A DNA stretch of 64,000 bases from an uncultured Methylibium sp. (GCA_964616015.1 CAZTTC010000001.1:1098-65097); one strand, 5' to 3'. Counted from the stretch's first letter, positions 1-64,000 are shown. The notes: generated by a model from the sequence alone, not told the origin. Translations and numbers: made by a program.

Positions 1-110
1 CGCGTGCCACGGCCCTCAGGTGGGGGGGCGCTGCGCCCGCGCCCCGGGCTAGCATCCCTGTCCGACTGCGCCTCGCCTCGGCCTAGACACTCTCTCGGCC
101 GGCCTCGCCG

Positions 111-824
111 ATGACCTCGTCCCCCTGGATGCTTCTGCTACTTGCCAGCGTTGCCGTGATCGGCGCGTTCTGGCTCGGCCGCAGGTCGAACGCGCGCAAC
201 TCGCCCACGCCGCTGCCCGGTGACTGGGCCGTGATGGCGCGGCCGGTGCTCAACGCCGACGAGCGCCGCACGATGCGCATGCTGCGCGACGCGATGCCGC
301 AGTACGTCGTGCTCGCCAAGCTGCCGCTGGTGCGGCTGTGCCAGCCGCGCGATCCGCAGAAGGTGCGCTACTGGTTCGACCTGCTGGGGCCTCTGCACGT
401 GAGCTTCGCGGTCTGCAGCCCCAACGGCCGCGTGCTGGCCGTGATCGACCTCGAACCCGAGCGCGGCTTCTCGCGCCGCGCGGCCAGGATCAAGCAGTCG
501 GTCCTCGACGCCTGCCGCATCCGCTACCTCGCCTGCCGCGCCGAGAACCTGCCCCCGGCCGGCGAGCTGCAACTGCTGCTGCGCCCCCAGGGCGTGGTCA
601 GCAGTCCGGTGCCGCTGGCGCCGACGCCCACCTTCGTGGCGGCGCGCAGCACGCTGTCGGACACCGTGCGCACCAAGCGCGCGGAACGGTCCGCGCGCTG
701 GGCCGACTCCAACTTCCCGCAGGATTCCTTCTTCGCTCCCGACAGTCGCCTCGACGGCGGGCCGACCAGCGAGTTCTCGCCGCTGAGCATGGCGCGCGAA
801 GACCTGCCCAGCGCCTTGCGCTGA
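111..824 (+). CDS. DUF2726 domain-containing protein with N-terminal membrane anchor
   Basis: 237-aa ORF with a hydrophobic N-terminus. The motifs 'PVLNADE...VLAKLPL...HVSFAVC...LAVIDL...K.SVLDACRIRYL' fit the DUF2726 pattern. Confidence 0.75.
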   Translation: MTSSPWMLLLLASVAVIGAFWLGRRSNARNSPTPLPGDWAVMARPVLNADERRTMRMLRDAMPQYVVLAKLPLVRLCQPRDPQKVRYWFDLLGPLHVSFAVCSPNGRVLAVIDLEPERGFSRRAARIKQSVLDACRIRYLACRAENLPPAGELQLLLRPQGVVSSPVPLAPTPTFVAARSTLSDTVRTKRAERSARWADSNFPQDSFFAPDSRLDGGPTSEFSPLSMAREDLPSALR

Positions 825-847
825 CACCCGCGTGCGACCATCGCGGC

Positions 848-1864
848 ATGGACGATGCCGCGAGCGCCCCCCAACCCTTTGCCGATCTGACGCCGCACGC
901 GGTGCTGGACGCGCTCGCCGACGCCGGCCTGTACGGTGACGGCCGCCTGCTGCAGCTCAACTCCTACGAGAACCGCGTGTTCCAGGTCGCGCTGGAAGAC
1001 AGCCGCTTCGTGGTCGCCAAGTTCTACCGGCCGGGCCGCTGGAGCGATGCGCAGATCCTCGAGGAGCATGCCTTCGCACTGGAACTGGCCGCCGCCGAGG
1101 TGCCCGCGGTCGCGCCGCTGGTCCTCGATGCCGGCCGCGCCGTCGCCGGCACCGCCCTGCTCGGCGCGCCGCCGACGCTGGCCTGCCGCGACGGCATGCG
1201 CTTCGCCGCCGCACCGCGCCGCGCCGGCCGGGCACCCGAGCTCGACGACCCCGAGGTGCTGGAGTGGATCGGCCGCTTCATCGGCCGCCTGCACCTCGTG
1301 GGCCGCCAGCAGCCCTTCGCCCACCGCCGCTCGCTGGACGTCGACACCCTGGGCCGCCAGCCCCGCGCCTGGCTGCTCCGGCACGAGGTGCTGGCGCCGG
1401 CCGAGTCCGCGCGCTGGGCCGAGGTCGCCGACCAGGCCCTGGCGCTGGCCGAGCAGCGTTTCGCCGCCGTCGCGCCGCGCCGCCTGCGCCTGCACGGCGA
1501 CTTCCATCCGGGCAACCTGCTGTGGACGCCCGAAGGCCCGCACTTTGTCGACCTCGACGACGCGATGACCGGCCCGGCCGTCCAGGACCTGTGGATGCTG
1601 CTGTCGGGCGACCCGGCCGAAGCGCGCCGCCAACTGGCCTGCCTGCTCGAAGGCTACGAGACCTTCTGCGACTTCGACCGCCGCGAGCTCGCACTCGTGG
1701 AGGCGCTGCGCACGCTGCGCATGATCCACCACAGCTTCTGGATCGCGCAGCGCTGGTCCGATCCGGCCTTTCCCGCCGCCTTCCCCTGGTTCGGCGGCCC
1801 GAGCTACTGGTCGCAGCAGACCGCCGACCTGCGCCAGCAGATCGAGGTCATGAGCCACGACTGA
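848..1864 (+). CDS. srkA: Stress response Ser/Thr kinase (SrkA/RdoA/YihE, APH-like fold)
   Basis: ATG at 848 is in frame with ORF 338..1864. Motifs LNSYENRV, VAKFYRPGRWS, RLHGDFHPGN, VDLDD, PAVQDLWM and DPAFPAAFPWF. Confidence 0.93.
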   Translation: MDDAASAPQPFADLTPHAVLDALADAGLYGDGRLLQLNSYENRVFQVALEDSRFVVAKFYRPGRWSDAQILEEHAFALELAAAEVPAVAPLVLDAGRAVAGTALLGAPPTLACRDGMRFAAAPRRAGRAPELDDPEVLEWIGRFIGRLHLVGRQQPFAHRRSLDVDTLGRQPRAWLLRHEVLAPAESARWAEVADQALALAEQRFAAVAPRRLRLHGDFHPGNLLWTPEGPHFVDLDDAMTGPAVQDLWMLLSGDPAEARRQLACLLEGYETFCDFDRRELALVEALRTLRMIHHSFWIAQRWSDPAFPAAFPWFGGPSYWSQQTADLRQQIEVMSHD

Positions 1865-1874
1865 GTAACCGCGC

Positions 1875-3740
1875 TCAGGTCAGCAGTCGGTTCACACGCT
1901 GCACGTAGGCCGCGGGATCCTCGAGCTGCCCGCCCTCGGCCAGCACCGCCTGGTCGAACAGCACGTGGGCCAGGTCGTCGAAGCGCTCGCTGCCGTCCAG
2001 GCGCTTCACCAGCGCGTGCTCCGCGTTCACTTCCAGGATGGGCTGGCTGGCCGGTGCGCTCTGGCCGGCCTGCTTGAGCAGCCGCGCGAGGTGGCCGCTC
2101 ATGTCGCCCTCCTCCACCACCAGGCAGGCCGGTGAATCGACCAGCCGCGTCGTGACCCGCACGTCCTTGGCGCGGTCCTTCAGCGCTTCCTTCAGCTTGT
2201 CGAGCACCGGCTTGAAGGCCTCGGCCACGGCTTCGAGCTGCTGCTTCTCGGCCGCGTCCTGCAACGTGCCCAGATCCACCGCGCCCTTGGCCACGCTCTG
2301 CAGCGGCTTGCCCTCGAACTCGTACAGGTGCGCCAGCATCCACTCGTCCACGCGGTCGGCCAGCAGCAGCACCTCGATGCCCTTCTTGCGGAACAGCTCC
2401 AGCTGCGGGCTGCTCTTCGCCGCCGCCAGCGTGTCGGCGGTGATGACGTAGATCGCCTCCTGGCCTTCCTTCATGCGGCCCACGTAGTCGGCCAGGCTCA
2501 CGCCGGCATCGGCGTGCGTGGACGCGAAGCGCAGCAGCTTGGCCAGCCGCTCCTGGTTGGCATGGTCCTCGCCGAGGCCTTCCTTCAACACCGCGCCGAA
2601 CTCGCTCCAGAAGCTGGCGTACTTGTCCTTGTCGTTGGCCGCCAGATCCTCCAGCATGCCCAGCACGCGCTTCGTGCTGCCCTCGCGGATCGCCTTCACG
2701 TCGCGGCTCTCCTGCAGCAGCTCGCGGCTCACGTTGAGCGGCAGGTCGCTCGAGTCGATCACGCCCTTGACGAAGCGCAGGTAGCCGGGCATCAGCGCCT
2801 GCGCGTCGTCCATGATGAAGACGCGCTTGACGTAGAGCTTGACACCGCTCTTGCGGTCGCGGTTCCACAGATCCTGCGGCGCCTTGGCCGGCAGGTACAG
2901 CAGTTGGATGTACTCGCTGCGCCCCTCGACGCGGTTGTGCGTGTAGGCCAGCGGCGGCGCGGGGTCGAAGCTGATCTGCTCGTAGAAGCTCTTGTACTCG
3001 GCGTCGGTGATCTCGCTCTTGGCGCGCGCCCACAGCGCCGCCGCCTTGTTGACGGTCTCCCACTCGTCCAGCGTCACGTACTCGCTCTTCTCGCTGCTCC
3101 ACTCCTGCTTGCGCATCAGGATCGGCAGCGAGATGTGGTCGGAGTACCGGGCGATCGTCGACTTGATCTTCCACTGCGACAGCCACTCGTCCTCGCCCTC
3201 GCGCAGGTGCAGGATCACGTCGGTGCCGCGTTTCGCGCGCTCGAAGCGCTCGACCTCGAACTCGCCGGTGCCGGCGCTGCTCCAGCGCACGCCCTCGTCG
3301 GCCTTCAGGCCGGCGCGGCGCGTCTCCACCGTGATGCGGTCGGCCACGATGTAGCCGCTGTAGAAGCCCACGCCGAACTGGCCGATCAGCTGCGTGTCGC
3401 GGGCCTGTTCGCCCGAGAGCTTGCCGACGAACTCGCGCGTGCCGCTCTTGGCGATCGTGCCCAGGTTGGCGATCGCCTCGGCCTCGTTCATGCCGATGCC
3501 GTTGTCGCTGATGGTGATCGTGCGCGCTGCCGCGTCGTAGCTCACCCTCACCTCCAGCGTCGGTGCGTCCTCGAACAGGGCGGCCTCGTTCAGCGCCTCG
3601 AAGCGCAACTTGTCGCAGGCATCCGACGCGTTGGAGATCAGCTCGCGGAGAAATATCTCCTTGTTAGAGTAGAGCGAATGCGTCACCAGGTGCAGCAACT
3701 GTTGCACCTCGGCTTGGAAAGACAGGGTCTGCTTGTTCAT
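1875..3740 (-). CDS. htpG: Molecular chaperone HtpG (Hsp90)
   Basis: 621 aa. Motifs [34 protein letters not shown] and DLPLNVSRE. Confidence 0.98.
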
Positions 3741-3915
3741 GGCGGACTGAAGATTCGTTGGGAGAGTCGCTGGCCCGCGATGCCTCGATCGCGCGCGGCA
3801 AGCATTGTGGGGCCGCTCGCGCGGCTTTCAAGCCCGGCATGGCCCGCATGCCGTCACCGGAACTTGCCCCCAGCCCCGCGCTCCCACCGTCGGGGCCAGA
3901 GGAGACCAAAAGACG

Positions 3916-5169
3916 ATGAACGACAACCCGCTCGCCAACGCCGACATCCTGCGCGCACCGCTGTGGACGCTCGAAGGCCTGCGCGGCGCCGATCCGGTGC
4001 TGGGCATCGCGCTGCTGATCATCGTCGCGGTCGTCGCCGGCGAAGCGGTGCGCCGCTGGACCCGGCTGCCGCGCGCCTGCGGCCACATGCTGGTCGGCGT
4101 CATCGCCAGCCCGCTGGCGCTGCGCCTGCTGGAGCGCACCGACCTCGACCCGTGGAAGCCGCTGCTCGACCTGGCGGTCGGCGTGCTGGTCTTCGAGCTC
4201 GGCACGCGCATCCGCCCGCGCTGGCTGATCCACAACCCCGCGCTCGCGCTGCAGGGTGTGGCCGAGGCGCTGCTCGCGGGCGCCGCAGTGACCGGCGCGC
4301 TGGTGCTGCTGGGCGCCGCGCCCATGTCCGCGGCGCTGGCCGGCGCGGTGGCGATGGCCACCTCGCCGGTCATCACCATGGCCGCGGTGCACGAGTCGCA
4401 GCCGCGCGGCCAGGTCACCGAACGGCTGCTGATGATGACCGCGCTCAACAGCGTGCTGGCGGTGCTGGCCCTCAAGGGCTGGCGCGTCGTCGCCACCGCC
4501 GACGCCCCGCTGCGCGCCGAGTGGCTGCCCGCGCTGGCCAACGCGGTCTACGTGCTGTGCGGCTCCTTCCTGCTGGGCGCGCTGCTGGGCCTGCTGCTCA
4601 CCTGGCTGTCCCAGCCCATGCGCCGCACCACCGCCAGCGCCGTGCTGCAGATCGGCCTGCTGGTGCTGGGGGCGCTGCTGGCCGCGCAGTGGACGCTGTC
4701 GCCGCTGCTCGCGCTGCTGGTCGCCGGCATCGTCGCGCGCGAGCGCATGGGCCATGGCCTCACCGTCGAGCCGCAGCTCGGCACCGCGGGTGCGGCGCTG
4801 ACGGTGCTGCTGTTCGTGAGCCTGGGCCTCGTCAGCACGGTCGAGGGCATGCTGAGCCTGTGGCCCTGGGTGCTGGCGATCATCGTCGCGCGCGCGCTCG
4901 GCAAGGGCCTGGCCATCGCCGCGATGTCGCGGCACAGCGGCCTGAGCCTCAAGCAGGCCCTGGCCCTGACGCTGGCCCTGCAGCCCATGGCCCAATCGGC
5001 CCTGCTGCTGGGCGCCAGCAGCTACGGCTGGCCCGGCGACGCGCCGCTGGTCGAGGCCGGCGTGCTGCAGGCGCTGCTGATCGCGGTGACGCTGATGCAG
5101 CTGAGCGGCCCCATCTGGGCCCAGTTCGCGCTGCGCCAGGTCGCCGGCGAAGTGCCGCAACGGAGCTGA
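3916..5169 (+). CDS. Cation:proton antiporter (CPA2/Na+/H+ exchanger family)
   Basis: ATG at 3916 follows a GGAGA RBS. Many TM helices and an 'AMATSPVI' motif; typical partner of ybdK in Burkholderiales. Confidence 0.8.
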   Translation: MNDNPLANADILRAPLWTLEGLRGADPVLGIALLIIVAVVAGEAVRRWTRLPRACGHMLVGVIASPLALRLLERTDLDPWKPLLDLAVGVLVFELGTRIRPRWLIHNPALALQGVAEALLAGAAVTGALVLLGAAPMSAALAGAVAMATSPVITMAAVHESQPRGQVTERLLMMTALNSVLAVLALKGWRVVATADAPLRAEWLPALANAVYVLCGSFLLGALLGLLLTWLSQPMRRTTASAVLQIGLLVLGALLAAQWTLSPLLALLVAGIVARERMGHGLTVEPQLGTAGAALTVLLFVSLGLVSTVEGMLSLWPWVLAIIVARALGKGLAIAAMSRHSGLSLKQALALTLALQPMAQSALLLGASSYGWPGDAPLVEAGVLQALLIAVTLMQLSGPIWAQFALRQVAGEVPQRS

Positions 5170-5172
5170 GCC

Positions 5173-6285
5173 ATGCCACTGCAGGACTTCACCCCTTCCG
5201 AAGCGCTGACCCTGGGCGTCGAGCTCGAGCTCCAGATCCTCAGCACCCACGACTTCGACCTCGCCCCGCAGGCCGAGGACCTGCTGCGCGAGACCGCCAG
5301 GCACAGCGGTGCCTGGGACATCAAGCCCGAGATCACGCGCAGCATGATCGAGATCGGCAGCTCCATCCAACGCCGCCACGGCCCGCTGCGCGACGAGCTG
5401 CGCGACATGCGCAACCAGCTCGCGCGCGCCGCCCGCAAGCTCAACATCTCGATCGCCGGCGGCGGCACGCATGCCTACCAGCACTGGAGCGAACAGCAGA
5501 TCTTCCCTGGCGAGCGCTTCCACTACATCAGCGAGCTCTACGGCTACCTCGCCAAGCAGTTCACCGTGTTCGGCCAGCACGTGCACGTCGGCTGCCCCGA
5601 CGGCGACCAAGCGCTGTGGCTGCTGCACGCGCTGTCGCGCTATGTGCCTCACTTCATCGCACTCAGCGCCTCCTCGCCCTACGTGCAGGGCCAGGACACC
5701 GGCTTCGACTCCGCGCGGCTCAACTCGGTGTTCGCCTTCCCGCTGTCGGGGCGCGCGCCCTTCGTGCGCAGCTGGGACGAGTTCGGCGGCTACTTCGACA
5801 AGATGACCGCCACCGGCGTCGTCCAGTCGATGAAGGACTTCTACTGGGACATCCGCCCCAAGCCCGAGTTCGGCACCATCGAGCTGCGCGTGTGCGACAC
5901 GCCGCTGGCGGTCGACAAGGCCGCAGCGCTGGCCTGCTACCTGCAGTGCATCTGCCGTCAGCTGCGCGAGGAGAGGCCCTTCGAGCCCAGCGAGGACGAC
6001 TACCTCGTCTACACCTTCAACCGCTTCCAGGCCTGCCGTTTCGGCCTGGAGGGCGAGATCGTCGACCCCAAGACCAAGCAGCGCTCGCGGCTGCGCGACG
6101 ACATCCTGCGCACCTTGACGCGCCTGGACGAGCACGCGCTCGACCTCGAGGCGCTGGAGGCGACGCAGCTGCTGCGCGACTCGCTCTTCGAAGGCAACGA
6201 CGCGCGCTGGCTTCGCAGCCAGCGCGCGTCGTCGCTGCCCCTGTCGGCGGTGGTCGAATCGGCGGCGCGGCGCTGGATCGTCTGA
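5173..6285 (+). CDS. ybdK: YbdK family carboxylate-amine ligase (GCS2, putative glutamate-cysteine ligase 2)
   Basis: Motifs TLGVELELQI, FGQHVHVG, ALSASSPY and YWDIRPKPEFGTIELRVCD. Confidence 0.92.
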   Translation: MPLQDFTPSEALTLGVELELQILSTHDFDLAPQAEDLLRETARHSGAWDIKPEITRSMIEIGSSIQRRHGPLRDELRDMRNQLARAARKLNISIAGGGTHAYQHWSEQQIFPGERFHYISELYGYLAKQFTVFGQHVHVGCPDGDQALWLLHALSRYVPHFIALSASSPYVQGQDTGFDSARLNSVFAFPLSGRAPFVRSWDEFGGYFDKMTATGVVQSMKDFYWDIRPKPEFGTIELRVCDTPLAVDKAAALACYLQCICRQLREERPFEPSEDDYLVYTFNRFQACRFGLEGEIVDPKTKQRSRLRDDILRTLTRLDEHALDLEALEATQLLRDSLFEGNDARWLRSQRASSLPLSAVVESAARRWIV

Positions 6286-6292
6286 GCCCGCA

Positions 6293-6339
6293 CCGTTCGG
6301 CCTGAGCCGGCCCCGTTCAGGCTGAGCCTGTCGAAGCCC
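6293..6339. repeat. REP-like intergenic repeat (CCGTTCNGNCTGAGCC..., one partial and one fuller copy ending TGTCGAAGCCC)
   Basis: ccgttcggcctgagcc (6293-6308) and ccgttcaggctgagcctgtcgaagccc (6313-6339) lie between convergent genes. They resemble a common proteobacterial REP-like family. Confidence 0.5.
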
Positions 6340-6377
6340 CCCGGCCACCGCCGGCACCGTACCGGCTCCATCGCGGC

Positions 6378-6920
6378 TCAATGCCGGCCGAAGCGCAGGT
6401 GCACCGGCAGGTCGTTGAGCTTGGGTTCGGCGGCCTTCGCGGCCTCGTCCTTCATGCCCATCGAGAAGCCTTCACCGGCGGCCACCCGCAGGTCGCCCGA
6501 CGCCGCCACCGGCGCAGCGGCCGGCTTGAACACGCCGACGTAGCGCAGGCTGTAGCCACCGCCCACCTCGGCCCAGCCGTCGGCGTGGACCGGATTCTTC
6601 TTCCACGCTTCGAGCTCGGCGCGCACTTCGGCGCGGCTGCGGCCCGGGCCGGTGTGGCCGACGAAGCGCAGGCTGTTGCCGCCGGCGACCTCGGCCCAGC
6701 CGTCGGCGTGGACCGGGTTTGCGCGCCACGCGGCCAGCTCGGCCATCACCTCGGCGCGGGTCTTGCCGGCGACGCCGGTCTGCTCGACGCGCACCAGCGT
6801 GTCGCCGATCAGCTGGAAGCCGTCGTGCGTCGGGATGCCCTGGGCCGACACGGCCAGAGGCGAGAGGGTGGTCACGGCGGCCGCGACGGCCAGGATCAGG
6901 GTGTTGAGGCGGTAGGACAT
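6378..6920 (-). CDS. Secreted DUF4148-like repeat protein (paralog 1)
   Basis: ATG at 6920 follows a GGAG RBS. Signal peptide MSYRLNTLILAVAAA...VSA, then two 41-aa repeats of the form '(T/S)RAEV.AEL.AW..NPVHADGWAEV.GG.SLR.VG'. Confidence 0.75.
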   Translation of the reverse strand: MSYRLNTLILAVAAAVTTLSPLAVSAQGIPTHDGFQLIGDTLVRVEQTGVAGKTRAEVMAELAAWRANPVHADGWAEVAGGNSLRFVGHTGPGRSRAEVRAELEAWKKNPVHADGWAEVGGGYSLRYVGVFKPAAAPVAASGDLRVAAGEGFSMGMKDEAAKAAEPKLNDLPVHLRFGRH

Positions 6921-6951
6921 GATGGACTCCTGTTGACGTTGAGGTTCGGTA

Positions 6952-7036
6952 GCAGCGCTGATTCGTTTCAGCGTGAAGAGAACTTTAGGAAGCAACCCCC
7001 GACAAGAGCATCACGAACCGATTACGAATCCGAAAT
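6952..7036 (-). promoter_or_regulatory. Promoter copy 1: leader hairpin, -10 TAAAGT, and CzcR/CusR-type box ATTAC-N6-GAAAT
   Basis: Hairpin cgctga-ttcgtt-tcagcg; acttta at 6982 (TAAAGT on the minus strand); ATTAC at 7021. The arrangement is duplicated 605 nt downstream. Confidence 0.65.
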
Positions 7037-7119
7037 GAATCCATCCCGGAATTCATCAGCGGCTCGTGCGTGCTGCTCATGCGTAAGCCTTGTGCAGGGG
7101 TCGCGCAGGCGCCGGGCCA

Positions 7120-7524
7120 TCAGCGCGCGTTGAAGTGCCGCTCGGCCAGCTTCACGTCGGCCGCCGTCGGCTTGCCAACGAAGCGCAGTGACTCGCCGCC
7201 GATCTCGGCAAAGCCGTCGTGCGACACCGGGTTGGCGATCCACGCGGCCAGCTCGGCACGCACTTCGGCGCGGCTCTTGCCGGCGCTCTTGTCGTGGCCG
7301 GCGAACACCAGGGTGTCGCCGATCACCTGCCAGCTGTCGGCCTGGCGGTGGGTGACCAGTTCGGCCTTGACGTCGGCGCGGCTCTTCGGCGCGGCGTTCG
7401 CGTTGCCGACGTAGATCAGCGTGTCGCCGACGAGCTGGAAGCCGTCGTGACCGTTGGCCTGGGCGGCCAGGGGCGACAGGATCGCGGCGACAGCGACGAC
7501 GAGGGTGTTGAGGCGCAAGGACAT
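7120..7524 (-). CDS. Secreted DUF4148-like repeat protein (paralog 2)
   Basis: 134 aa with a signal peptide ending AQA. 'KSRA(D/E)V.AEL' repeats and 'HDGFQL.GDTL' are shared with paralog 1. Confidence 0.75.
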   Translation of the reverse strand: MSLRLNTLVVAVAAILSPLAAQANGHDGFQLVGDTLIYVGNANAAPKSRADVKAELVTHRQADSWQVIGDTLVFAGHDKSAGKSRAEVRAELAAWIANPVSHDGFAEIGGESLRFVGKPTAADVKLAERHFNAR

Positions 7525-7556
7525 GGTGGGCTCCTAGAGGGTGTTGAGGTTGCGTT

Positions 7557-7641
7557 GCAGCGCTGATTCGTTTCAGCGTGAGGGGAACTTTAGAAATCGA
7601 CCCCCGACGCGAAGCGCACCTCCAAATTACGTTTGTGCAAG
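7557..7641 (-). promoter_or_regulatory. Promoter copy 2 (same hairpin, -10 and ATTAC box), within the divergent regulator intergenic region
   Basis: gcagcgctgattcgtttcagcgtga is identical to 6952-6976. acttta at 7587 and ATTAC at 7626 keep the same 39-nt spacing as copy 1. Confidence 0.65.
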
Positions 7642-7696
7642 GAAAGTCCCCCGCCACCGACTGCAGATCACGCGATGGAACAGCGAGGCAAACGCG

Positions 7697-8371
7697 ATGC
7701 GACTCCTGGTGGTGGAAGACGAGCCCAAGCTGGCCGAGTACCTGCGCAAGGGCCTCGGCGAGAACGGCTACGTGGTGGACGTGGCGCACGACGGCATCGA
7801 CGGCCGCCACCTCGCCACCGAGGGCCACTACGACCTGCTGGTGCTTGACGTCATGCTGCCCGGCGTCGACGGCTTCGGCGTGCTGGACGCCGTGCGCAAG
7901 GTCAAGGACACGCCGGTGCTCATGCTCACCGCGCGCGACAAGGTCGAGGATCGCGTGCGCGGCCTGCAGGGCGGCGCCGACGACTACCTCATCAAGCCCT
8001 TCTCCTTCTCGGAGCTGCTGGCACGCGTGCAGGCGCTGCTGCGCCGCGGCCGGGTCCCCCAGGAGAGCACCACGCTGCACCTCGGCGAGCTGGAGCTCGA
8101 CCTGATGAAACGCAAGGCCAGCCGCGCCTCGCAGCGCCTGGACCTCACGGCGAAGGAGTTCGCGCTGCTGAGCCTGCTGCTGCAGCGCCAGGGGCAGGTG
8201 CTGTCGCGCACCGTGCTGGCCGAGCAGGTGTGGGACATGAACTTCGACAGCGACACCAACGTCGTCGAGGTCGCGGTGCGGCGCCTGCGCAGCAAGCTCG
8301 ACGACCCCTACCCCACCAAGCTGCTGCACACGGTGCGCGGCATGGGCTACGTGCTGGAGCTGCGCACGTGA
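7697..8371 (+). CDS. Heavy-metal response regulator (CusR/CzcR/IrlR family, OmpR-type)
   Basis: [49 protein letters not shown] and HTVRGMGY. Confidence 0.93.
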
Positions 8372-9735
8372 TCGTCGCCGACCCGCGCAGCTCCATCGTT
8401 GCGCGTGTCACGCTGGCGCTGGCGGCGATCGCCGTGCTGGTGTTCGGTGCCGCCGGCACGGCGCTGTACTGGACGCTCGAGCGCGAACTGATGCGCGTGG
8501 AGTTCGACGAGGTGCAGGGCAAGGTCGAGCAGGTGCAGCAGATGCTCGCCGAGAGCCCCGCCGGCATCGACGACGACTTCCGTCGTCGCCTCGACGGCGT
8601 GCTGGCCGGCCACGGCAACCTGCTGGTCGCGATCCGCTCGCGCGACGGCCACCTGCTGTTCGCCAACTCCGACGACCCGCTGCTGGCGGTCAACGCCGCC
8701 ACGCCGTCGATGTTCACGCTGCAGAACGGCAGCGCCACCGCCGGCTGCAAGGTCGAGATCCGCGAGCCCGGCCCGGCCGAAGGCGCGCAGGTCACGGTGG
8801 CGCTCGCCACCAGCATGCGCGGCAACGTGTTGCGCATGTACCGCAGCACCGTCGTGTGGATCTGCGTGGCGGGCTTCGCGGCCACGCTGCTGCTGGCTGC
8901 CTGGGCCACGCGCCGGGGCTTCCGGCCGGTGCGTGCGCTGGCGGCGCGGGCGGCACGCATCACGCCCGAGTCGCTGTCGCTGCGCCTGCCCGAGGTCGGC
9001 GAGGACCAGGAACTGCAGGCCCTGGCCGGCTCCTTCAACCAGGCGCTCGACCGCCTGCAGCAGGCCTACACGCGCCTGGAAGGCTTCAACGCCGACGTGG
9101 CCCACGAACTGCGCACGCCGCTGGCCACATTGATCAGCGGCATCGAGGTCACGCTGGCGCAGCCGCGCGGGCGCGACGAGCTGGAGCAGCTGCACTTCTC
9201 CAACCTCGAGGTGCTGGAGCGCCTGCGCGCCATCGTCAACGACATGCTCTTCCTGGCCCGCGCCGACAACGGCGAGCAGGCCGCCGATCGGCAGGAGGTC
9301 TCGCTGGCCGACGAAGCCGGCAAGGTGGTCGAGTTCTACGACGGTCTGCTCCAGCAGGCCGGCGTGCAGGTGGCGCTGCAGGGCGATGCGCGCGTGCGCT
9401 GCAACCCGGGGTTGGTGCGGCGCGCACTGTCCAACCTGCTGTCGAACGCGCTCAAGTACTCGGGCAGCGCGGCGCCGCAAGCCATCGCGATCCGCATCGA
9501 CGACGGTGCCGCCAGCGCCACGGTGGTCGTCAGCAACCGCGGGCCGACCATCCCGGCCGAGAACCTGCCGCGCATCTTCGACCGCTTCTACCGCGGCGAG
9601 GCCGCGCGCGGCCGCAGCGAAAGCCACGGCCTCGGCCTGGCCATCGTGCGCGCCGTCGCCACCATGCACGGCGGCAGTGCCACCGCCTGGTCGCAGGACG
9701 GTGTCACCGAGGTCGGCTTCCGGCTCGCCAAGTGA
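8368..9735 (+). CDS. Heavy-metal sensor histidine kinase (CusS/CzcS family)
   Basis: GTGA overlap with the regulator; two TM segments and a HAMP domain; H-box [14 protein letters not shown]-box NLLSNALKY and G-box GLGLAIV. Confidence 0.92.
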
Positions 9736-9817
9736 GGCAAGCCACCCTGCTAGAGTGATCCGGCCCGGGATCAGGTGCCGTTCGAGCACCGTGCGCCACG
9801 GCCAGCAGGAGACAAGC

Positions 9818-11830
9818 ATGCCCATGCAACAGCCGCAGCAGCGGCAACAGCAGCGCGAGCACATCGCCACCGTCATGCAGGTGGCCGAGGCCGGCCCCGC
9901 GGCACGCGCCGCGCAGGCGCACGACGAGGTCATCCGCCAGTCCTGGGCGCGCTGCGTGCACGAGCACCGGCTCGACCCCACGCGCATGCAGGAGGCGGTG
10001 ATCCTGCCCAGCCACCAGCTGCGCGAGCACCAGGACCGCATCGAGGACTTCCTCCACATCGCCCGTCACGGCCTCGAGACGCTCTACCAGCAGGTCGCCG
10101 GCCTGGGCTACTGCGTGCTGCTGACCGACGCGCGCGGCGTCACCGTCGACTTCATCGGCGACCTGCAGTTGGACAGCAGCCTGCGCAAGGCCGGCCTCTA
10201 CCTGGGCGCCGACTGGAGCGAGCAGCACGCCGGCACCTGCGGCGTCGGCACCTGCATCAGCACCGGCGAGTCGCTGACCGTCCACCTGGACGACCACTTC
10301 GACGCCACCCACATCCCCCTGACCTGCACCACCGCACCGGTGTACGACGCGCAAGGCAAGCTCAACGCCGTGCTCGACATCAGCCAGCTCAGCAGCGCCC
10401 AGCCCAAGGCCAGCCAGCACCTGGCGCTGCAACTGGTGCGCACCTACGCCCAGCACATCGAGAACGCGAGCTTCCTGCACAGCCACCGCCACGCCTGGAT
10501 ATTGCGGCTGAGCGCCGCGCCCGCCTTCCTGGACGTGAACCCCGACTACCTGCTGGCGCTGGACGACGCCGGCAGATTGATCGGCCACAACCGCCGCGCG
10601 CAACTGCTGCTGGAGGCGCAGTGGAAGACCGCACTCGGCGGATCGGTCATCGGCCTGCCCTTCGACCGCCTGTTCAACGCCAGCGTCGGCGACCTGGGCC
10701 GCTACACGCTGGGCCGCGCCAGCGACCAGCGCGCCATCACCCTGGCCGGCAGCGGCCGCGTGCTCTTCATGCTGGCCAGCCCGCCGCCGCGACGCGACCC
10801 CTCGTCGGCGGCGGCGGCGTCGGCCCCGTCGCATCACCAGGATCCAGCCGCGGCGGAACGCAAGATCCCCAAGCCGCTGGCGGCGCTGTCGGGCGGCGAC
10901 CCGGCGCTGGACCGGCAGATCGAGCGCGCGGCCAAGCTGGTCAACTCGCCCGTCAGCGTGCTGCTGACCGGCGAGACCGGCTCAGGCAAGGAGTACTTTG
11001 CCAAGGCCCTGCACTACGCCAGCGAGCGCCGCGGCCGGCCCTTCGTGGCCGTCAACTGCGCGGCCATCCCGGAGACCCTGATCGAGAGCGAGCTCTTCGG
11101 TCACCTGCCCGGCAGCTTCTCGGGCGCCGGCCCCAAGGCCAAGAAGGGCCTGATCCAGGAGGCCGACGGCGGCAGCCTCTTCCTCGACGAGATCGGCGAC
11201 ATGCCGCGCGACCTGCAGGCCCGCCTGCTGCGCGTTCTGGCCGAGCGCGAGGTGCTGCCGATCGGCGCGACCAAGCCGACGCCCGTCAACATCCGCGTCA
11301 TCGCCGCGACGCACTGCGACCTGGAGCAACTGGTGCGCGAGCGGCGCTTTCGCGACGACCTGTACTACCGCCTCAACGGTGCGCACATCGCGCTGCCGCC
11401 GCTGCGCGAACGGCGCGACCTGGCCTGGCTGATCCAGCGGATGCTGGGCGAGAGCGCACGAGCCGCCGGGCGCGAGGAAGCGCCGCGGCTGTCGTCCGAG
11501 GTGAGCGAGCGGCTGCACGCGCATGCATGGCCGGGGAACCTGCGGGAGCTGCGCAATGTGATCGAGTTTGCGTGTGCGATGGGGACAGGCGGCTTGATCG
11601 GCACGGGGGATCTGCCCGATGGCTGGGCCGACGAGGAGCCACCGGCTCAGCGCGCGGCCGCCGATCCGCCAGGCCTTCCGCCCATCGACGAGCGCGCGCG
11701 CCTGCTCGATGCCATGCAAAGGGCCAACGGCAATGTCAGCGCAGCGGCGCGGTTGCTGGGGGTGTCACGGATGACGATGTACCGGCATATGGCAAAGGCA
11801 GGGATTGCCGTCCGTCGCACGGGGCATTGA
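9818..11830 (+). CDS. Sigma54-dependent activator, GAF + AAA+ + Fis HTH (AcoR-like)
   Basis: ATG at 9818 follows AGGAGA. GAF region (SWARC, WSE..AGTCGVGT), Walker A GETGSGKE, ESELFGH, GSFSGA (GAFTGA variant), LFLDEIGD, WPGNLREL and C-terminal HTH. Confidence 0.92.
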   Translation: MPMQQPQQRQQQREHIATVMQVAEAGPAARAAQAHDEVIRQSWARCVHEHRLDPTRMQEAVILPSHQLREHQDRIEDFLHIARHGLETLYQQVAGLGYCVLLTDARGVTVDFIGDLQLDSSLRKAGLYLGADWSEQHAGTCGVGTCISTGESLTVHLDDHFDATHIPLTCTTAPVYDAQGKLNAVLDISQLSSAQPKASQHLALQLVRTYAQHIENASFLHSHRHAWILRLSAAPAFLDVNPDYLLALDDAGRLIGHNRRAQLLLEAQWKTALGGSVIGLPFDRLFNASVGDLGRYTLGRASDQRAITLAGSGRVLFMLASPPPRRDPSSAAAASAPSHHQDPAAAERKIPKPLAALSGGDPALDRQIERAAKLVNSPVSVLLTGETGSGKEYFAKALHYASERRGRPFVAVNCAAIPETLIESELFGHLPGSFSGAGPKAKKGLIQEADGGSLFLDEIGDMPRDLQARLLRVLAEREVLPIGATKPTPVNIRVIAATHCDLEQLVRERRFRDDLYYRLNGAHIALPPLRERRDLAWLIQRMLGESARAAGREEAPRLSSEVSERLHAHAWPGNLRELRNVIEFACAMGTGGLIGTGDLPDGWADEEPPAQRAAADPPGLPPIDERARLLDAMQRANGNVSAAARLLGVSRMTMYRHMAKAGIAVRRTGH

Positions 11831-11845
11831 CAAGAGCCCGGGCGC

Positions 11846-11872
11846 TGTCGGCTTTCGACCCGAAGCGGTCGT
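11846..11872. repeat. Left boundary hairpin repeat of caspase insert
   Basis: tgtcggctttc-gaccc-gaagcggtcgt, an imperfect direct repeat of 14487-14516. Confidence 0.5.
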
Positions 11873-11889
11873 CGGGTGAAACTCAGTGG

Positions 11890-13782
11890 TCATCCCTGAA
11901 GCGGTCGCTCGTCGGAGGTGCCTACCTCCAAGAGAAACCAGGTTTGCCTGTCCGGTAGGGTCAGGGCAGCAAGCACAGAAAGCGCCTTGGTGACCGCTGT
12001 GGCGGGGGCGAGCATCATTGGCGGCCAAGTTGCTAAGAAGTCCGTTGTTCGGAAAACGTCATGCCCGATGGTCCATACAACGTTCTCGCCGGCGCGCATG
12101 ACTTCGTCGTTGAATTGCGCTAGGTTGGCGGGCATGTATGCGGAGAAGCTGACCCCGTCGAGCCGCCACAACGCTTCGTCAAAGACCTCTTCAAGGTCGA
12201 ACAGCCGCGCTGCCTTGAGCAGCACTGTCACGGTTTCCATCGGCCGCTCGATTAGCTCTGCGACCCCCGAGTAATCGCCAGACATCTTGGCCAGCAGGTA
12301 GGCCAGCGCATCCTCTGCAGACAGATCGCCGCGAGCGACCCGCCCACCTGAAGCGGTCAAGGAATAGAACAGCAGTCCGGCGAGGCGTTCGCCTTCGTCC
12401 ATGAGCCCGAGCTCCGATGCCTGGGCGAGGCAGATGCACCAGGCGCTTGCTTGCGAGTCATTGAGTGCCACCAACGATCGCTCATAGTGCTCAAGGATCA
12501 ATCGCAGCAGCACCTTCATCTGATCGAGTGCCTGCGCTCGTTGTTCTTCCGAATGGGCGACGTAGGGACCCGCAGCCGCCCAACCCAGCACCTGCGAGAC
12601 CCGCAGCGGAAGGAAGTACAACTCCGCCAGCCCGCCAGGTCTCGATGACAGCAGCGCGAATCGATCTGCTGACAAGCTCGAAATGAGGCGAGCGTTGGCA
12701 TCCAGGAGTGCCTTCGCCACTTCTCCCGTCAGTCTTTCGGCGACCGCGTAAGCCGCGGGATTCTCGACGTGGGGCATTAGAGAGGCGGCGAGGATTGCCG
12801 CCACAAGAACCCTTCGATAAGGGTCTTCGCACTGGGCCGCCCGCTGCAGGAAGGCCGAGGCGAGACGTTCGATGACGGTGGCGATCTGGTCGGGAGGCAA
12901 GTTGGGTGCCTGAACCATCGACCACACCAGACGCTGGAATCGCTCTTGGCTCCAATCACCGGATACGGACAAATATGTGGTCCAGAGCGCGTCCTGATTC
13001 GCCTTCACGATGTCATCAGTCTGGGTCGGCCAGGTCTGCACGAAGTCGCGCATGCGCTCAAGTCCGTCATTGCTGAAGCGCGGGTTGCGGCAAAAGCTTG
13101 GTGGCCCGTAAAGATTCAGCCCCCAAACGACGGGGTTCTGCCCCTCGGGTTGAAGCTTTGCAGCAACTCTGCGGCCGATGTCCACCAAGTCCAGCGCGCC
13201 GCCTGTGTCGTTGATAAGCTCTCTGCCTTCGATGCAATCGAGCAGCGCGTTAGTTCCCAACCCGCCGGCCACGGTCTCACCTGCGCCCTGGTTGCGTCCG
13301 GACGTTGCGACAAGCGTGAGGGCGGGGGTACCAACATCCCCTAGCAACTCGGGCTTGAGCAGCACGCCAAGATCGTCCACCAAGCCACCACTTTCGCAGG
13401 CATCAATAATGATGTTCGTCTGCCGAGGTGCGGCCTCGTTGATGCTACGGAACAAGTCAGCTAACGCTAACGCCGAAACAGATTGCGCGGTGGCCATCGT
13501 GTCTTTCAGCCACATGTAGAAGCTGCCGGCGTGCACCCCTCCATGGCCCGCGAAGAAGAAGGTAAAGGTCTCAATCGCTGGGCCCTTAAACAGCATGTCG
13601 CGCAGCACTGCACGAGCCTCGTCGAGCGTCGGAGAGCGCAACAGGCGAGATCTGCCAACGTCGTACCAGGGTGAATTCGCACTCACGAGTGCATCGAAGA
13701 TGCGCTGGGCGTCGGGCACTGCACCGGTCAGTGGACTTGCTTCGTCGTACTCGTTGCAGCCTATAGCCAGCAAAACTCTCAC
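11890..13782 (-). CDS. Caspase-family (peptidase C14/metacaspase-like) protease with large helical C-terminal domain
   Basis: N-terminal 'LLAIGCNEY...L.GAVPDA', catalytic FFFAGHG and IIIDACESG, followed by about 380 aa of unassigned helical sequence. GTG start overlaps the upstream stop. Confidence 0.88.
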   Translation of the reverse strand: MRVLLAIGCNEYDEASPLTGAVPDAQRIFDALVSANSPWYDVGRSRLLRSPTLDEARAVLRDMLFKGPAIETFTFFFAGHGGVHAGSFYMWLKDTMATAQSVSALALADLFRSINEAAPRQTNIIIDACESGGLVDDLGVLLKPELLGDVGTPALTLVATSGRNQGAGETVAGGLGTNALLDCIEGRELINDTGGALDLVDIGRRVAAKLQPEGQNPVVWGLNLYGPPSFCRNPRFSNDGLERMRDFVQTWPTQTDDIVKANQDALWTTYLSVSGDWSQERFQRLVWSMVQAPNLPPDQIATVIERLASAFLQRAAQCEDPYRRVLVAAILAASLMPHVENPAAYAVAERLTGEVAKALLDANARLISSLSADRFALLSSRPGGLAELYFLPLRVSQVLGWAAAGPYVAHSEEQRAQALDQMKVLLRLILEHYERSLVALNDSQASAWCICLAQASELGLMDEGERLAGLLFYSLTASGGRVARGDLSAEDALAYLLAKMSGDYSGVAELIERPMETVTVLLKAARLFDLEEVFDEALWRLDGVSFSAYMPANLAQFNDEVMRAGENVVWTIGHDVFRTTDFLATWPPMMLAPATAVTKALSVLAALTLPDRQTWFLLEVGTSDERPLQG

Positions 13783-14414
13783 GGCGCTTCTCCGTAGCGT
13801 GCGAACCGAGCTTTGCGCTGGACCTCCTCCTCGATGGCCTCGGAGGATCGAATCTCATCCAGTTGCTGGATGCGCTGAAGCAGCTCCGGCGGAGCCGACT
13901 CCTGCGCTCGCCGAAACCTCTCAAAGGCCTCCGGAGACAGATGGATCTGAGGCCGCTGCACATTTCCGTGCTTGTCCGCGCTGAAGCGGATGGTCTCAAG
14001 CATGGCCGCAAAGCCCTCGATTGGCCCACCTGCCGCCGACGCGTCGACCACGTTTCCGCTCTGGTCGCAGGCCGCCGAGATGGTGGCGTACATCATCCGC
14101 TGGAACTGCGCGTTCAGGTCTTCGACGAGTTTGTCCACGTAGCGCGAGATGGCTGAAAGGTCGTGGTTTACCAGCTCATCGAACTGAATGGCGACCTCGG
14201 AGGAGTGCTGCTGCATCCCAGCGTTGTACGCATTGGGTAGTCCGGGATGACTCCAGTCGCCCCCGTGGCGGAACCGCTGCACGTTCTCGGCTGGGATGAG
14301 CTGGGCCATTCGCACTTTGAGGGCGTCGCTTAGAAACTTCATGAGCTCTCGTTCGAACGCCTTCGACGCGGCGTTGTCGTGAAGGAAATCGACTCGATTT
14401 GGTGATGACCTCAT
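13779..14414 (-). CDS. Hypothetical protein, 211 aa, possibly a truncated HK97/encapsulin-like fold
   Basis: Clean ORF translationally coupled (GTGA) to the caspase gene. The fold call is by-eye motif resemblance only. Confidence 0.7.
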   Translation of the reverse strand: MRSSPNRVDFLHDNAASKAFERELMKFLSDALKVRMAQLIPAENVQRFRHGGDWSHPGLPNAYNAGMQQHSSEVAIQFDELVNHDLSAISRYVDKLVEDLNAQFQRMMYATISAACDQSGNVVDASAAGGPIEGFAAMLETIRFSADKHGNVQRPQIHLSPEAFERFRRAQESAPPELLQRIQQLDEIRSSEAIEEEVQRKARFARYGEAP

Positions 14415-14486
14415 AGCATTCGATGCTGGGTTGTAGGTTGTGCTTGAACTGCGTCTTGCATCTTGGCATGCAATGAGCAGGACGCA

Positions 14487-14548
14487 TGTGGGCTTTCACG
14501 CACGTGAAGCTGCCGTTCGGGGCTGACCGCTCCTGGCCGAGGGCAGTC
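14487..14548. repeat. Right boundary hairpin repeats of caspase insert
   Basis: tgtgggctttc-acgcacgt-gaagctgccgt, followed by tgaccgctcctggccgagggcagtc. Confidence 0.5.
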
Positions 14549-14583
14549 CCTCTCCATCACAGTGCGTTGACCCTCCGGCACCT

Positions 14584-14603
14584 TGTCTCACACTCGTGAG
14601 ACA
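14584..14603. promoter_or_regulatory. Probable enhancer (UAS) of the sigma54 activator, perfect palindrome TGTCTCA-N6-TGAGACA
   Basis: Perfect 7-bp inverted repeat about 120 nt upstream of the -24/-12 site. TGT...ACA arms are typical of Fis-HTH enhancer-binding proteins. Confidence 0.7.
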
Positions 14604-14720
14604 CCTGTCGCTCGCTGCCGCGAAGTGACAGGTTCGCGGAGGCGCACGACATGGCCGCGAAGCGGCGGCACCTCGATGAGCCAGTCGGCAGCGCGCCCGC
14701 GTCGATCGTTGCCGAGCCGC

Positions 14721-14735
14721 CGGCACGCCCCTTGC
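14721..14735 (+). promoter_or_regulatory. Sigma54 -24/-12 promoter
   Basis: CGGCAC-GCCCC-TTGC matches YGGCAC-N5-TTGC, 70 nt upstream of the ATG at 14806. Confidence 0.75.
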
Positions 14736-14805
14736 CCTGTCCGTCTGCACCGGCCCGATTCGGCCCGGATGTGTATCACCCCCACAGAGGACGGAGACAA
14801 GCAAG

Positions 14806-16620
14806 ATGACCGAGCTCACCAACCCCCACACCCAGTCCGTGAAGAGCTGGCTCGCCAGCCTGGGCGCGGCGCTGGAAAAGAGCGACATCCCCGGCGCGCT
14901 GGCGCTGTTCGACGACGACTGCTATTGGCGCGACCTGGTCAGCTTCACCTGGAACCTGCACACCGCCGAGGGCAAGCCCGCCATCGATGCGATGCTGAAG
15001 GCCACGCTGTCGAACACCAAGCCTTGCAACTGGCAGATCAGCGGCGAGGGCGAGGACGGCGGTGGCTTCAGCCAGGCCTGGTTCAGCTTCGAGACCGCGG
15101 TCGCGCGCGGCAAGGGCCTGGTGCGCCTGAAGGGCGACAAGTGCTGGACGCTGCTGACCACGATGGTCGAGCTGAAGGGCTTTGAGGAAGCCAAGGGTCC
15201 GACGCGCGTCAAGGGCGTGACGCACGGCGCCCATGCCGACCGGCAGACCTGGCTCGAGGCGCGCCAGCAGGAGGCCGCGGACCTGGGCTACAAGCAGCAG
15301 CCCGAGGTGGTGATCATCGGCGGCGGCCAGGGCGGCATCGCGCTCGGCGCGCGGCTGCGGCGGCTGGGCGTGCCGACCATCATCGTCGAGAAGAACGCCA
15401 AGCCCGGCGACAGCTGGCGCAAGCGCTACAAGAGCCTGTGCCTGCACGACCCGGTCTGGTACGACCACCTGCCCTACCTGCCCTTCCCCGACCACTGGCC
15501 CGTCTTCGCGCCCAAGGACAAGATCGGCGACTGGCTGGAGATGTACACGCGGGTGATGGAGCTGAACTACTGGAGTTCCACCACCTGCCAGAAGGCCAGC
15601 TTCGACGAGGCCCGGGGCGAGTGGACGGTGCAGGTGGTGCGTCGCGTGGGTGATGAACTCAAGCCGGTCACGCTGCGACCCAAGCAGCTGGTCATCGCCA
15701 CCGGCATGTCGGCCGTGCCCAACGTGCCCAGGTACCCGGGCGCCGACAGCTTTGCGGGCGAGCAGCAGCACTCCAGCCAGCATCCGGGGCCGGACGCCTA
15801 CGTGGGCAAGAAGGTGGTGGTGATCGGCTCCAACAACTCGGCGCACGACATCTGCGCGGCGCTGTGGGAGCAGGGCGTGGACGTCACGATGATCCAGCGC
15901 ACGTCCACCCACATCATCAAGAGCGACACGCTGATGGAGCTGGCGCTGGGCGGCCTGTACTCCGAGCAGGCGGTGGCCAGCGGCATCGACCACCACAAGG
16001 CCGACCTGATCTTCGCCAGCGTGCCCTACAAGATCATGGCGGGCTTCCACGTGCCGGTGTACGAAGAAGCGAAGAAGCGCGACGCCGACCTCTACGACCG
16101 GCTCGCCAAGCGCGGCTTCATGCTCGACTTCGGCGACGACGGCTCGGGCCTGTTCATGAAGTACCTGCGCCGCGGCTCGGGCTACTACATCGACGTGGGC
16201 GCGTCCGAGCTGGTGGCCGACGGCAAGATCAAGCTCAAGAGCGGCGTCTCGGTCGAGAAGATCAACCCGAAGTCCATCACCTTCAGCGACGGCAGCGAGC
16301 TGCCGGCCGACCTGATCGTCTACGCGACCGGCTATTCGTCGATGAACGGCTGGGCCGAGATGCTGATCAGCAAGGACGTCGCCGACAAGGTGGGCAAGTG
16401 CTGGGGCCTGGGCTCGGCCACCACCAAGGACCCCGGCCCCTGGGAGGGCGAGCTGCGCAACATGTGGAAGCCGACGCAGCAGCGCAACCTGTGGTTCCAC
16501 GGCGGCAACCTGCACCAGTCGCGCCACTACTCGCAGTTCCTGTCGCTGCAGCTCAAGGCGCGCAGCGTCGGCATCCCGACGCCGGTGTACGCGCTGCCGA
16601 AGGTGAACCACCTGAGGTAG
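14806..16620 (+). CDS. Type II flavin-containing monooxygenase (NTF2/SnoaL-like N-terminal extension + FAD/NAD(P) domains)
   Basis: N-terminal 'YWRDLVSFTWN'; GGGQGG FAD motif; 'GDSWRKRYKSLCLHDPVWYDHLPY'; FAGEQQHSSQH fingerprint; GSNNSAHD; ATGY. Confidence 0.88.
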   Translation: MTELTNPHTQSVKSWLASLGAALEKSDIPGALALFDDDCYWRDLVSFTWNLHTAEGKPAIDAMLKATLSNTKPCNWQISGEGEDGGGFSQAWFSFETAVARGKGLVRLKGDKCWTLLTTMVELKGFEEAKGPTRVKGVTHGAHADRQTWLEARQQEAADLGYKQQPEVVIIGGGQGGIALGARLRRLGVPTIIVEKNAKPGDSWRKRYKSLCLHDPVWYDHLPYLPFPDHWPVFAPKDKIGDWLEMYTRVMELNYWSSTTCQKASFDEARGEWTVQVVRRVGDELKPVTLRPKQLVIATGMSAVPNVPRYPGADSFAGEQQHSSQHPGPDAYVGKKVVVIGSNNSAHDICAALWEQGVDVTMIQRTSTHIIKSDTLMELALGGLYSEQAVASGIDHHKADLIFASVPYKIMAGFHVPVYEEAKKRDADLYDRLAKRGFMLDFGDDGSGLFMKYLRRGSGYYIDVGASELVADGKIKLKSGVSVEKINPKSITFSDGSELPADLIVYATGYSSMNGWAEMLISKDVADKVGKCWGLGSATTKDPGPWEGELRNMWKPTQQRNLWFHGGNLHQSRHYSQFLSLQLKARSVGIPTPVYALPKVNHLR

Positions 16621-16671
16621 CGCGCGGCGCGGCGGGCCGCGCGCCGATCGGCATCAGGCCGTAGCCGGCGA

Positions 16672-16881
16672 CTACTGCGGCGGGTCGACCGGCGGCAGGC
16701 CCATCACCTGCGCCGACCGCTGCAGCGTACGCAGCAGCAGCTCGACGCCGCCGTCATTGAGCTCCAGCGGGAAGATCTGGCCATTGGCCATCAGCAGCTC
16801 CAGCAGCACGGCCTTGCCGTCGTCGGACAGCACGGCCTGCTTCAGGCCGACGCAGCGCAGGGGTTCCATCGTGGAGCTCAT
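16672..16881 (-). CDS. Small hypothetical protein (69 aa)
   Basis: MSSTMEPLRCVGLKQAVLSDDGKAVLLELL..., host-like codon usage, directly downstream of fumC. Confidence 0.55.
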   Translation of the reverse strand: MSSTMEPLRCVGLKQAVLSDDGKAVLLELLMANGQIFPLELNDGGVELLLRTLQRSAQVMGLPPVDPPQ

Positions 16882-16949
16882 CGTCGTTCTCGTCGTGTCG
16901 GTGGCGAAGCCCGGATGCTGCCACGGCGGTGCGGGGTGCAGCGCGAGGG

Positions 16950-18353
16950 TCAGCCCGCACTCGACCCCAGCATGCGCCGCGCGTCGACCCAGGTGTCGAA
17001 CTGCTCGCCGCTCACGCCGCCGACCGCGAGGGCGGCCTCGCGCAGGCCGATGCCGGCACGGTGCGCGTGCTTGGCGATCTGCGCGGCGCGGTCGTAGCCG
17101 ATGTGCGGCGCCAACGCCGTCACCAGCATCAGCGAGCGCTGCAGCAGCTCCTCGACGCGCGCCGCATCGGGTTGCAGGCCGGCCACGCAATGCCGCGCGA
17201 AGCTGCCCATCGCGTCGGACAGCAGGCGCAGGCTGTCCAGCACGTCCAGCACGATCAGCGGCTTGTAGACGTTGAGCTCGAAGTGGCCCTGGCTCGCGGC
17301 AAGGCCGATGGCCACGTCGTGGCCCATGACCTGCGCACACACCATGGTCAGCGCCTCGACCTGCGTCGGGTTCACCTTGCCCGGCATGATGGAGCTGCCG
17401 GGCTCGTTCTCGGGCAGGCGCAGCTCGCCCAGGCCAGCGCGCGGGCCGCTGCCCATCAGGCGGATATCGTTGCCGATCTTCGTCAGCGCCACCGCCAGCA
17501 TGCGCAGCGCGCCGTGGAAGCCGACCAGGGCCTCGTGCCCCGCCATCGCCGCGAACAGGTTGTCGGCGGGCGCGAACGGCAGGCCCAGCCGCTGCGACAG
17601 CTTGGCCGCCACGCGCGCACCGAACTCGGCGTGGGTGTTGAGGCCGGTGCCGACCGCGGTGCCGCCGATGGCCAGGCGCTGCAGCGGCGCGAGCGACTGC
17701 GTGATCGCCGTCTCGCACAGGTCGAGCTGCGCGACATAGCCGCCGAACTCCTGGCCCAGCGTCACCGGCGTCGCATCCTGCAGGTGGGTGCGGCCGATCT
17801 TCACCACGTCGGCGAAGGCGACGGCCTTGTCGTGCAGCGCCGTGCGCAGCGCGGCCAGCGCCGGCTGCAGCCGCTCGCGCGCCTGCAGAGCGACGGCGAC
17901 GTGCATCGCGGTCGGGAAGACGTCGTTGGACGACTGGCCCAGGTTCACGTCGTCGTTGGGGTGCACGCGGCGGTCGCTGCCGCGCCGGCCACCCAGGGCC
18001 TCGGAGGCCAGCGTGGCGACGACCTCGTTGACGTTCATGTTGCTCTGCGTGCCCGAGCCGGTCTGCCACACCGACAGCGGGAAGGCCTCGGCATGCTCGC
18101 CGGCGGCGATGCGGGCCGCAGCGTCGGCGATGGCGCGGGCCTTGTCGGCGGGCAGCAGGCCGAGCTCGTGGTTGACCTCGGCCGCGGCCCACTTGACCCC
18201 GGCCAGCGCGCGCACCACCTCGGCCGGCATGCGCTGCTCGCCGATGGCGAAGAAGTGCAGGCTGCGCGCGGTCTGCGCGGCCCACAGCGCGTCGGCCGGG
18301 ACCTCGATCGGCCCGAAGGCGTCGGACTCGGTGCGGGTGGCGGGGGCGGTCAT
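16950..18353 (-). CDS. fumC: Class II fumarate hydratase
   Basis: [40 protein letters not shown] and [13 protein letters not shown]. Start chosen by GGAG spacing. Confidence 0.96.
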
Positions 18354-18424
18354 CGGCATCTCCGGGCGACGGGCCCCGAGCTTAGGCGAGCCCCGCATCG
18401 CCCTGCCGACGTATCCTCCGGCCC

Positions 18425-20119
18425 ATGTACGCGCCGTTCTTCGGGCTGAAGCAGGAGCCGTTCTCGATCGCGCCGGATCCGCGCTATCTCTTCATGAGCG
18501 AGCGCCACCGCGAGGCGCTGGCGCACCTGCTGTATGGCGTCAAGGGCGGCGGCGGCTTCGTGCTGCTGACGGGCGAGATCGGCGCCGGCAAGACCACCGT
18601 GTGCCGCTGCTTCCTGGAACAGATCCCCAAGCGCTGCAACGTCGCCTACGTCTTCAATCCGCGGCTCACGGTCGAGGAACTGCTGCGCTCGGTGTGCGAC
18701 GAGTTCGGCATCCCCAACCCGCACCAGGGACCGGGCGCGGCCACCGTCAAGGACTGGGTCGACGCGCTCAACGAGTTCCTGCTGCGCACGCACGCGGTCG
18801 GCCAGAACAACGTGCTGATCATCGACGAGGCGCAGCAGCTGTCGGCCGACGTGCTGGAGCAGCTGCGCCTGCTCACCAACCTGGAGACCAACGAACGCAA
18901 GCTGCTGCAGATCGTGCTGATCGGCCAGCCCGAGCTGCGCCAGATGCTGGCGCGGCCCGACCTGGAGCAGCTGGCACAGCGCGTGATCGCGCGCTACCAC
19001 CTCGAGCCGCTGTCGGAAGCCGAGACGCTGCAGTACATCCGCCACCGCCTCGCGATCGGCGGGCTGACCACCGCGGCGCCCTTCGGCCGCGAGGCGATGC
19101 AGCGCGTGCACCAGCTGTCGCGCGGCGTGCCGCGGCGCATCAACCTGCTGTGCGACCGCGCGCTGCTGGGCGCCTACGCGACCGGCCGCAACCGCGTCGA
19201 CGCCGCCATCGTCGACAAGGCCGCGAGCGAAGTCTTCGACAAGACGCCGCCGCCGCGCAGCGCGCCGCACCGCCGCTGGTGGCCGGGCCGCATCGAGGCG
19301 CTGGGGCTGGGTCTGGTCGGCGGCGCGGCGTTGTGGGGCCTGGTGTCGTGGGCGATGGACGGCCGCATGGCTGCGCGGCCCGACGCGGCCAGCGCCCAGG
19401 CCGCCGCGCTGCCGGCCGCGTCGGCCCCCGCGCCGACGGCGAGCGCGGCCTCGGGTCCGGCGGCGGCAACGCCCACCGCCGCTGCGTCGGGCCCGGTGGC
19501 TGTCGCCGCGATCGCCGACCTCAAGGCCGGCCTGCAGCGCATGCCGCGCGACGAGGCCGGCGCCTGGCGCGCGCTGGCGCCGCTGTGGAAACTCGACCTC
19601 GGCGAGGGCGAGCCCTGCCGCGCGGCACAGCGCCAGCAGGTGCTCTGCTACAAGGCCAGCGGCACGCTGGCGCTGATCCGCCAGCTGGACCGGCCGGCCA
19701 TCCTGACGCTGCGCGACGACGAGGACCGGCCCGGCTACGCGCTGCTGACCGGCCTGAACGCCCGCAACGCGACGCTGCTGCTGGACGGCACGCCGCAGAG
19801 CGTGCCGCTGGTGGCGCTGGCGCAGCGCTGGCGCGGCGAGTTCGCGACGCTGTGGCGCGCGCCCACCGGCTACTCGCAGCTGCTGGTCGAAGGCAGCGCC
19901 GGCCCGCTGGTCGACGGCCTGGCTGCGCAGCTCGCCAGCCTGCAGGGCGAGGCGGCACCGGCCGCGCCGCAGACCTACGGCCCGGCGCTGCGCTCGCGCG
20001 TCGTCACCTTCCAGGTCGCGCAGGGCCTCAAGCCCGACGGCCTGGCGGGGCCGACGACCTTCATGCAACTCAACCGCCTCGTCGGCGTCGACGAGCCGCG
20101 GCTCCACACGGACTACTGA
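18425..20119 (+). CDS. gspA: ExeA/GspA AAA ATPase with C-terminal peptidoglycan-binding domain
   Basis: [41 protein letters not shown] and [17 protein letters not shown] segment; PG-binding '[14 protein letters not shown]'. Confidence 0.9.
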
Positions 20120-20204
20120 TGACGACCCCCAAGCTAGCTTCGGTGCAGCCCTCCGCGGGGGCGCTCGGCGCGCTGGGGGCGGCGCGGCGAGGCCTGAGCT
20201 GATG
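20116..20204 (+). repeat. 83-bp intergenic repeat element between CTGATG direct repeats, encoding a coupled 27-aa minigene (20119..20202)
   Basis: TGATG overlaps at both ends; ORF reads [27 protein letters not shown]. Confidence 0.65.
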
Positions 20205-21068
20205 TCCTACATCCTCGACGCCCTCCGGCGCGCCGACTCCGAACGCGAGCGCGGCGCGGTGCCGGGCCTGCATGCGCAGCCCGCCGCCGCGAGCCGTGAC
20301 GACGACGAGGGCGCGGCCGCCGGCGCCGGGACCAATCCGCTGGTCTGGGTGATCGTCGCGCTGGCGCTGGTGCTGCTGGCCTCGCTGGCGTGGAACATGA
20401 TGGGCAGCGGCGACGCGACGGCCGAGCCGGTGGCCGTCGTGCCGACACCGGCGCGAGCGCCCGCGCCGGCGCCGCCGCCCGCCACCGCATCGATGGGACT
20501 CCCTGCCCCCGCGCCGGTCGTCGAGCCCCCGCGGCCAGCGACCGCGGCCGTGGTGGCCGCGGCACCACAGGCGACCGCCGCACCGGCCTTCGTCGCCCCG
20601 CCGTCGCCACCCCGGCCCACGCCCGAGCCCACACCGACAGCGACCGCCACCGCGACCCCGAAGGAAGCCGCTCCCACGCGCGCCACTCCCGAGCCGCCGC
20701 TCGACAGGCCGCTGCCCCGGCCGCAGCGCCCCGGCGCCGAGCCGGCGAAGGCCGTGCCGCCGCCGGCTGCGTCGAAGCCCGCCGCGACCCCGGCCCGGGC
20801 CCAGCCTGCGACCGGCGCCGATGCGACTGCGACCGAGCCGCGCCTCTACGCGGTGAGCGAGCTGCCCGAGGACGTCCGGCGCGCCTTGCCGCTGCTGGCC
20901 TTCGGCGGCTCGGTCTATTCGGAGACGCCGGCCCATCGCATCCTCGTCATCAACGGGCAGGTCTACAACGAAGGCGGACGGCCCACGCCCGACGTCGTCC
21001 TGGAGCAGATCCGCCTGAAGAGCGCCGTGCTGCGCTTTCGCAGCTACCGCTACGAAGTCGCGTATTGA
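20202..21068 (+). CDS. gspB: General secretion pathway protein GspB/ExeB
   Basis: MSYILDALRRADSERERG, TM segment, Pro/Ala-rich linker and C-terminal T2SSB domain 'YSE.PAHRILVING..Y.EG'. Confidence 0.88.
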   Translation: MSYILDALRRADSERERGAVPGLHAQPAAASRDDDEGAAAGAGTNPLVWVIVALALVLLASLAWNMMGSGDATAEPVAVVPTPARAPAPAPPPATASMGLPAPAPVVEPPRPATAAVVAAAPQATAAPAFVAPPSPPRPTPEPTPTATATATPKEAAPTRATPEPPLDRPLPRPQRPGAEPAKAVPPPAASKPAATPARAQPATGADATATEPRLYAVSELPEDVRRALPLLAFGGSVYSETPAHRILVINGQVYNEGGRPTPDVVLEQIRLKSAVLRFRSYRYEVAY

Positions 21069-21197
21069 AGGCGGAGAAGAAAGACAAAGGAACCGGAGAG
21101 CCGGCCGGATCGGTCGCGCACGAAGCGTGACCCAGGATTCAGCCCCGACTCGTTATCCTCAGGGTTCCGTTGGGACCTTCACTACAAGGAAACGAGA

Positions 21198-21527
21198 ATG
21201 ACCCGGACCATCGCTCAGATCGAGAAGCAGATTGCCCGCCTGAAGAAGCAGGCCGACGCGATCAAGCAGAAGGAAGTCGGCGGCGTGATCGCGCGCATCA
21301 GGGAAGCGATCGCGCATTACGGACTCACGGCCGCCGACCTCGGGCTCGCCAAGCGCACCAAGGCCGCCGTGGCCGGCAAGAAGAAGCCGGGCCGCCGCAA
21401 GAAGAGCGCACTGCCGGTCAAGTTCCGCGACGCGGCCGGCAACAGCTGGAACGGCCACGGCCGCCGGCCGAAGTGGTTCCTCGAGGCGCTGGCCTCGGGC
21501 AAGAAGCCGGACGACCTGCTGGTCTGA
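21198..21527 (+). CDS. hns: H-NS family nucleoid-associated protein
   Basis: AAGGA RBS; coiled-coil N-terminus; 'KFRD..GNSWNGHGRRPKW' DNA-binding motif. Confidence 0.9.
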   Translation: MTRTIAQIEKQIARLKKQADAIKQKEVGGVIARIREAIAHYGLTAADLGLAKRTKAAVAGKKKPGRRKKSALPVKFRDAAGNSWNGHGRRPKWFLEALASGKKPDDLLV

Positions 21528-21950
21528 TCCGCGCGGCGCGGCGTCACTTCGCCGCGCAGGAGGTCCGGGGAAAGCACACCCGCTCCCCGGGCCGCCCGAG
21601 GCTGACCTCGCTGATGGCCGAGGGCGGCGTGATCCTCAGCGGCCGCATCGAGGCCGACGACCCGGCCTCCAACGCAGGAACGCAGGCGCAGATCGCGGTG
21701 GCAGATCGCCAGGGCCGGCTGCTCGCCTGAGCCTCGCGCCCAGGCCTCCGCCGTGCAAGCTTGGCGTCAACCCGGTGGCCCGATCTGGGCGCGGCTTCGC
21801 GCTCACTTTCCGCGATTCGGCCCGGGGGCCGGTCCTAAGCTTCCCGCAGCAGTTCCCTGACCCCTGTTTCGCCCTGCAACGACCACCGGCCGCGTCCTCC
21901 TCCCAGCGGATCGAGACCCTCCGGGATCGCCTTGCCAACCAGGAGCTCCC

Positions 21951-23516
21951 ATGTTCTTCAGTCACCTCTCCGTCAAGGCCAAGCTGGCCGTCGCCTTCGC
22001 GATCCTGACCGCCATCGTGCTGGGTGTCTCGGCCCTGGCAATCCGCGCGCTGGCCAACGAACACCACAGCTTCTCGAGCTACGTCGACGAGACCGCCGCG
22101 CGCATCACGCTGGCCAACGACGTGCTGGACAGCGCCAACGCCCGCGCCGTCGCGGCCCGCAACCTGGTGCTGGTCACGGCCCCCGCCGACCGCGACACCG
22201 AGAAGGCCGCCGTGACCGCCGCCCACCAGAAGGTCAAGGACACCTTCGTCAAGCTGAAGAAGGCGCTGGACACGATGCCCGACGTCGACGCCCAGGAACG
22301 CAAGCTGTTCGAGGAACTCGATGGCGTCGAGTCGCGCTACGGCCCGGTGGCGCTGAACATCGTCGGCATGGTCCTGGACGGCAAGCGCGACGAGGCCGTT
22401 GCCAGGATGAACACCGACTGCCGACCGCTGCTGGCCGCGCTGATCCGCTCGGCCAACCGCTACATCGAGCACACTTCGGCCCAGGCCGCGGCCGCCGTCC
22501 GGCAGGCCGATGCCTCGTCGTCGATGAACCGCAACATGATGCTGGGCGCCAGCCTCGCTGCGGTGCTGGTGGCCATCACGCTGGCGATGGCGATCACGCG
22601 CGCCATCGTCGGCCCGATCAACCGTGCGGTGGAAGTGGCCGAGACCGTGGCCGCCGGCGACCTGCGCTCCCACATCGACAGCAGCGCCCGCGACGAGACC
22701 GGCAAGCTGCTGGCCGCCCTGAGGAAGATGAACGACAGCCTGGTCGGCATCGTCGGCAGCGTGCGCCAGAGCAGCGACAGCATCGCCACCGGCAGCGCGC
22801 AGATCGCCACCGGCAACGCCGACCTGTCGCAGCGCACCGAACAGCAGGCCGCCAACCTCGAAGAGACGGCCGCCTCGATGGAGCAGATGACCGCCACCGT
22901 GAAGGCCAATGCCGACACGGCGCGCCAGGCGATCGCGCTGGCCGGCTCGGCCAGCGGCGCCGCCGAGAAGGGCGGCCAGGTCGTGGGCCAGGTCGTGACC
23001 ACGATGGACGACATCACCGAGAGCTCGAAGAAGATCGCCGACATCATCGGCGTCATCGACGGCATCGCCTTCCAGACCAACATCCTGGCGCTCAACGCCG
23101 CGGTGGAAGCGGCGCGCGCCGGCGAACAGGGCCGCGGCTTCGCGGTCGTCGCCAGCGAGGTGCGCAACCTGGCGCAACGCAGCGCCAGCGCCGCCAAGGA
23201 GATCAAGGAACTGATCGGCGCCAGCGTCGACAAGGTCGAGGTCGGCACCAAGCTCGTTGACGACGCCCGCGCGTCGATGGACGACATCGTGGTGCAGGTC
23301 AAGCGCGTCTCGGACCTGATCTCCGAGATCGGCTCGGCGACCCTCGAGCAGACCAGCGGCATCGGCCAGGTGAGCACCGCGGTCTCGCAGCTCGACCAGG
23401 CCACGCAGCAGAACGCCGCGCTGGTCGAGCAGAGCGCGGCGGCCGCCGACAGCCTGAGCCAGCAGGCCGCCAAGCTGGCCCAGCTGGTCGGCGTCTTCAA
23501 GCTCGCCCAGGGCTGA
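21951..23516 (+). CDS. Methyl-accepting chemotaxis protein (4HB sensor, HAMP)
   Basis: AGGAG RBS; two TM segments; [34 protein letters not shown]. Confidence 0.95.
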
Positions 23517-26500
23517 TCCTCCCGGCCACGTCGGCCCCGCCGGTCAGGCCGCGCGCCAGACCGGCGCAGCGCTGCGCATCGATCGGGTGCCCGGCCTCGC
23601 GGAAGCGCGCCGCTGCGGCCGTGAAGCGCGACGCCGCCACCGCGTCGCCCTCGCCGCGCGCCAGCGCGAGGTGGCCGGCCACCTCGTCCTGCGCGGCGTA
23701 CCAGGCCGGCAGCCGCATCACCACCTGGGCCAGGTAGCTCGACTGTGCCTCGTACTCGCCGGCCAGGTCCAGCCGCTTCGCGCGCGCTGCCGCGATGGCC
23801 GCCGGCATGGCGAAGGTGATGCGGCAGCCGGGGCAGGTTTCCAGCGGGCCGCGCACGGCCTCGCGCGCTTCCTCGAGCGCGTGCAGCGCGGCCGTGGGGT
23901 CCGGCGCGAGCTGGATGCGCGTGCCATAGATGCGGTCCAGCAGGTGAAAGCCGATGTCGGTCTGGCGGGCCAGGTCCAGCGCCTGGTCGAGCAGCGTGCG
24001 GGCCTCGTCGTGCCGGCCGCGGCACATCGCGACCTCGGCCAGCCGTTGCAGCGAGAAGGCCTCGCCGGTGGCGCCGCCGATGGCGTGGTGCAGCCGCGCG
24101 CCCTCGCGCAGGTGGGCCTCGGCGGCGTCGAGCTCGCCCGACAGCAGTTCGGCCTCGCCGCGGATCGTGACACCGAAGGCATGGCCGCGCGCGGCGCCGA
24201 CCCGCCGGGCCTCGCGCGCCAGCGACTCGGCGAACTCGATCACCTCGCGGTACGGCCGCGCGCCGTAGAGGAAGCGCTGCGTCATGCACAGCTGGCCATC
24301 GAACACGCGGGCGGCCAGCTGCGGCAGGTGGCTGGTCTCGCGCAGGTCGGCCCAGACGCTGGCGTGCAGGTCGCCGCGCGCATGCGCCGCGGCGGCCTGG
24401 GCCCAGGACGCCACGACGAGGCCCGCCGTGTCGCCGGACTCGAGCGCGAGGCGCCGCGCTTCGGCCGCCTTGTGCGTGCCCAGCGCCGGATCGATCGCGC
24501 CCAGCGCCGCCGCGCCGCTGTAGGCCAGCGCCTCGCACAGCCGACCCTCGACGGTCTGCGGCCGCAGCCCGGCCAGCGCCTCCAGGCCGCCCTTGGGGTC
24601 GCCCTGCTTGATCTGTGCCAGTGCGCCCTTGACGCGCAGGTCCTGCGCCATCGGCTCGCCGCAGGCCTCGGCTGCCGCGCGGTAGGCCGCCACGGCGGCC
24701 GGATCGCCCATCGCGTCCAGTGCCTCGGCGCGCAGCCGCAGCGCTTCGGGATCGCCCGGCCGGACCTCCAGCGCCGGCTGCAGGTGGCGCAGCGCGTCGC
24801 TGAAGGCGGCCAGGCGCAAGGCCTCGCGCGCGGCCGCCAGCCACCAGGGCAGGGCGTCACGCGGGCTGCCGCCATCGAGCCAGTGGCGCGCCACCAGCAC
24901 CGGCGCGGCATCGAGCTCGGCGAGCCGCTGCGCGGCCTCGCGGTGCATCTTCAGGCGACGGTGTGGTGCGATCTGCTCGATCAGCGCCTGGCGCACCAGG
25001 TCGTGCCGGAAGCGGTAGCGCGAGCCCGCGAGCACGAGGACGCCCGCGGCCAGCGCGCTGTCCAGCACCGCCATCGCGTGCGCCTCGGGGTCGGGCACGA
25101 TGGCCAGGGCGGTGCCGGCGTCGAACTCGTCGCCGGCCAACGCCATCCACTGCAACGCGGCCAGCGTCGTGTCGGGCACGTCGCACAGGCGCGCCGCGAT
25201 GGCCTCGCCGGCGGTGCGCGGCACGCGGCCGTCGACGCCGACGCAGCGCGCCAGCTCGATGGCCGCGAAGGGGCTGCCCTGGGCGTCTCGCACGATGCGG
25301 GCGATGGTGTCGTCGGCCAGCGCACGCGGCGCCGCCTGCACGACGAGGCGGCGCGCCTCGTCGTCGGCCAGCGGCTCGAGGTCGATCGCCTTCAGCACGC
25401 CCGACCCCAGCAGCCGCGCAACGCCGCGCCCGAGGGCCGAGCCGGCCCGCGCCGCCCGCAGGGTGAGCACGACGCACAGCGGCGCGCCGGCGCTGGCCAG
25501 GTGCATCAGCACGTCGACGTCGGCGTCGTCGATGAGGTGCGCGTCGTCGACCTGCACCAGCAGCTCGCGCCCGCGCGCGGCCGCCACCAGCAAGCGACGC
25601 ACGGCGCCGATCACCTGGTGGCGCCCCAGCGGGCCGGCCAGCGCATCGGCCGGCGCAGCGAGCGGACTGATCAGCGCCAGCACCGAGCGGGCCGGCGCGC
25701 CAACGACGTCGAGCGCAGCGCGGTCGCCGAGCAGCACGCGCTCCACCAGCGCCGCGATCACCGCGTAGGCACGGCCCGCCTGCGTGGCGTCGACGCCGAC
25801 CCCGGCCCAGCCGCGCTTGCGGGCCTGGGCGTCCAGCTGGCGGCAGAACGCCGTCTTGCCGATGCCGGCCGGGCCGCGCACCACCAGGCCGCCCGGCCGC
25901 TCGCGGGCCGGGCTCGCCAGCCAGGCCAGGGTCTGTGCCAGCGCCAGGCTGCGTCCGACGTAGGCCGGACCGGCCTGCTGCAGTCCGGCGACGCAGCGCG
26001 CGTACAGCATGTCCGTCTCGCGCTCGGGCGCGATGCCGAGCTCGCGCTGGAGGGCCTCGCGCAGGCGCGCGTACCAGCGGATCGCCGCGGCGCGGTTGCC
26101 GGCATCGACCTCGCGGGCCATCAGCTCGCGGTGGGCGTGCTCGTCGGTGGGGTCGACTTCCACCAGCCGCTCCCACAGGCCGCCGGCGCGCAGCAAGTCG
26201 GCGTGCAGGGCATGCAGGCGCTCACGCGCCGGCTCGGCCCAGGCCTCGTAGCGCCCGCCGGGCAACAGCTCTCCGCCATGGCGGCCGGCCACCTCGGCAC
26301 AGGCCGCGGCATCGCGAGCGGCCAGTGCGGCGCGCGCCTGCTGCTCGAAGGCGACGGCGTCGACCACCACGGCCCCATGCGGCCACAGCGCGACGTCGCC
26401 GCCTTGCAGCACCACCGCCTCGTGCCGGCCGAGGGCCTGGCGGGCATGGTGGGCGGCCTTGCGCAGGTTGGCCGCGCCGGCCTCGAGGCCGAGCTGTGGC

Positions 26501-26685
26501 CACAGCGCGTCGACGACCTGCTCGCGGCCCAGCCGGTGCCGCGGCGCCAGGCTCAGCAGTTGCACCAGGTGCTGGGCGCGCAGGCTGGGCCAGCGTGCGC
26601 CGGCGATCGCGACGCCGTCGACGCAGGCCGAGAAGTCGCCGAGCAGGCGGACCTCGAGGCGGCCGGAGGGGTCGGGAGACGTCAT
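23497..26685 (-). CDS. Large SARP/AfsR-type regulator: wHTH-BTAD + AAA/STAND ATPase + TPR-like helical region
   Basis: 'LEVRLLGDF...LWP...AANLRKA..H' wHTH; BTAD '[12 protein letters not shown]'; Walker A GPAGIGKT; Walker B VDDAHLID; 'GSPF'; 'YRFRHDLVR'. Confidence 0.85.
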
Positions 26686-26738
26686 GACCGCCCGAGTTTG
26701 CAGACCTCGACCGGGGCGCACAAGCACCCCGGTCGCCG

Positions 26739-26755
26739 GGAACGTTTCAGGAACG
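26739..26755 (+). promoter_or_regulatory. Direct repeat GGAACG-N5-GGAACG (11-bp period), candidate SARP binding site
   Basis: Lies in the intergenic region between the SARP gene and the divergent globin gene. Confidence 0.45.
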
Positions 26756-26820
26756 CCGGGGCGCGACGCTGCGGACCTGCAGGCCGATGGTCGGCCTGCG
26801 TTCACCCCAAGGAGTTCACC

Positions 26821-27180
26821 ATGCCCGAGACCCTCTACCAACGCCTGGGCGGCGCCGAACGCATCGGCGCCATCGTCGACGACGCCCTCGACCGCCATGC
26901 CGTCAACCCGCTGCTGGCGCCGCGCTTCAAGGGCAAGGACCTGCCGCGCCTGAAGCAGCTGGGCACGCAGTTCGTCTGCATGGGCTCGGGCGGCCCGCAG
27001 AAGTACGAGGGCCGCGACCTGCGCAGCTCGCACGCCGGCATGAACGCGAGCGAGCAGGAGCTGATCGCGGCCATCGACGACTTCGTCGCCGCGATGCAAG
27101 GCCAGGGTGTCGGCACGGCGGAGGTCAACGAGGTCGTCGCGATCATGTACTCGCTCAAGGGCGAGGTGCTGCGGCTCTGA
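26821..27180 (+). CDS. Group 1 truncated hemoglobin
   Basis: AAGGAG RBS; TLYQRLGG, GGPQKYEGR and proximal His in 'SSHAGM'. Confidence 0.9.
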   Translation: MPETLYQRLGGAERIGAIVDDALDRHAVNPLLAPRFKGKDLPRLKQLGTQFVCMGSGGPQKYEGRDLRSSHAGMNASEQELIAAIDDFVAAMQGQGVGTAEVNEVVAIMYSLKGEVLRL

Positions 27181-27434
27181 GCGTGCAGGTGCACGCCACC
27201 GTCGAGGGGGCAGGTCGCCTGTGCGCTCGAGCCAAGGCGCCTTGTCGAGATTCGCAGGCCGCGACCCCGCCCCCATGGTGAGAATGACCGCCCTCATGGG
27301 CTGCGCAGGCCGGTCGCCGCCTCGGCGGCTCGGGCGGGCACGCGGACACCGCCGACGGCGTCGCGCTCGCCATCGTCGACGGCCGCGCCGGCAGCGTGGT
27401 CGACGTCATCCGTGCGCTGACGCCTGGCCGACGC

Positions 27435-28355
27435 TCAGCCTCCGCCGCCGATCTCGAAGTCACGCAGGCTCAGCGCCGGCCGCACGGCAGGGAGCACCGG
27501 CCGGACCCAGGTGGCGCGATCGATCGGCGCCGGCTCCGCGGCTTGCCGCGCTGCGATCTCATCGGCCAGTGCGCGGGTCAGCTCGGTCATCAGCCCCGCA
27601 TCGTCCTGACGCACCAGCACGCCGATGTTGATCTTGACCGGGTGTTCGAAGCCGGTCGGTGCCAGCCGGGTGGCCGGCACGCGACTGCGGTAGCGGTCCC
27701 ACAGGGCAACGTCCACGAGCGCCAGCTCGGCCTCGCCGGCCTCGACCGCCGCCAGCACATCCTCGCGCACGTTGTAGCCCTTGATCGACGTCGCCAGCAC
27801 GCCGCTGCGCCAGGCGCCGAGCGCGAGCGAGGCCATCGAGCCGGCGCGCACCGCGATCGTGTGGCCCTGCGCATCGGCGAGCGAGCGCAGCGTCGAGCCG
27901 CCGCGCGCGACCAGCACCATGGCCGTCGCGCGGTAGGCGCCGCCGCCGATGACCGGCACCAGCGCCTGGTAGGGCCGCTGCCGCAGCGGCTTGGCGCCGG
28001 GATAGTCGGGCGTGCGCGCCTTGTCGGCCAGCATCGGGGCGAGCTGCGGCTCGTAGAGCGGGATGCCGGCGACGATGTCGCAGGCCCGCGCGGCGAGCAG
28101 CGCCCGCGCGTCCAGCGAGAGGTTGCCCTCCCTGTCGTAGCGGCCTTCGAACCAGACCAGCTCCAGCGCGCGTCCCATGCGCCGGGACATCGACGTCAGC
28201 AGCTCGACGTCGAAGCCGCGCGGCTGCCCGTCGTCGAGCGACGAATAGGGCGCGCTCTCCTGCGCGACACAGGTGCGCAGCGCTGCAGGGTCGGCGGCGA
28301 CCGCGGATGCCGCGGCCAGCGCGGCCAGGGCCGTGCCGAGCGCCGCGCGCCTCAC
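27435..28355 (-). CDS. Quinoprotein-associated substrate-binding protein (MxaJ/XoxJ-like, PBP type 2)
   Basis: Signal peptide; 'LRTCV....PYS....GFDVEL' and 'CDIVAG'; last gene of the PQQ operon. Confidence 0.75.
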   Translation of the reverse strand: MRRAALGTALAALAAASAVAADPAALRTCVAQESAPYSSLDDGQPRGFDVELLTSMSRRMGRALELVWFEGRYDREGNLSLDARALLAARACDIVAGIPLYEPQLAPMLADKARTPDYPGAKPLRQRPYQALVPVIGGGAYRATAMVLVARGGSTLRSLADAQGHTIAVRAGSMASLALGAWRSGVLATSIKGYNVREDVLAAVEAGEAELALVDVALWDRYRSRVPATRLAPTGFEHPVKINIGVLVRQDDAGLMTELTRALADEIAARQAAEPAPIDRATWVRPVLPAVRPALSLRDFEIGGGG

Positions 28356-28705
28356 GGCTTGCCGCCGGTCAGGACGTAGGCCCAGATCAGCCGGATCTGC
28401 TCGTCGCTCAGCGAGCCCTTCCAGGCCGGCATCGAACCCCTGCCGTCCTTCACCGAGTCGAAGAAGCGCTGGGGATCCTCGGGCGGGAACTTGCGCAGGT
28501 CATAGGACACCGTGCCGGGGTTCACCATGTTGAAGCCGTGGCAGTGCGAGCAGTTGCGGCTGTAGAGGCTGCGGCCGGCCTGGACGGCGTCCGGGCCTGG
28601 CGAGGGCGGCGCCTGGTCCTGGGCACCGGCCGGCGAAGCCGGTGCTCCCAGCATGGCCATCGCCAGCAAGGTGGCCCCGAGCGCAGGCGCCACCGACTTC
28701 CTCAT
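28352..28705 (-). CDS. Cytochrome c (c550-like electron acceptor of the PQQ dehydrogenase)
   Basis: ATGA overlap; signal peptide; CSHCH heme motif; MPAW distal Met. Confidence 0.9.
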   Translation of the reverse strand: MRKSVAPALGATLLAMAMLGAPASPAGAQDQAPPSPGPDAVQAGRSLYSRNCSHCHGFNMVNPGTVSYDLRKFPPEDPQRFFDSVKDGRGSMPAWKGSLSDEQIRLIWAYVLTGGKP

Positions 28706-30378
28706 GGCTGCACGGCGAAGGTCCAGACCGCGCCGCCGGCCGGCACATTGGCCAGGCGCTCGTCGCCCGAGAACAGCGGATAGACCCCGCCGATGCCCGA
28801 CAGCGCGGTGACGTACTGGCGGCCCTGATGGGTCCAGGTGATGGGCTGGCCCATCGACGCCGAGCCGGTGCGGTAGGACCACAGCAGCTTGCCGGACTCG
28901 GCGTCGCGCGCCTCGAACTCGCCGGTCATCGTGCCGGTGAAGACCAGGCCGCCGGCGGTGGTCAGCACGCCGGAATAGCTGGGGATGTCGCGCGGGACAG
29001 CCCACTTCTCCTTGCCGGTCGCGGGATCGATGGCCTTGAAGAAGCCGCGCGGGCCCTCGGGATAGGTGAAGCCGGTGAAGTCGATGGCCAGGTAGAACTC
29101 GCCCTGCTTGTACTCGGGGGTGACGGTCTTGTAGGGCATGCCCGCGTGGATGGCGTTCAGGTACACCAGACCGGTCTTGGGGCTGAAGGACATCGGTGGC
29201 CAGTTCTTCGCGCCCAGCGCGCCCGGCCAGACCTCGGTCTTGTCGCCGGCCCGCGCCTTCACGGTCACGTCGGTGTCGATCGGGCGGCCCGTCTTCAAGT
29301 CGATGCCGGTGGCCCAGTTCACCTTGGGCACGAAGGTGTTGGCCGCGATCACCTTGCCGTTGGTGCGGTCCAGCACGTAGAGGAAGCCGTTGCGGTTGGC
29401 GTGCAGGATCACCTTGCGGGTCTGGCCGCCCACCTTGATGTCGGCCTGCACCATCTCGTTGGTGCCGTCGTAGTCGAAGGTGTCGTTCGGGTTGAACTGG
29501 TAGTGCCAGACGATCTCGCCGGTCTTCGGCCGGATCGCCAGCACCGAGGCGGTGTAGAGGTTGTCGCCCTTGCGCACCGCGGCGTTCCACGGGCCGGCGT
29601 TGCCGGTGCCCCAGAACACGAGGTCCTGCTCGGCGTCGTAGCTGCCGGTGAGCCAGGTCGAACCGCCGCCCTTCAGGTGGGTGTCGCCGGGCCAGGAGTC
29701 GCCGCCCTTCTCGCCCGGTGCGGCCGTGGTATGGCGACGCCAGACCTCCTTGCCGGTCGCGGGGTCGAGCCCGACGATGAAGCCCCGCGTGCCGTACTCC
29801 GCCCCCGACATGCCCGAGATCAGCACGCCACCCACCACCAGCGGCGCACTGGTGACCGAGTAGCCCTGCTTGTAGTCGGCGAGCTTGGTCTTCCACAACT
29901 GCTTGCCGGTCTTGGCGTCGAGCGCCTGGATGTGCGCGTCGAGCGTGCCGCGATAGACCTTGCCCTCGTAGAGGGCGACGCCGCGGTTGACCAGGCCGCA
30001 GCAGACGATCTTGGCCACGTCGGCGGCGTACTCCAGGCCGTTCTTCCACAGTTGCTGGCCGGTCAGCGCATTGATCGCGACCGTCGAGTCGTGCGTCGGG
30101 ATGTACAGCACCCCTTGATGCAGCACCGGCATCGCCTCCTGGCCGAGGTTGTTGCCCAGGCTCTGGGTCCACACCGGCACCAGCTTGCCGACGTTGCCGG
30201 TGTTGATCTGCGCCAGCGCGCTGTGGCGCTGGGCCGTGTAGCCCATGCCGTGCACCAGCACGGCGTCGGTTGCCTTGCCGTCGGCCAGCAGGTCGGCCGA
30301 CGACTGGGCCATGGCGGCGGTCGTCAGCGCCAGCGCGCACAAGGCGACGAGCTGCGGGGTCTTGCTCTGGGTCATCAT
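28702..30378 (-). CDS. PQQ-dependent alcohol dehydrogenase, methanol/ethanol family (predicted lanthanide-binding)
   Basis: Signal peptide; vicinal CC (VCCGLVNRG); GAEYG; WGTGN; FDYDG; Trp-docking repeats 'DA.TGK.LW'. Confidence 0.92.
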   Translation of the reverse strand: MMTQSKTPQLVALCALALTTAAMAQSSADLLADGKATDAVLVHGMGYTAQRHSALAQINTGNVGKLVPVWTQSLGNNLGQEAMPVLHQGVLYIPTHDSTVAINALTGQQLWKNGLEYAADVAKIVCCGLVNRGVALYEGKVYRGTLDAHIQALDAKTGKQLWKTKLADYKQGYSVTSAPLVVGGVLISGMSGAEYGTRGFIVGLDPATGKEVWRRHTTAAPGEKGGDSWPGDTHLKGGGSTWLTGSYDAEQDLVFWGTGNAGPWNAAVRKGDNLYTASVLAIRPKTGEIVWHYQFNPNDTFDYDGTNEMVQADIKVGGQTRKVILHANRNGFLYVLDRTNGKVIAANTFVPKVNWATGIDLKTGRPIDTDVTVKARAGDKTEVWPGALGAKNWPPMSFSPKTGLVYLNAIHAGMPYKTVTPEYKQGEFYLAIDFTGFTYPEGPRGFFKAIDPATGKEKWAVPRDIPSYSGVLTTAGGLVFTGTMTGEFEARDAESGKLLWSYRTGSASMGQPITWTHQGRQYVTALSGIGGVYPLFSGDERLANVPAGGAVWTFAVQP

Positions 30379-30409
30379 GTCTCCTCGATGGGTGGTGTCA
30401 TTGTGAGGC

Positions 30410-32593
30410 TCAGGCGCGCAGCGGCAGCTCGCGCTGGCGCCGGCCCGTCAGCTTGGCCAGCGCATTGGCGACCGCAGGCGCCACCGGCGGCGTGGCGGGT
30501 TCGCCCATCCCGCCGGGCTTGGCGCCGCTCTCGATGAGCACGACGTCGACCTTGGGCATCTCGGCAAAGCGCAGCGGGCTGTGGTCGTGGAAGTTGCTCT
30601 GCTCGACGCGGCCGTCCTTGAAGGTGATCTTCATGTGCAGCGTCTGGGCCAGGCCGGTCGCGATCGAGCTCTCGACCTGCGCCTCCACCGTCGCCGGGCT
30701 GAGGTAGCGCCCGCCGTCGACCGCCGCGCTGACGCGGTGCACCTTGATCGCGCCGCCCTCGATCGACACCTCGGCGACCTGCGCGACGATGGTGTCGAAG
30801 GAGTCGTGCAGCGCGATCCCCCGCGCGCGCCCGGCCGGCAAGGGCTGGCCCCAGCCCGCCTTCTCGGCCGCGGCCTTCAGCACCGCGGCGTGGCGCGGCT
30901 TGCCCTTGAGGTGGCGCAGGCGGAACTCCAGCGGATCCTGGCCCGCGGCGACCGCGAGTTCGTCGATGAAGCTCTCGTTGACGAAGCCGTTCTGCGAGTG
31001 GCCCACCGAGCGCCAGAACCAGACATGCGGGCCCGGCTCGTAGCGCACCCACTCGACCGCCAGGTTCGGCAACTCATAGACGTTGCCGTGGATGCCCTCG
31101 ACCGCCGAAGGATCGAGCCCGCTCTTCTCGAGCGGAAAGCCCGCTGCCGCGAAGATCGAGCTGCTGACCAGGCGTGCATGGACGGCCTGGATCGCGCCGT
31201 CGCTGCCGAGCACGGCGCGCATCCTCGAGAACTGCGCGGGCCGGTAGAAGTGCGCCCGCATGTCGTCCTCGCGCGTGTAGACCAGCCGCACCGGCACGCC
31301 GGCGGCCTTGGCCACCTCCAGCGCGTACTGCACGAAGTCGACGCCGAAGCGCCGGCCGAAACCGCCGCCCAGCAGGGTCGTGTGCACCTTGACCTGCTCG
31401 GGCTTGACGCCGCCGACCTTGGCGCACTGGTCGGCGTTGACGAACTGGAACTGCGTGGGCGACCAGATCTCCACGGCGTCGGGACGCACCCAGGCGGTGG
31501 TGTTCATCGGCTCCATGCAGGCATGGGCGACGTAGGGCACGTGGTAGGCGGCCTCGATCACCTTCGCGCCGGCAGCGTCGAGGACCTGGGCCGCGTCGCC
31601 GATCGGCGCGGCCTCGAGGCCGGGTGTCTCGGCGGCCGTCACCATGCGTTCGCGCAGGACCGCGCTGTCGAGGAAGCGCATGTCGCTGGCCTGCCACTCG
31701 ATGGCATCGGCGAGCGCGTCGCGCCCCTTCTTCGCGGTCCAGAAGTCCTGGGCCAGCACGGCCACGCCGTTGCTGAAGGGCACGACCTGGCGCACGCCCG
31801 GCACGGCCATGGCCTTGGCGGCGTCGAACTTGCCGAGCTTGGCGCCGCGCACCGGCGGCATCGCGATGGCGGCCACCAGCAGGCCGGGCAGCTGCACGTC
31901 CATCGCATAGACGGTGCGGCCGGTCACCTTGTCGGCGGTGTCGAGCCGGCGCACGCGCTTGCCCACCAGCTTGCGCTCGGCCGCGCTCTTGAGCCGCGGC
32001 TCGGCCGGCGGCGTGAGCTTGGCCGCCTCAGCGGCCAGTTCGCCGTAACGCGCCTTGCGCGCCGAGGCCTTGTGCATGACGACGCCGCCCGCGGTGACCA
32101 GCTCCGCCGCCGGCAGCTGCCACTTGGCCGCGGCCGCGTCGACCAGCATCTGCCGCGCCGCCGCACCGGTCTTGGCCATCGGCTCCCAGAAGCTGCGCAC
32201 GGTGGTCGAGCCGCCGGTGAGCTGCAGGCCGAAGATCAGGTTCTTGTAGCCGGCGTCGGCCGGCGCGAACTCGAAGCGGACCTTCTTCCAGTCGCAGTCC
32301 AGTTCGTCGGCCAGCGCCATCGCCAGCGACGAGCTGACGCCCTGACCCATCTCCGAGGCCGGGATCACGATCGTCACCGAGTCGTCCTTCGCGATGCGCA
32401 CGAAGGCGTTCAACGGCGCCCCGGCCGCGGCGGCCGGCTGCGCACGCGCCACGGCAGCTTCGGCGGCCTCGGCAAAGCCGAAGCCGATGCACAGCGCACC
32501 GGCGCCGCCGCCCAGCGTGCGCAGGAAGCTGCGACGCGACGGGCCGGCAGCGACCTCGCGCTTCGCGCGGAAAGCCTGTTCGAGCGAGTTCAC
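30410..32593 (-). CDS. Xanthine dehydrogenase-family molybdopterin-binding subunit (IorB-like), Tat-exported
   Basis: SRRSFL Tat motif; SEMGQG, TGGSTTV, GGGFGRR, WRSVGHS and GGMGEP. Start is GTG 32593, or ATG 32653 if the 60-bp element is translated. Confidence 0.9.
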   Translation of the reverse strand: MNSLEQAFRAKREVAAGPSRRSFLRTLGGGAGALCIGFGFAEAAEAAVARAQPAAAAGAPLNAFVRIAKDDSVTIVIPASEMGQGVSSSLAMALADELDCDWKKVRFEFAPADAGYKNLIFGLQLTGGSTTVRSFWEPMAKTGAAARQMLVDAAAAKWQLPAAELVTAGGVVMHKASARKARYGELAAEAAKLTPPAEPRLKSAAERKLVGKRVRRLDTADKVTGRTVYAMDVQLPGLLVAAIAMPPVRGAKLGKFDAAKAMAVPGVRQVVPFSNGVAVLAQDFWTAKKGRDALADAIEWQASDMRFLDSAVLRERMVTAAETPGLEAAPIGDAAQVLDAAGAKVIEAAYHVPYVAHACMEPMNTTAWVRPDAVEIWSPTQFQFVNADQCAKVGGVKPEQVKVHTTLLGGGFGRRFGVDFVQYALEVAKAAGVPVRLVYTREDDMRAHFYRPAQFSRMRAVLGSDGAIQAVHARLVSSSIFAAAGFPLEKSGLDPSAVEGIHGNVYELPNLAVEWVRYEPGPHVWFWRSVGHSQNGFVNESFIDELAVAAGQDPLEFRLRHLKGKPRHAAVLKAAAEKAGWGQPLPAGRARGIALHDSFDTIVAQVAEVSIEGGAIKVHRVSAAVDGGRYLSPATVEAQVESSIATGLAQTLHMKITFKDGRVEQSNFHDHSPLRFAEMPKVDVVLIESGAKPGGMGEPATPPVAPAVANALAKLTGRRQRELPLRA

Positions 32594-32653
32594 TGGAGTC
32601 CCTTCGTGCTTCGCACTCCGGTCCCCGCCCTTGAGGCGGTCCGGCGCGCTCAT
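32590..32653 (-). repeat. 60-bp in-frame repeat element between ATGA and GTGA (peptide MSAPDRLKGGDRSAKHEGTP)
   Basis: Begins at the ATGA overlap with the 2Fe-2S gene stop, carries its own GAAGGGA SD and ends at GTGA. cacgaaggga is duplicated just before the element. Confidence 0.65.
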
Positions 32654-33192
32654 GCGTGCCTCCCTTCGTGTTCGCAGCCGTGGGCGCAGGCGGTGGGCGT
32701 GGCCATCGCGTCGTCGGCCCAGGCCACGAACCGGCCGGACGGGTCGGGCTGGCCGGCGGCGTCGTGGATGGCGGCGCGGATCGCGTTGTAGGTGCCGCAG
32801 CGGCAGATCTGCGTGCCCATCGCCGCGTCGATGTCGGCATCGCTGGGCTTGGGGCGGCGCTTCAGCAGCGCCGCGGCGCTCATCAGCATGCCGCTCTGGC
32901 AGTAGCCGCACTGGGGGACGTCCAGCTTCACCCAGCTCTTCTGCAGCGCATGGTCGCCGCGGGCGGAGAGCCCCTCGATCGTCGTCACCGGCTGGCTGCC
33001 CACGGCGGACAGCGGCACCGAGCAGGAGCGCACCGGCTGGCCCGCCAGATGCACGGTGCAGGCACCGCACTGCGCGATGCCGCAGCCGTACTTCGTGCCG
33101 GTGAGTTGCAGGTGATCACGCAACACCCACAGCAGCGGCGTGTCGGGCGTGGCCTGGACCTCGCGGCTCTTGCCGTTGACCTTGATCTTCAC
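32650..33192 (-). CDS. (2Fe-2S)-binding subunit (IorA-like)
   Basis: GTG after a GAGGAG RBS; TPLLWVLRD, TKYGCGIAQCGACTV, QCGYCQSG and CRCGTY. Confidence 0.93.
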   Translation of the reverse strand: MKIKVNGKSREVQATPDTPLLWVLRDHLQLTGTKYGCGIAQCGACTVHLAGQPVRSCSVPLSAVGSQPVTTIEGLSARGDHALQKSWVKLDVPQCGYCQSGMLMSAAALLKRRPKPSDADIDAAMGTQICRCGTYNAIRAAIHDAAGQPDPSGRFVAWADDAMATPTACAHGCEHEGRHA

Positions 33193-33385
33193 GGGGCTCT
33201 CCTCTTCGTTGCGAGCGCGCGCAGCATATGGACAGGCACGCTCGGACGGCAATCAGAACTTCATCAAGCAGGCCTACGCCTGCCGCGAAGTCCGGAGGAA
33301 CACCTAGAGCCCGCAGCACGCCAAGCGTGCAGCCGCCTGGCAGCGCGGCCGCGCCGCGCCCGCCATCGCCGCGAACCGCCGTGAT

Positions 33386-34540
33386 TCAGCGCGTCGTGGC
33401 CGCGGAGGTCGCCGGCCAGGGCTCCGCACCGCCTGGCAAGGCCGCGTGCTCGTCGATCCCGGGCACGGGCCGATAGGACTGGTCGTCCCACTCCGTGACG
33501 TAGGGGTTGGCGGGAACCTGGACGACCCGCCCGCGGACGTTCATGTCCTTCGTGCGCAGCTGCGGGTGCTCGATCAGTTCGTGCACGGAGTTGATCGCGC
33601 CGTAGGCGGTCTGCGCCTGCGTCAGCCGATCGACAGCTTGCGCGTAGCTCAGCGTCGAGAAGATGTCCTGCACCAGCGCCTCGAGGACGTCGCGGTGCTC
33701 GGTGCGCCGGGGGTTGTCCGCGAAGCGCTCGTCGACCGCGATGTCCGGCCGCAGCAGGACCGTCTCGCAGAAGCTCGTCCACTCGCGCTCGTTCTGGATG
33801 GCCAGCACCAGCTCGCGACCGTCCGCGCAGGTGAAGGCGCCGTAGGGCGCGATGCTCGGATGCCGGAGGCCGACGCGCTCCGGCGCCCCCGCGCCGTAGC
33901 GCGCCTGCAGGTAGGGCACCGCCATCAGTTCGGCAGCGGAATCGAACAGCGACACCTTGACGGCGCTGCCCTGGCCGCTGCGCACGCGCTGCAGCAGGGC
34001 TTGCTGGATGCCCATCAGCGCGTTCATGCCCGCGGCGATGTCGCAGATCGACACGCCGATGCGGCCCCAGGGACCCGGCGCGCCGCTGACCGCGACCAGG
34101 CCGCTCTCCGCCTGCACCAGCAGGTCGTAGGCCTTCAGGCCGTGCAAGGGGCCGGACTCGCCGTAGCCGGTGATGTCGCAGGTGATGAGACGCGGATGCC
34201 GCTCGCGCAGGCTGGCGGCGCCGAAGCCCAGCCGCGCGGCGGCGCCCGGCGCGAGGTTCTGGATGAACACGTCGGCCTCGGCAATCAGCGCCGCGAGCCT
34301 GCCCTGGTCGGCGGGGTTCTTAAGGTCCAGCGCGAGCGACTCCTTGCCGCGGTTGATCCACACGAAGTAGGAGGACTCGCCGTTGACCGCCTTGTCGTAG
34401 CCGCGCGCGAAGTCGCCCTCGGGCCTTTCGATCTTGATGACCCGGGCCCCCGCGTCGGCGAGCCGGCTCGAGCAATAGGGCGCCGCGACCGCCTGCTCGA
34501 GGGCGACGACGACGATGCCGTCCAGCGGTTTGGTTCGCAT
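33386..34540 (-). CDS. Class III CoA transferase (CaiB/BaiF family)
   Basis: PLDGIVVVALEQAVAAP, GARVIKIERP, NRGKES, ITGYG and catalytic Asp in 'ICDIAAG'. Confidence 0.92.
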   Translation of the reverse strand: MRTKPLDGIVVVALEQAVAAPYCSSRLADAGARVIKIERPEGDFARGYDKAVNGESSYFVWINRGKESLALDLKNPADQGRLAALIAEADVFIQNLAPGAAARLGFGAASLRERHPRLITCDITGYGESGPLHGLKAYDLLVQAESGLVAVSGAPGPWGRIGVSICDIAAGMNALMGIQQALLQRVRSGQGSAVKVSLFDSAAELMAVPYLQARYGAGAPERVGLRHPSIAPYGAFTCADGRELVLAIQNEREWTSFCETVLLRPDIAVDERFADNPRRTEHRDVLEALVQDIFSTLSYAQAVDRLTQAQTAYGAINSVHELIEHPQLRTKDMNVRGRVVQVPANPYVTEWDDQSYRPVPGIDEHAALPGGAEPWPATSAATTR

Positions 34541-34587
34541 GGGTGGCGATGGACCTGTGGGCGGTGGAGCGACCCGGACCGCCCCGC

Positions 34588-35340
34588 TCAGACGGTGCGG
34601 CCGCCGTCCACCGGGAACTCGACGCCGCTGATGAACTCGGCCGCATCGCTGGACAGGTAGAGCGCGGCGGACGCCACGTCGGAGGCGCGGCAGAGCCGGC
34701 CGAGCGGGATGGTCGCGAGGAAGCGCGCGCGGTTGGCCGGCGTGTCGGGCATGCCCATGAACTTCTCGAGCAGGCCCGTCTCGCCCATCACCGGGCAGAT
34801 GGCGTTGACACGGATGCCGTCGGGGCCCAGCTCGACCGCCATCGACTTGGACAGCAGATTGACCGCGCCCTTGCTGCCGTTGTACCAGGTGAGGCCCGGC
34901 CGCGGGCGGATGCCGGCGGTCGATCCGACGTTGAGGATGACGCCCTGCTTGCGCTGGCGCATCAGCGGCACGACGGCATGCGCCATGTGGAAGATGGACT
35001 TCACGTTGACCGCGAACACGCGGTCGAAGGTCCGCTCATCCACGTTGAGCATCGGCTGGTTGTCGTGCGTCGTCCCGGCGTTGTTGACGACGATGTCGGG
35101 CACGCCGTAGCGCGCCACGCAGGCCGCGACGAGGCCCTCGACGTCGGCGCGGACCGACACGTCGCAGCGGACGAAGTGCGTCGCGTCGCCGAGCTCGCCT
35201 GCGAGCGCCACGCCCTTGGCGCTGTCCAGGTCGGCGATGACGACACGCGCGCCCTCGGCGGCGAACAGGCGCAAGATGCCTTCGCCGAACCCCGCGGCGC
35301 CGCCGGTCACGATGGCGATCTTGCCTTCGAGCTGTTTCAT
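34588..35340 (-). CDS. Short-chain dehydrogenase/reductase (classical SDR)
   Basis: TGGAAGFG, VNNAG, YNGSK catalytic motif and VDGG. Confidence 0.92.
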   Translation of the reverse strand: MKQLEGKIAIVTGGAAGFGEGILRLFAAEGARVVIADLDSAKGVALAGELGDATHFVRCDVSVRADVEGLVAACVARYGVPDIVVNNAGTTHDNQPMLNVDERTFDRVFAVNVKSIFHMAHAVVPLMRQRKQGVILNVGSTAGIRPRPGLTWYNGSKGAVNLLSKSMAVELGPDGIRVNAICPVMGETGLLEKFMGMPDTPANRARFLATIPLGRLCRASDVASAALYLSSDAAEFISGVEFPVDGGRTV

Positions 35341-35381
35341 GGTTCTTTCCTCGGAATGAATGGGGGATGCAGGAGGCCGGC

Positions 35382-36101
35382 TCAGCCGGGCACGCCGACA
35401 GGGGCAGCGCCCTCGAAGGCGCGTGCGGACTCGGGCGGGGCCTCGACCTTCAACTCGCCGCGCTCCAGGCACAGGGTGATGCACTGCACGCGGTCGAGCA
35501 GCGCGCGGTTCGACTCGGTGATCACCATGCACAGCTCGGGGCGCAGGCTGACCATGCGGCTCAGCGCCTCGGCGTACTGGCGCGCCAGCGCGGGCGCCAG
35601 GCCCTGGAAGGGTTCGTCGACCAGCAGCAGCCGCGTGCCGACCATCAGCGCCCGGGCGAGTGCGGCCATCTTGCCCTGGCCGCCCGAGAGCGCGGCGGCC
35701 GATCGCGGCAGCATCTCGCGCATCTGCGGCACGACCTCGACGGCCAGCTCGACCCGGCGGTCGATCTCGCCCGTCTTCAGGCCGATGGCCTCGCAGGGCA
35801 GGCGCAGGTTGTCGAGGACGGTCATCGTCGGGAACAGCACGCGATCCTCGGGTGCATAGCCCACGCCCAGCGCGGCGCGGCGGTGCGGCGGCTCGGCCAG
35901 CAGGTCCTGTTCGGCCAGCGCAATGGCGCCGCCGCGCAAGGGCGTGAAGCCCATCAGCGTGCGCAGCAGCGTGGTCTTGCCCGCGCCGTTGCGGCCAACG
36001 ACCGCGTAGGTGCTGCCGGACGACAGCTCCACCGTCACGTCGCGCAGCACCGGCAGGCCCGCAATGTCGACCGAGACGTTCTTCAGGGTGAGCATGTGCA
36101 T
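35382..36101 (-). CDS. ABC transporter ATP-binding protein (LivF-like)
   Basis: GRNGAGKTT, LSGGQ and LVDEP. Confidence 0.9.
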   Translation of the reverse strand: MHMLTLKNVSVDIAGLPVLRDVTVELSSGSTYAVVGRNGAGKTTLLRTLMGFTPLRGGAIALAEQDLLAEPPHRRAALGVGYAPEDRVLFPTMTVLDNLRLPCEAIGLKTGEIDRRVELAVEVVPQMREMLPRSAAALSGGQGKMAALARALMVGTRLLLVDEPFQGLAPALARQYAEALSRMVSLRPELCMVITESNRALLDRVQCITLCLERGELKVEAPPESARAFEGAAPVGVPG

Positions 36102-36106
36102 GGCCT

Positions 36107-36847
36107 TCAATGCCCGAGCACGACGCTGCGGACTTCGGCGTCGTTCATCACGACATCCGGCGGGCCGTCGGCGGCGATGCGCCCGGAGATCCACGCCGCC
36201 ACGCGCGTGGCGTACTGCGTGACGATATCGACATCGTGCTCGACGAACACCGCGGTGACGCTGCGCTCCGACAGCGCCTGCATGATGGTCGCCATCAGCG
36301 CATGCTTCTCGTCGGCGGCGACGCCGCTGGTGGGCTCGTCCATGATCAGCAGCTTGGGGCGCAGCACCAGCGCCATGGCGATGTCGAGCAGCTTGCGATG
36401 CCCCTCGGGCAGGCTGCCGCAGCGGTCGTCGGCGCGCGCAGCCAGACCCACCACCGCCAGCACATGGTCGATCTCCGCGGCATCGACGCACTGCGCCATC
36501 GGCCGCAGCAGGCTCATGCGCCGCTGGCGCGACGCGACCGCGAGCTGCACGCTCTCGCGCACGCTGTGATCCAGAAAGAGCTGCGGCAACTGGAACGAGC
36601 GGCCGATGCCGCGCCGCACGATCTGGCGCGGGTGCAGGCCGGTGATCTCGGCGCCGTCGAAGTGGACCTGCCCTGCGCTCGGCTTGATGTAGCCGGTGAC
36701 CATGTTGATGAAGGTCGTCTTGCCGGCGCCGTTGGCGCCGATCACGGCCAGGCGCTCGCCGGACTGCAGGTCGAAGTCGATGCCGTCGGCGGCGACCACG
36801 CCGCCGAATTTCAGCGTGAGGCCACGGGTCTGGAGCAGCGAAGTCAT
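36107..36847 (-). CDS. ABC transporter ATP-binding protein (LivG-like)
   Basis: FGGVVA, GANGAGKTT, MDEPTSG and VEHD. Confidence 0.92.
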   Translation of the reverse strand: MTSLLQTRGLTLKFGGVVAADGIDFDLQSGERLAVIGANGAGKTTFINMVTGYIKPSAGQVHFDGAEITGLHPRQIVRRGIGRSFQLPQLFLDHSVRESVQLAVASRQRRMSLLRPMAQCVDAAEIDHVLAVVGLAARADDRCGSLPEGHRKLLDIAMALVLRPKLLIMDEPTSGVAADEKHALMATIMQALSERSVTAVFVEHDVDIVTQYATRVAAWISGRIAADGPPDVVMNDAEVRSVVLGH

Positions 36848-36848
36848 G

Positions 36849-37784
36849 TCAGCCTGCGGTGCGTCGATCGAGGCGCACCAGCCAGGCCACGAGGCCGGCC
36901 GGTGCCAGGAAGATCAGCACCAGCAGCACCGTGCCGATGACCAGTTGCCAGGCGCCGGTCAGCGCGGCGGCGGCAAAGAGCTTCAGGAACTCGAAGGCGA
37001 TCGCGCCGAGGAAGGCGCCCACCGGCTGCAGCGTGCCGCCCAGCACCGCGATGAAGACGTACTCGCCGGAGCGCACCCAGTAGCCCATCTCCGGCGTCAC
37101 CAGGCCCTGGATCAGCGCGAACATGCCGCCGGAGAAGCCGCACAGCACGGCCGATGCGATGTAGCCGCGGTAGAACACGGCGCGCGCGGAGATGCCGAGG
37201 TATTCGAGCCGGACCTCGTTGGTCTTCAAGGCCGCCAAGGCCTGCCCGGTGGGCGAGGCATAGAAGCGCCGCAGCAGGTGGCAGGTGACGACGACGAGCA
37301 CCGCGCTCAGCGCCAGCAGCCAGGTCTCGTAGGCCGCGCGCTCCAGCACCTGGCCGAGAAAGGGCGGCCGCTCCAGGCGCAGGCCGTCGGTGCCGCCCGT
37401 GAAGTTGTAGAACTTGCCGAGCACCGCGAACAGCACCATCGACAGCGCGAGGTTCAGCATGCCGAAGAAGATGCCGCGGTAGCGCATCATGAACAGGCCG
37501 ACCACGGCGCCGGCCATCAGCCCGGCCACGGCGCCCGAGGCCAGCAGCAGCAGGCCGTCGGTCTGCGGCCAGGTGCGGCTGATCGCGACCGCCGCGTAGC
37601 CGGCCAGGCAGGTGAAGCCGGCGTGGCCGAAGGACACCTGGCCGGCGCGGATCAGGATGGACACGCCCAGTGCCGCGAAGCCATAGGACAGGCCGATCAC
37701 CAGCGGCGTCTTGAGCCAGGGGAAGAGCAGGCCGACGACCAGCGTCAGCACCGCGATCGCCCAGGGAGCGAGCCGGATCAGCAT
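36849..37784 (-). CDS. Branched-chain amino acid-type ABC permease (LivM-like)
   Basis: GQVSFGHAGF, TGGTDG and multiple TM segments; TGATG coupling to the upstream gene. Confidence 0.88.
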   Translation of the reverse strand: MLIRLAPWAIAVLTLVVGLLFPWLKTPLVIGLSYGFAALGVSILIRAGQVSFGHAGFTCLAGYAAVAISRTWPQTDGLLLLASGAVAGLMAGAVVGLFMMRYRGIFFGMLNLALSMVLFAVLGKFYNFTGGTDGLRLERPPFLGQVLERAAYETWLLALSAVLVVVTCHLLRRFYASPTGQALAALKTNEVRLEYLGISARAVFYRGYIASAVLCGFSGGMFALIQGLVTPEMGYWVRSGEYVFIAVLGGTLQPVGAFLGAIAFEFLKLFAAAALTGAWQLVIGTVLLVLIFLAPAGLVAWLVRLDRRTAG

Positions 37785-38686
37785 CAGACCCTCCGCGTCT
37801 CGGCGACCGCGAACAGGCCCTGCGGGCGCCACAGCAGCACCGCCAGCATGATCAGGTAGGGCACGAGCACGTCCACCTCGGGCATCAGGTAGACGGCGAA
37901 GGCCTTGCCCATGCCGATCAGCAGCGCCGCGACCGCCGTGCCGGTGATCTGGCCGAGGCCGGCGACCGCCACCACCGCGAACGACAGCACCATCATGTCG
38001 CCGCCGATGCCGGGCACGAGCGAGGTCGTGGGCGAGGCCAGCGCGCCGCCGAGCGTGCCCATCACGGCCCCGAGGCAAAAGGTCAGCAGGCCGACGCGCC
38101 GGGCGTTGATGCCCAGCGCCGAGGCGACCTCGCGATGGTGGGTGACGGCCATGATCTGGCGTCCGAAGCGGGTGCGGGCCAGCGACCAGCGCAAGGCCAG
38201 GAAGACGCCGACCGCCGCCGCCGGCAGCAGGAAGAGCTGGTAGGCCGTGTAGGTGACGCTGCCGACCTTGACCGTGCCCATCGCATCGACGGCGTGCGTC
38301 ACCGACACCGGGCTGGCGCCCCAGATCAGGCGCTGCAGGTCCTCCATGATCATGAACACCGCGAAGGTGGCCAGCAACTGCATCACCGGGTCGATGCTGA
38401 GGATGCGCCGCACCAGCCCGATCTCGATGATCGCGCCGAGCAGCACGCCCATCAGCAACGCGCCGAGCAGCAGCGCCAGCAGCGACAGCGGCACCGACTC
38501 GCCGCTCGCGATCAGCGCGCTCAGCTTGGCCGCGGCGTAGCCGCCGAAGGCGTAGAAGCTGCCGTGGGCCACGTTGAGGATGCGCAGCACGCCGAAGATC
38601 AGCGTCAGCCCCAGCGCCACCAGGAACAGCAGCGCGGCCTGGGTCGTGCCGTCCAGCAGGGCCAGTACGAACAGCGTGGCGTTCAT
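37784..38686 (-). CDS. Branched-chain amino acid-type ABC permease (LivH-like)
   Basis: ALGLTLIFGVLRILNVAHG and RPQGLF. Confidence 0.9.
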   Translation of the reverse strand: MNATLFVLALLDGTTQAALLFLVALGLTLIFGVLRILNVAHGSFYAFGGYAAAKLSALIASGESVPLSLLALLLGALLMGVLLGAIIEIGLVRRILSIDPVMQLLATFAVFMIMEDLQRLIWGASPVSVTHAVDAMGTVKVGSVTYTAYQLFLLPAAAVGVFLALRWSLARTRFGRQIMAVTHHREVASALGINARRVGLLTFCLGAVMGTLGGALASPTTSLVPGIGGDMMVLSFAVVAVAGLGQITGTAVAALLIGMGKAFAVYLMPEVDVLVPYLIMLAVLLWRPQGLFAVAETRRV

Positions 38687-38711
38687 CGTGGTCGCTGGCC
38701 GACGCGTGCGG

Positions 38712-40004
38712 TCAGAAGGACTTGATGCGCGGATCCTTCAGCAGGTCCGGCTTCAGCGTCTTGACCCACTCGGGCGACTTGGCGCCGACCGGGTTCTGCA
38801 CCATCTCGCCCGGGTAGATGGTCAGGCCCTGGATCACCGGGAAGGGGTAGGCCGCGGTCAGCTTGGTCACGCCGAGCATCTGGTCCTCCAGGCCCTGGCC
38901 GTCCTCGCGCATCTGCACCGGGCGCGTCAGGGCCTTGAACTTGAGCGTGCGCATCGCGTCGGCCACTTGCTCGGTGCTGGGCCACTTGCCGCCGTTGGCC
39001 TTGAGGGCGGCGGTGTGGGCGTCGGCCACGGCCTGGATCGCGGCAGCCGCGTGGTAGGCCGAGTAGATCGGGTACTGGCCGGTCTTGGCGCGGTACTTCT
39101 CGACGAAGGCCTTGTGCTTGGGATCGTCCTTCAGCTCCGGATGCAGGAAATAGTGGTCGCCGCGCATGCCGACGATCACGCCGTCGGGCAGCGCCTTGCC
39201 GACGCGCTCGAGCGAGCTCTCGGCCAGCGGCAGCACCCAGGTCGAGGTGCGGATCAGCCCGCGCTGCGCGGCCTGGCGGATCAGCGTGTCGAGCTCGCCG
39301 CCCCAGGAGGTGCTGAGGATCACGTCGGGCGACAGCGCCTGCAGGCGGCTGATCTCGGAGCTGAAGTCGGTCGAGCCGAACTTCGGGAACAGCTCGGCCA
39401 GCACCTGCACGTCGGGCTTGAGCGCGCGCAAGGTGTTGATGAAGATCTCCCAGGAGTCGCGACCCCAGGCGTAGTCCTGGTTGACGACCGCGATGGTCTT
39501 GAAGTCGGGCTTGGTGCGCAGCAGGTGCAGCACCGTCGAGACCATCTCGGAGGTCGCATTCGCCGGGGTCCGGACCACGTACTTGTAGCGGCGGTTCTCC
39601 AGCACCTTCTCGGTACCGCAGTCCCACATGACGTTGAGCACCTTCAGGTCTTCGGCCACCGGCGCCAGCGCATTGCAGTTGCCGCTGGAGATGGACGCGA
39701 GCATCACCTTGACGCCCTCCTCCTGCACCACACGGCGGTACTCGGACAGCAGCTTGTCGCCGCCGATGCCCTCGTCGATGATGATCGGCCTGAGCTTCAC
39801 GCCGGCCACGCCGCCGGCGGCGTTGATCTCGTCGGCCGCGATCTCGGCCGCGGCCTTGCCCGGGATGCCGAACACCGCCGCCGGTCCCGACAGGAAGGTC
39901 GTCATGCCGAACTTGAGTTCGGCCGGCTTGTCCTGGGCCAGGGCGAGTGCGGCGGTCAGCGCCAGGCCGAGTCCCAGCGCGGCAGCGCGGAGCAATGGGT
40001 TCAT
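38712..40004 (-). CDS. ABC substrate-binding protein (LivK/PBP1 family)
   Basis: Signal peptide; LSGPAAVFG...EINAAGGV; DYAWGRDSW. Confidence 0.9.
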   Translation of the reverse strand: MNPLLRAAALGLGLALTAALALAQDKPAELKFGMTTFLSGPAAVFGIPGKAAAEIAADEINAAGGVAGVKLRPIIIDEGIGGDKLLSEYRRVVQEEGVKVMLASISSGNCNALAPVAEDLKVLNVMWDCGTEKVLENRRYKYVVRTPANATSEMVSTVLHLLRTKPDFKTIAVVNQDYAWGRDSWEIFINTLRALKPDVQVLAELFPKFGSTDFSSEISRLQALSPDVILSTSWGGELDTLIRQAAQRGLIRTSTWVLPLAESSLERVGKALPDGVIVGMRGDHYFLHPELKDDPKHKAFVEKYRAKTGQYPIYSAYHAAAAIQAVADAHTAALKANGGKWPSTEQVADAMRTLKFKALTRPVQMREDGQGLEDQMLGVTKLTAAYPFPVIQGLTIYPGEMVQNPVGAKSPEWVKTLKPDLLKDPRIKSF

Positions 40005-40232
40005 GCGATGTCTCCTGTCGTTGATGAAGGCCGGGCCGGCGCACGCGGTCGCCCTGCAGGTGCAGCCTGGGCGGCATTGTTGAAAGGCAGCCGTCGGCCG
40101 TCCATCGGAATCTGGGCAAGCCGGTCTTGTCGAAATTCAAGCTTCGGGTAAGCCCCGAGACTGCCGGTTCGAAGGCCCTCCTCGCCTTTCTCGAATACCT
40201 GCCGAGACGCATCGCGTGGGACGATCTCGCGC

Positions 40233-41084
40233 ATGACGCACGCCTTGCCCAGTGCCTGGTCCGCGGCCCGGACCTACCTCTTCGTTCCCGGCGATCGGCC
40301 GGAGCGCTACGACAAGGCCTGGGACAGCGCGGCCGACGCCGTGATCCTCGACCTGGAGGACGCGGTCGCGCCCGAGCGCAAGGACGAGGCGCGCCGCTCG
40401 GTGGCGGCCTGGCTGCGACCCGAGCGCCCCGTCTGGCTGCGCTGCAACGCCGCAGACACGCCGTGGTTCGAGGCCGACCTCGCACTGGCCTCGATCCCCG
40501 GCCTGGCCGGGATCGTGCTGCCGAAGGCCGAGGCCGTGTCACCGGCGCTGCGCGAGCGGCTGCAGCAGCACCGGCTGGGCCTGATCCCGCTGGTCGAGAC
40601 CGCCCGGGGCATGGCGCAGGCCGAAGAACTCGCCGCCCTGCCCGAGGTCGTCCGCCTGGCCTTCGGTGCGCTGGACTTCCAGGTCGACCTGCAGATCGAG
40701 GGCGAGGACGACGCCTTGCTGTACTTCAGGTCGCGGCTGGTGCTGGCGTCGCGGCTGGCGGGCAAGCTGTCGCCGATCGACGGCATCACGCCGTCCATCG
40801 GCGACGAGTCGGCGCTGCGCCACGACACCGAGCGGGCGCGCCGGCTGGGCATGGGCGCGCGCCTGTGCATCCACCCGAGCCAGATTGCGCCCATCCACGA
40901 GCTGCTGGCGCCGACCGAGGCGGCGCGGCAGTGGGCCGCCCGCGTGCTGGCGGCCATGGAAGCATCGGCCGGGGCGGCCGTCGCGGTCGATGGAAAGATG
41001 ATCGATCGCCCGGTGCTGCTGCGCGCCACCGCCATCGCGTGGGCGCCGACGGCGCAGCAGCGGCTGCGAGGAGGGGCGCGCTAG
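40233..41084 (+). CDS. CitE/HpcH family CoA ester lyase
   Basis: YLFVPGDRPER, ILDLEDAV, LPKAE, VETARG, FGALD, CIHPSQI and DGKMIDRP. Confidence 0.9.
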   Translation: MTHALPSAWSAARTYLFVPGDRPERYDKAWDSAADAVILDLEDAVAPERKDEARRSVAAWLRPERPVWLRCNAADTPWFEADLALASIPGLAGIVLPKAEAVSPALRERLQQHRLGLIPLVETARGMAQAEELAALPEVVRLAFGALDFQVDLQIEGEDDALLYFRSRLVLASRLAGKLSPIDGITPSIGDESALRHDTERARRLGMGARLCIHPSQIAPIHELLAPTEAARQWAARVLAAMEASAGAAVAVDGKMIDRPVLLRATAIAWAPTAQQRLRGGAR

Positions 41085-41971
41085 GAGCAGCCGGCCGCCA
41101 GGTGCTGCAGCAGGCTCTCGACCGAACTGTTCGGCGCGCGCTCCTTGCGCACGCAGATCAGCATGCGGCGCTCGGCCCACTCTTCCGGCAACTGCCGCAC
41201 GACGAGCCCCATGCTGCGGCCCAGTTCGCTGGCGGCCTGGTAGGGCAGCAGGCCGACGCCGAGGCCGGACTGGACCATGCGGCAGACCGCCTCGAAGCTG
41301 CGCACCTGGATGCGCAGGTCCAGCGTGCGGGCCGCGACGACCGCCTGCTCGGCCAGCAGCCGCATCATCGAGGAGCCGCCTTCGAGCGCGACGATGTCGT
41401 GGTCCAGCACGTCGACGAACTGCAGGCGCTCGGCCGTCGCCAGCGGATGGGTGGCCGGCATCACCGCCGCGAGCCGGTCGGTCCGGTACGGGAACACGTC
41501 CAGCCCCTCGATGCGCAGGCCCTCGACGATGATGCCGATGTCGGCCTCGGCGGACTGCACTGCCTTGACGATCTCGGCGCTCCAGCGCTCCTCCACCACG
41601 ACGCGCACGTCGGGATGCTCGCGCGCGTAGGCGGCCAGGTCGGCCGGCAGGAACTCGGTCATGGCCGAGGTGTTGGCGAGGATCCGCAAGGCGCCACGCC
41701 GGCCGGTCGCGTGGTCGTTCATGTCCGCCTGCATCTGGTTCAACTGCATCAGCAGCGCCTTGGCATGCACCAGCAAGGCCGCGCCGGCGGACGTGAGCTC
41801 CACCCCGCGGGGCGAGCGCTCCAGCAGCGCGGTCTTGAAGCGGTGTTCCAGCAGCGCCATGCGGCGGCTGGCCGCCGCCAGGCCGATGTGCGAAGCCTCG
41901 GCCGCCTTGGTCAGGCTGCGCAGTTCCGCGGCCCTCACGAAGAGCGCGAGCGAGTCGCTGTCGGGCAGCAT
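41081..41971 (-). CDS. LysR family transcriptional regulator
   Basis: N-terminal HTH 'LALFV...SLTKAA...SRRMALLE...LLER..RGV.LT.AG' plus a substrate-binding domain. Confidence 0.92.
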   Translation of the reverse strand: MLPDSDSLALFVRAAELRSLTKAAEASHIGLAAASRRMALLEHRFKTALLERSPRGVELTSAGAALLVHAKALLMQLNQMQADMNDHATGRRGALRILANTSAMTEFLPADLAAYAREHPDVRVVVEERWSAEIVKAVQSAEADIGIIVEGLRIEGLDVFPYRTDRLAAVMPATHPLATAERLQFVDVLDHDIVALEGGSSMMRLLAEQAVVAARTLDLRIQVRSFEAVCRMVQSGLGVGLLPYQAASELGRSMGLVVRQLPEEWAERRMLICVRKERAPNSSVESLLQHLAAGCS

Positions 41972-42308
41972 CAGCGCGGAACCTCGGGGCCGGGTGGCTT
42001 CATGGCCCGCATGGTGGCGCGCCGGCGCAGCCCGGACAAGGCGGGTCAGCACCGATGCGGGCGGGCAGCGCCGGGTGCCGCTGTCGCTGGGGCGGGAGCC
42101 GCCTGGATCGGCAGGCCACGACCAGCCTGACGGCGCAGGGAGGGCGAGTGCGCCCGGCCCCCCGGGAGTCGTCGACAGCGGCGATCAGCCAGCCCGAGCC
42201 CGCGCCGCCTGAGCCCGCTGCCGCGCGGACCGACTGCTTTGCGATGCCACGACGCAGCGGGCGAGCTTGCGGGCCATTGGGTCGAGCGGCGCGCAGCGGC
42301 TGCGACCG

Positions 42309-45149
42309 TCAGCCCAGCGTCATCGCCGATTCCAACGCGGCCGCCGGCGGCAACGCCTTGGCTGGAGTCGCAAGGCACACGGGCAGCGGTGCCTGGGGTT
42401 CGGGTGGTGTCGACTGGTCTTGCAGAAGCCGGGAGATGCCTTCGGCCGGCAACGGGCGCGACATGTAGTAGCCCTGGCCGAACTCACATCCCAGGTCGCG
42501 CAACAGTTCCAACTGCGCCAGGGTCTCGATACCTTCTGCGATCACTTGCTTGCCGAGCGACGATCCGAGCAGCACGATGGCACGGACGACGGCTTCCTCC
42601 TTGGTTCCGGCGCGCAGGGGCTTGACGAAGGACATGTCGATCTTCAGGCTGTCGATGGGCAACACCGACAAGTGCCTCAGCGACGTGTAGCCCGAGCCGA
42701 AGTCGTCCACACTGAGGCCCACGCCGAAATCGTGCAGTGCCTGCAGCGTGACGATGGCGGCGGAAAGCTGCGCCATGAGAATGTTCTCCGTCAACTCGAT
42801 GACCAAGTCTCGGGGCGCCAGGTCCCAGGACTGCAGCGCCTGCCGGATGCGCATGACGAACTCGGGGTCAGCCACGTCGCGCGCCGACACATTGACATGC
42901 ATTTGCAGGTCGTCAAGGCAAGGGAACGCAAGCTGCCAGGCGCGCAACTGTGCGCAGGCCTGGCGCAACACGCCGTCGGTCAACTGGGTGATGAGGCCGG
43001 ACTCCTCTGCAATCGGAATGAACGCCGCCGGATTCACCGGGCCCTTCACAGGGTGAGTCCAGCGGCTGAGTGCCTCGAAGCCCTTGATCCGGCCGGTGCG
43101 CAGGTCCACGAGCGGCTGATAGGCCACGCTCAGCGCCTGCGCTTGCAAGGCCAGTCGCAGCTCGGCTTCCAGCCACACCCGGTCGGCCAGATCGGCGTGC
43201 AGGTGCGCGTCGAACAAGGCGTGGCGCGCTTTGCCCTCGGACTTGGCGCGGTACATGGCAATGTCGGCATCGCGCAGCATGTCGGCGGGGTGGGCATAGC
43301 CGGTCGAGTTGAAGGTGATGCCGATGCTGGCGCTGGCGCTGATCGCTATCGTGCTCAGTTGCAGCGGCTCGCGCAGCGCCTGCAGCAGGCGCTCCGCCAG
43401 CTCCACCGCGTCGGTGTCGCGATTCAGGCCGACGGCAAGGATCGCGAACTCGTCGCCGCCCATGCGTGCCAGCATGTCGCCGCTGCGCAGGCATCGAGCC
43501 AATCGAGCCGAGGCCCGCTCCAGAAACTCGTCGCCGACGCCATGGCCATGGCTGTCGTTGATCAGCTTGAAGCGGTCGAAATCCAGGAACATCACTGCAA
43601 AGGCCCGGCCCAGCCCGCCGTTGGCATCGGCAATCGCCTGCCTCACGGTCTCGTAAAAGCGTTCGCGATTGGGCAGGCCGGTGAGCTTGTCGTGAACGGC
43701 ACGGTGCTGCACCTCCAGCTCGGCATGCCGACGCACGGTGATGTCCATGCCGGTGCCGTGCATGGAGACCGGCTTGCCACCGGACGTGCGTTCGGAGACC
43801 CGGCCACGATCAAGGATCCAAACCCACCGCCCGTCCTTGTGGCGCAGGCGCACTTCTACCTCGTAGTAGGGAAGCTCGCCCTGGAAGTGACGCCGCAACA
43901 CGTCATGGGCAGTCGCCCTGTCGTCAGGATGCGTGAGTGAACTCAAAGCCTCGATCGTGATCGAGTTCATCTCCGACGAGGGGTAGCCCAATTGCCTGGC
44001 CCAGAGTTCATCGACGCGGACCACACCCGCCCTGACGTTGTACTCCCAAGTCCCGACCTGGGTGGCGTCGATGATGTTGGCCAGTGTTTGTGCGCGCCTG
44101 CGGCTCACTGCGCGTTGCCCGAGCAGCGTGGCCAGCATGGCGCTCGCCAGCGCGCCCATCAGCAATGTCAGCCAAGGCCATGGACTGGTGTAGGCGGCGT
44201 CGAACTTCGGCGTGCTGTGCGCTCGCAGCGTCAGCTCGCGCCCCGGCAGCGACACGGGCCGCGCCAGTTCATATCGACTGGCATGGGGCGGAGGCACAAC
44301 GCCGCCGGCCTCCTTGGCCATTTGTGCCGACGAGTCGAACGCTGGCACGCTGGAGGTTGCGCCGTCGACCGAGTCGACCAATTCGAAGTTCAGCAGGCGG
44401 GCTTCGACCTCGTAAATGCCAGCCAGCAAGTCGCCAGCGATGAGGGGTGAGTAGACGAGGCCCACCAGATCGGCGCGACGCTGCGCGGGCGTGGTGGGAT
44501 GTGAGCCCTGCCGGAACACCGGCAGGTAGATCAGGAACCCGAGACTGTTCTCGCCGTCCTGGCTCATCGGTATGGCGGCCGTCAGCGTGGGCTCACCGCT
44601 GCGGACCGCGTGTTCTGCGGCGCTGCGCCGGACTGACTCCGACCCCAGGTCAAGACCCATGGCGTCGGCATTTCTCGCTTCAGGCTCGATGTACTTGACG
44701 ACATAGAGGTCGGTGCGGGCCGCGTTCTGCAACTCGCGTACCGAGAACAGCGGTGCACCGTCGGCTCGCTCGGTCGCGACAAACCCGGCCAAACCGTCGC
44801 GCTCGATGCGTTGGATGACCCCGAAGCCGAGCACGCCAGGGAACTCGCGCGAGAGATCACGCGACTCGACGTAGGCTCGAAACTCGGCTCGCGCGACTTG
44901 ACCCCGGGCGGTGTACAAGCCTCTGGCCCCCTCCATGCCATGGATGGGCTCGCGGAATCGCCGCGAGACCTCCTCGGCCACCCGATTGGTGTGACGCCGC
45001 AGTTCGGACTTCGCCTCGGCTTCAAGCCTGAAGTCCAGCCAGCTCGCGCCGGCCAGTGACAGGCACAGCCCCAGCAGGAAGACGATGCCGGGCACAGCGC
45101 CGACGGACCCGCAGTGATGCTTGAACCATGCGATCAGCTTCGGTCGCAT
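42309..45149 (-). CDS. CHASE-PAS-GGDEF-EAL c-di-GMP signalling protein
   Basis: TM-CHASE-TM; PAS_3 (HPDD, R.RHKDG.W.W); HDKLTGLPNR; intact GGDEF; EAL; DDFGSGY; LKID; AEGIET. Confidence 0.92.
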   Translation of the reverse strand: MRPKLIAWFKHHCGSVGAVPGIVFLLGLCLSLAGASWLDFRLEAEAKSELRRHTNRVAEEVSRRFREPIHGMEGARGLYTARGQVARAEFRAYVESRDLSREFPGVLGFGVIQRIERDGLAGFVATERADGAPLFSVRELQNAARTDLYVVKYIEPEARNADAMGLDLGSESVRRSAAEHAVRSGEPTLTAAIPMSQDGENSLGFLIYLPVFRQGSHPTTPAQRRADLVGLVYSPLIAGDLLAGIYEVEARLLNFELVDSVDGATSSVPAFDSSAQMAKEAGGVVPPPHASRYELARPVSLPGRELTLRAHSTPKFDAAYTSPWPWLTLLMGALASAMLATLLGQRAVSRRRAQTLANIIDATQVGTWEYNVRAGVVRVDELWARQLGYPSSEMNSITIEALSSLTHPDDRATAHDVLRRHFQGELPYYEVEVRLRHKDGRWVWILDRGRVSERTSGGKPVSMHGTGMDITVRRHAELEVQHRAVHDKLTGLPNRERFYETVRQAIADANGGLGRAFAVMFLDFDRFKLINDSHGHGVGDEFLERASARLARCLRSGDMLARMGGDEFAILAVGLNRDTDAVELAERLLQALREPLQLSTIAISASASIGITFNSTGYAHPADMLRDADIAMYRAKSEGKARHALFDAHLHADLADRVWLEAELRLALQAQALSVAYQPLVDLRTGRIKGFEALSRWTHPVKGPVNPAAFIPIAEESGLITQLTDGVLRQACAQLRAWQLAFPCLDDLQMHVNVSARDVADPEFVMRIRQALQSWDLAPRDLVIELTENILMAQLSAAIVTLQALHDFGVGLSVDDFGSGYTSLRHLSVLPIDSLKIDMSFVKPLRAGTKEEAVVRAIVLLGSSLGKQVIAEGIETLAQLELLRDLGCEFGQGYYMSRPLPAEGISRLLQDQSTPPEPQAPLPVCLATPAKALPPAAALESAMTLG

Positions 45150-45208
45150 GACTAACGCCTTTGACTCGACGATGGCGCTGCACATTCGGGATGGCGCTCG
45201 GCCACTGC

Positions 45209-45838
45209 TCAGGCCGCGGCGAGTTGAGCCAGCAGTTCGGCAACGTGTTCTGCCGACGGCAGGTCAACGGTCCGGAACGCCAGCCTGGCTTGTCTGTCGA
45301 ACAGAAACACCTGCGAAGAATGCGTCCCCGCATGGAGCGGTACGCCGCGCAGGAACTCGGCCAACACGTCGAGGTCCTGCACCCTGGGCACAGCCGCCGT
45401 CCAGAAGCGGTACTGCCCGAACCGGCCGAGCCAGCTGCGCAGCGCTTGCGGGCTGTCTCCCAAGGGGTCGACCGTCAAGCTCAGCAACTGGGCATCAGCC
45501 ACCTTGACCCCCTGCGCCACGGCCGCAAAGACCGCGCCCTGGATCGGGCAGGTCGAAGAGCAACCGGTGAACATCAGCTGCACGGCGGTCACCTTGCCGC
45601 GCAACTGTGCCGACAGGCTGATGGATTGGCCTGAAACATGGGTCAGCAGCAGCTTGGGTGCCGGCAGACGGGGCAGCACCAGCCCCTGGGTCGCCGGCGA
45701 CAGTGCGGCTACGGCGTCAGCTGCACCGGTGCCAGCTCCCAAGGCGCTGACGAGGGCAGCACCCACGACGCGCCGTCGCGTGAGGGCGCTGGCGGATGCG
45801 GGGAGTGCCGTCGGTGCTCGGTCAACGGTTCGCGACAT
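45209..45838 (-). CDS. SCO family copper chaperone
   Basis: Twin-Arg-like leader; FTGCSSTCP (CxxxC); LTVDP; conserved His in 'THSSQ'. Confidence 0.85.
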   Translation of the reverse strand: MSRTVDRAPTALPASASALTRRRVVGAALVSALGAGTGAADAVAALSPATQGLVLPRLPAPKLLLTHVSGQSISLSAQLRGKVTAVQLMFTGCSSTCPIQGAVFAAVAQGVKVADAQLLSLTVDPLGDSPQALRSWLGRFGQYRFWTAAVPRVQDLDVLAEFLRGVPLHAGTHSSQVFLFDRQARLAFRTVDLPSAEHVAELLAQLAAA

Positions 45839-46238
45839 TGATGGAACGCACGAAGGCGACCACGTCGCGGACCTGTTCATCTGTCAACTCGTCGCCCCAC
45901 GGTGGCATCTTCTCCGAGCGCCCCAGCTTCTCGCCGCCCACTCGAACGATCATGGCCATGTAGGCGTCGTTCTTGTCTGAGGCGCGAAGATTGGCCGGGC
46001 GCGGGTCATACAAACGGGCTGCCCGTCCGTTGCCGTCTGCGTTCATGCCGTGACAGGTGACGCAATAGTTGGCATACACAAGGCCCCCGCGAAAGGCCAT
46101 TGCATCGGCGCTGTCTTTGGACAGCAAGGGGCCTTGCGGCACCTGCTGGGCACCGGTCGATACAGCCGCCGCGGCGAGAAGCACGCATGCCGCGGAACGG
46201 ATCAGCATCCGGACACGCTCGGCGTTCGGCGCACTCAC
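45822..46238 (-). CDS. Monoheme cytochrome c
   Basis: CVTCH, PRPANL and MPPWG. Start is the GTGA overlap with the upstream gene (alternative ATG at 46208). Confidence 0.88.
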   Translation of the reverse strand: MSAPNAERVRMLIRSAACVLLAAAAVSTGAQQVPQGPLLSKDSADAMAFRGGLVYANYCVTCHGMNADGNGRAARLYDPRPANLRASDKNDAYMAMIVRVGGEKLGRSEKMPPWGDELTDEQVRDVVAFVRSINVANR

Positions 46239-46576
46239 TTCTCGACCTCGATCACGAGTGTCATGTCGGGGTGGATGGCGCACTCGACCTCGATCGTGCC
46301 GGCCTTGTCGAAGGTCACGCTCTTGGCTCCGCCCTGCGGATAGCTTCCAAGGTCGAAGGCCTTCGCAGTCGACAGCGAAAAGACGTTGTGCGAGAACGGG
46401 TCCTCGTTGACGAACTTGACAGAGTCCCCGACCTTGAGCTTGAGCTTCTTGACGGAGAAGGCCTTGCCCTTTTGGGTGACGACCTGTTCAGCAGCGATGG
46501 CGTGCGTCGTCGCGAAGACTGCGGCCAGCGTCAGCGCCCAGGCGGCACGCCGTTGGAGTGGTACAGAAAGGGTCAT
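46235..46576 (-). CDS. Cupredoxin (plastocyanin/azurin family, MauL-like blue copper protein)
   Basis: Signal peptide; type-1 Cu ligands 'HNV...C.IHP.M'. Confidence 0.88.
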   Translation of the reverse strand: MTLSVPLQRRAAWALTLAAVFATTHAIAAEQVVTQKGKAFSVKKLKLKVGDSVKFVNEDPFSHNVFSLSTAKAFDLGSYPQGGAKSVTFDKAGTIEVECAIHPDMTLVIEVEK

Positions 46577-46579
46577 GGT

Positions 46580-47725
46580 CTACTTTCCAGAGTGCGCCGT
46601 ACGTGCCGGCGCTGAGGCCGTCGCGGTGGTCGCCGATTGCGGGAGTGCGGGAATGGCAACGGCGATGGGCCGCCCGCTGAGAGTCAACATGAAGGCGACC
46701 AGGTCGTCCCTTTCAGCAGCCGTCAGGTTCAAGGGTCGAATGTCCTTCGACAAATTGCTCTTGTCGTCGCCGCCGCGGTCGTAGTGCTCCACCACCTCCA
46801 TCAGCGTCGTGGCCGAGCCGTCGTGGAAGTAGGGGGCTGTCAGTGCAATGTCGCGCAGGGTCGGCGTCTTGAAGGCCCCCTTCATCGAGGCGACCGCCTT
46901 GATCTTGAAGCGACCTTCATCGGCTGCGCCTGCGTTCTGCTTGACACCGATGTTGTGGTAGCCGTTGTCGGTGAAGTTCGGGCCCCCATGGCACTTGGCG
47001 CAGTTGCCGCGCGCGGGGTCGTTGAACACCTGGTAGCCGCGGTACTCCTGGGCAGTGATCGCCCGGCGGTTGCCGGACAGCCAGCGGTCGAAACGCGAGT
47101 CCTTTGACACCACCGTACGCTCGAACGCGGCGATCGCCTTGGCGATGGTCTCTTCGCCGATCGCCTCGCCCGGGAATGCCTTGTTGAACATCGCCGTGTA
47201 GCCATCGACCGAGCCCAGCAGGTGCACGGCTGCGGAGAAGTCCGTTTTCATCTCTTCGGGCGTCTTCATCGGCCCGAGCGCCTGGTCTTCCAGCGACTTC
47301 TTGCGGCCATCCCACATGAACTGGGTGTTGTAGGCCACGTTGAGAATGGTGGGGGTGGCGCGACCCAGCACGGTACCGTTGATCCCGACGCCCGTTTTCA
47401 GACCGTCCGACCAGCCCAGAGCCGGGTTGTGGCACGTCGCGCAAGACACGGTGCCGTTGCCAGACAGGCGCGGGTCGAAGAACAAGGCCTTGCCCAGTTC
47501 CACCTTGGCCGGCGTCACGCGGTTGTCCGCTGCATCCGGTGCCTTGCCCAACACCCAGATCTTGTCGCCAGCGCCCGGCGCGGGAACGCCAGAGGTTGCG
47601 CCAAGCAAGGGTCCTGCAGGGGCGGCGCCGGTTGCACTGACCAGGGCGGCGGCGGCCAGCGCGAGGGCAGGCCGCAGCGATTGCGCGAGGTGTGACCTGC
47701 GCAGCGGTGGGAGGTTCATGGGCAC
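46580..47725 (-). CDS. Diheme cytochrome c peroxidase/MauG family protein
   Basis: LGKALFFDPRLS, CATCH, FMWDGR, CAKCH and FKTPTLR...PYFHDGS. Confidence 0.92.
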   Translation of the reverse strand: MPMNLPPLRRSHLAQSLRPALALAAAALVSATGAAPAGPLLGATSGVPAPGAGDKIWVLGKAPDAADNRVTPAKVELGKALFFDPRLSGNGTVSCATCHNPALGWSDGLKTGVGINGTVLGRATPTILNVAYNTQFMWDGRKKSLEDQALGPMKTPEEMKTDFSAAVHLLGSVDGYTAMFNKAFPGEAIGEETIAKAIAAFERTVVSKDSRFDRWLSGNRRAITAQEYRGYQVFNDPARGNCAKCHGGPNFTDNGYHNIGVKQNAGAADEGRFKIKAVASMKGAFKTPTLRDIALTAPYFHDGSATTLMEVVEHYDRGGDDKSNLSKDIRPLNLTAAERDDLVAFMLTLSGRPIAVAIPALPQSATTATASAPARTAHSGK

Positions 47726-48043
47726 GGATCCTTGTTGACTGACTTGCTGAGGCTTGCGCCCGACTGGGCTCGGTGGCTGCCCTGACCACTCCTAGCACCG
47801 ACCTTACTGGCACCGGCCTGAGGTGTATCGGCAGAGAAGGGCCGGACTTGAGCCTCAGTTCGGCCACGTGAGGACAGGAGATCGTGGATGCGAACCGGAG
47901 CCTTGGCATCGGAGGCCCGCAGCGGAATCGATTGGGCTCAAGAAGCGGGGCGCTCGTGCCGACAAAGTGCTGTGGCGGGCTTTGCCGAGTCGACACGCAG
48001 CGGTTTCACCGAGCACTTGCGATTCGACATCGAGCCTGACGCC

Positions 48044-50059
48044 ATGATCCATGACGCTTCATCCACGGCCTTCAGGCCATCTGAGCCTCGCGTTCCGGGC
48101 TTCTTTGCTCACCATGGTGTGTGGGCGCCGGGCGTGCGGGTGTTTCGCCAGCTGACCTTCCGCAGCAAGGCGATCCTGATCTCGGTCGTGTTCCTGGTAC
48201 CGATCGTCGCGCTGAGCCTTCAGTACCTGCGCCAGTCGAGCGACCTGCTTCGCTCCAGCGAGAACGCGAAGATCGGCATCGTCTATGCGTCTGAAGTGCT
48301 GCCACTCCTGAAGCTGCTGCAGCAACAGCGATCTGCCAGCGTTGTGCAGGGCGGTTCCGACAGCAGGGGTCCTGACGTCAAGACCACGGCCGCTGCAATC
48401 GCCGTGCAATTCAAGCGCCTGTCCGAGGTCGATGCTCGACACGGTGGTCTCTTGCACACCACGGAAGCGCTGGACGTGCTTCGCGCCAACATGGACAAGG
48501 CGACGACACAGCAGGGCGGAGCCAAGAACCTGCTGGCCGTTCACAAGCGGCAGAGTCAATCCATCGATGCCGCGCTGGCGCTGCTCGACGCTGCACTGGA
48601 CGGTTCGGGCCTGACGCTCGACTCGGACCCCGACACCAACCGCCTGATGCGCACCGGGTTGGCGCAATTGCCCAGGTTGGCTGAAGCCAGCCTGGCGGCC
48701 AATGACCTGGGGCGGGCGGCATCGAACGGCGCCGACCCGCACGCGAGTGCCAAGCTGATGTCGCCCTTTCGCGCGGTCGGCGCCTATCTCGACGGCCAGA
48801 CCCGGCTCGGATTGGACAAGTTGGTGGCAGCACATCCCGAACTGGCGCAGCGCATCGCGTACGCTGCGACCCAGGAGGCCATGTCCAAGGCGGATGAGTT
48901 GGTGAGCGGTCTCGGTGAGGAGGGCTGGACGGTCGAGCCTGCTGCGCTGGCCTCTGCCCGCTTGCCGGTGGTCGACCACGCCAGCGCGCTGCAAGCCGCC
49001 ATCGTCGCGGAACTGCAAGTCCGGCTACAGGCACGCATCGACCAGATCTGGGTCGAGCGCGGACTGCTGTTGGCGGTGCTGACGGCGGCCATGCTGCTGG
49101 CGAGCTACATGTTCCTGTCGTTCTCGCGCGTGATGCAAGGTGGGCTGAACGAGGTGCGACGCCACTTGCTCGCCATGACCGGCGGTGACCTGACCACCTC
49201 ACCCAGCCCGTGGGGCCAGGATGAGGCTGCGCGCCTGATGGTGGACTTGCGCACCATGCAGGATTCGCTGCGAGACATCGTGTCGCAGGTGCGCGTGTCG
49301 TCCGAGGGCATCGTGAACGCGAGTCTGCAGATCGCCAGCGGGGCCTCCGAGCTGTCGACCCGCACCGAGCAAACGGCGTCCTCGCTGCAGCGCTCGGCGG
49401 CTTCACTGGAGCAGATCGGTACCACGGTGCGTCAAACCGCCGTCGATGCGGGGCAAGCGACGGGCATCGGCAGGGAGAGCGCGGAGGCGGCCGTGCGGGG
49501 TGGCGATGTGATCGGCCGCGTGAACAGCACCATGCACGACATCCGGGACTCGTCGAGCAAGATCGGCGAGATCATCGGCGTCATCGACGGCATTGCATTC
49601 CAGACCAACATCCTTGCGCTCAATGCGGCTGTAGAGGCCGCTCGCGCCGGGGAGGCTGGTCGTGGGTTTGCCGTGGTGGCATCCGAAGTGCGCTCGTTGG
49701 CCCAACGCAGCGCGGCAGCGGCGCGCGAGATCAAGGCCCTGGTGGGTGGCAGCATCGAGAAGGTCAACAGCGGCGTGAGCGTGGTGCAGGACGCCAGCAC
49801 CGCCATGCACCACATCGTCTCATCGGCACAGCGCGTGAACGCCCTGCTCGATGGCATCGCCGTCGGCACGCGCGAACAGGCGCATGGCGTGACGGAGATC
49901 GGCTCTGCGGTCAGCGAAGTGGACGCCGTGACCCAGCAGAACGCAGCCTTGGTCGAAGAGACCGTCGGCGCCGCAGCGGCTCTGGAGGATCAGGCGAGGA
50001 TGTTGGTCAAGCGGGTTTCGCACTTTCGACTCCCGGAGGCTTGCGTCAACGCCGCCTGA
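48044..50059 (+). CDS. Methyl-accepting chemotaxis protein with large periplasmic domain
   Basis: Two TM segments, HAMP and [20 protein letters not shown]. Start codon uncertain. Confidence 0.9.
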   Translation: MIHDASSTAFRPSEPRVPGFFAHHGVWAPGVRVFRQLTFRSKAILISVVFLVPIVALSLQYLRQSSDLLRSSENAKIGIVYASEVLPLLKLLQQQRSASVVQGGSDSRGPDVKTTAAAIAVQFKRLSEVDARHGGLLHTTEALDVLRANMDKATTQQGGAKNLLAVHKRQSQSIDAALALLDAALDGSGLTLDSDPDTNRLMRTGLAQLPRLAEASLAANDLGRAASNGADPHASAKLMSPFRAVGAYLDGQTRLGLDKLVAAHPELAQRIAYAATQEAMSKADELVSGLGEEGWTVEPAALASARLPVVDHASALQAAIVAELQVRLQARIDQIWVERGLLLAVLTAAMLLASYMFLSFSRVMQGGLNEVRRHLLAMTGGDLTTSPSPWGQDEAARLMVDLRTMQDSLRDIVSQVRVSSEGIVNASLQIASGASELSTRTEQTASSLQRSAASLEQIGTTVRQTAVDAGQATGIGRESAEAAVRGGDVIGRVNSTMHDIRDSSSKIGEIIGVIDGIAFQTNILALNAAVEAARAGEAGRGFAVVASEVRSLAQRSAAAAREIKALVGGSIEKVNSGVSVVQDASTAMHHIVSSAQRVNALLDGIAVGTREQAHGVTEIGSAVSEVDAVTQQNAALVEETVGAAAALEDQARMLVKRVSHFRLPEACVNAA

Positions 50060-50292
50060 GCACTGCATGAGCACTGCAACGCAGGCGGCGGCGCCGTTCC
50101 ATTCATCGTGAAGAGTGCGTCTACCCGACCAGCGACGACTTTGCGGATGACGGCTCAGGGGCGGTCAACTCGCCGGTTCTAAGCCTGAAGTGGGTCGTCA
50201 GCGGTCGATTGCGCTGAATCGGCCGACAGACCTTCTTCCACTTCGAAGGACCTCACGGCGGTCGATCACCGCACGCCGCACCAGCGCGATCC

Positions 50293-52152
<1,860 letters not shown>

Positions 52153-52306
52153 GGGTGAGTCCTGTTCAAGCCGATGAATGTGCGGATGCTAGGCAGATCG
52201 ATTCGGCGTTTGTTCTCTTGTTTGCGCTAGCTGAGAGAAATTTACTCTTTGATGGTGGGATGAACGTATATTTCTCTTTTTCAGTCAATTGATTGTTCTA
52301 TTTCTC

Positions 52307-52795
52307 ATGCCTATCACTCAACTCGATGCCCTGGACCTGCAGATCCTGAGCCGCCTGCAGCGCGATGCCTCGCCTTCGCACCAGGCGCTGGGCGAGGCAC
52401 TGCAGGTGTCGACGGCCACGGCGCACCGGCGCGTGCGGCGCTTGCAGTCGCTGGGCGTGGTCGAGCGGCTCGTCGCGGTGCTGTCGCCGCAACGTCTGGC
52501 CGAAGCCGGCGCGCCGCTGCTGCAGGTTTTGCTGGAGGTCACGCTCGACGTGCAGAACCACGATCGGCTCGACGCCTTCGAGGCACGCGCCGTGGCGGAC
52601 GCCGCGGTCCAGCAGTGCTGGCGGGTGTCGCCCGGGCCTGACTTCTTGCTGGTGGTGGCCATCGCCGACATGGACGCCTACCAGGCCTTCACGGCCCGCC
52701 TGCTGACGGCCGATGCCAACGTGCGCAACGTGCGCGCCTTCTTCGCCGTCAAGCGCGCGAAGTTCGGCAGCGAACTGCCGTTGCCGGCGCGCTGA
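52307..52795 (+). CDS. Lrp/AsnC family transcriptional regulator
   Basis: LDALDLQIL..LQ.D HTH and RAM domain; divergent from glmS across an AT-rich intergenic region. Confidence 0.88.
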   Translation: MPITQLDALDLQILSRLQRDASPSHQALGEALQVSTATAHRRVRRLQSLGVVERLVAVLSPQRLAEAGAPLLQVLLEVTLDVQNHDRLDAFEARAVADAAVQQCWRVSPGPDFLLVVAIADMDAYQAFTARLLTADANVRNVRAFFAVKRAKFGSELPLPAR

Positions 52796-52816
52796 GCGCG
52801 TCGGCGGCGTGACCGC

Positions 52817-53344
52817 TCAGCGCGCGCTCGTCGGCACGTAGGCCGCGGGCCGGCCCTGCACGTGCGGCGACATGTACTCGGGCACGGCATCGCGCGCCAT
52901 CAGCAGCGTCGCCGCGCCCAGGGCAGCGGCCACCAGCAGCGACACCGCGATCGATGCGCCGAACGCCAGCCCCCAGCGCTGGCCGCGCGTGAGGTTCATG
53001 TCCCAGGCCTCGCCGAAGGGCAGGCCGTCCTCGCGCATGCTCAGCCACAGCAGCTTGAGCCGCAGGCCCAGGCCCAGCCCGTCCTCGGTCGGCTCGCGCA
53101 GTCCCAGGCGGATCTCCTCCTCGCGGATCCACTGATCGTGGGCCGCGCGCCGCGCCGGATCGAGCAGCACGTCCTGGGCCTTGTTCAAGGCGGCCAGCAC
53201 GATCTCGTGGCGCACGCTGCCTTGGTGGCGGTCGGGGTGGTACTTCTGGACCAGGGCCTTGTAGGCCGCGCGGATGACCTCCGGCGGCGCGTCCTGCGCC
53301 ACCTTGAGGCGACCGTAGTAGTGGGCGATCTTGGCGCGCGGCAT
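52817..53344 (-). CDS. J-domain (DnaJ-like) membrane protein
   Basis: HYY..L.V...A..EVIRAAYK.L..KYHPD and a C-terminal TM segment. Confidence 0.85.
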   Translation of the reverse strand: MPRAKIAHYYGRLKVAQDAPPEVIRAAYKALVQKYHPDRHQGSVRHEIVLAALNKAQDVLLDPARRAAHDQWIREEEIRLGLREPTEDGLGLGLRLKLLWLSMREDGLPFGEAWDMNLTRGQRWGLAFGASIAVSLLVAAALGAATLLMARDAVPEYMSPHVQGRPAAYVPTSAR

Positions 53345-53434
53345 GGACCGCAAATGCTAGCGGCGCCCCGGCGGTGCGCGGCGTGCAGAGTTGGCGCGCC
53401 GCGCCGCCGCCGTGTAAGCGGCGATGGCGCCGGT

Positions 53435-54817
53435 TCAGCCTTTCGGCTTGTGCGGCCGCTTCCAGCCGGCGATCGTGACCTGCCGGGCCCGCGCCACGCT
53501 CAGCTGGCCGGCCGGCGCGTCCTTGCCGATGGTGCTGCCGCCGCCGATGGTGGCGCCGTCGCCCAGCGTCACCGGCGCCACCAGCACGCAGTTGCTGCCG
53601 ACGTGCACGTCGTTGCCGATCACGGTGCGGTGCTTGTGGGCGCCGTCGTAGTTGGCGGTGATGCTGCCGGCGCCGTAGTTGACGCGCTCGCCGACCGTCG
53701 CATCGCCCAGATAGGCCAGGTGGTTGGCCTTGGCGCCACGCGCGAGCGTCGAGTTCTTGACCTCGACGAAGTTGCCGATGTGCACCTCGGGCCCGAGTTC
53801 GGCGCCCGGTCGCAGTCGCGCGAACGGGCCGATCAGCGCGCCCTCCCCGACGCCGGCGCCGTCGATGTGCGTGAAGGGATGGATGAGCGCACCGGCCGCG
53901 ATGCGGGCGTCGCGGATCACGCAGTTGGCGCCGACGCGCACGCCGTCGCCCAGGCTCACTTCGCCCTCGAACACGCAGTTGACGTCGATGTCGACGTCGT
54001 GGCCGCAGGCCAGCCGGCCGCGCAGGTCGAAGCGCGCCGGATCGGCCAGGCGCACGCCGGCGGCCATCAGCGCCTCGGCCTGCCCGCGCTGGAAGCGCCG
54101 CTCCAGGTCGGCCAGCTGCTGCGGGCTGTTGACGCCCAGCACCTCGGTCTCGTCGGCCGGCTGGGCCGCGACGACCGGCACGCCGTCGGCGACCGCCATC
54201 GCGACGATGTCGGTCAGGTAGTACTCACGCTGCGCGTTGTCGTTCTTCAGGGCCGCGAGCCAGCGCTTCAGCGCCACGGTGGGCAGCGCCATCATGCCGG
54301 TGTAGACCTCGCGGATCTCGCGCTGGGCCGGCGTCGCGTCCTTGTGCTCGACGATGCCCAGCACGCGCTCGGTTTGCACCGCATCGCGCACGATGCGGCC
54401 GTAGCCGGTGGGATCGGCCAGCGCGATGGTCAGCAGCGCGAGGCGCCGGCCCTCGCTCGCGGCGACCAGCGCCCGCGCCGTCGCCGCCTCGATCAGCGGC
54501 ACGTCGCCGTTGAGGATCAGCGTCGTGCCGGCCTCGCCGAGCAGCGGCTCGGCCTGCTGGACCGCGTGCCCGGTGCCGAGCTGCGGCTCCTGGCGCACGA
54601 AGGCCAGCGGCGCCGCGGGGAAGGCCGCGCGCATCGCCGCCTCGACCTCGGCCGCGCCATGCCCTGTGACGGTGATCAGCCTTTGCGCCCCCAGCGACGC
54701 AGCCGTGTCGAGCACGTGCTGCAATAGGGCTCGCCCGGCCAAGGTGTGCAGCACCTTCGGCCGGTTCGACTTCATCCGGGTGCCCTTGCCGGCGGCCATG
54801 ATCACGATATCCAGCAT
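53435..54817 (-). CDS. glmU: Bifunctional UDP-GlcNAc pyrophosphorylase/glucosamine-1-phosphate acetyltransferase
   Basis: [30 protein letters not shown], hexapeptide repeats and NYDG. Confidence 0.97.
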
Positions 54818-55691
54818 GCTCGAGCTCGGGTGGTTGCGAAGGTGGAGGATTATCGCGGCCGCCTTGCTGGTGCTGGGCCTGGCGGGCTGCAGCGTGCTGC
54901 GCCTGGCGTACAGCCAGGCCGACGAGCTGGGCTTCTGGTGGCTGGACGGCTACGTCGACTTCGACGACTCGCAGTCGCCGCGCGTGCGCGACGCGATCGG
55001 ACGCTGGTTCGCCTGGCACCGACGCACCCAGCTGCCGGACTACGCCGCGCTGCTGGATCGCGCCGCCACCGAGGTACTGCAAGACACGACCGCGGCCACC
55101 ACCTGCCGCTGGTTCGCCGAGCTGCGCCAGCGCGCCGATGCCGCGGTCGAGCACGCCCTGCCCGAGGCAGCGGTGATCGCGGCCGGCTTCAGCACCGAGC
55201 AGCTGCTGCACATCGAACGACAGCAGGCCAAGAACAGGGCGGAGTTCCGGGCGGACTTCCTGCAGCCCGATCCGGCCGAGCGCCTGGCCCGCTCCGTCGA
55301 GCGCGCCACCGAGCGCGCCGAACAGCTGTACGGCCGCCTCGGCGAGCGCCAGCGTCAGCGCATCGCCCAGGGCGTCGAGGCCTCGCCCTTCGACGCCGAG
55401 CGCTGGCTGGCCGAGCGCCAGCGGCGCCACCGCGACCTGCTGACCGAGTTGCGCCGACTGCAGGGCGCCGACGCGAACGGCGGTGCACCGACCGCCGGCC
55501 TGCGCGCCTACTGGCAGCGCGTGCAGCGCTCGCCCGACGAGGCCTACCGCCGCTACCAGGACCGGCTCGAGGCCTACAACTGCGAGCTGTCGGCCCAGTT
55601 GCACAACCTGACGAGCCCGGCGCAGCGCCAGGAGGCACAGCGCCGCCTGCGCGGCTGGCAATCGGACCTGCGTCGGCTCGCCGCGCCCTAG
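54816..55691 (+). CDS. Lipoprotein (DUF6279-like)
   Basis: Lipobox LAGC; 'LAY..AD....WWLDGYVDF...WHR.TQLP.Y'. Start is ATG 54816 or TTG 54834. Confidence 0.75.
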
Positions 55692-55716
55692 GCTTGGTGG
55701 CCGGTCCGCGGGCCGG

Positions 55717-56331
55717 TCAGCGCGCCGGCAGCGTGACGACCACGGAGCGCGGGTTCAGCGCCGGCATCGGGAAGTCCTTCATCGCCGCCTCGAACAGCGC
55801 CGGCAGCAGCGCCTCGGAGTTCCAGCGCCCCAGGTGGCTGGCGCGCGTCTCGTAGACGATCTGCTGGCTGGCGCGGTCGCGGATCAGGACCCCGGCCTCG
55901 CGCTGATAGTCCGGGAAGTCGGAGGCCTGGCTGTAGCCGAAGGGCGGGCCGTAGAAGAAGGGACGGCGCGGACCGTAGAACCACCAGTCGTTGCGCCAGT
56001 AGAAGTTGCTGGCGAAGGGGTCGCGGCGCACGACCTCGAAGACGCGCGCGCCGACCTGGATCAGCACCTCGGCCTGCTCGGCCGACGCGGCGCGCTTGAA
56101 GCCGGCACCTTCGATCGCCTGCAGCGCGGCCGCCTCGATGCGGTCCTGCTCGGCCGCGTTGGCCTGCTGCGAGGGCAGGCGCTCGATCGCATAGGTGCCG
56201 GGCTTGCGGCTGGCCGGCCAGCTGCCCTGGCTGGACACGTCGACCGCGACCTTGTCGATGCTGGCGCATCCGGTGATGACTGCGGTCGTGGCGGCAAGGG
56301 CCAGTGTGGCCAGCAGGCGGCGTCTTTGCAT
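55717..56331 (-). CDS. DUF4136-like lipoprotein
   Basis: Lipobox ITGC; GGAG RBS; 'L..LFEAAMKDFP' C-terminus. Confidence 0.75.
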   Translation of the reverse strand: MQRRRLLATLALAATTAVITGCASIDKVAVDVSSQGSWPASRKPGTYAIERLPSQQANAAEQDRIEAAALQAIEGAGFKRAASAEQAEVLIQVGARVFEVVRRDPFASNFYWRNDWWFYGPRRPFFYGPPFGYSQASDFPDYQREAGVLIRDRASQQIVYETRASHLGRWNSEALLPALFEAAMKDFPMPALNPRSVVVTLPAR

Positions 56332-56351
56332 GATGGTGTCTCCGGTGAGCC

Positions 56352-57302
56352 TCAGTCCTGGCCGTGCCAGCGGATCGGCGCAGAGCCGCCCGCCGGTGCG
56401 GCGCCCGCGGGCGGGGCGCAGGCCTCGTCTTCTTCGTCGAACGCCTTGTCGCCGTCCGGGTTGACGAGGCCCGTGGCTTGGAGGCCCGTGAAGGGGTAGA
56501 GGTTCCGGTCCTGCAGGTGCGAAGGCACGACGTTGGCCAGCGCCCCGGCCATGGTGTCAAGCCGCCCCGGGTGCTGGCGCTCCCAGTCGCGCAGCATCCG
56601 GGCGATCTGCTTGCGCTGCAGGTTCTCCTGGCTGCCGCACAGCGTGCACGGGATGATCGGGAACTGCCGGTGGGCGGCCCAGGCCTCGAGGTCGTGCTCG
56701 GGCACGTAGGCCAGCGGGCGGATCACCACGTGCCGGCCGTCGTCGCTGACCAGCTTGGGCGGCATGCTCTTGAGCTTGCCACCGAAGAATATGTTGAGGA
56801 AGAAGGTCTGCAGCATGTCGTCGCGGTGGTGGCCGAGAGCGACCTTGGTGGCCCCCAGCTCGCTGGCGACGCGGTAGAGGATGCCGCGCCGCAGCCGCGA
56901 GCACAGGCTGCACATCGTCTTGCCCTCGGGCACGAGACGCTTGACGATGGAGTAGGTGTCCTGGTTCTCGATGCGGAAGTCGATGCCGCGCCCGGCCAGG
57001 TAGCGCGGCAGCACCTCGGCCGGAAAGCCCGGCTGCTTCTGGTCGAGGTTGACGGCGACCAGCGAGAACTCGACCGGCGCGCGCTTGTGCAGGTTGAGCA
57101 GGATGTCCAGCAGCGCGTAGCTGTCCTTGCCCCCCGACACGCAGACCATGACCTTGTCGCCGGGCTCGATCATGGCGAAGTCGCCGATGGCCTGCCCGAC
57201 GAGGCGGTGCAGGCGCTTGCTGAGCTTGTTGGCCTCGAAGGCAGCCTTGGTGGCAGCGCGGCCGGCCGGGGCGGCAGGCCGCGGATCGATCACGGCGCTC
57301 AT
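56352..57302 (-). CDS. ttcA: tRNA 2-thiocytidine(32) synthetase
   Basis: PP-loop [22 protein letters not shown] and PCTLCGSQ. Confidence 0.96.
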
Positions 57303-57700
57303 GCCTGACTCTCCTTCAGGTGGAAGACCTCGACGCCGACCGCCGCGCAGTCGGCATAGACGTCGGGCTTGCTCGTCGCCACGCGCACGGCGCGCACCTG
57401 CGGGTGGGCCAGCATGCGCGCCGCGATGTCGTCACACAGCGTCTCCTGCAGGCCCACGTGGCCCTGGGCCACGCGCTCGGCGATCACCGTGCGGATGAAG
57501 TCGTAGTCCACGACCTCGTCGAGGCGGTCGTGGCGCGGCGTCGACGCGGCCAGCGGCACGAACAGGTCCACGTCGATCAGCAGCCGCTGCGGACCGTGGC
57601 GCTCGAAGTCGTGGATGCCGATGCGCACCGCCAGCTCGTAGGCTTGCAGAAAGACCCGGCGGCAGCCGGCCAGCTGCGGGTGCAGCAGCGGACTCGTCAC
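57299..57700 (-). CDS. folB: Dihydroneopterin aldolase
   Basis: IGIHDFE...QRL.IDV, VVDYD, LQETL and KPDVY. Confidence 0.88.
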
Positions 57701-57701
57701 C

Positions 57702-58481
57702 TCAGGCCCCCTGGCGCGCCAGAAACAGCACGTCACGCGGCTGCGCCGCGAGATGCTGGCCGCCATCGACCAGCAGGCTGGTGCCGGTGATCGCCGGCGA
57801 CTCGATCAGGAAGCGCACCGCGCGGGCCACGTCCTCGGGGGTCGACGCGCGCTGCAGCGGCGTCATCGCGTGCGAACGCGCGAACTCGGCCTCGGTCATC
57901 GGGCCCGAGGGTAGCGTCACGCCGGGCGCGACGCCGACGACGCGCAGGACCGGCGCCAAGGCCTGCGCCAGCAGCGTCGTGGCGGCCTCGAGCGCGGCCT
58001 TGGACAGCGTGTAGGAGAGGTGGTCCGGGTTGGGATTCCACAGCTTCTGATCGAGCAGGTTGACGACGCAGCCGCGCCGGTCCGCGGCCTTCAGGTGCTC
58101 GAACAGGCCGCGCGCCAGCAGCAGCGGGGCGGCGGTGTTGACCTGCCAGTGCGCGGCCATCGAGGCCTGGCTGAAGTCGGCGACGCTGTCGTACTCGAAC
58201 ACCGAGGCGTTGTTGACGACCGCATCGACGCGACCCATCGTCGCCGCGACCGTCGGCAGCAGCTCGCGGCACGCCGCCTCGTCGGCCAGGTCGGCGACGA
58301 AGGCCTCGGCGCGGGCCCCGAGCCCACGCAGCTCGCGGAGCGTCGCGTTCACCTCGTCGCCGAGGCGATGCCCATGGACCGCCACGTCGTGACCGTGGCT
58401 CGCCAGCTCGAGCGCGATCGCCCGGCCGACGCGACGGGCCGAGCCGGTGACCAGAACGACGGGGCGCGGGGGGGCATTCAT
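57702..58481 (-). CDS. SDR oxidoreductase (FolM/pteridine reductase-like)
   Basis: TGSARRVG, VNNAS, YTLSK and VDGG; adjacent to folB. Confidence 0.85.
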   Translation of the reverse strand: MNAPPRPVVLVTGSARRVGRAIALELASHGHDVAVHGHRLGDEVNATLRELRGLGARAEAFVADLADEAACRELLPTVAATMGRVDAVVNNASVFEYDSVADFSQASMAAHWQVNTAAPLLLARGLFEHLKAADRRGCVVNLLDQKLWNPNPDHLSYTLSKAALEAATTLLAQALAPVLRVVGVAPGVTLPSGPMTEAEFARSHAMTPLQRASTPEDVARAVRFLIESPAITGTSLLVDGGQHLAAQPRDVLFLARQGA

Positions 58482-58501
58482 GCCTGCGGGACAATCGGTG
58501 C

Positions 58502-59647
58502 GTGGAAACGACGCTCGTCAGTGTAGCCAGCGCCCCTGCGACGACGCCGTGCGGGGACTTGGCCCGGCGCATCGCGGACGAGATCGACCGCGCCGGCGGC
58601 TGGATCGGCTTCGAGCGCTACATGGAGCTGGCGCTCTACGCGCCCGGCCTCGGTTACTACGCGCGCGGTGACCGCCAGTTCGGCACGTTGCCGGGCTCGG
58701 GCAGCGACTTCGTCACCGCGCCCGAGCTGAGCCCGCTGTTCGGCCGCGCGCTGGCACGCCAGCTCGCGCAGGCCCTGGCCGCCACGGGCACGCGCGAGGT
58801 CTGGGAGTTCGGCGCGGGCTCGGGGGCGCTGGCCGCGCAGTTGCTGGACGCGCTGGGCGGGCAGATCGACCGCTACGTGATCGTCGACCTGTCGGGCGCG
58901 CTGCGCCAGCGGCAGCAGCGCACGCTCGCCGCCCGCGTGCCGGCGCACGCGGCCAAGGCCGTCTGGCTGGACCGCCTGCCGACCAGGATCGAGGGCGTGG
59001 TGGTCGGCAACGAGGTGCTCGACGCGATGCCGGTGGCGCTGCTGCACTTCGACGGCCTGCAATGGCTGGAGCGCGGCGTCGCGCTCGGCACCGAAGGCCG
59101 CTTCGTCTTCGCCGACCGGCCGACGACGCTGCGCCCTCCACTGTCAACGCAGGCAGTGCCCGGCACCACGACCGAATTGCAACGCCAGGGCGAGGCCTTC
59201 GTGCGCACGGTGGCATCGACGCTCGGGTGCGGTGCCGCGTTCTTCATCGACTACGGCTTCCCAGAAGCCGAGTTCCACCACCCGCAGCGCACCGGCGGCA
59301 CGCTGATGTGCCATCGCGCGCACCGGGCCGACGCCGACCCCCTGGCCGATCCGGGCCAGAAGGACATCACGGCGCATGTCGACTTCACCGGCATCGCGCT
59401 GGCCGGCCAGGACACCGGCCTGGCGGTACTGGGCTACACCAGCCAGGCGCGCTTCCTGATCAACTGCGGCCTGCCAGCGGACCTCGAGGCGGCGGTGACG
59501 GCGGGCGACTGGCGCACGGTCGCGGCAGCGCAGAAGCTGCTGAACGAGCACGAGATGGGCGAGCTCTTCAAGGTGATCGGCTTTGCAGCCGGCACGCCCT
59601 TCGAGGCCATCGGCTTTGCCGACGGCGACCGCAGCCACCGGCTCTGA
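58502..59647 (+). CDS. SAM-dependent methyltransferase, MidA/NDUFAF7 family
   Basis: F..YMELALYAPGLGYY, DFVTAPELS, EFGAGSG, NEVLDA, IDYG, DITAHVDF and MGELFKV. Confidence 0.92.
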   Translation: METTLVSVASAPATTPCGDLARRIADEIDRAGGWIGFERYMELALYAPGLGYYARGDRQFGTLPGSGSDFVTAPELSPLFGRALARQLAQALAATGTREVWEFGAGSGALAAQLLDALGGQIDRYVIVDLSGALRQRQQRTLAARVPAHAAKAVWLDRLPTRIEGVVVGNEVLDAMPVALLHFDGLQWLERGVALGTEGRFVFADRPTTLRPPLSTQAVPGTTTELQRQGEAFVRTVASTLGCGAAFFIDYGFPEAEFHHPQRTGGTLMCHRAHRADADPLADPGQKDITAHVDFTGIALAGQDTGLAVLGYTSQARFLINCGLPADLEAAVTAGDWRTVAAAQKLLNEHEMGELFKVIGFAAGTPFEAIGFADGDRSHRL

Positions 59648-59650
59648 CAC

Positions 59651-59845
59651 ATGCTGCGCTGGCTGCTCGTCGTGGTGCTGGCCCTGGTGGTCTTCAACCT
59701 GCTGCGCCCCTGGCTGGAGCGGGTCGGCCTCGGCCGCCTGCCGGGCGACCTGCAGTTCCGGCTGGGCGGTCGCCTGTGGTCGCTGCCGATCGCCAGCACG
59801 CTGGTGCTGAGCCTGATCGCGATGCTGATCGGCCTGCTGCTCTGA
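59651..59845 (+). CDS. DUF2905 family small membrane protein
   Basis: GLGRLPGD motif flanked by TM helices. Confidence 0.85.
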   Translation: MLRWLLVVVLALVVFNLLRPWLERVGLGRLPGDLQFRLGGRLWSLPIASTLVLSLIAMLIGLLL

Positions 59846-59854
59846 GGCGCCGCG

Positions 59855-60253
59855 TCAGCGCGAAATCAGCCAGCCCTGCCCGCACTGGCGGCAGCACACG
59901 CTGACGGCGTCGCGTGCCGGCTGCTGATCGGCCGTCACGTCGAAGCGCGCATAGGTCTGGCATCGGGGGCAGACGGCCTGGTTGGCAACGGTCTCGGCGT
60001 TCATCAGCCGGTAGAGGTAGCGCCGCAACGCCCAGCCGCCGATCAGTGCCGACAGCAGCACCGCCAGCAGGGCCGTCAGTTGATCGAACCACGGATCCTG
60101 GCGGCTGTAGACCTCGAAGCCGCCCAGCAGACCCAGCGCGGACAGCACCGTCAGCACGAGGTGGGCATGACCGGAGATGAGCTCGCGCTCGTACCACTTG
60201 CGGAATCCGCGCCGGCGGATGCCTTCGCTGAGCTCGGAACGCCACGTGCCCAT
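59855..60253 (-). CDS. Hypothetical membrane protein with C-terminal Zn-ribbon
   Basis: GFRKWYEREL, two TM segments, CPRC...CRQC. Confidence 0.75.
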   Translation of the reverse strand: MGTWRSELSEGIRRRGFRKWYERELISGHAHLVLTVLSALGLLGGFEVYSRQDPWFDQLTALLAVLLSALIGGWALRRYLYRLMNAETVANQAVCPRCQTYARFDVTADQQPARDAVSVCCRQCGQGWLISR

Positions 60254-60344
60254 CACCCCCCCCGCTCGGCCTGCATCTGGACCGGGCCGATGCTGGCACA
60301 AACGGCCGGCTGGCGCTGCGTGACCCGCTATACTCCCGGGCCTT

Positions 60345-60421
<77 letters not shown>

Positions 60422-60455
60422 AGACAAGGTCCGTCGGCTTCCGCCAAGGTCCACG

Positions 60456-60490
60456 AAAGCCCCGGTTCTCCTATGAGCCGGGGCTTTTTT
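60456..60490 (+). terminator. Rho-independent terminator after tRNA
   Basis: aaagccccgg...ccggggc stem followed by a T run. Confidence 0.8.
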
Positions 60491-60534
60491 CTTCCGCCGG
60501 CGTCCGTACTCTTCCGCCCGCATCCGGTCTCAGC

Positions 60535-60584
60535 TGGGGGCATTATTGGGGGCATTTCGTACCCGCCGAATTCGGATGCCCCCA
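60535..60584. repeat. Integrase arm-type binding sites (TGGGGGCAT twice direct, once inverted)
   Basis: Copies at 60535-60543 and 60547-60555, and ATGCCCCCA at 60576-60584, directly before int. Confidence 0.65.
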
Positions 60585-60585
60585 G

Positions 60586-61827
60586 ATGGCCCTGACCGCA
60601 GTTCAGATCCGAAACGCAAAGCCAGAGGCGAAGCCCTATCGCATGTTCGATGGTGAAGGGCTGTATCTCGAGGTCACTCCGACAGGTGGTCGGCTGTGGC
60701 GCCTCAAGTACCGCTTCGGTGGCAAGGAGAAGCGACTCGCGATCGGTCAGTACCCAGCCCTGTCGCTGGCCGATGCGAGGCAACGCGCGCAGGAAGCCCG
60801 TCGCGGCTTGGTCGACGGCATCGATCCCGGCCTGGCCAAGCAAGCCGCCAAGGCTGCTCGAGCAGCGGGCGTGGCCAACGCCTTCGAGGCGCTCGCCCGC
60901 GAGTGGCACGCGACCAAGCGCGACAGCTGGTCAACGACGTACGCCGAGAAGGTGCTCCGTCGCCTTGAGCTCGATGTCTTTCCTTGGCTCGGCCGGCGGC
61001 CGATCGCCGACATCGAGCCGCCCGAGCTGCTGGCCGTGTTGCGACGGAGCGAGAGCCGAGGAGCGCTAGAGACGACCAGGCGCAACCTCGAGGCGTGCAG
61101 TCAGATCTTCCGGTACGCGATCGCGACGGGCCGAGCGAAGTCCGATCCAACACGCGATCTCAAGGGCGCGCTCAAGACTCCGATCGCTACGCCGTTTGCT
61201 GCAATCACCGACCCGGTGAGGCTGGGAGAACTGCTTCGCGCGATCGATGGCTACCAAGGCAGCGCCATCGTGCGCGCTGCGGTCAAGCTGACGCCACTGC
61301 TGCTGCTGCGACCGACCGAGCTGCGGGCCAGCCCGTGGGTCGACTTCGACCTGGACGAGGCCGTACTGCGTGTCGCGAGCCTACGAATGAAGCGTGGCCG
61401 TGCCGGGAAGCTGCACGGGCCACCACATCTGGTGCCGCTGCCGACGCAGGCGGTCGAGATCCTGCGAGACCTGCACGCGCTGACCGGGCACGGCACGCTT
61501 GCCTTCCCTGGCCAGCGGCACCGCGATCGACCAATCAGCGAGAACACGGTCAACGCCGCGCTGCGCGCGCTCGGCTACCCCGGGGACGTACAGACCGCGC
61601 ACGGCTTTCGCGCCACGGCTCGGACGATGCTCGAGGAGCGGCTCGGCGTCGCGCCTGCCGTGATCGAGGCCCAGCTTGCGCACGATGTGCCCGACGCCCT
61701 CGGGCGTAGCTACAACCGCACCGAGTTCCTCGACCAGCGTCGACGAATGATGCAGGTGTGGGCCGACTACCTGGACCAGCTGCGCCAAGGCGCCAAGGTC
61801 GTGCCCTTTCCCGGGGCTGCTGCCTAA
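60586..61827 (+). CDS. int: P4-type tyrosine integrase (Arm-DNA-binding domain)
   Basis: DGEGLYLEV...G.RLWRLKYRFGGKEKRLAIG.YP; catalytic R (LRPTE), HGFR, QLAH and Y (SYNR). Confidence 0.95.
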   Translation: MALTAVQIRNAKPEAKPYRMFDGEGLYLEVTPTGGRLWRLKYRFGGKEKRLAIGQYPALSLADARQRAQEARRGLVDGIDPGLAKQAAKAARAAGVANAFEALAREWHATKRDSWSTTYAEKVLRRLELDVFPWLGRRPIADIEPPELLAVLRRSESRGALETTRRNLEACSQIFRYAIATGRAKSDPTRDLKGALKTPIATPFAAITDPVRLGELLRAIDGYQGSAIVRAAVKLTPLLLLRPTELRASPWVDFDLDEAVLRVASLRMKRGRAGKLHGPPHLVPLPTQAVEILRDLHALTGHGTLAFPGQRHRDRPISENTVNAALRALGYPGDVQTAHGFRATARTMLEERLGVAPAVIEAQLAHDVPDALGRSYNRTEFLDQRRRMMQVWADYLDQLRQGAKVVPFPGAAA

Positions 61828-61942
61828 CGCAGCGTCATCAGCGAAGCATGGTCGGCCGCCTGGTGGTGGTGGCAGGGGGTTCCCTTCGCGCGCCGCGTCG
61901 ATGGTCGCGCATCCGAATTTCGACTTTGCGTCGCTGATTCAG

Positions 61943-62070
61943 CGGGAACGGCGGGAACACCCTCCATGGAGTTGCTGGAAAGTCGTTGCGGCATGCGGAC
62001 TTAGGCATGTCTGGCGACTGCAAACGCAGCGGGAACACGAACGGGAACAGCGGGAACATCAACGGGAACA
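61943..62070 (+). repeat. Six CGGGAAC direct repeats, iteron/origin-like
   Basis: Copies at 61943, 61952, 62030, 62042, 62051 and 62063. Confidence 0.7.
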
Positions 62071-62164
62071 AGAGAGTGAGTTAGATGAGAGATCTCTTCT
62101 TCCCATAGCTCAGGCTTTGCGTCGTCCCTGCCCTCGTTGAGCAGCTGGCCTGGTCAGAGCTGGC

Positions 62165-62260
62165 AGAGGGGGGGGTGGTCGAATCTTTTGAAGGCGACCC
62201 CCGGAAACCGAACGCGTCGTCCTTTTTTTGCGCGCGCACATTTGGAGTGGGGGGGGGTAG
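62165..62260 (+). other. Phage cos/packaging-site-like sequence
   Basis: G-run, GTCGAATC, GGAAACCG, T-run, then a second G-run. The layout resembles the region between HNH and terS in HK97-like cos phages. Confidence 0.45.
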
Positions 62261-62531
62261 CGAGGCGCCAGGCCAAGGGTTCGAGCTGGCCTCAGCGCAG
62301 CCAGGTCGCGGGCTTGAGCTGGCGTCGGTGCAGCGGGCCCGACAAACGCCGGGCGAAAGCATCGCCGCGCCCTTGGTGACCGTCTGGCGTCGCGCAACGA
62401 CGAGTGCCACTGTTGGAATCGGCGCGACGAAAGATTCCCTCGGCGCCCCACCCCGCCGCCGCCGGCCAGTCGAGCTCGTCCAGACGTCTGGACTTCGTCG
62501 ACGGGGCCTTAATGCCCGTTCCTGCTTGCCC

Positions 62532-62554
62532 TGATATACTGTACGCACATACAG
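62532..62554 (+). promoter_or_regulatory. LexA SOS box CTGT-N8-ACAG overlapping extended -10 (TGaTATACT)
   Basis: ctgtacgcacatacag at 62539-62554; TATACT at 62535-62540. Confidence 0.8.
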
Positions 62555-62594
62555 CTTTCGCCCTCGACTGGCGGTGGGCGCTACGGAGGTTGCG

Positions 62595-62897
62595 ATGGCG
62601 AACGGACACCAGATCGGGAAGAGCGACTTGCAGCGGCGTGACTACAGCTGGCGCGCTCAACCGCCCGACGACGCAAGGGTCAGGGGCTTCCCGGACGATG
62701 TGCTGCTCGATGCCGACGAAGGGTACGAGGTGCTTGACTTCATCAACCGCTTCCAGCGCGCGCACGATCGCAACGGTGAGCCGTTGACTCGAGACGACGC
62801 GCTTCGTGTCGAGCGGCTCCTGCAGCGCAAACCAGGCAACGTGCGCAGCCATCGCCGTGTGACTGAATGGGTGCTCGCGAACTGGTCGAACGGCTAG
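62595..62897 (+). CDS. SOS-regulated hypothetical protein (100 aa)
   Basis: GGAGGT RBS, ATG at 62595, downstream of the LexA box. Confidence 0.8.
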   Translation: MANGHQIGKSDLQRRDYSWRAQPPDDARVRGFPDDVLLDADEGYEVLDFINRFQRAHDRNGEPLTRDDALRVERLLQRKPGNVRSHRRVTEWVLANWSNG

Positions 62898-62999
62898 GCG
62901 GTAGCAAGCTTGTCCAGGCGCCTGGACTGGCTACACTGCGGCGAACTTCGGGCCCGGGGTAACCGGCTGATCGACGGAGGATTCGCAGGGGGATCGCGC

Positions 63000-63719
63000 G
63001 TGCAAACACTGGGGCTTGGCCTCTACACGCTCTCGGAGGCCGCAACACTTGTCGGTGCCGAGAAGCGCTCTATAAAGCGCTGGCTCTTTGGGTACGACTA
63101 CAGCCGCAAGACGACCGACGGCAAGGTATCCAGTCACTCCGACCCGCTCTGGCAGACACAGTACACCTCCGAAGAACTGAACGAGCCGGTCGTCGGCTTC
63201 CATGATCTGCTGGAGCTGCGCATCGTCCATCGGTTCGTCGAGTGCGGCGTTCCGCTCATCGTCGTGCGTCGCTGCCTCAACACGGCACGGGAGATGTTCG
63301 GCAGCGACTACCCGCTGAGCCGCCAGCGCTTCGCGACCGACGGCGAGACCATCTACCACCAGGCTGTCGTCGACGCAGCGAGCGGTGACGAGCCGGAAGC
63401 CGGCATGCTCAACCTGAAGAGTCGCCAGTACGCCTTTCGCTCGATCATCAGAGACTCGCTGTATGCCGGCATCGAGTACGGCAAGGCCGGCGCGACGCGT
63501 TGGTTCCCTCAGGCGCGCAGCCGCGTCATCGTGCTTGACCCTGCCATGCAGTTCGGTCATCCAGCGCTGGTGCAGAGCGGCGTTCCTACGGCCTCGATCT
63601 ATGCCAGCTTCCTGGCCGAGGGCCAGCAAGCAGCCAACGTGGCGCGCATGTTCGAAGTGCCCGTCCGTGAAGTCACGGCGGCAGTGCGGTTCGAGGAACG
63701 CCTGCGCCAGGCCGCTTGA
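63000..63719 (+). CDS. DUF433-containing antitoxin (VapB45-like, N-terminal HTH)
   Basis: GLYTLSEAATL...IKRW; F.DLLEL; C-terminal 'IVLDP.MQFGHP....GVPT..I....LAE...VARMFEV....V.AAV.FE'. Confidence 0.85.
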   Translation: MQTLGLGLYTLSEAATLVGAEKRSIKRWLFGYDYSRKTTDGKVSSHSDPLWQTQYTSEELNEPVVGFHDLLELRIVHRFVECGVPLIVVRRCLNTAREMFGSDYPLSRQRFATDGETIYHQAVVDAASGDEPEAGMLNLKSRQYAFRSIIRDSLYAGIEYGKAGATRWFPQARSRVIVLDPAMQFGHPALVQSGVPTASIYASFLAEGQQAANVARMFEVPVREVTAAVRFEERLRQAA

Positions 63720-64000
63720 AGTTCATCTTCGACAACAACCTGCCGCCCAGCCTCGCGAGGGGGATCGGCGGGCTTTCGACCTTTGAGGGCGACATCGAGC
63801 AAGTGATCCCGCTGCGTGACAAGTTCCGGCCGAACGAAGACGACGTGGTGTGGCTGTCACAGCTAGCCACGGAGGGCGGTTGGATCGTCATCTCGATCGA
63901 CCGCTTCAAGAAGTCGTCTGCCGAGCGGGAGCTGATGAGGCGCCAAGGATTGACGGTCTTCGTGCTCGATCCGCAGTGGAGCAAGCCCTATTGGCAACAG
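63716..64000 (+). CDS. PIN-like toxin (VapC45-like), truncated by the window end
   Basis: TTGA overlap with the antitoxin; (M)KFIFDNNLP...DVVWL......WIVISID. Confidence 0.8.
   Translation, partial: MKFIFDNNLPPSLARGIGGLSTFEGDIEQVIPLRDKFRPNEDDVVWLSQLATEGGWIVISIDRFKKSSAERELMRRQGLTVFVLDPQWSKPYWQQ

Follow-up and report, generated by a model that had tools for sequence, protein, structure and literature searches.

Two overlapping minus-strand open reading frames (ORFs) of 211 and 630 amino acids lie between the genes for a sigma54-dependent activator and a flavin-containing monooxygenase in the 64,000-nucleotide stretch of DNA that we analysed (the window; Table 1). The activator ORF ends at 11830, as had been predicted, and its orthologues in two other genomes (G007 and G008) show 85% identity. 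The GC content of the intervening segment is 0.60, compared with 0.71 in the left flank and 0.67 in the right flank, and neither of its two ORFs encodes a transposase or integrase. Contigs from two studies (X1 and X3; X4) span both junctions without differences, and an assembly artefact is therefore unlikely; X1 may itself be the source of the sequence, whereas X4 comes from another study. We conclude that the segment between the activator and monooxygenase genes is a real, discrete and non-autonomous insert. The original prediction had described it in these terms, and both the GC contrast and the existence of relatives with an empty site bear this out.

The insert parts the activator gene from the promoter of its target. 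A palindrome that is a likely upstream activator sequence (UAS), beginning at 14584, and a -24/-12-like element at 14721 are both present as predicted, and they remain together beside the monooxygenase gene, so that the promoter is intact. The proposed separation is thus confirmed, but the promoter belongs to the monooxygenase gene and is not the activator's own. Because sigma54-dependent activators act in trans, the insert need not disturb regulation.

Table 1. Features of the insert and its flanks, numbered from the first nucleotide of the window.
Feature	Position	Strand	Details
Sigma54-dependent activator, left flank, host gene	9818..11830	+	670 aa; Sigma54_activat (PF00158, E 1e-64) and HTH_8
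Left TTGAC of a putative 5-bp direct repeat outside the sites	11827..11831	+	weak
Type A site, left cassette boundary	11847..11870	+	9-6-9, spacer CGACCC; 29.6 bits
Caspase-family (C14) protease with long C-terminal region, 630 aa	11890..13782	-	PADLOC caspase model, E 1.6e-12
First operon gene, product of 211 aa with a predicted fold like a truncated HK97 capsid or encapsulin	13779..14414	-	structure prediction
Decayed inner site (right repeat of the original prediction)	14488..14514	-	one good arm; starts 34 bp inside the B site
Type B site, right cassette boundary	14525..14548	-	9-6-9, spacer CGGCCA (- strand); 16.8 bits
Right TTGAC of the putative 5-bp repeat	14567..14571	+	weak
Likely UAS of the monooxygenase promoter	14584..14603	.	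palindrome TGTCTCACACTCGTGAGACA
-24/-12-like promoter element of the monooxygenase gene	14721..14735	+	sequence; similar element in L021 and L022
Flavin-containing monooxygenase, right flank, host gene	14806..16620	+	PF00743, PF13738

The vacant site is found in relatives. The 38 monooxygenase matches in 301 genomes gave 30 loci, or 28 with the window's own genome and one duplicate excluded. In 8 of these 28 family loci the activator stop codon lies 3-22 bp ahead of the same UAS palindrome; in the remaining 20, no activator occurs within the 0.3-1.5 kb of flanking sequence examined. Palindromes resembling the UAS hold the equivalent position in G007, G008 and all eight empty-site loci. Within the window's genus, synteny is kept in 2 of 15 other genomes (G007 and G008), each with a different insert in the same gap: 2056 bp carrying RelE with an HTH antitoxin and a zeta-toxin pair in G007, and 516 bp carrying a tautomerase gene in G008. 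No 24-bp sites of the kind described below were found in either. Because these two genomes and the window each hold a different insert, the gap is, judged from synteny, a neutral slot that has been filled three times and is not specific to the 24-bp sites. The outer edges may be marked by a direct repeat of TTGAC, each copy standing clear of its site, by 15 bp on the left and 18 bp on the right; in an IS/MITE-type non-autonomous transposon, terminal inverted repeats would abut a target-site duplication. Such a repeat would leave a 13-bp gap from stop codon to UAS, as in the empty loci, but it could be chance.

The cassette ends are an inward-facing pair of 24-bp sites, each composed of a 9-bp arm, a 6-bp spacer and a second 9-bp arm, and because the spacers are asymmetric the two sites (types A and B) can be oriented as inverted. 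The original prediction had named two direct repeats (11846-11872 and 14487-14516) as the ends, together with a further unit at 14524-14548. All three are present, but the true pair combines the first repeat with the further unit, and in inverted orientation. The repeat at 14487-14516 scores below 0 as a 24-bp site under an arm-only model and is a decayed inner site; its 34-bp offset is the most frequent doublet spacing in the site family (18 of 44 short pairs). A decayed A site at 14559-14582, 34 bp outside B, was rejected, its spacer agreeing at 5 of 6 positions and its arms being unmatched by eye.

These ends are not random occurrences: a site model trained without the window gives two matches of at least 8 bits in the 64 kb, at 11847 and 14525, and none in the reversed control. 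They also rank first and second in the 3.74-Mb assembly, which holds five sites of at least 14 bits. A lies close to the consensus; B is degenerate and, taken singly, scores just above background, with three assembly matches compared with one in the reversed control at 16 bits or more. The insert extends 16 bp and 35 bp beyond its two sites. Our first site model had given no excess over the reversed control on the window's own genome, and a generic repeat finder missed the A/B pair.

The ends had been proposed to fold as hairpins through GCTT/AAGC pairing. Single end units fold no better than shuffled sequences (z -0.51, +0.30 and -0.20), z-scores of the end regions range from -1.4 to +0.9, and the pairing in the right repeat is broken in a 91%-identical copy of the cassette (L055). 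Neither end region contains an attC core (RYYYAAC ... GTTRRRY), the lack of which had been noted correctly, or a GTAG/CTAC motif, and the attC core occurs in just 2 of 171 family sites. Rfam searches at E up to 10 returned four chance-level matches only.

The 24-bp quasi-palindrome first emerged from a scan of the flanks of 75 caspase homologue loci, and pattern scans of viral contigs and genomes collected 175 distinct sites. Under a spacer-masked (arm-only) model, 151 of the 175 carry CGGCCA (type B) or CGACCC (type A); 95 are seeds. Both arms share one consensus, making the site symmetric, and there is almost no variation at site positions 11 and 14, which are symmetric. The arms of one site form 8.38 of 12 complementary pairs, compared with 8.07 in shuffled sites (2 of 2000 shuffles, relatedness being uncontrolled). 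Among genomes of the class, 30 site matches occur in 5 of 401 (reversed control, none), and among those of the taxonomic family, 37 occur in 16 of 151 (control, three). On these counts the site family is real, patchy across genomes and clustered. A free-spacer pattern applied to 301 genomes of the order was set aside, many of its matches looking like chance in coding sequence.

Adjacent sites at least 200 bp apart form 96 pairs, some of them near-copies, of which the largest class is inward A/B (42), with 19 direct B/B and 12 direct A/A. A single ORF fills more than half of the span in 35 of the 42 inward pairs. It reads from A to B in 24 and from B to A in 11, the latter being the direction of the window's operon. 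Back-to-back A/B junctions span 58-200 bp, with extra sites inside the long ones. Arrays reach 14 sites in one genome of the window's own family, and long rows of sites are found both in chromosomes (G586 and G117) and behind phage tail genes. The array units seen in these other genomes are small, low in GC, single-gene and mostly co-oriented; the window has one unit.

When 360 site-bearing loci were each compared with all the others, homology gave way to unrelated sequence at 1108 points. These breakpoints fall at site positions 12-35 from the shared side in 460 cases, compared with a null of about 1.1% per side. Across 275 aligned pairs, of which 184 belong to one enteric-type class, 36 came from B and one from A, and in which kin are not independent, identity stays at 0.97 in the near arm, is down to 0.49 by position 16 and reaches 0.28 beyond the site. 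At the variable arm positions (275 pairs, 65 contexts) identity falls from 0.97 on the shared side to 0.60 past the spacer; identity in the spacer itself is partly built in, the loci having been chosen with patterns that fix it. The step appears from both directions for B and enteric-type sites. Read from the arm positions, the exchange is bracketed between site positions 9 and 16. Whichever side the shared sequence comes from, it ends within the 6-bp spacer in these alignments, so that each arm of a site is exchanged independently of the other. Breaks so placed fit the established behaviour of tyrosine recombinases whose overlap is 6 bp. The predicted role of the end motifs as cassette edges is therefore upheld by a real site family, inward A/B pairs and breakpoints at the sites, but the predicted mobilisation through single strands is unlikely in view of ordinary folding, in-spacer breaks and independently exchanged arms.

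Individual copies of the operon give a similar but less regular picture. The L055 copy is 91% identical to the window over 11867-14539 and parts from it at the B spacer, with 9 of 9 inner-arm, 5 of 6 spacer and 3 of 9 outer-arm positions shared. At the A end its homology stops at 11867 and no more than 4 nt of the site remain, so that this end does not look like a clean crossover. L059 and L118 share a different version of the operon, are 93% identical over 3 kb and part at a B and an A site. A site stands at an operon edge in 11 of 86 caspase loci, or 9 of 36 at 47% identity or more, so few that either the operon has other means of travel or its sites are lost by decay. Four runs of contigs showed no joint at the sites among the matches listed; runs X8-X20, which had small word shares, were left out.

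In the 630-aa protein H80, G81 and C129, invariant in 25 sequences, are conserved and the His-Cys dyad is intact. PF00656 scores above its cut-off in homologues and not in the window's protein, and in PADLOC 2.0 the generic caspase model matches the protease whereas its partner matches none. The gene for the partner stands directly upstream of the caspase gene in 80 of 81 loci with enough sequence, and its product comes from a large family without a name, with 1332 representatives at E up to 0.001. An earlier fold prediction from 38 sequences had a pTM of 0.48 and no informative match; prediction from 148 sequences gave a pLDDT of 92.5 and a pTM of 0.80. The best structural match of the latter is an encapsulin (Z 5.4, rmsd 4.7, 148 aligned residues), its Z being tied with unrelated helical rows, and nine alignments of 139-169 residues are all to HK97-fold shells. 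Matches to PF25209 are weak and below cut-off, and atlas neighbours at 0.83 agree with HK97. Foldseek returned nothing at E up to 0.001, and a PDB profile search and PHROGs gave little or nothing. We consider an HK97-like fold likely for the predicted model, with a low Z. Compared with encapsulins and HK97 shells, the protein is much shorter, has a long helix at its end in the predicted model and is coupled to a caspase.

Domain content and mobile context together make it rather probable that the two-gene cargo is an anti-phage system. No description of a capsid-like protein paired with a caspase was found in the open-access literature (supplements excluded), and this cargo is apparently undescribed. 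In the Avs8 system, according to the available text of its description (PMC12236752), capsid is sensed by a STAND protein, whereas the window's predicted partner is itself capsid-like.

No recombinase adjoins the sites, clustering of site-near ORFs having given phage-hotspot genes but no enzyme of this kind. A candidate is provided by a tyrosine recombinase of about 205 aa that consists of the catalytic domain only (PF00589), forms one well-supported group on a long branch and occurs in 25 of 151 family genomes. Sites accompany 11 of 30 of its loci, compared with 0 of 29 loci of arm-type integrases (Fisher p 0.0003) and 0 of 19 flanking-gene control loci. It was not found in the window's assembly (G000, 92% complete), in G586, G574, G475 or G063, or in 12 regions around family sites. 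At the level of genomes it is barely co-distributed with the sites (4 of 15 site-positive genomes and 21 of 135 others), and just 8 of 64 viral loci have a site within 400 bp. The co-distributed recombinase that was sought thus appears as an enrichment beside the sites, but genome overlap is weak and Y1 transposases do not track them. We tentatively propose the small recombinase, on this association, as the candidate enzyme of the sites; being flanked by them, it may instead be mere cargo. A 198-aa recombinase in G475 was dropped because it lies more than 2 kb from the nearest site.

Several known systems resemble this one in part. Integron attC sites have a GTTRRRY core and an attC fold, and integrase-less attC clusters occur. 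Rows of the present sites share with integron cassettes the small, low-GC, single-gene and mostly co-oriented units, but differ in having neither that core, the attC fold nor a linked integrase, and in their central-spacer crossover and two site types. REP/REPIN-RAYT elements differ in that the window's ends lack GTAG/CTAC, the assembly has only the five sites of at least 14 bits, and Y1 transposases are weak and unlinked or were not found. A close likeness is to P2-like coliphages, in which inverted repeats reportedly flank the Z/fun slot, as Nilsson, Karlsson and Haggard-Ljungquist are said to have noticed in 2004. A model trained on non-enteric sites ranks the fun(Z)-flanking pair first and second in the 12 kb of AF063097 (22.1 and 11.1 bits; reversed maximum 1.3). 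The arm consensus, variable cargo between two unlike sites, and spacer breakpoints in enteric-type loci are common to both, whereas the window has spacers CGACCC and CGGCCA, a chromosomal non-phage slot, a betaproteobacterium-type host and a two-gene caspase cargo. By this scoring, the window's sites belong to the family first noticed at P2 fun(Z). The pdif modules of Acinetobacter plasmids, as presented in the available text of PMC6449649, likewise have inverted sites, with a 6-bp centre and two spacer classes, around accessory genes, and are worked by an enzyme in trans, as we suppose for the window. Compared with that account, the present sites repeat the same motif symmetrically in both arms, where pdif has a XerC and a XerD arm, and they also form direct rows, in chromosomes and phages.

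Our preferred explanation, which we regard as probable, is that the window holds a two-gene cassette between inward A/B sites, moved in trans by a spacer-cutting tyrosine recombinase. Its direct basis is the existence of the sites, with their two types and their geometry, the vacant site in relatives and the in-spacer crossover in related loci. The recombinase, encoded elsewhere, would cut double-stranded DNA within the 6-bp spacer. We infer a like-with-like rule, under which a site would recombine with sites of its own type (A with A, B with B), and the window's copy may still be active. An A/B pair would then form a slot in which cargo could be swapped but neither deleted nor flipped. Integron-like gain and loss of one cassette at a time would be expected where direct sites of the same type stand in a row. 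The capsid-like protein might engage phage capsid subunits during assembly and so turn the caspase on. Both outer arms are present in the window, and one crossover into bare chromosome therefore does not explain the arrival of the slot.

The most serious rival, which we think less probable though well worth weighing, is that the sites are leftovers: a fragment of a larger array or island came in by homologous or illegitimate recombination, and this copy is now immobile. The unrelated site-less inserts of G007 and G008 in the same gap fit such an origin, as do the degenerate B site, junctions identical in two studies, the failure to find the candidate enzyme in a 92%-complete assembly and the 5-bp direct repeat outside both sites. 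The trimming of the insert to 16 bp and 35 bp outside the sites and the near-consensus A site argue against it. This rival is compatible with the account of the site family given by our preferred explanation. The identity of the enzyme invites a different alternative, in which the sites are worked, like those of the Acinetobacter pdif modules, by XerC/XerD of the host or by a different core tyrosine recombinase; this is the main alternative to the 205-aa candidate. One consensus for both arms suggests a single protein and not a C/D pair, and the sites are patchy although Xer is, to our knowledge, near universal in this bacterial group. We judge host Xer unlikely, even though arrays lack a linked enzyme, the tyrosine recombinases of site-rich G586 are limited to two Xer-sized and three of about 430 aa, and the layout of 6-bp centre, two spacer classes and inverted flanking sites is shared with pdif in the available text of PMC6449649.

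The original proposal, that the ends fold as single-strand hairpins read by an IntI-like or HUH enzyme, could appeal to the slightly greater complementarity of arms than in shuffled sites, the resemblance of arrays to integron cassette rows, the back-to-back A/B junctions of 58-200 bp, which could fold, and a gene on C24 of the window's genome that we take to be IntI-like. It is nevertheless very improbable, given folding z-scores near zero, the attC core in so few sites and in neither end region, the absence of GTAG, and arms exchanged independently across the spacer. Moreover, G586, which has many sites, has no IntI-length match, and Y1 transposases gave no match in G586, G574 or G475 and only weak, unlinked ones elsewhere. 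Least probable of all is a serine resolvase or invertase that reads the sites as 11-2-11, the extra sites, spaced at a 34-bp period, serving it as accessories. The symmetric, almost invariant positions 11 and 14, the 34-bp doublets and the extra sites within long junctions would suit it, but PF00239 has no match in G000, G586 or G574 and finds only proteins of about 500-600 aa in G475 and G063, and a strict pattern found no serine motif next to sites. Neither small serine resolvases nor Y1 transposases are distributed in step with the site-rich genomes.

A wider reading, which we hold to be unlikely as a whole, would see here a second, integron-independent cassette economy, with two address-coded 24-bp sites, a tiny tyrosine recombinase working them in trans and a capsid-derived caspase trigger as an undescribed form of immunity. 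As a picture of Proteobacteria, it would have genes shuttled among phages and chromosomes and a domesticated, truncated phage capsid protein joining assembling capsids.

The open-access literature (supplements excluded) yielded no description of the 24-bp site system. The fast swapping of defence genes at phage and chromosomal hotspots is called unresolved in the available text of Rousset et al. 2022 (PMC9122126), and a term search of the available text of a 2026 survey of P2/P4 hotspots (PMC13586616) returned no passage on palindromic boundary sites. To these our analysis apparently adds a chromosomal example of betaproteobacterial type, a crossover interval, an enzyme test of mixed outcome and a cargo that seems undescribed. 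With the site defined, the crossover interval mapped and a candidate enzyme in hand, the question of swapping becomes testable, and the sites can serve as a search tag for new cassettes. The like-with-like site pair, if true, would be a natural tool for cassette exchange, and the coupling of a capsid-like protein to a caspase, if true, would be a new way of sensing phage assembly. The site-bounded cassette itself points to a route of gene-cassette exchange separate from integrons.

In many proteobacteria, the caspase gene is located directly downstream of the predicted capsid-like gene, an arrangement present in 80 of 81 loci (drawn from the window and L055–L140), and the capsid-like protein itself belongs to a family of more than 1300 representatives. 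The nearest homologues of the caspase are approximately ten residues longer than distant ones. The end of the caspase gene looks as if it had been extended into a decayed site.

A third B-like site, scoring 15.6 bits, is present in the window's own genome (G000), where it is solitary and lies at a GC step between convergent genes. In the window, a site-like arm is found inside the final caspase codons. The integrase encoded on C24, which we take to be IntI-like, clusters with a similar protein from genome G574. The arm-type phage integrase of the window is unrelated to the cassette. Elsewhere in the window, two adjacent small secreted-type ORFs with internal repeats lie beside a two-component system, and these ORFs are repeated in congeneric genomes G007 and G008 too.

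Locations of features in the window, its own genome and related loci
Feature	Location	Remark
Secreted-type ORFs	window 6378-7524	
Site-like arm	window 11883-11906	
Capsid-like gene	window 13779-14414	
Phage integrase, arm-type	window ~60590-61720	471 aa; near right end
Integrase gene	G000:C24:552-1550	own genome
B-like site	G000:C74:12091-12114	own genome
Array L621	G117:C1:1650875-1655350	
Toxin-antitoxin-like pairs	L021:5768-7681	G007
Tautomerase gene	L022:5641-6081	G008

Two arrays from a genome of the window's family (G117), L621 with 14 consecutive sites and L620 with 9, have mostly a single small gene in each interval and B sites facing inward from either end; no tyrosine recombinase was found within the 16–19 kb searched around them. 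The near-complete genome G586 carries several chromosomal arrays (L287, L288 and L319) with back-to-back A/B junctions of a constant 73 or 83 bp, and a genome search yielded neither the small recombinase nor any serine recombinase match. A/B junctions in G475 (L266, L278 and L261) span 163–174 bp and enclose two additional, differently spaced arm pairs that resemble accessory sites. Genome G179 (L622–L625) has many copies of a site with the variant spacer CGGCCC, some forming inward pairs just 200–250 bp apart.

The gap between the activator and monooxygenase genes, which holds the cassette in the window, is occupied by two toxin-antitoxin-like pairs in G007 and by a tautomerase gene in G008. 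Three species thus carry three independent inserts in this gap.
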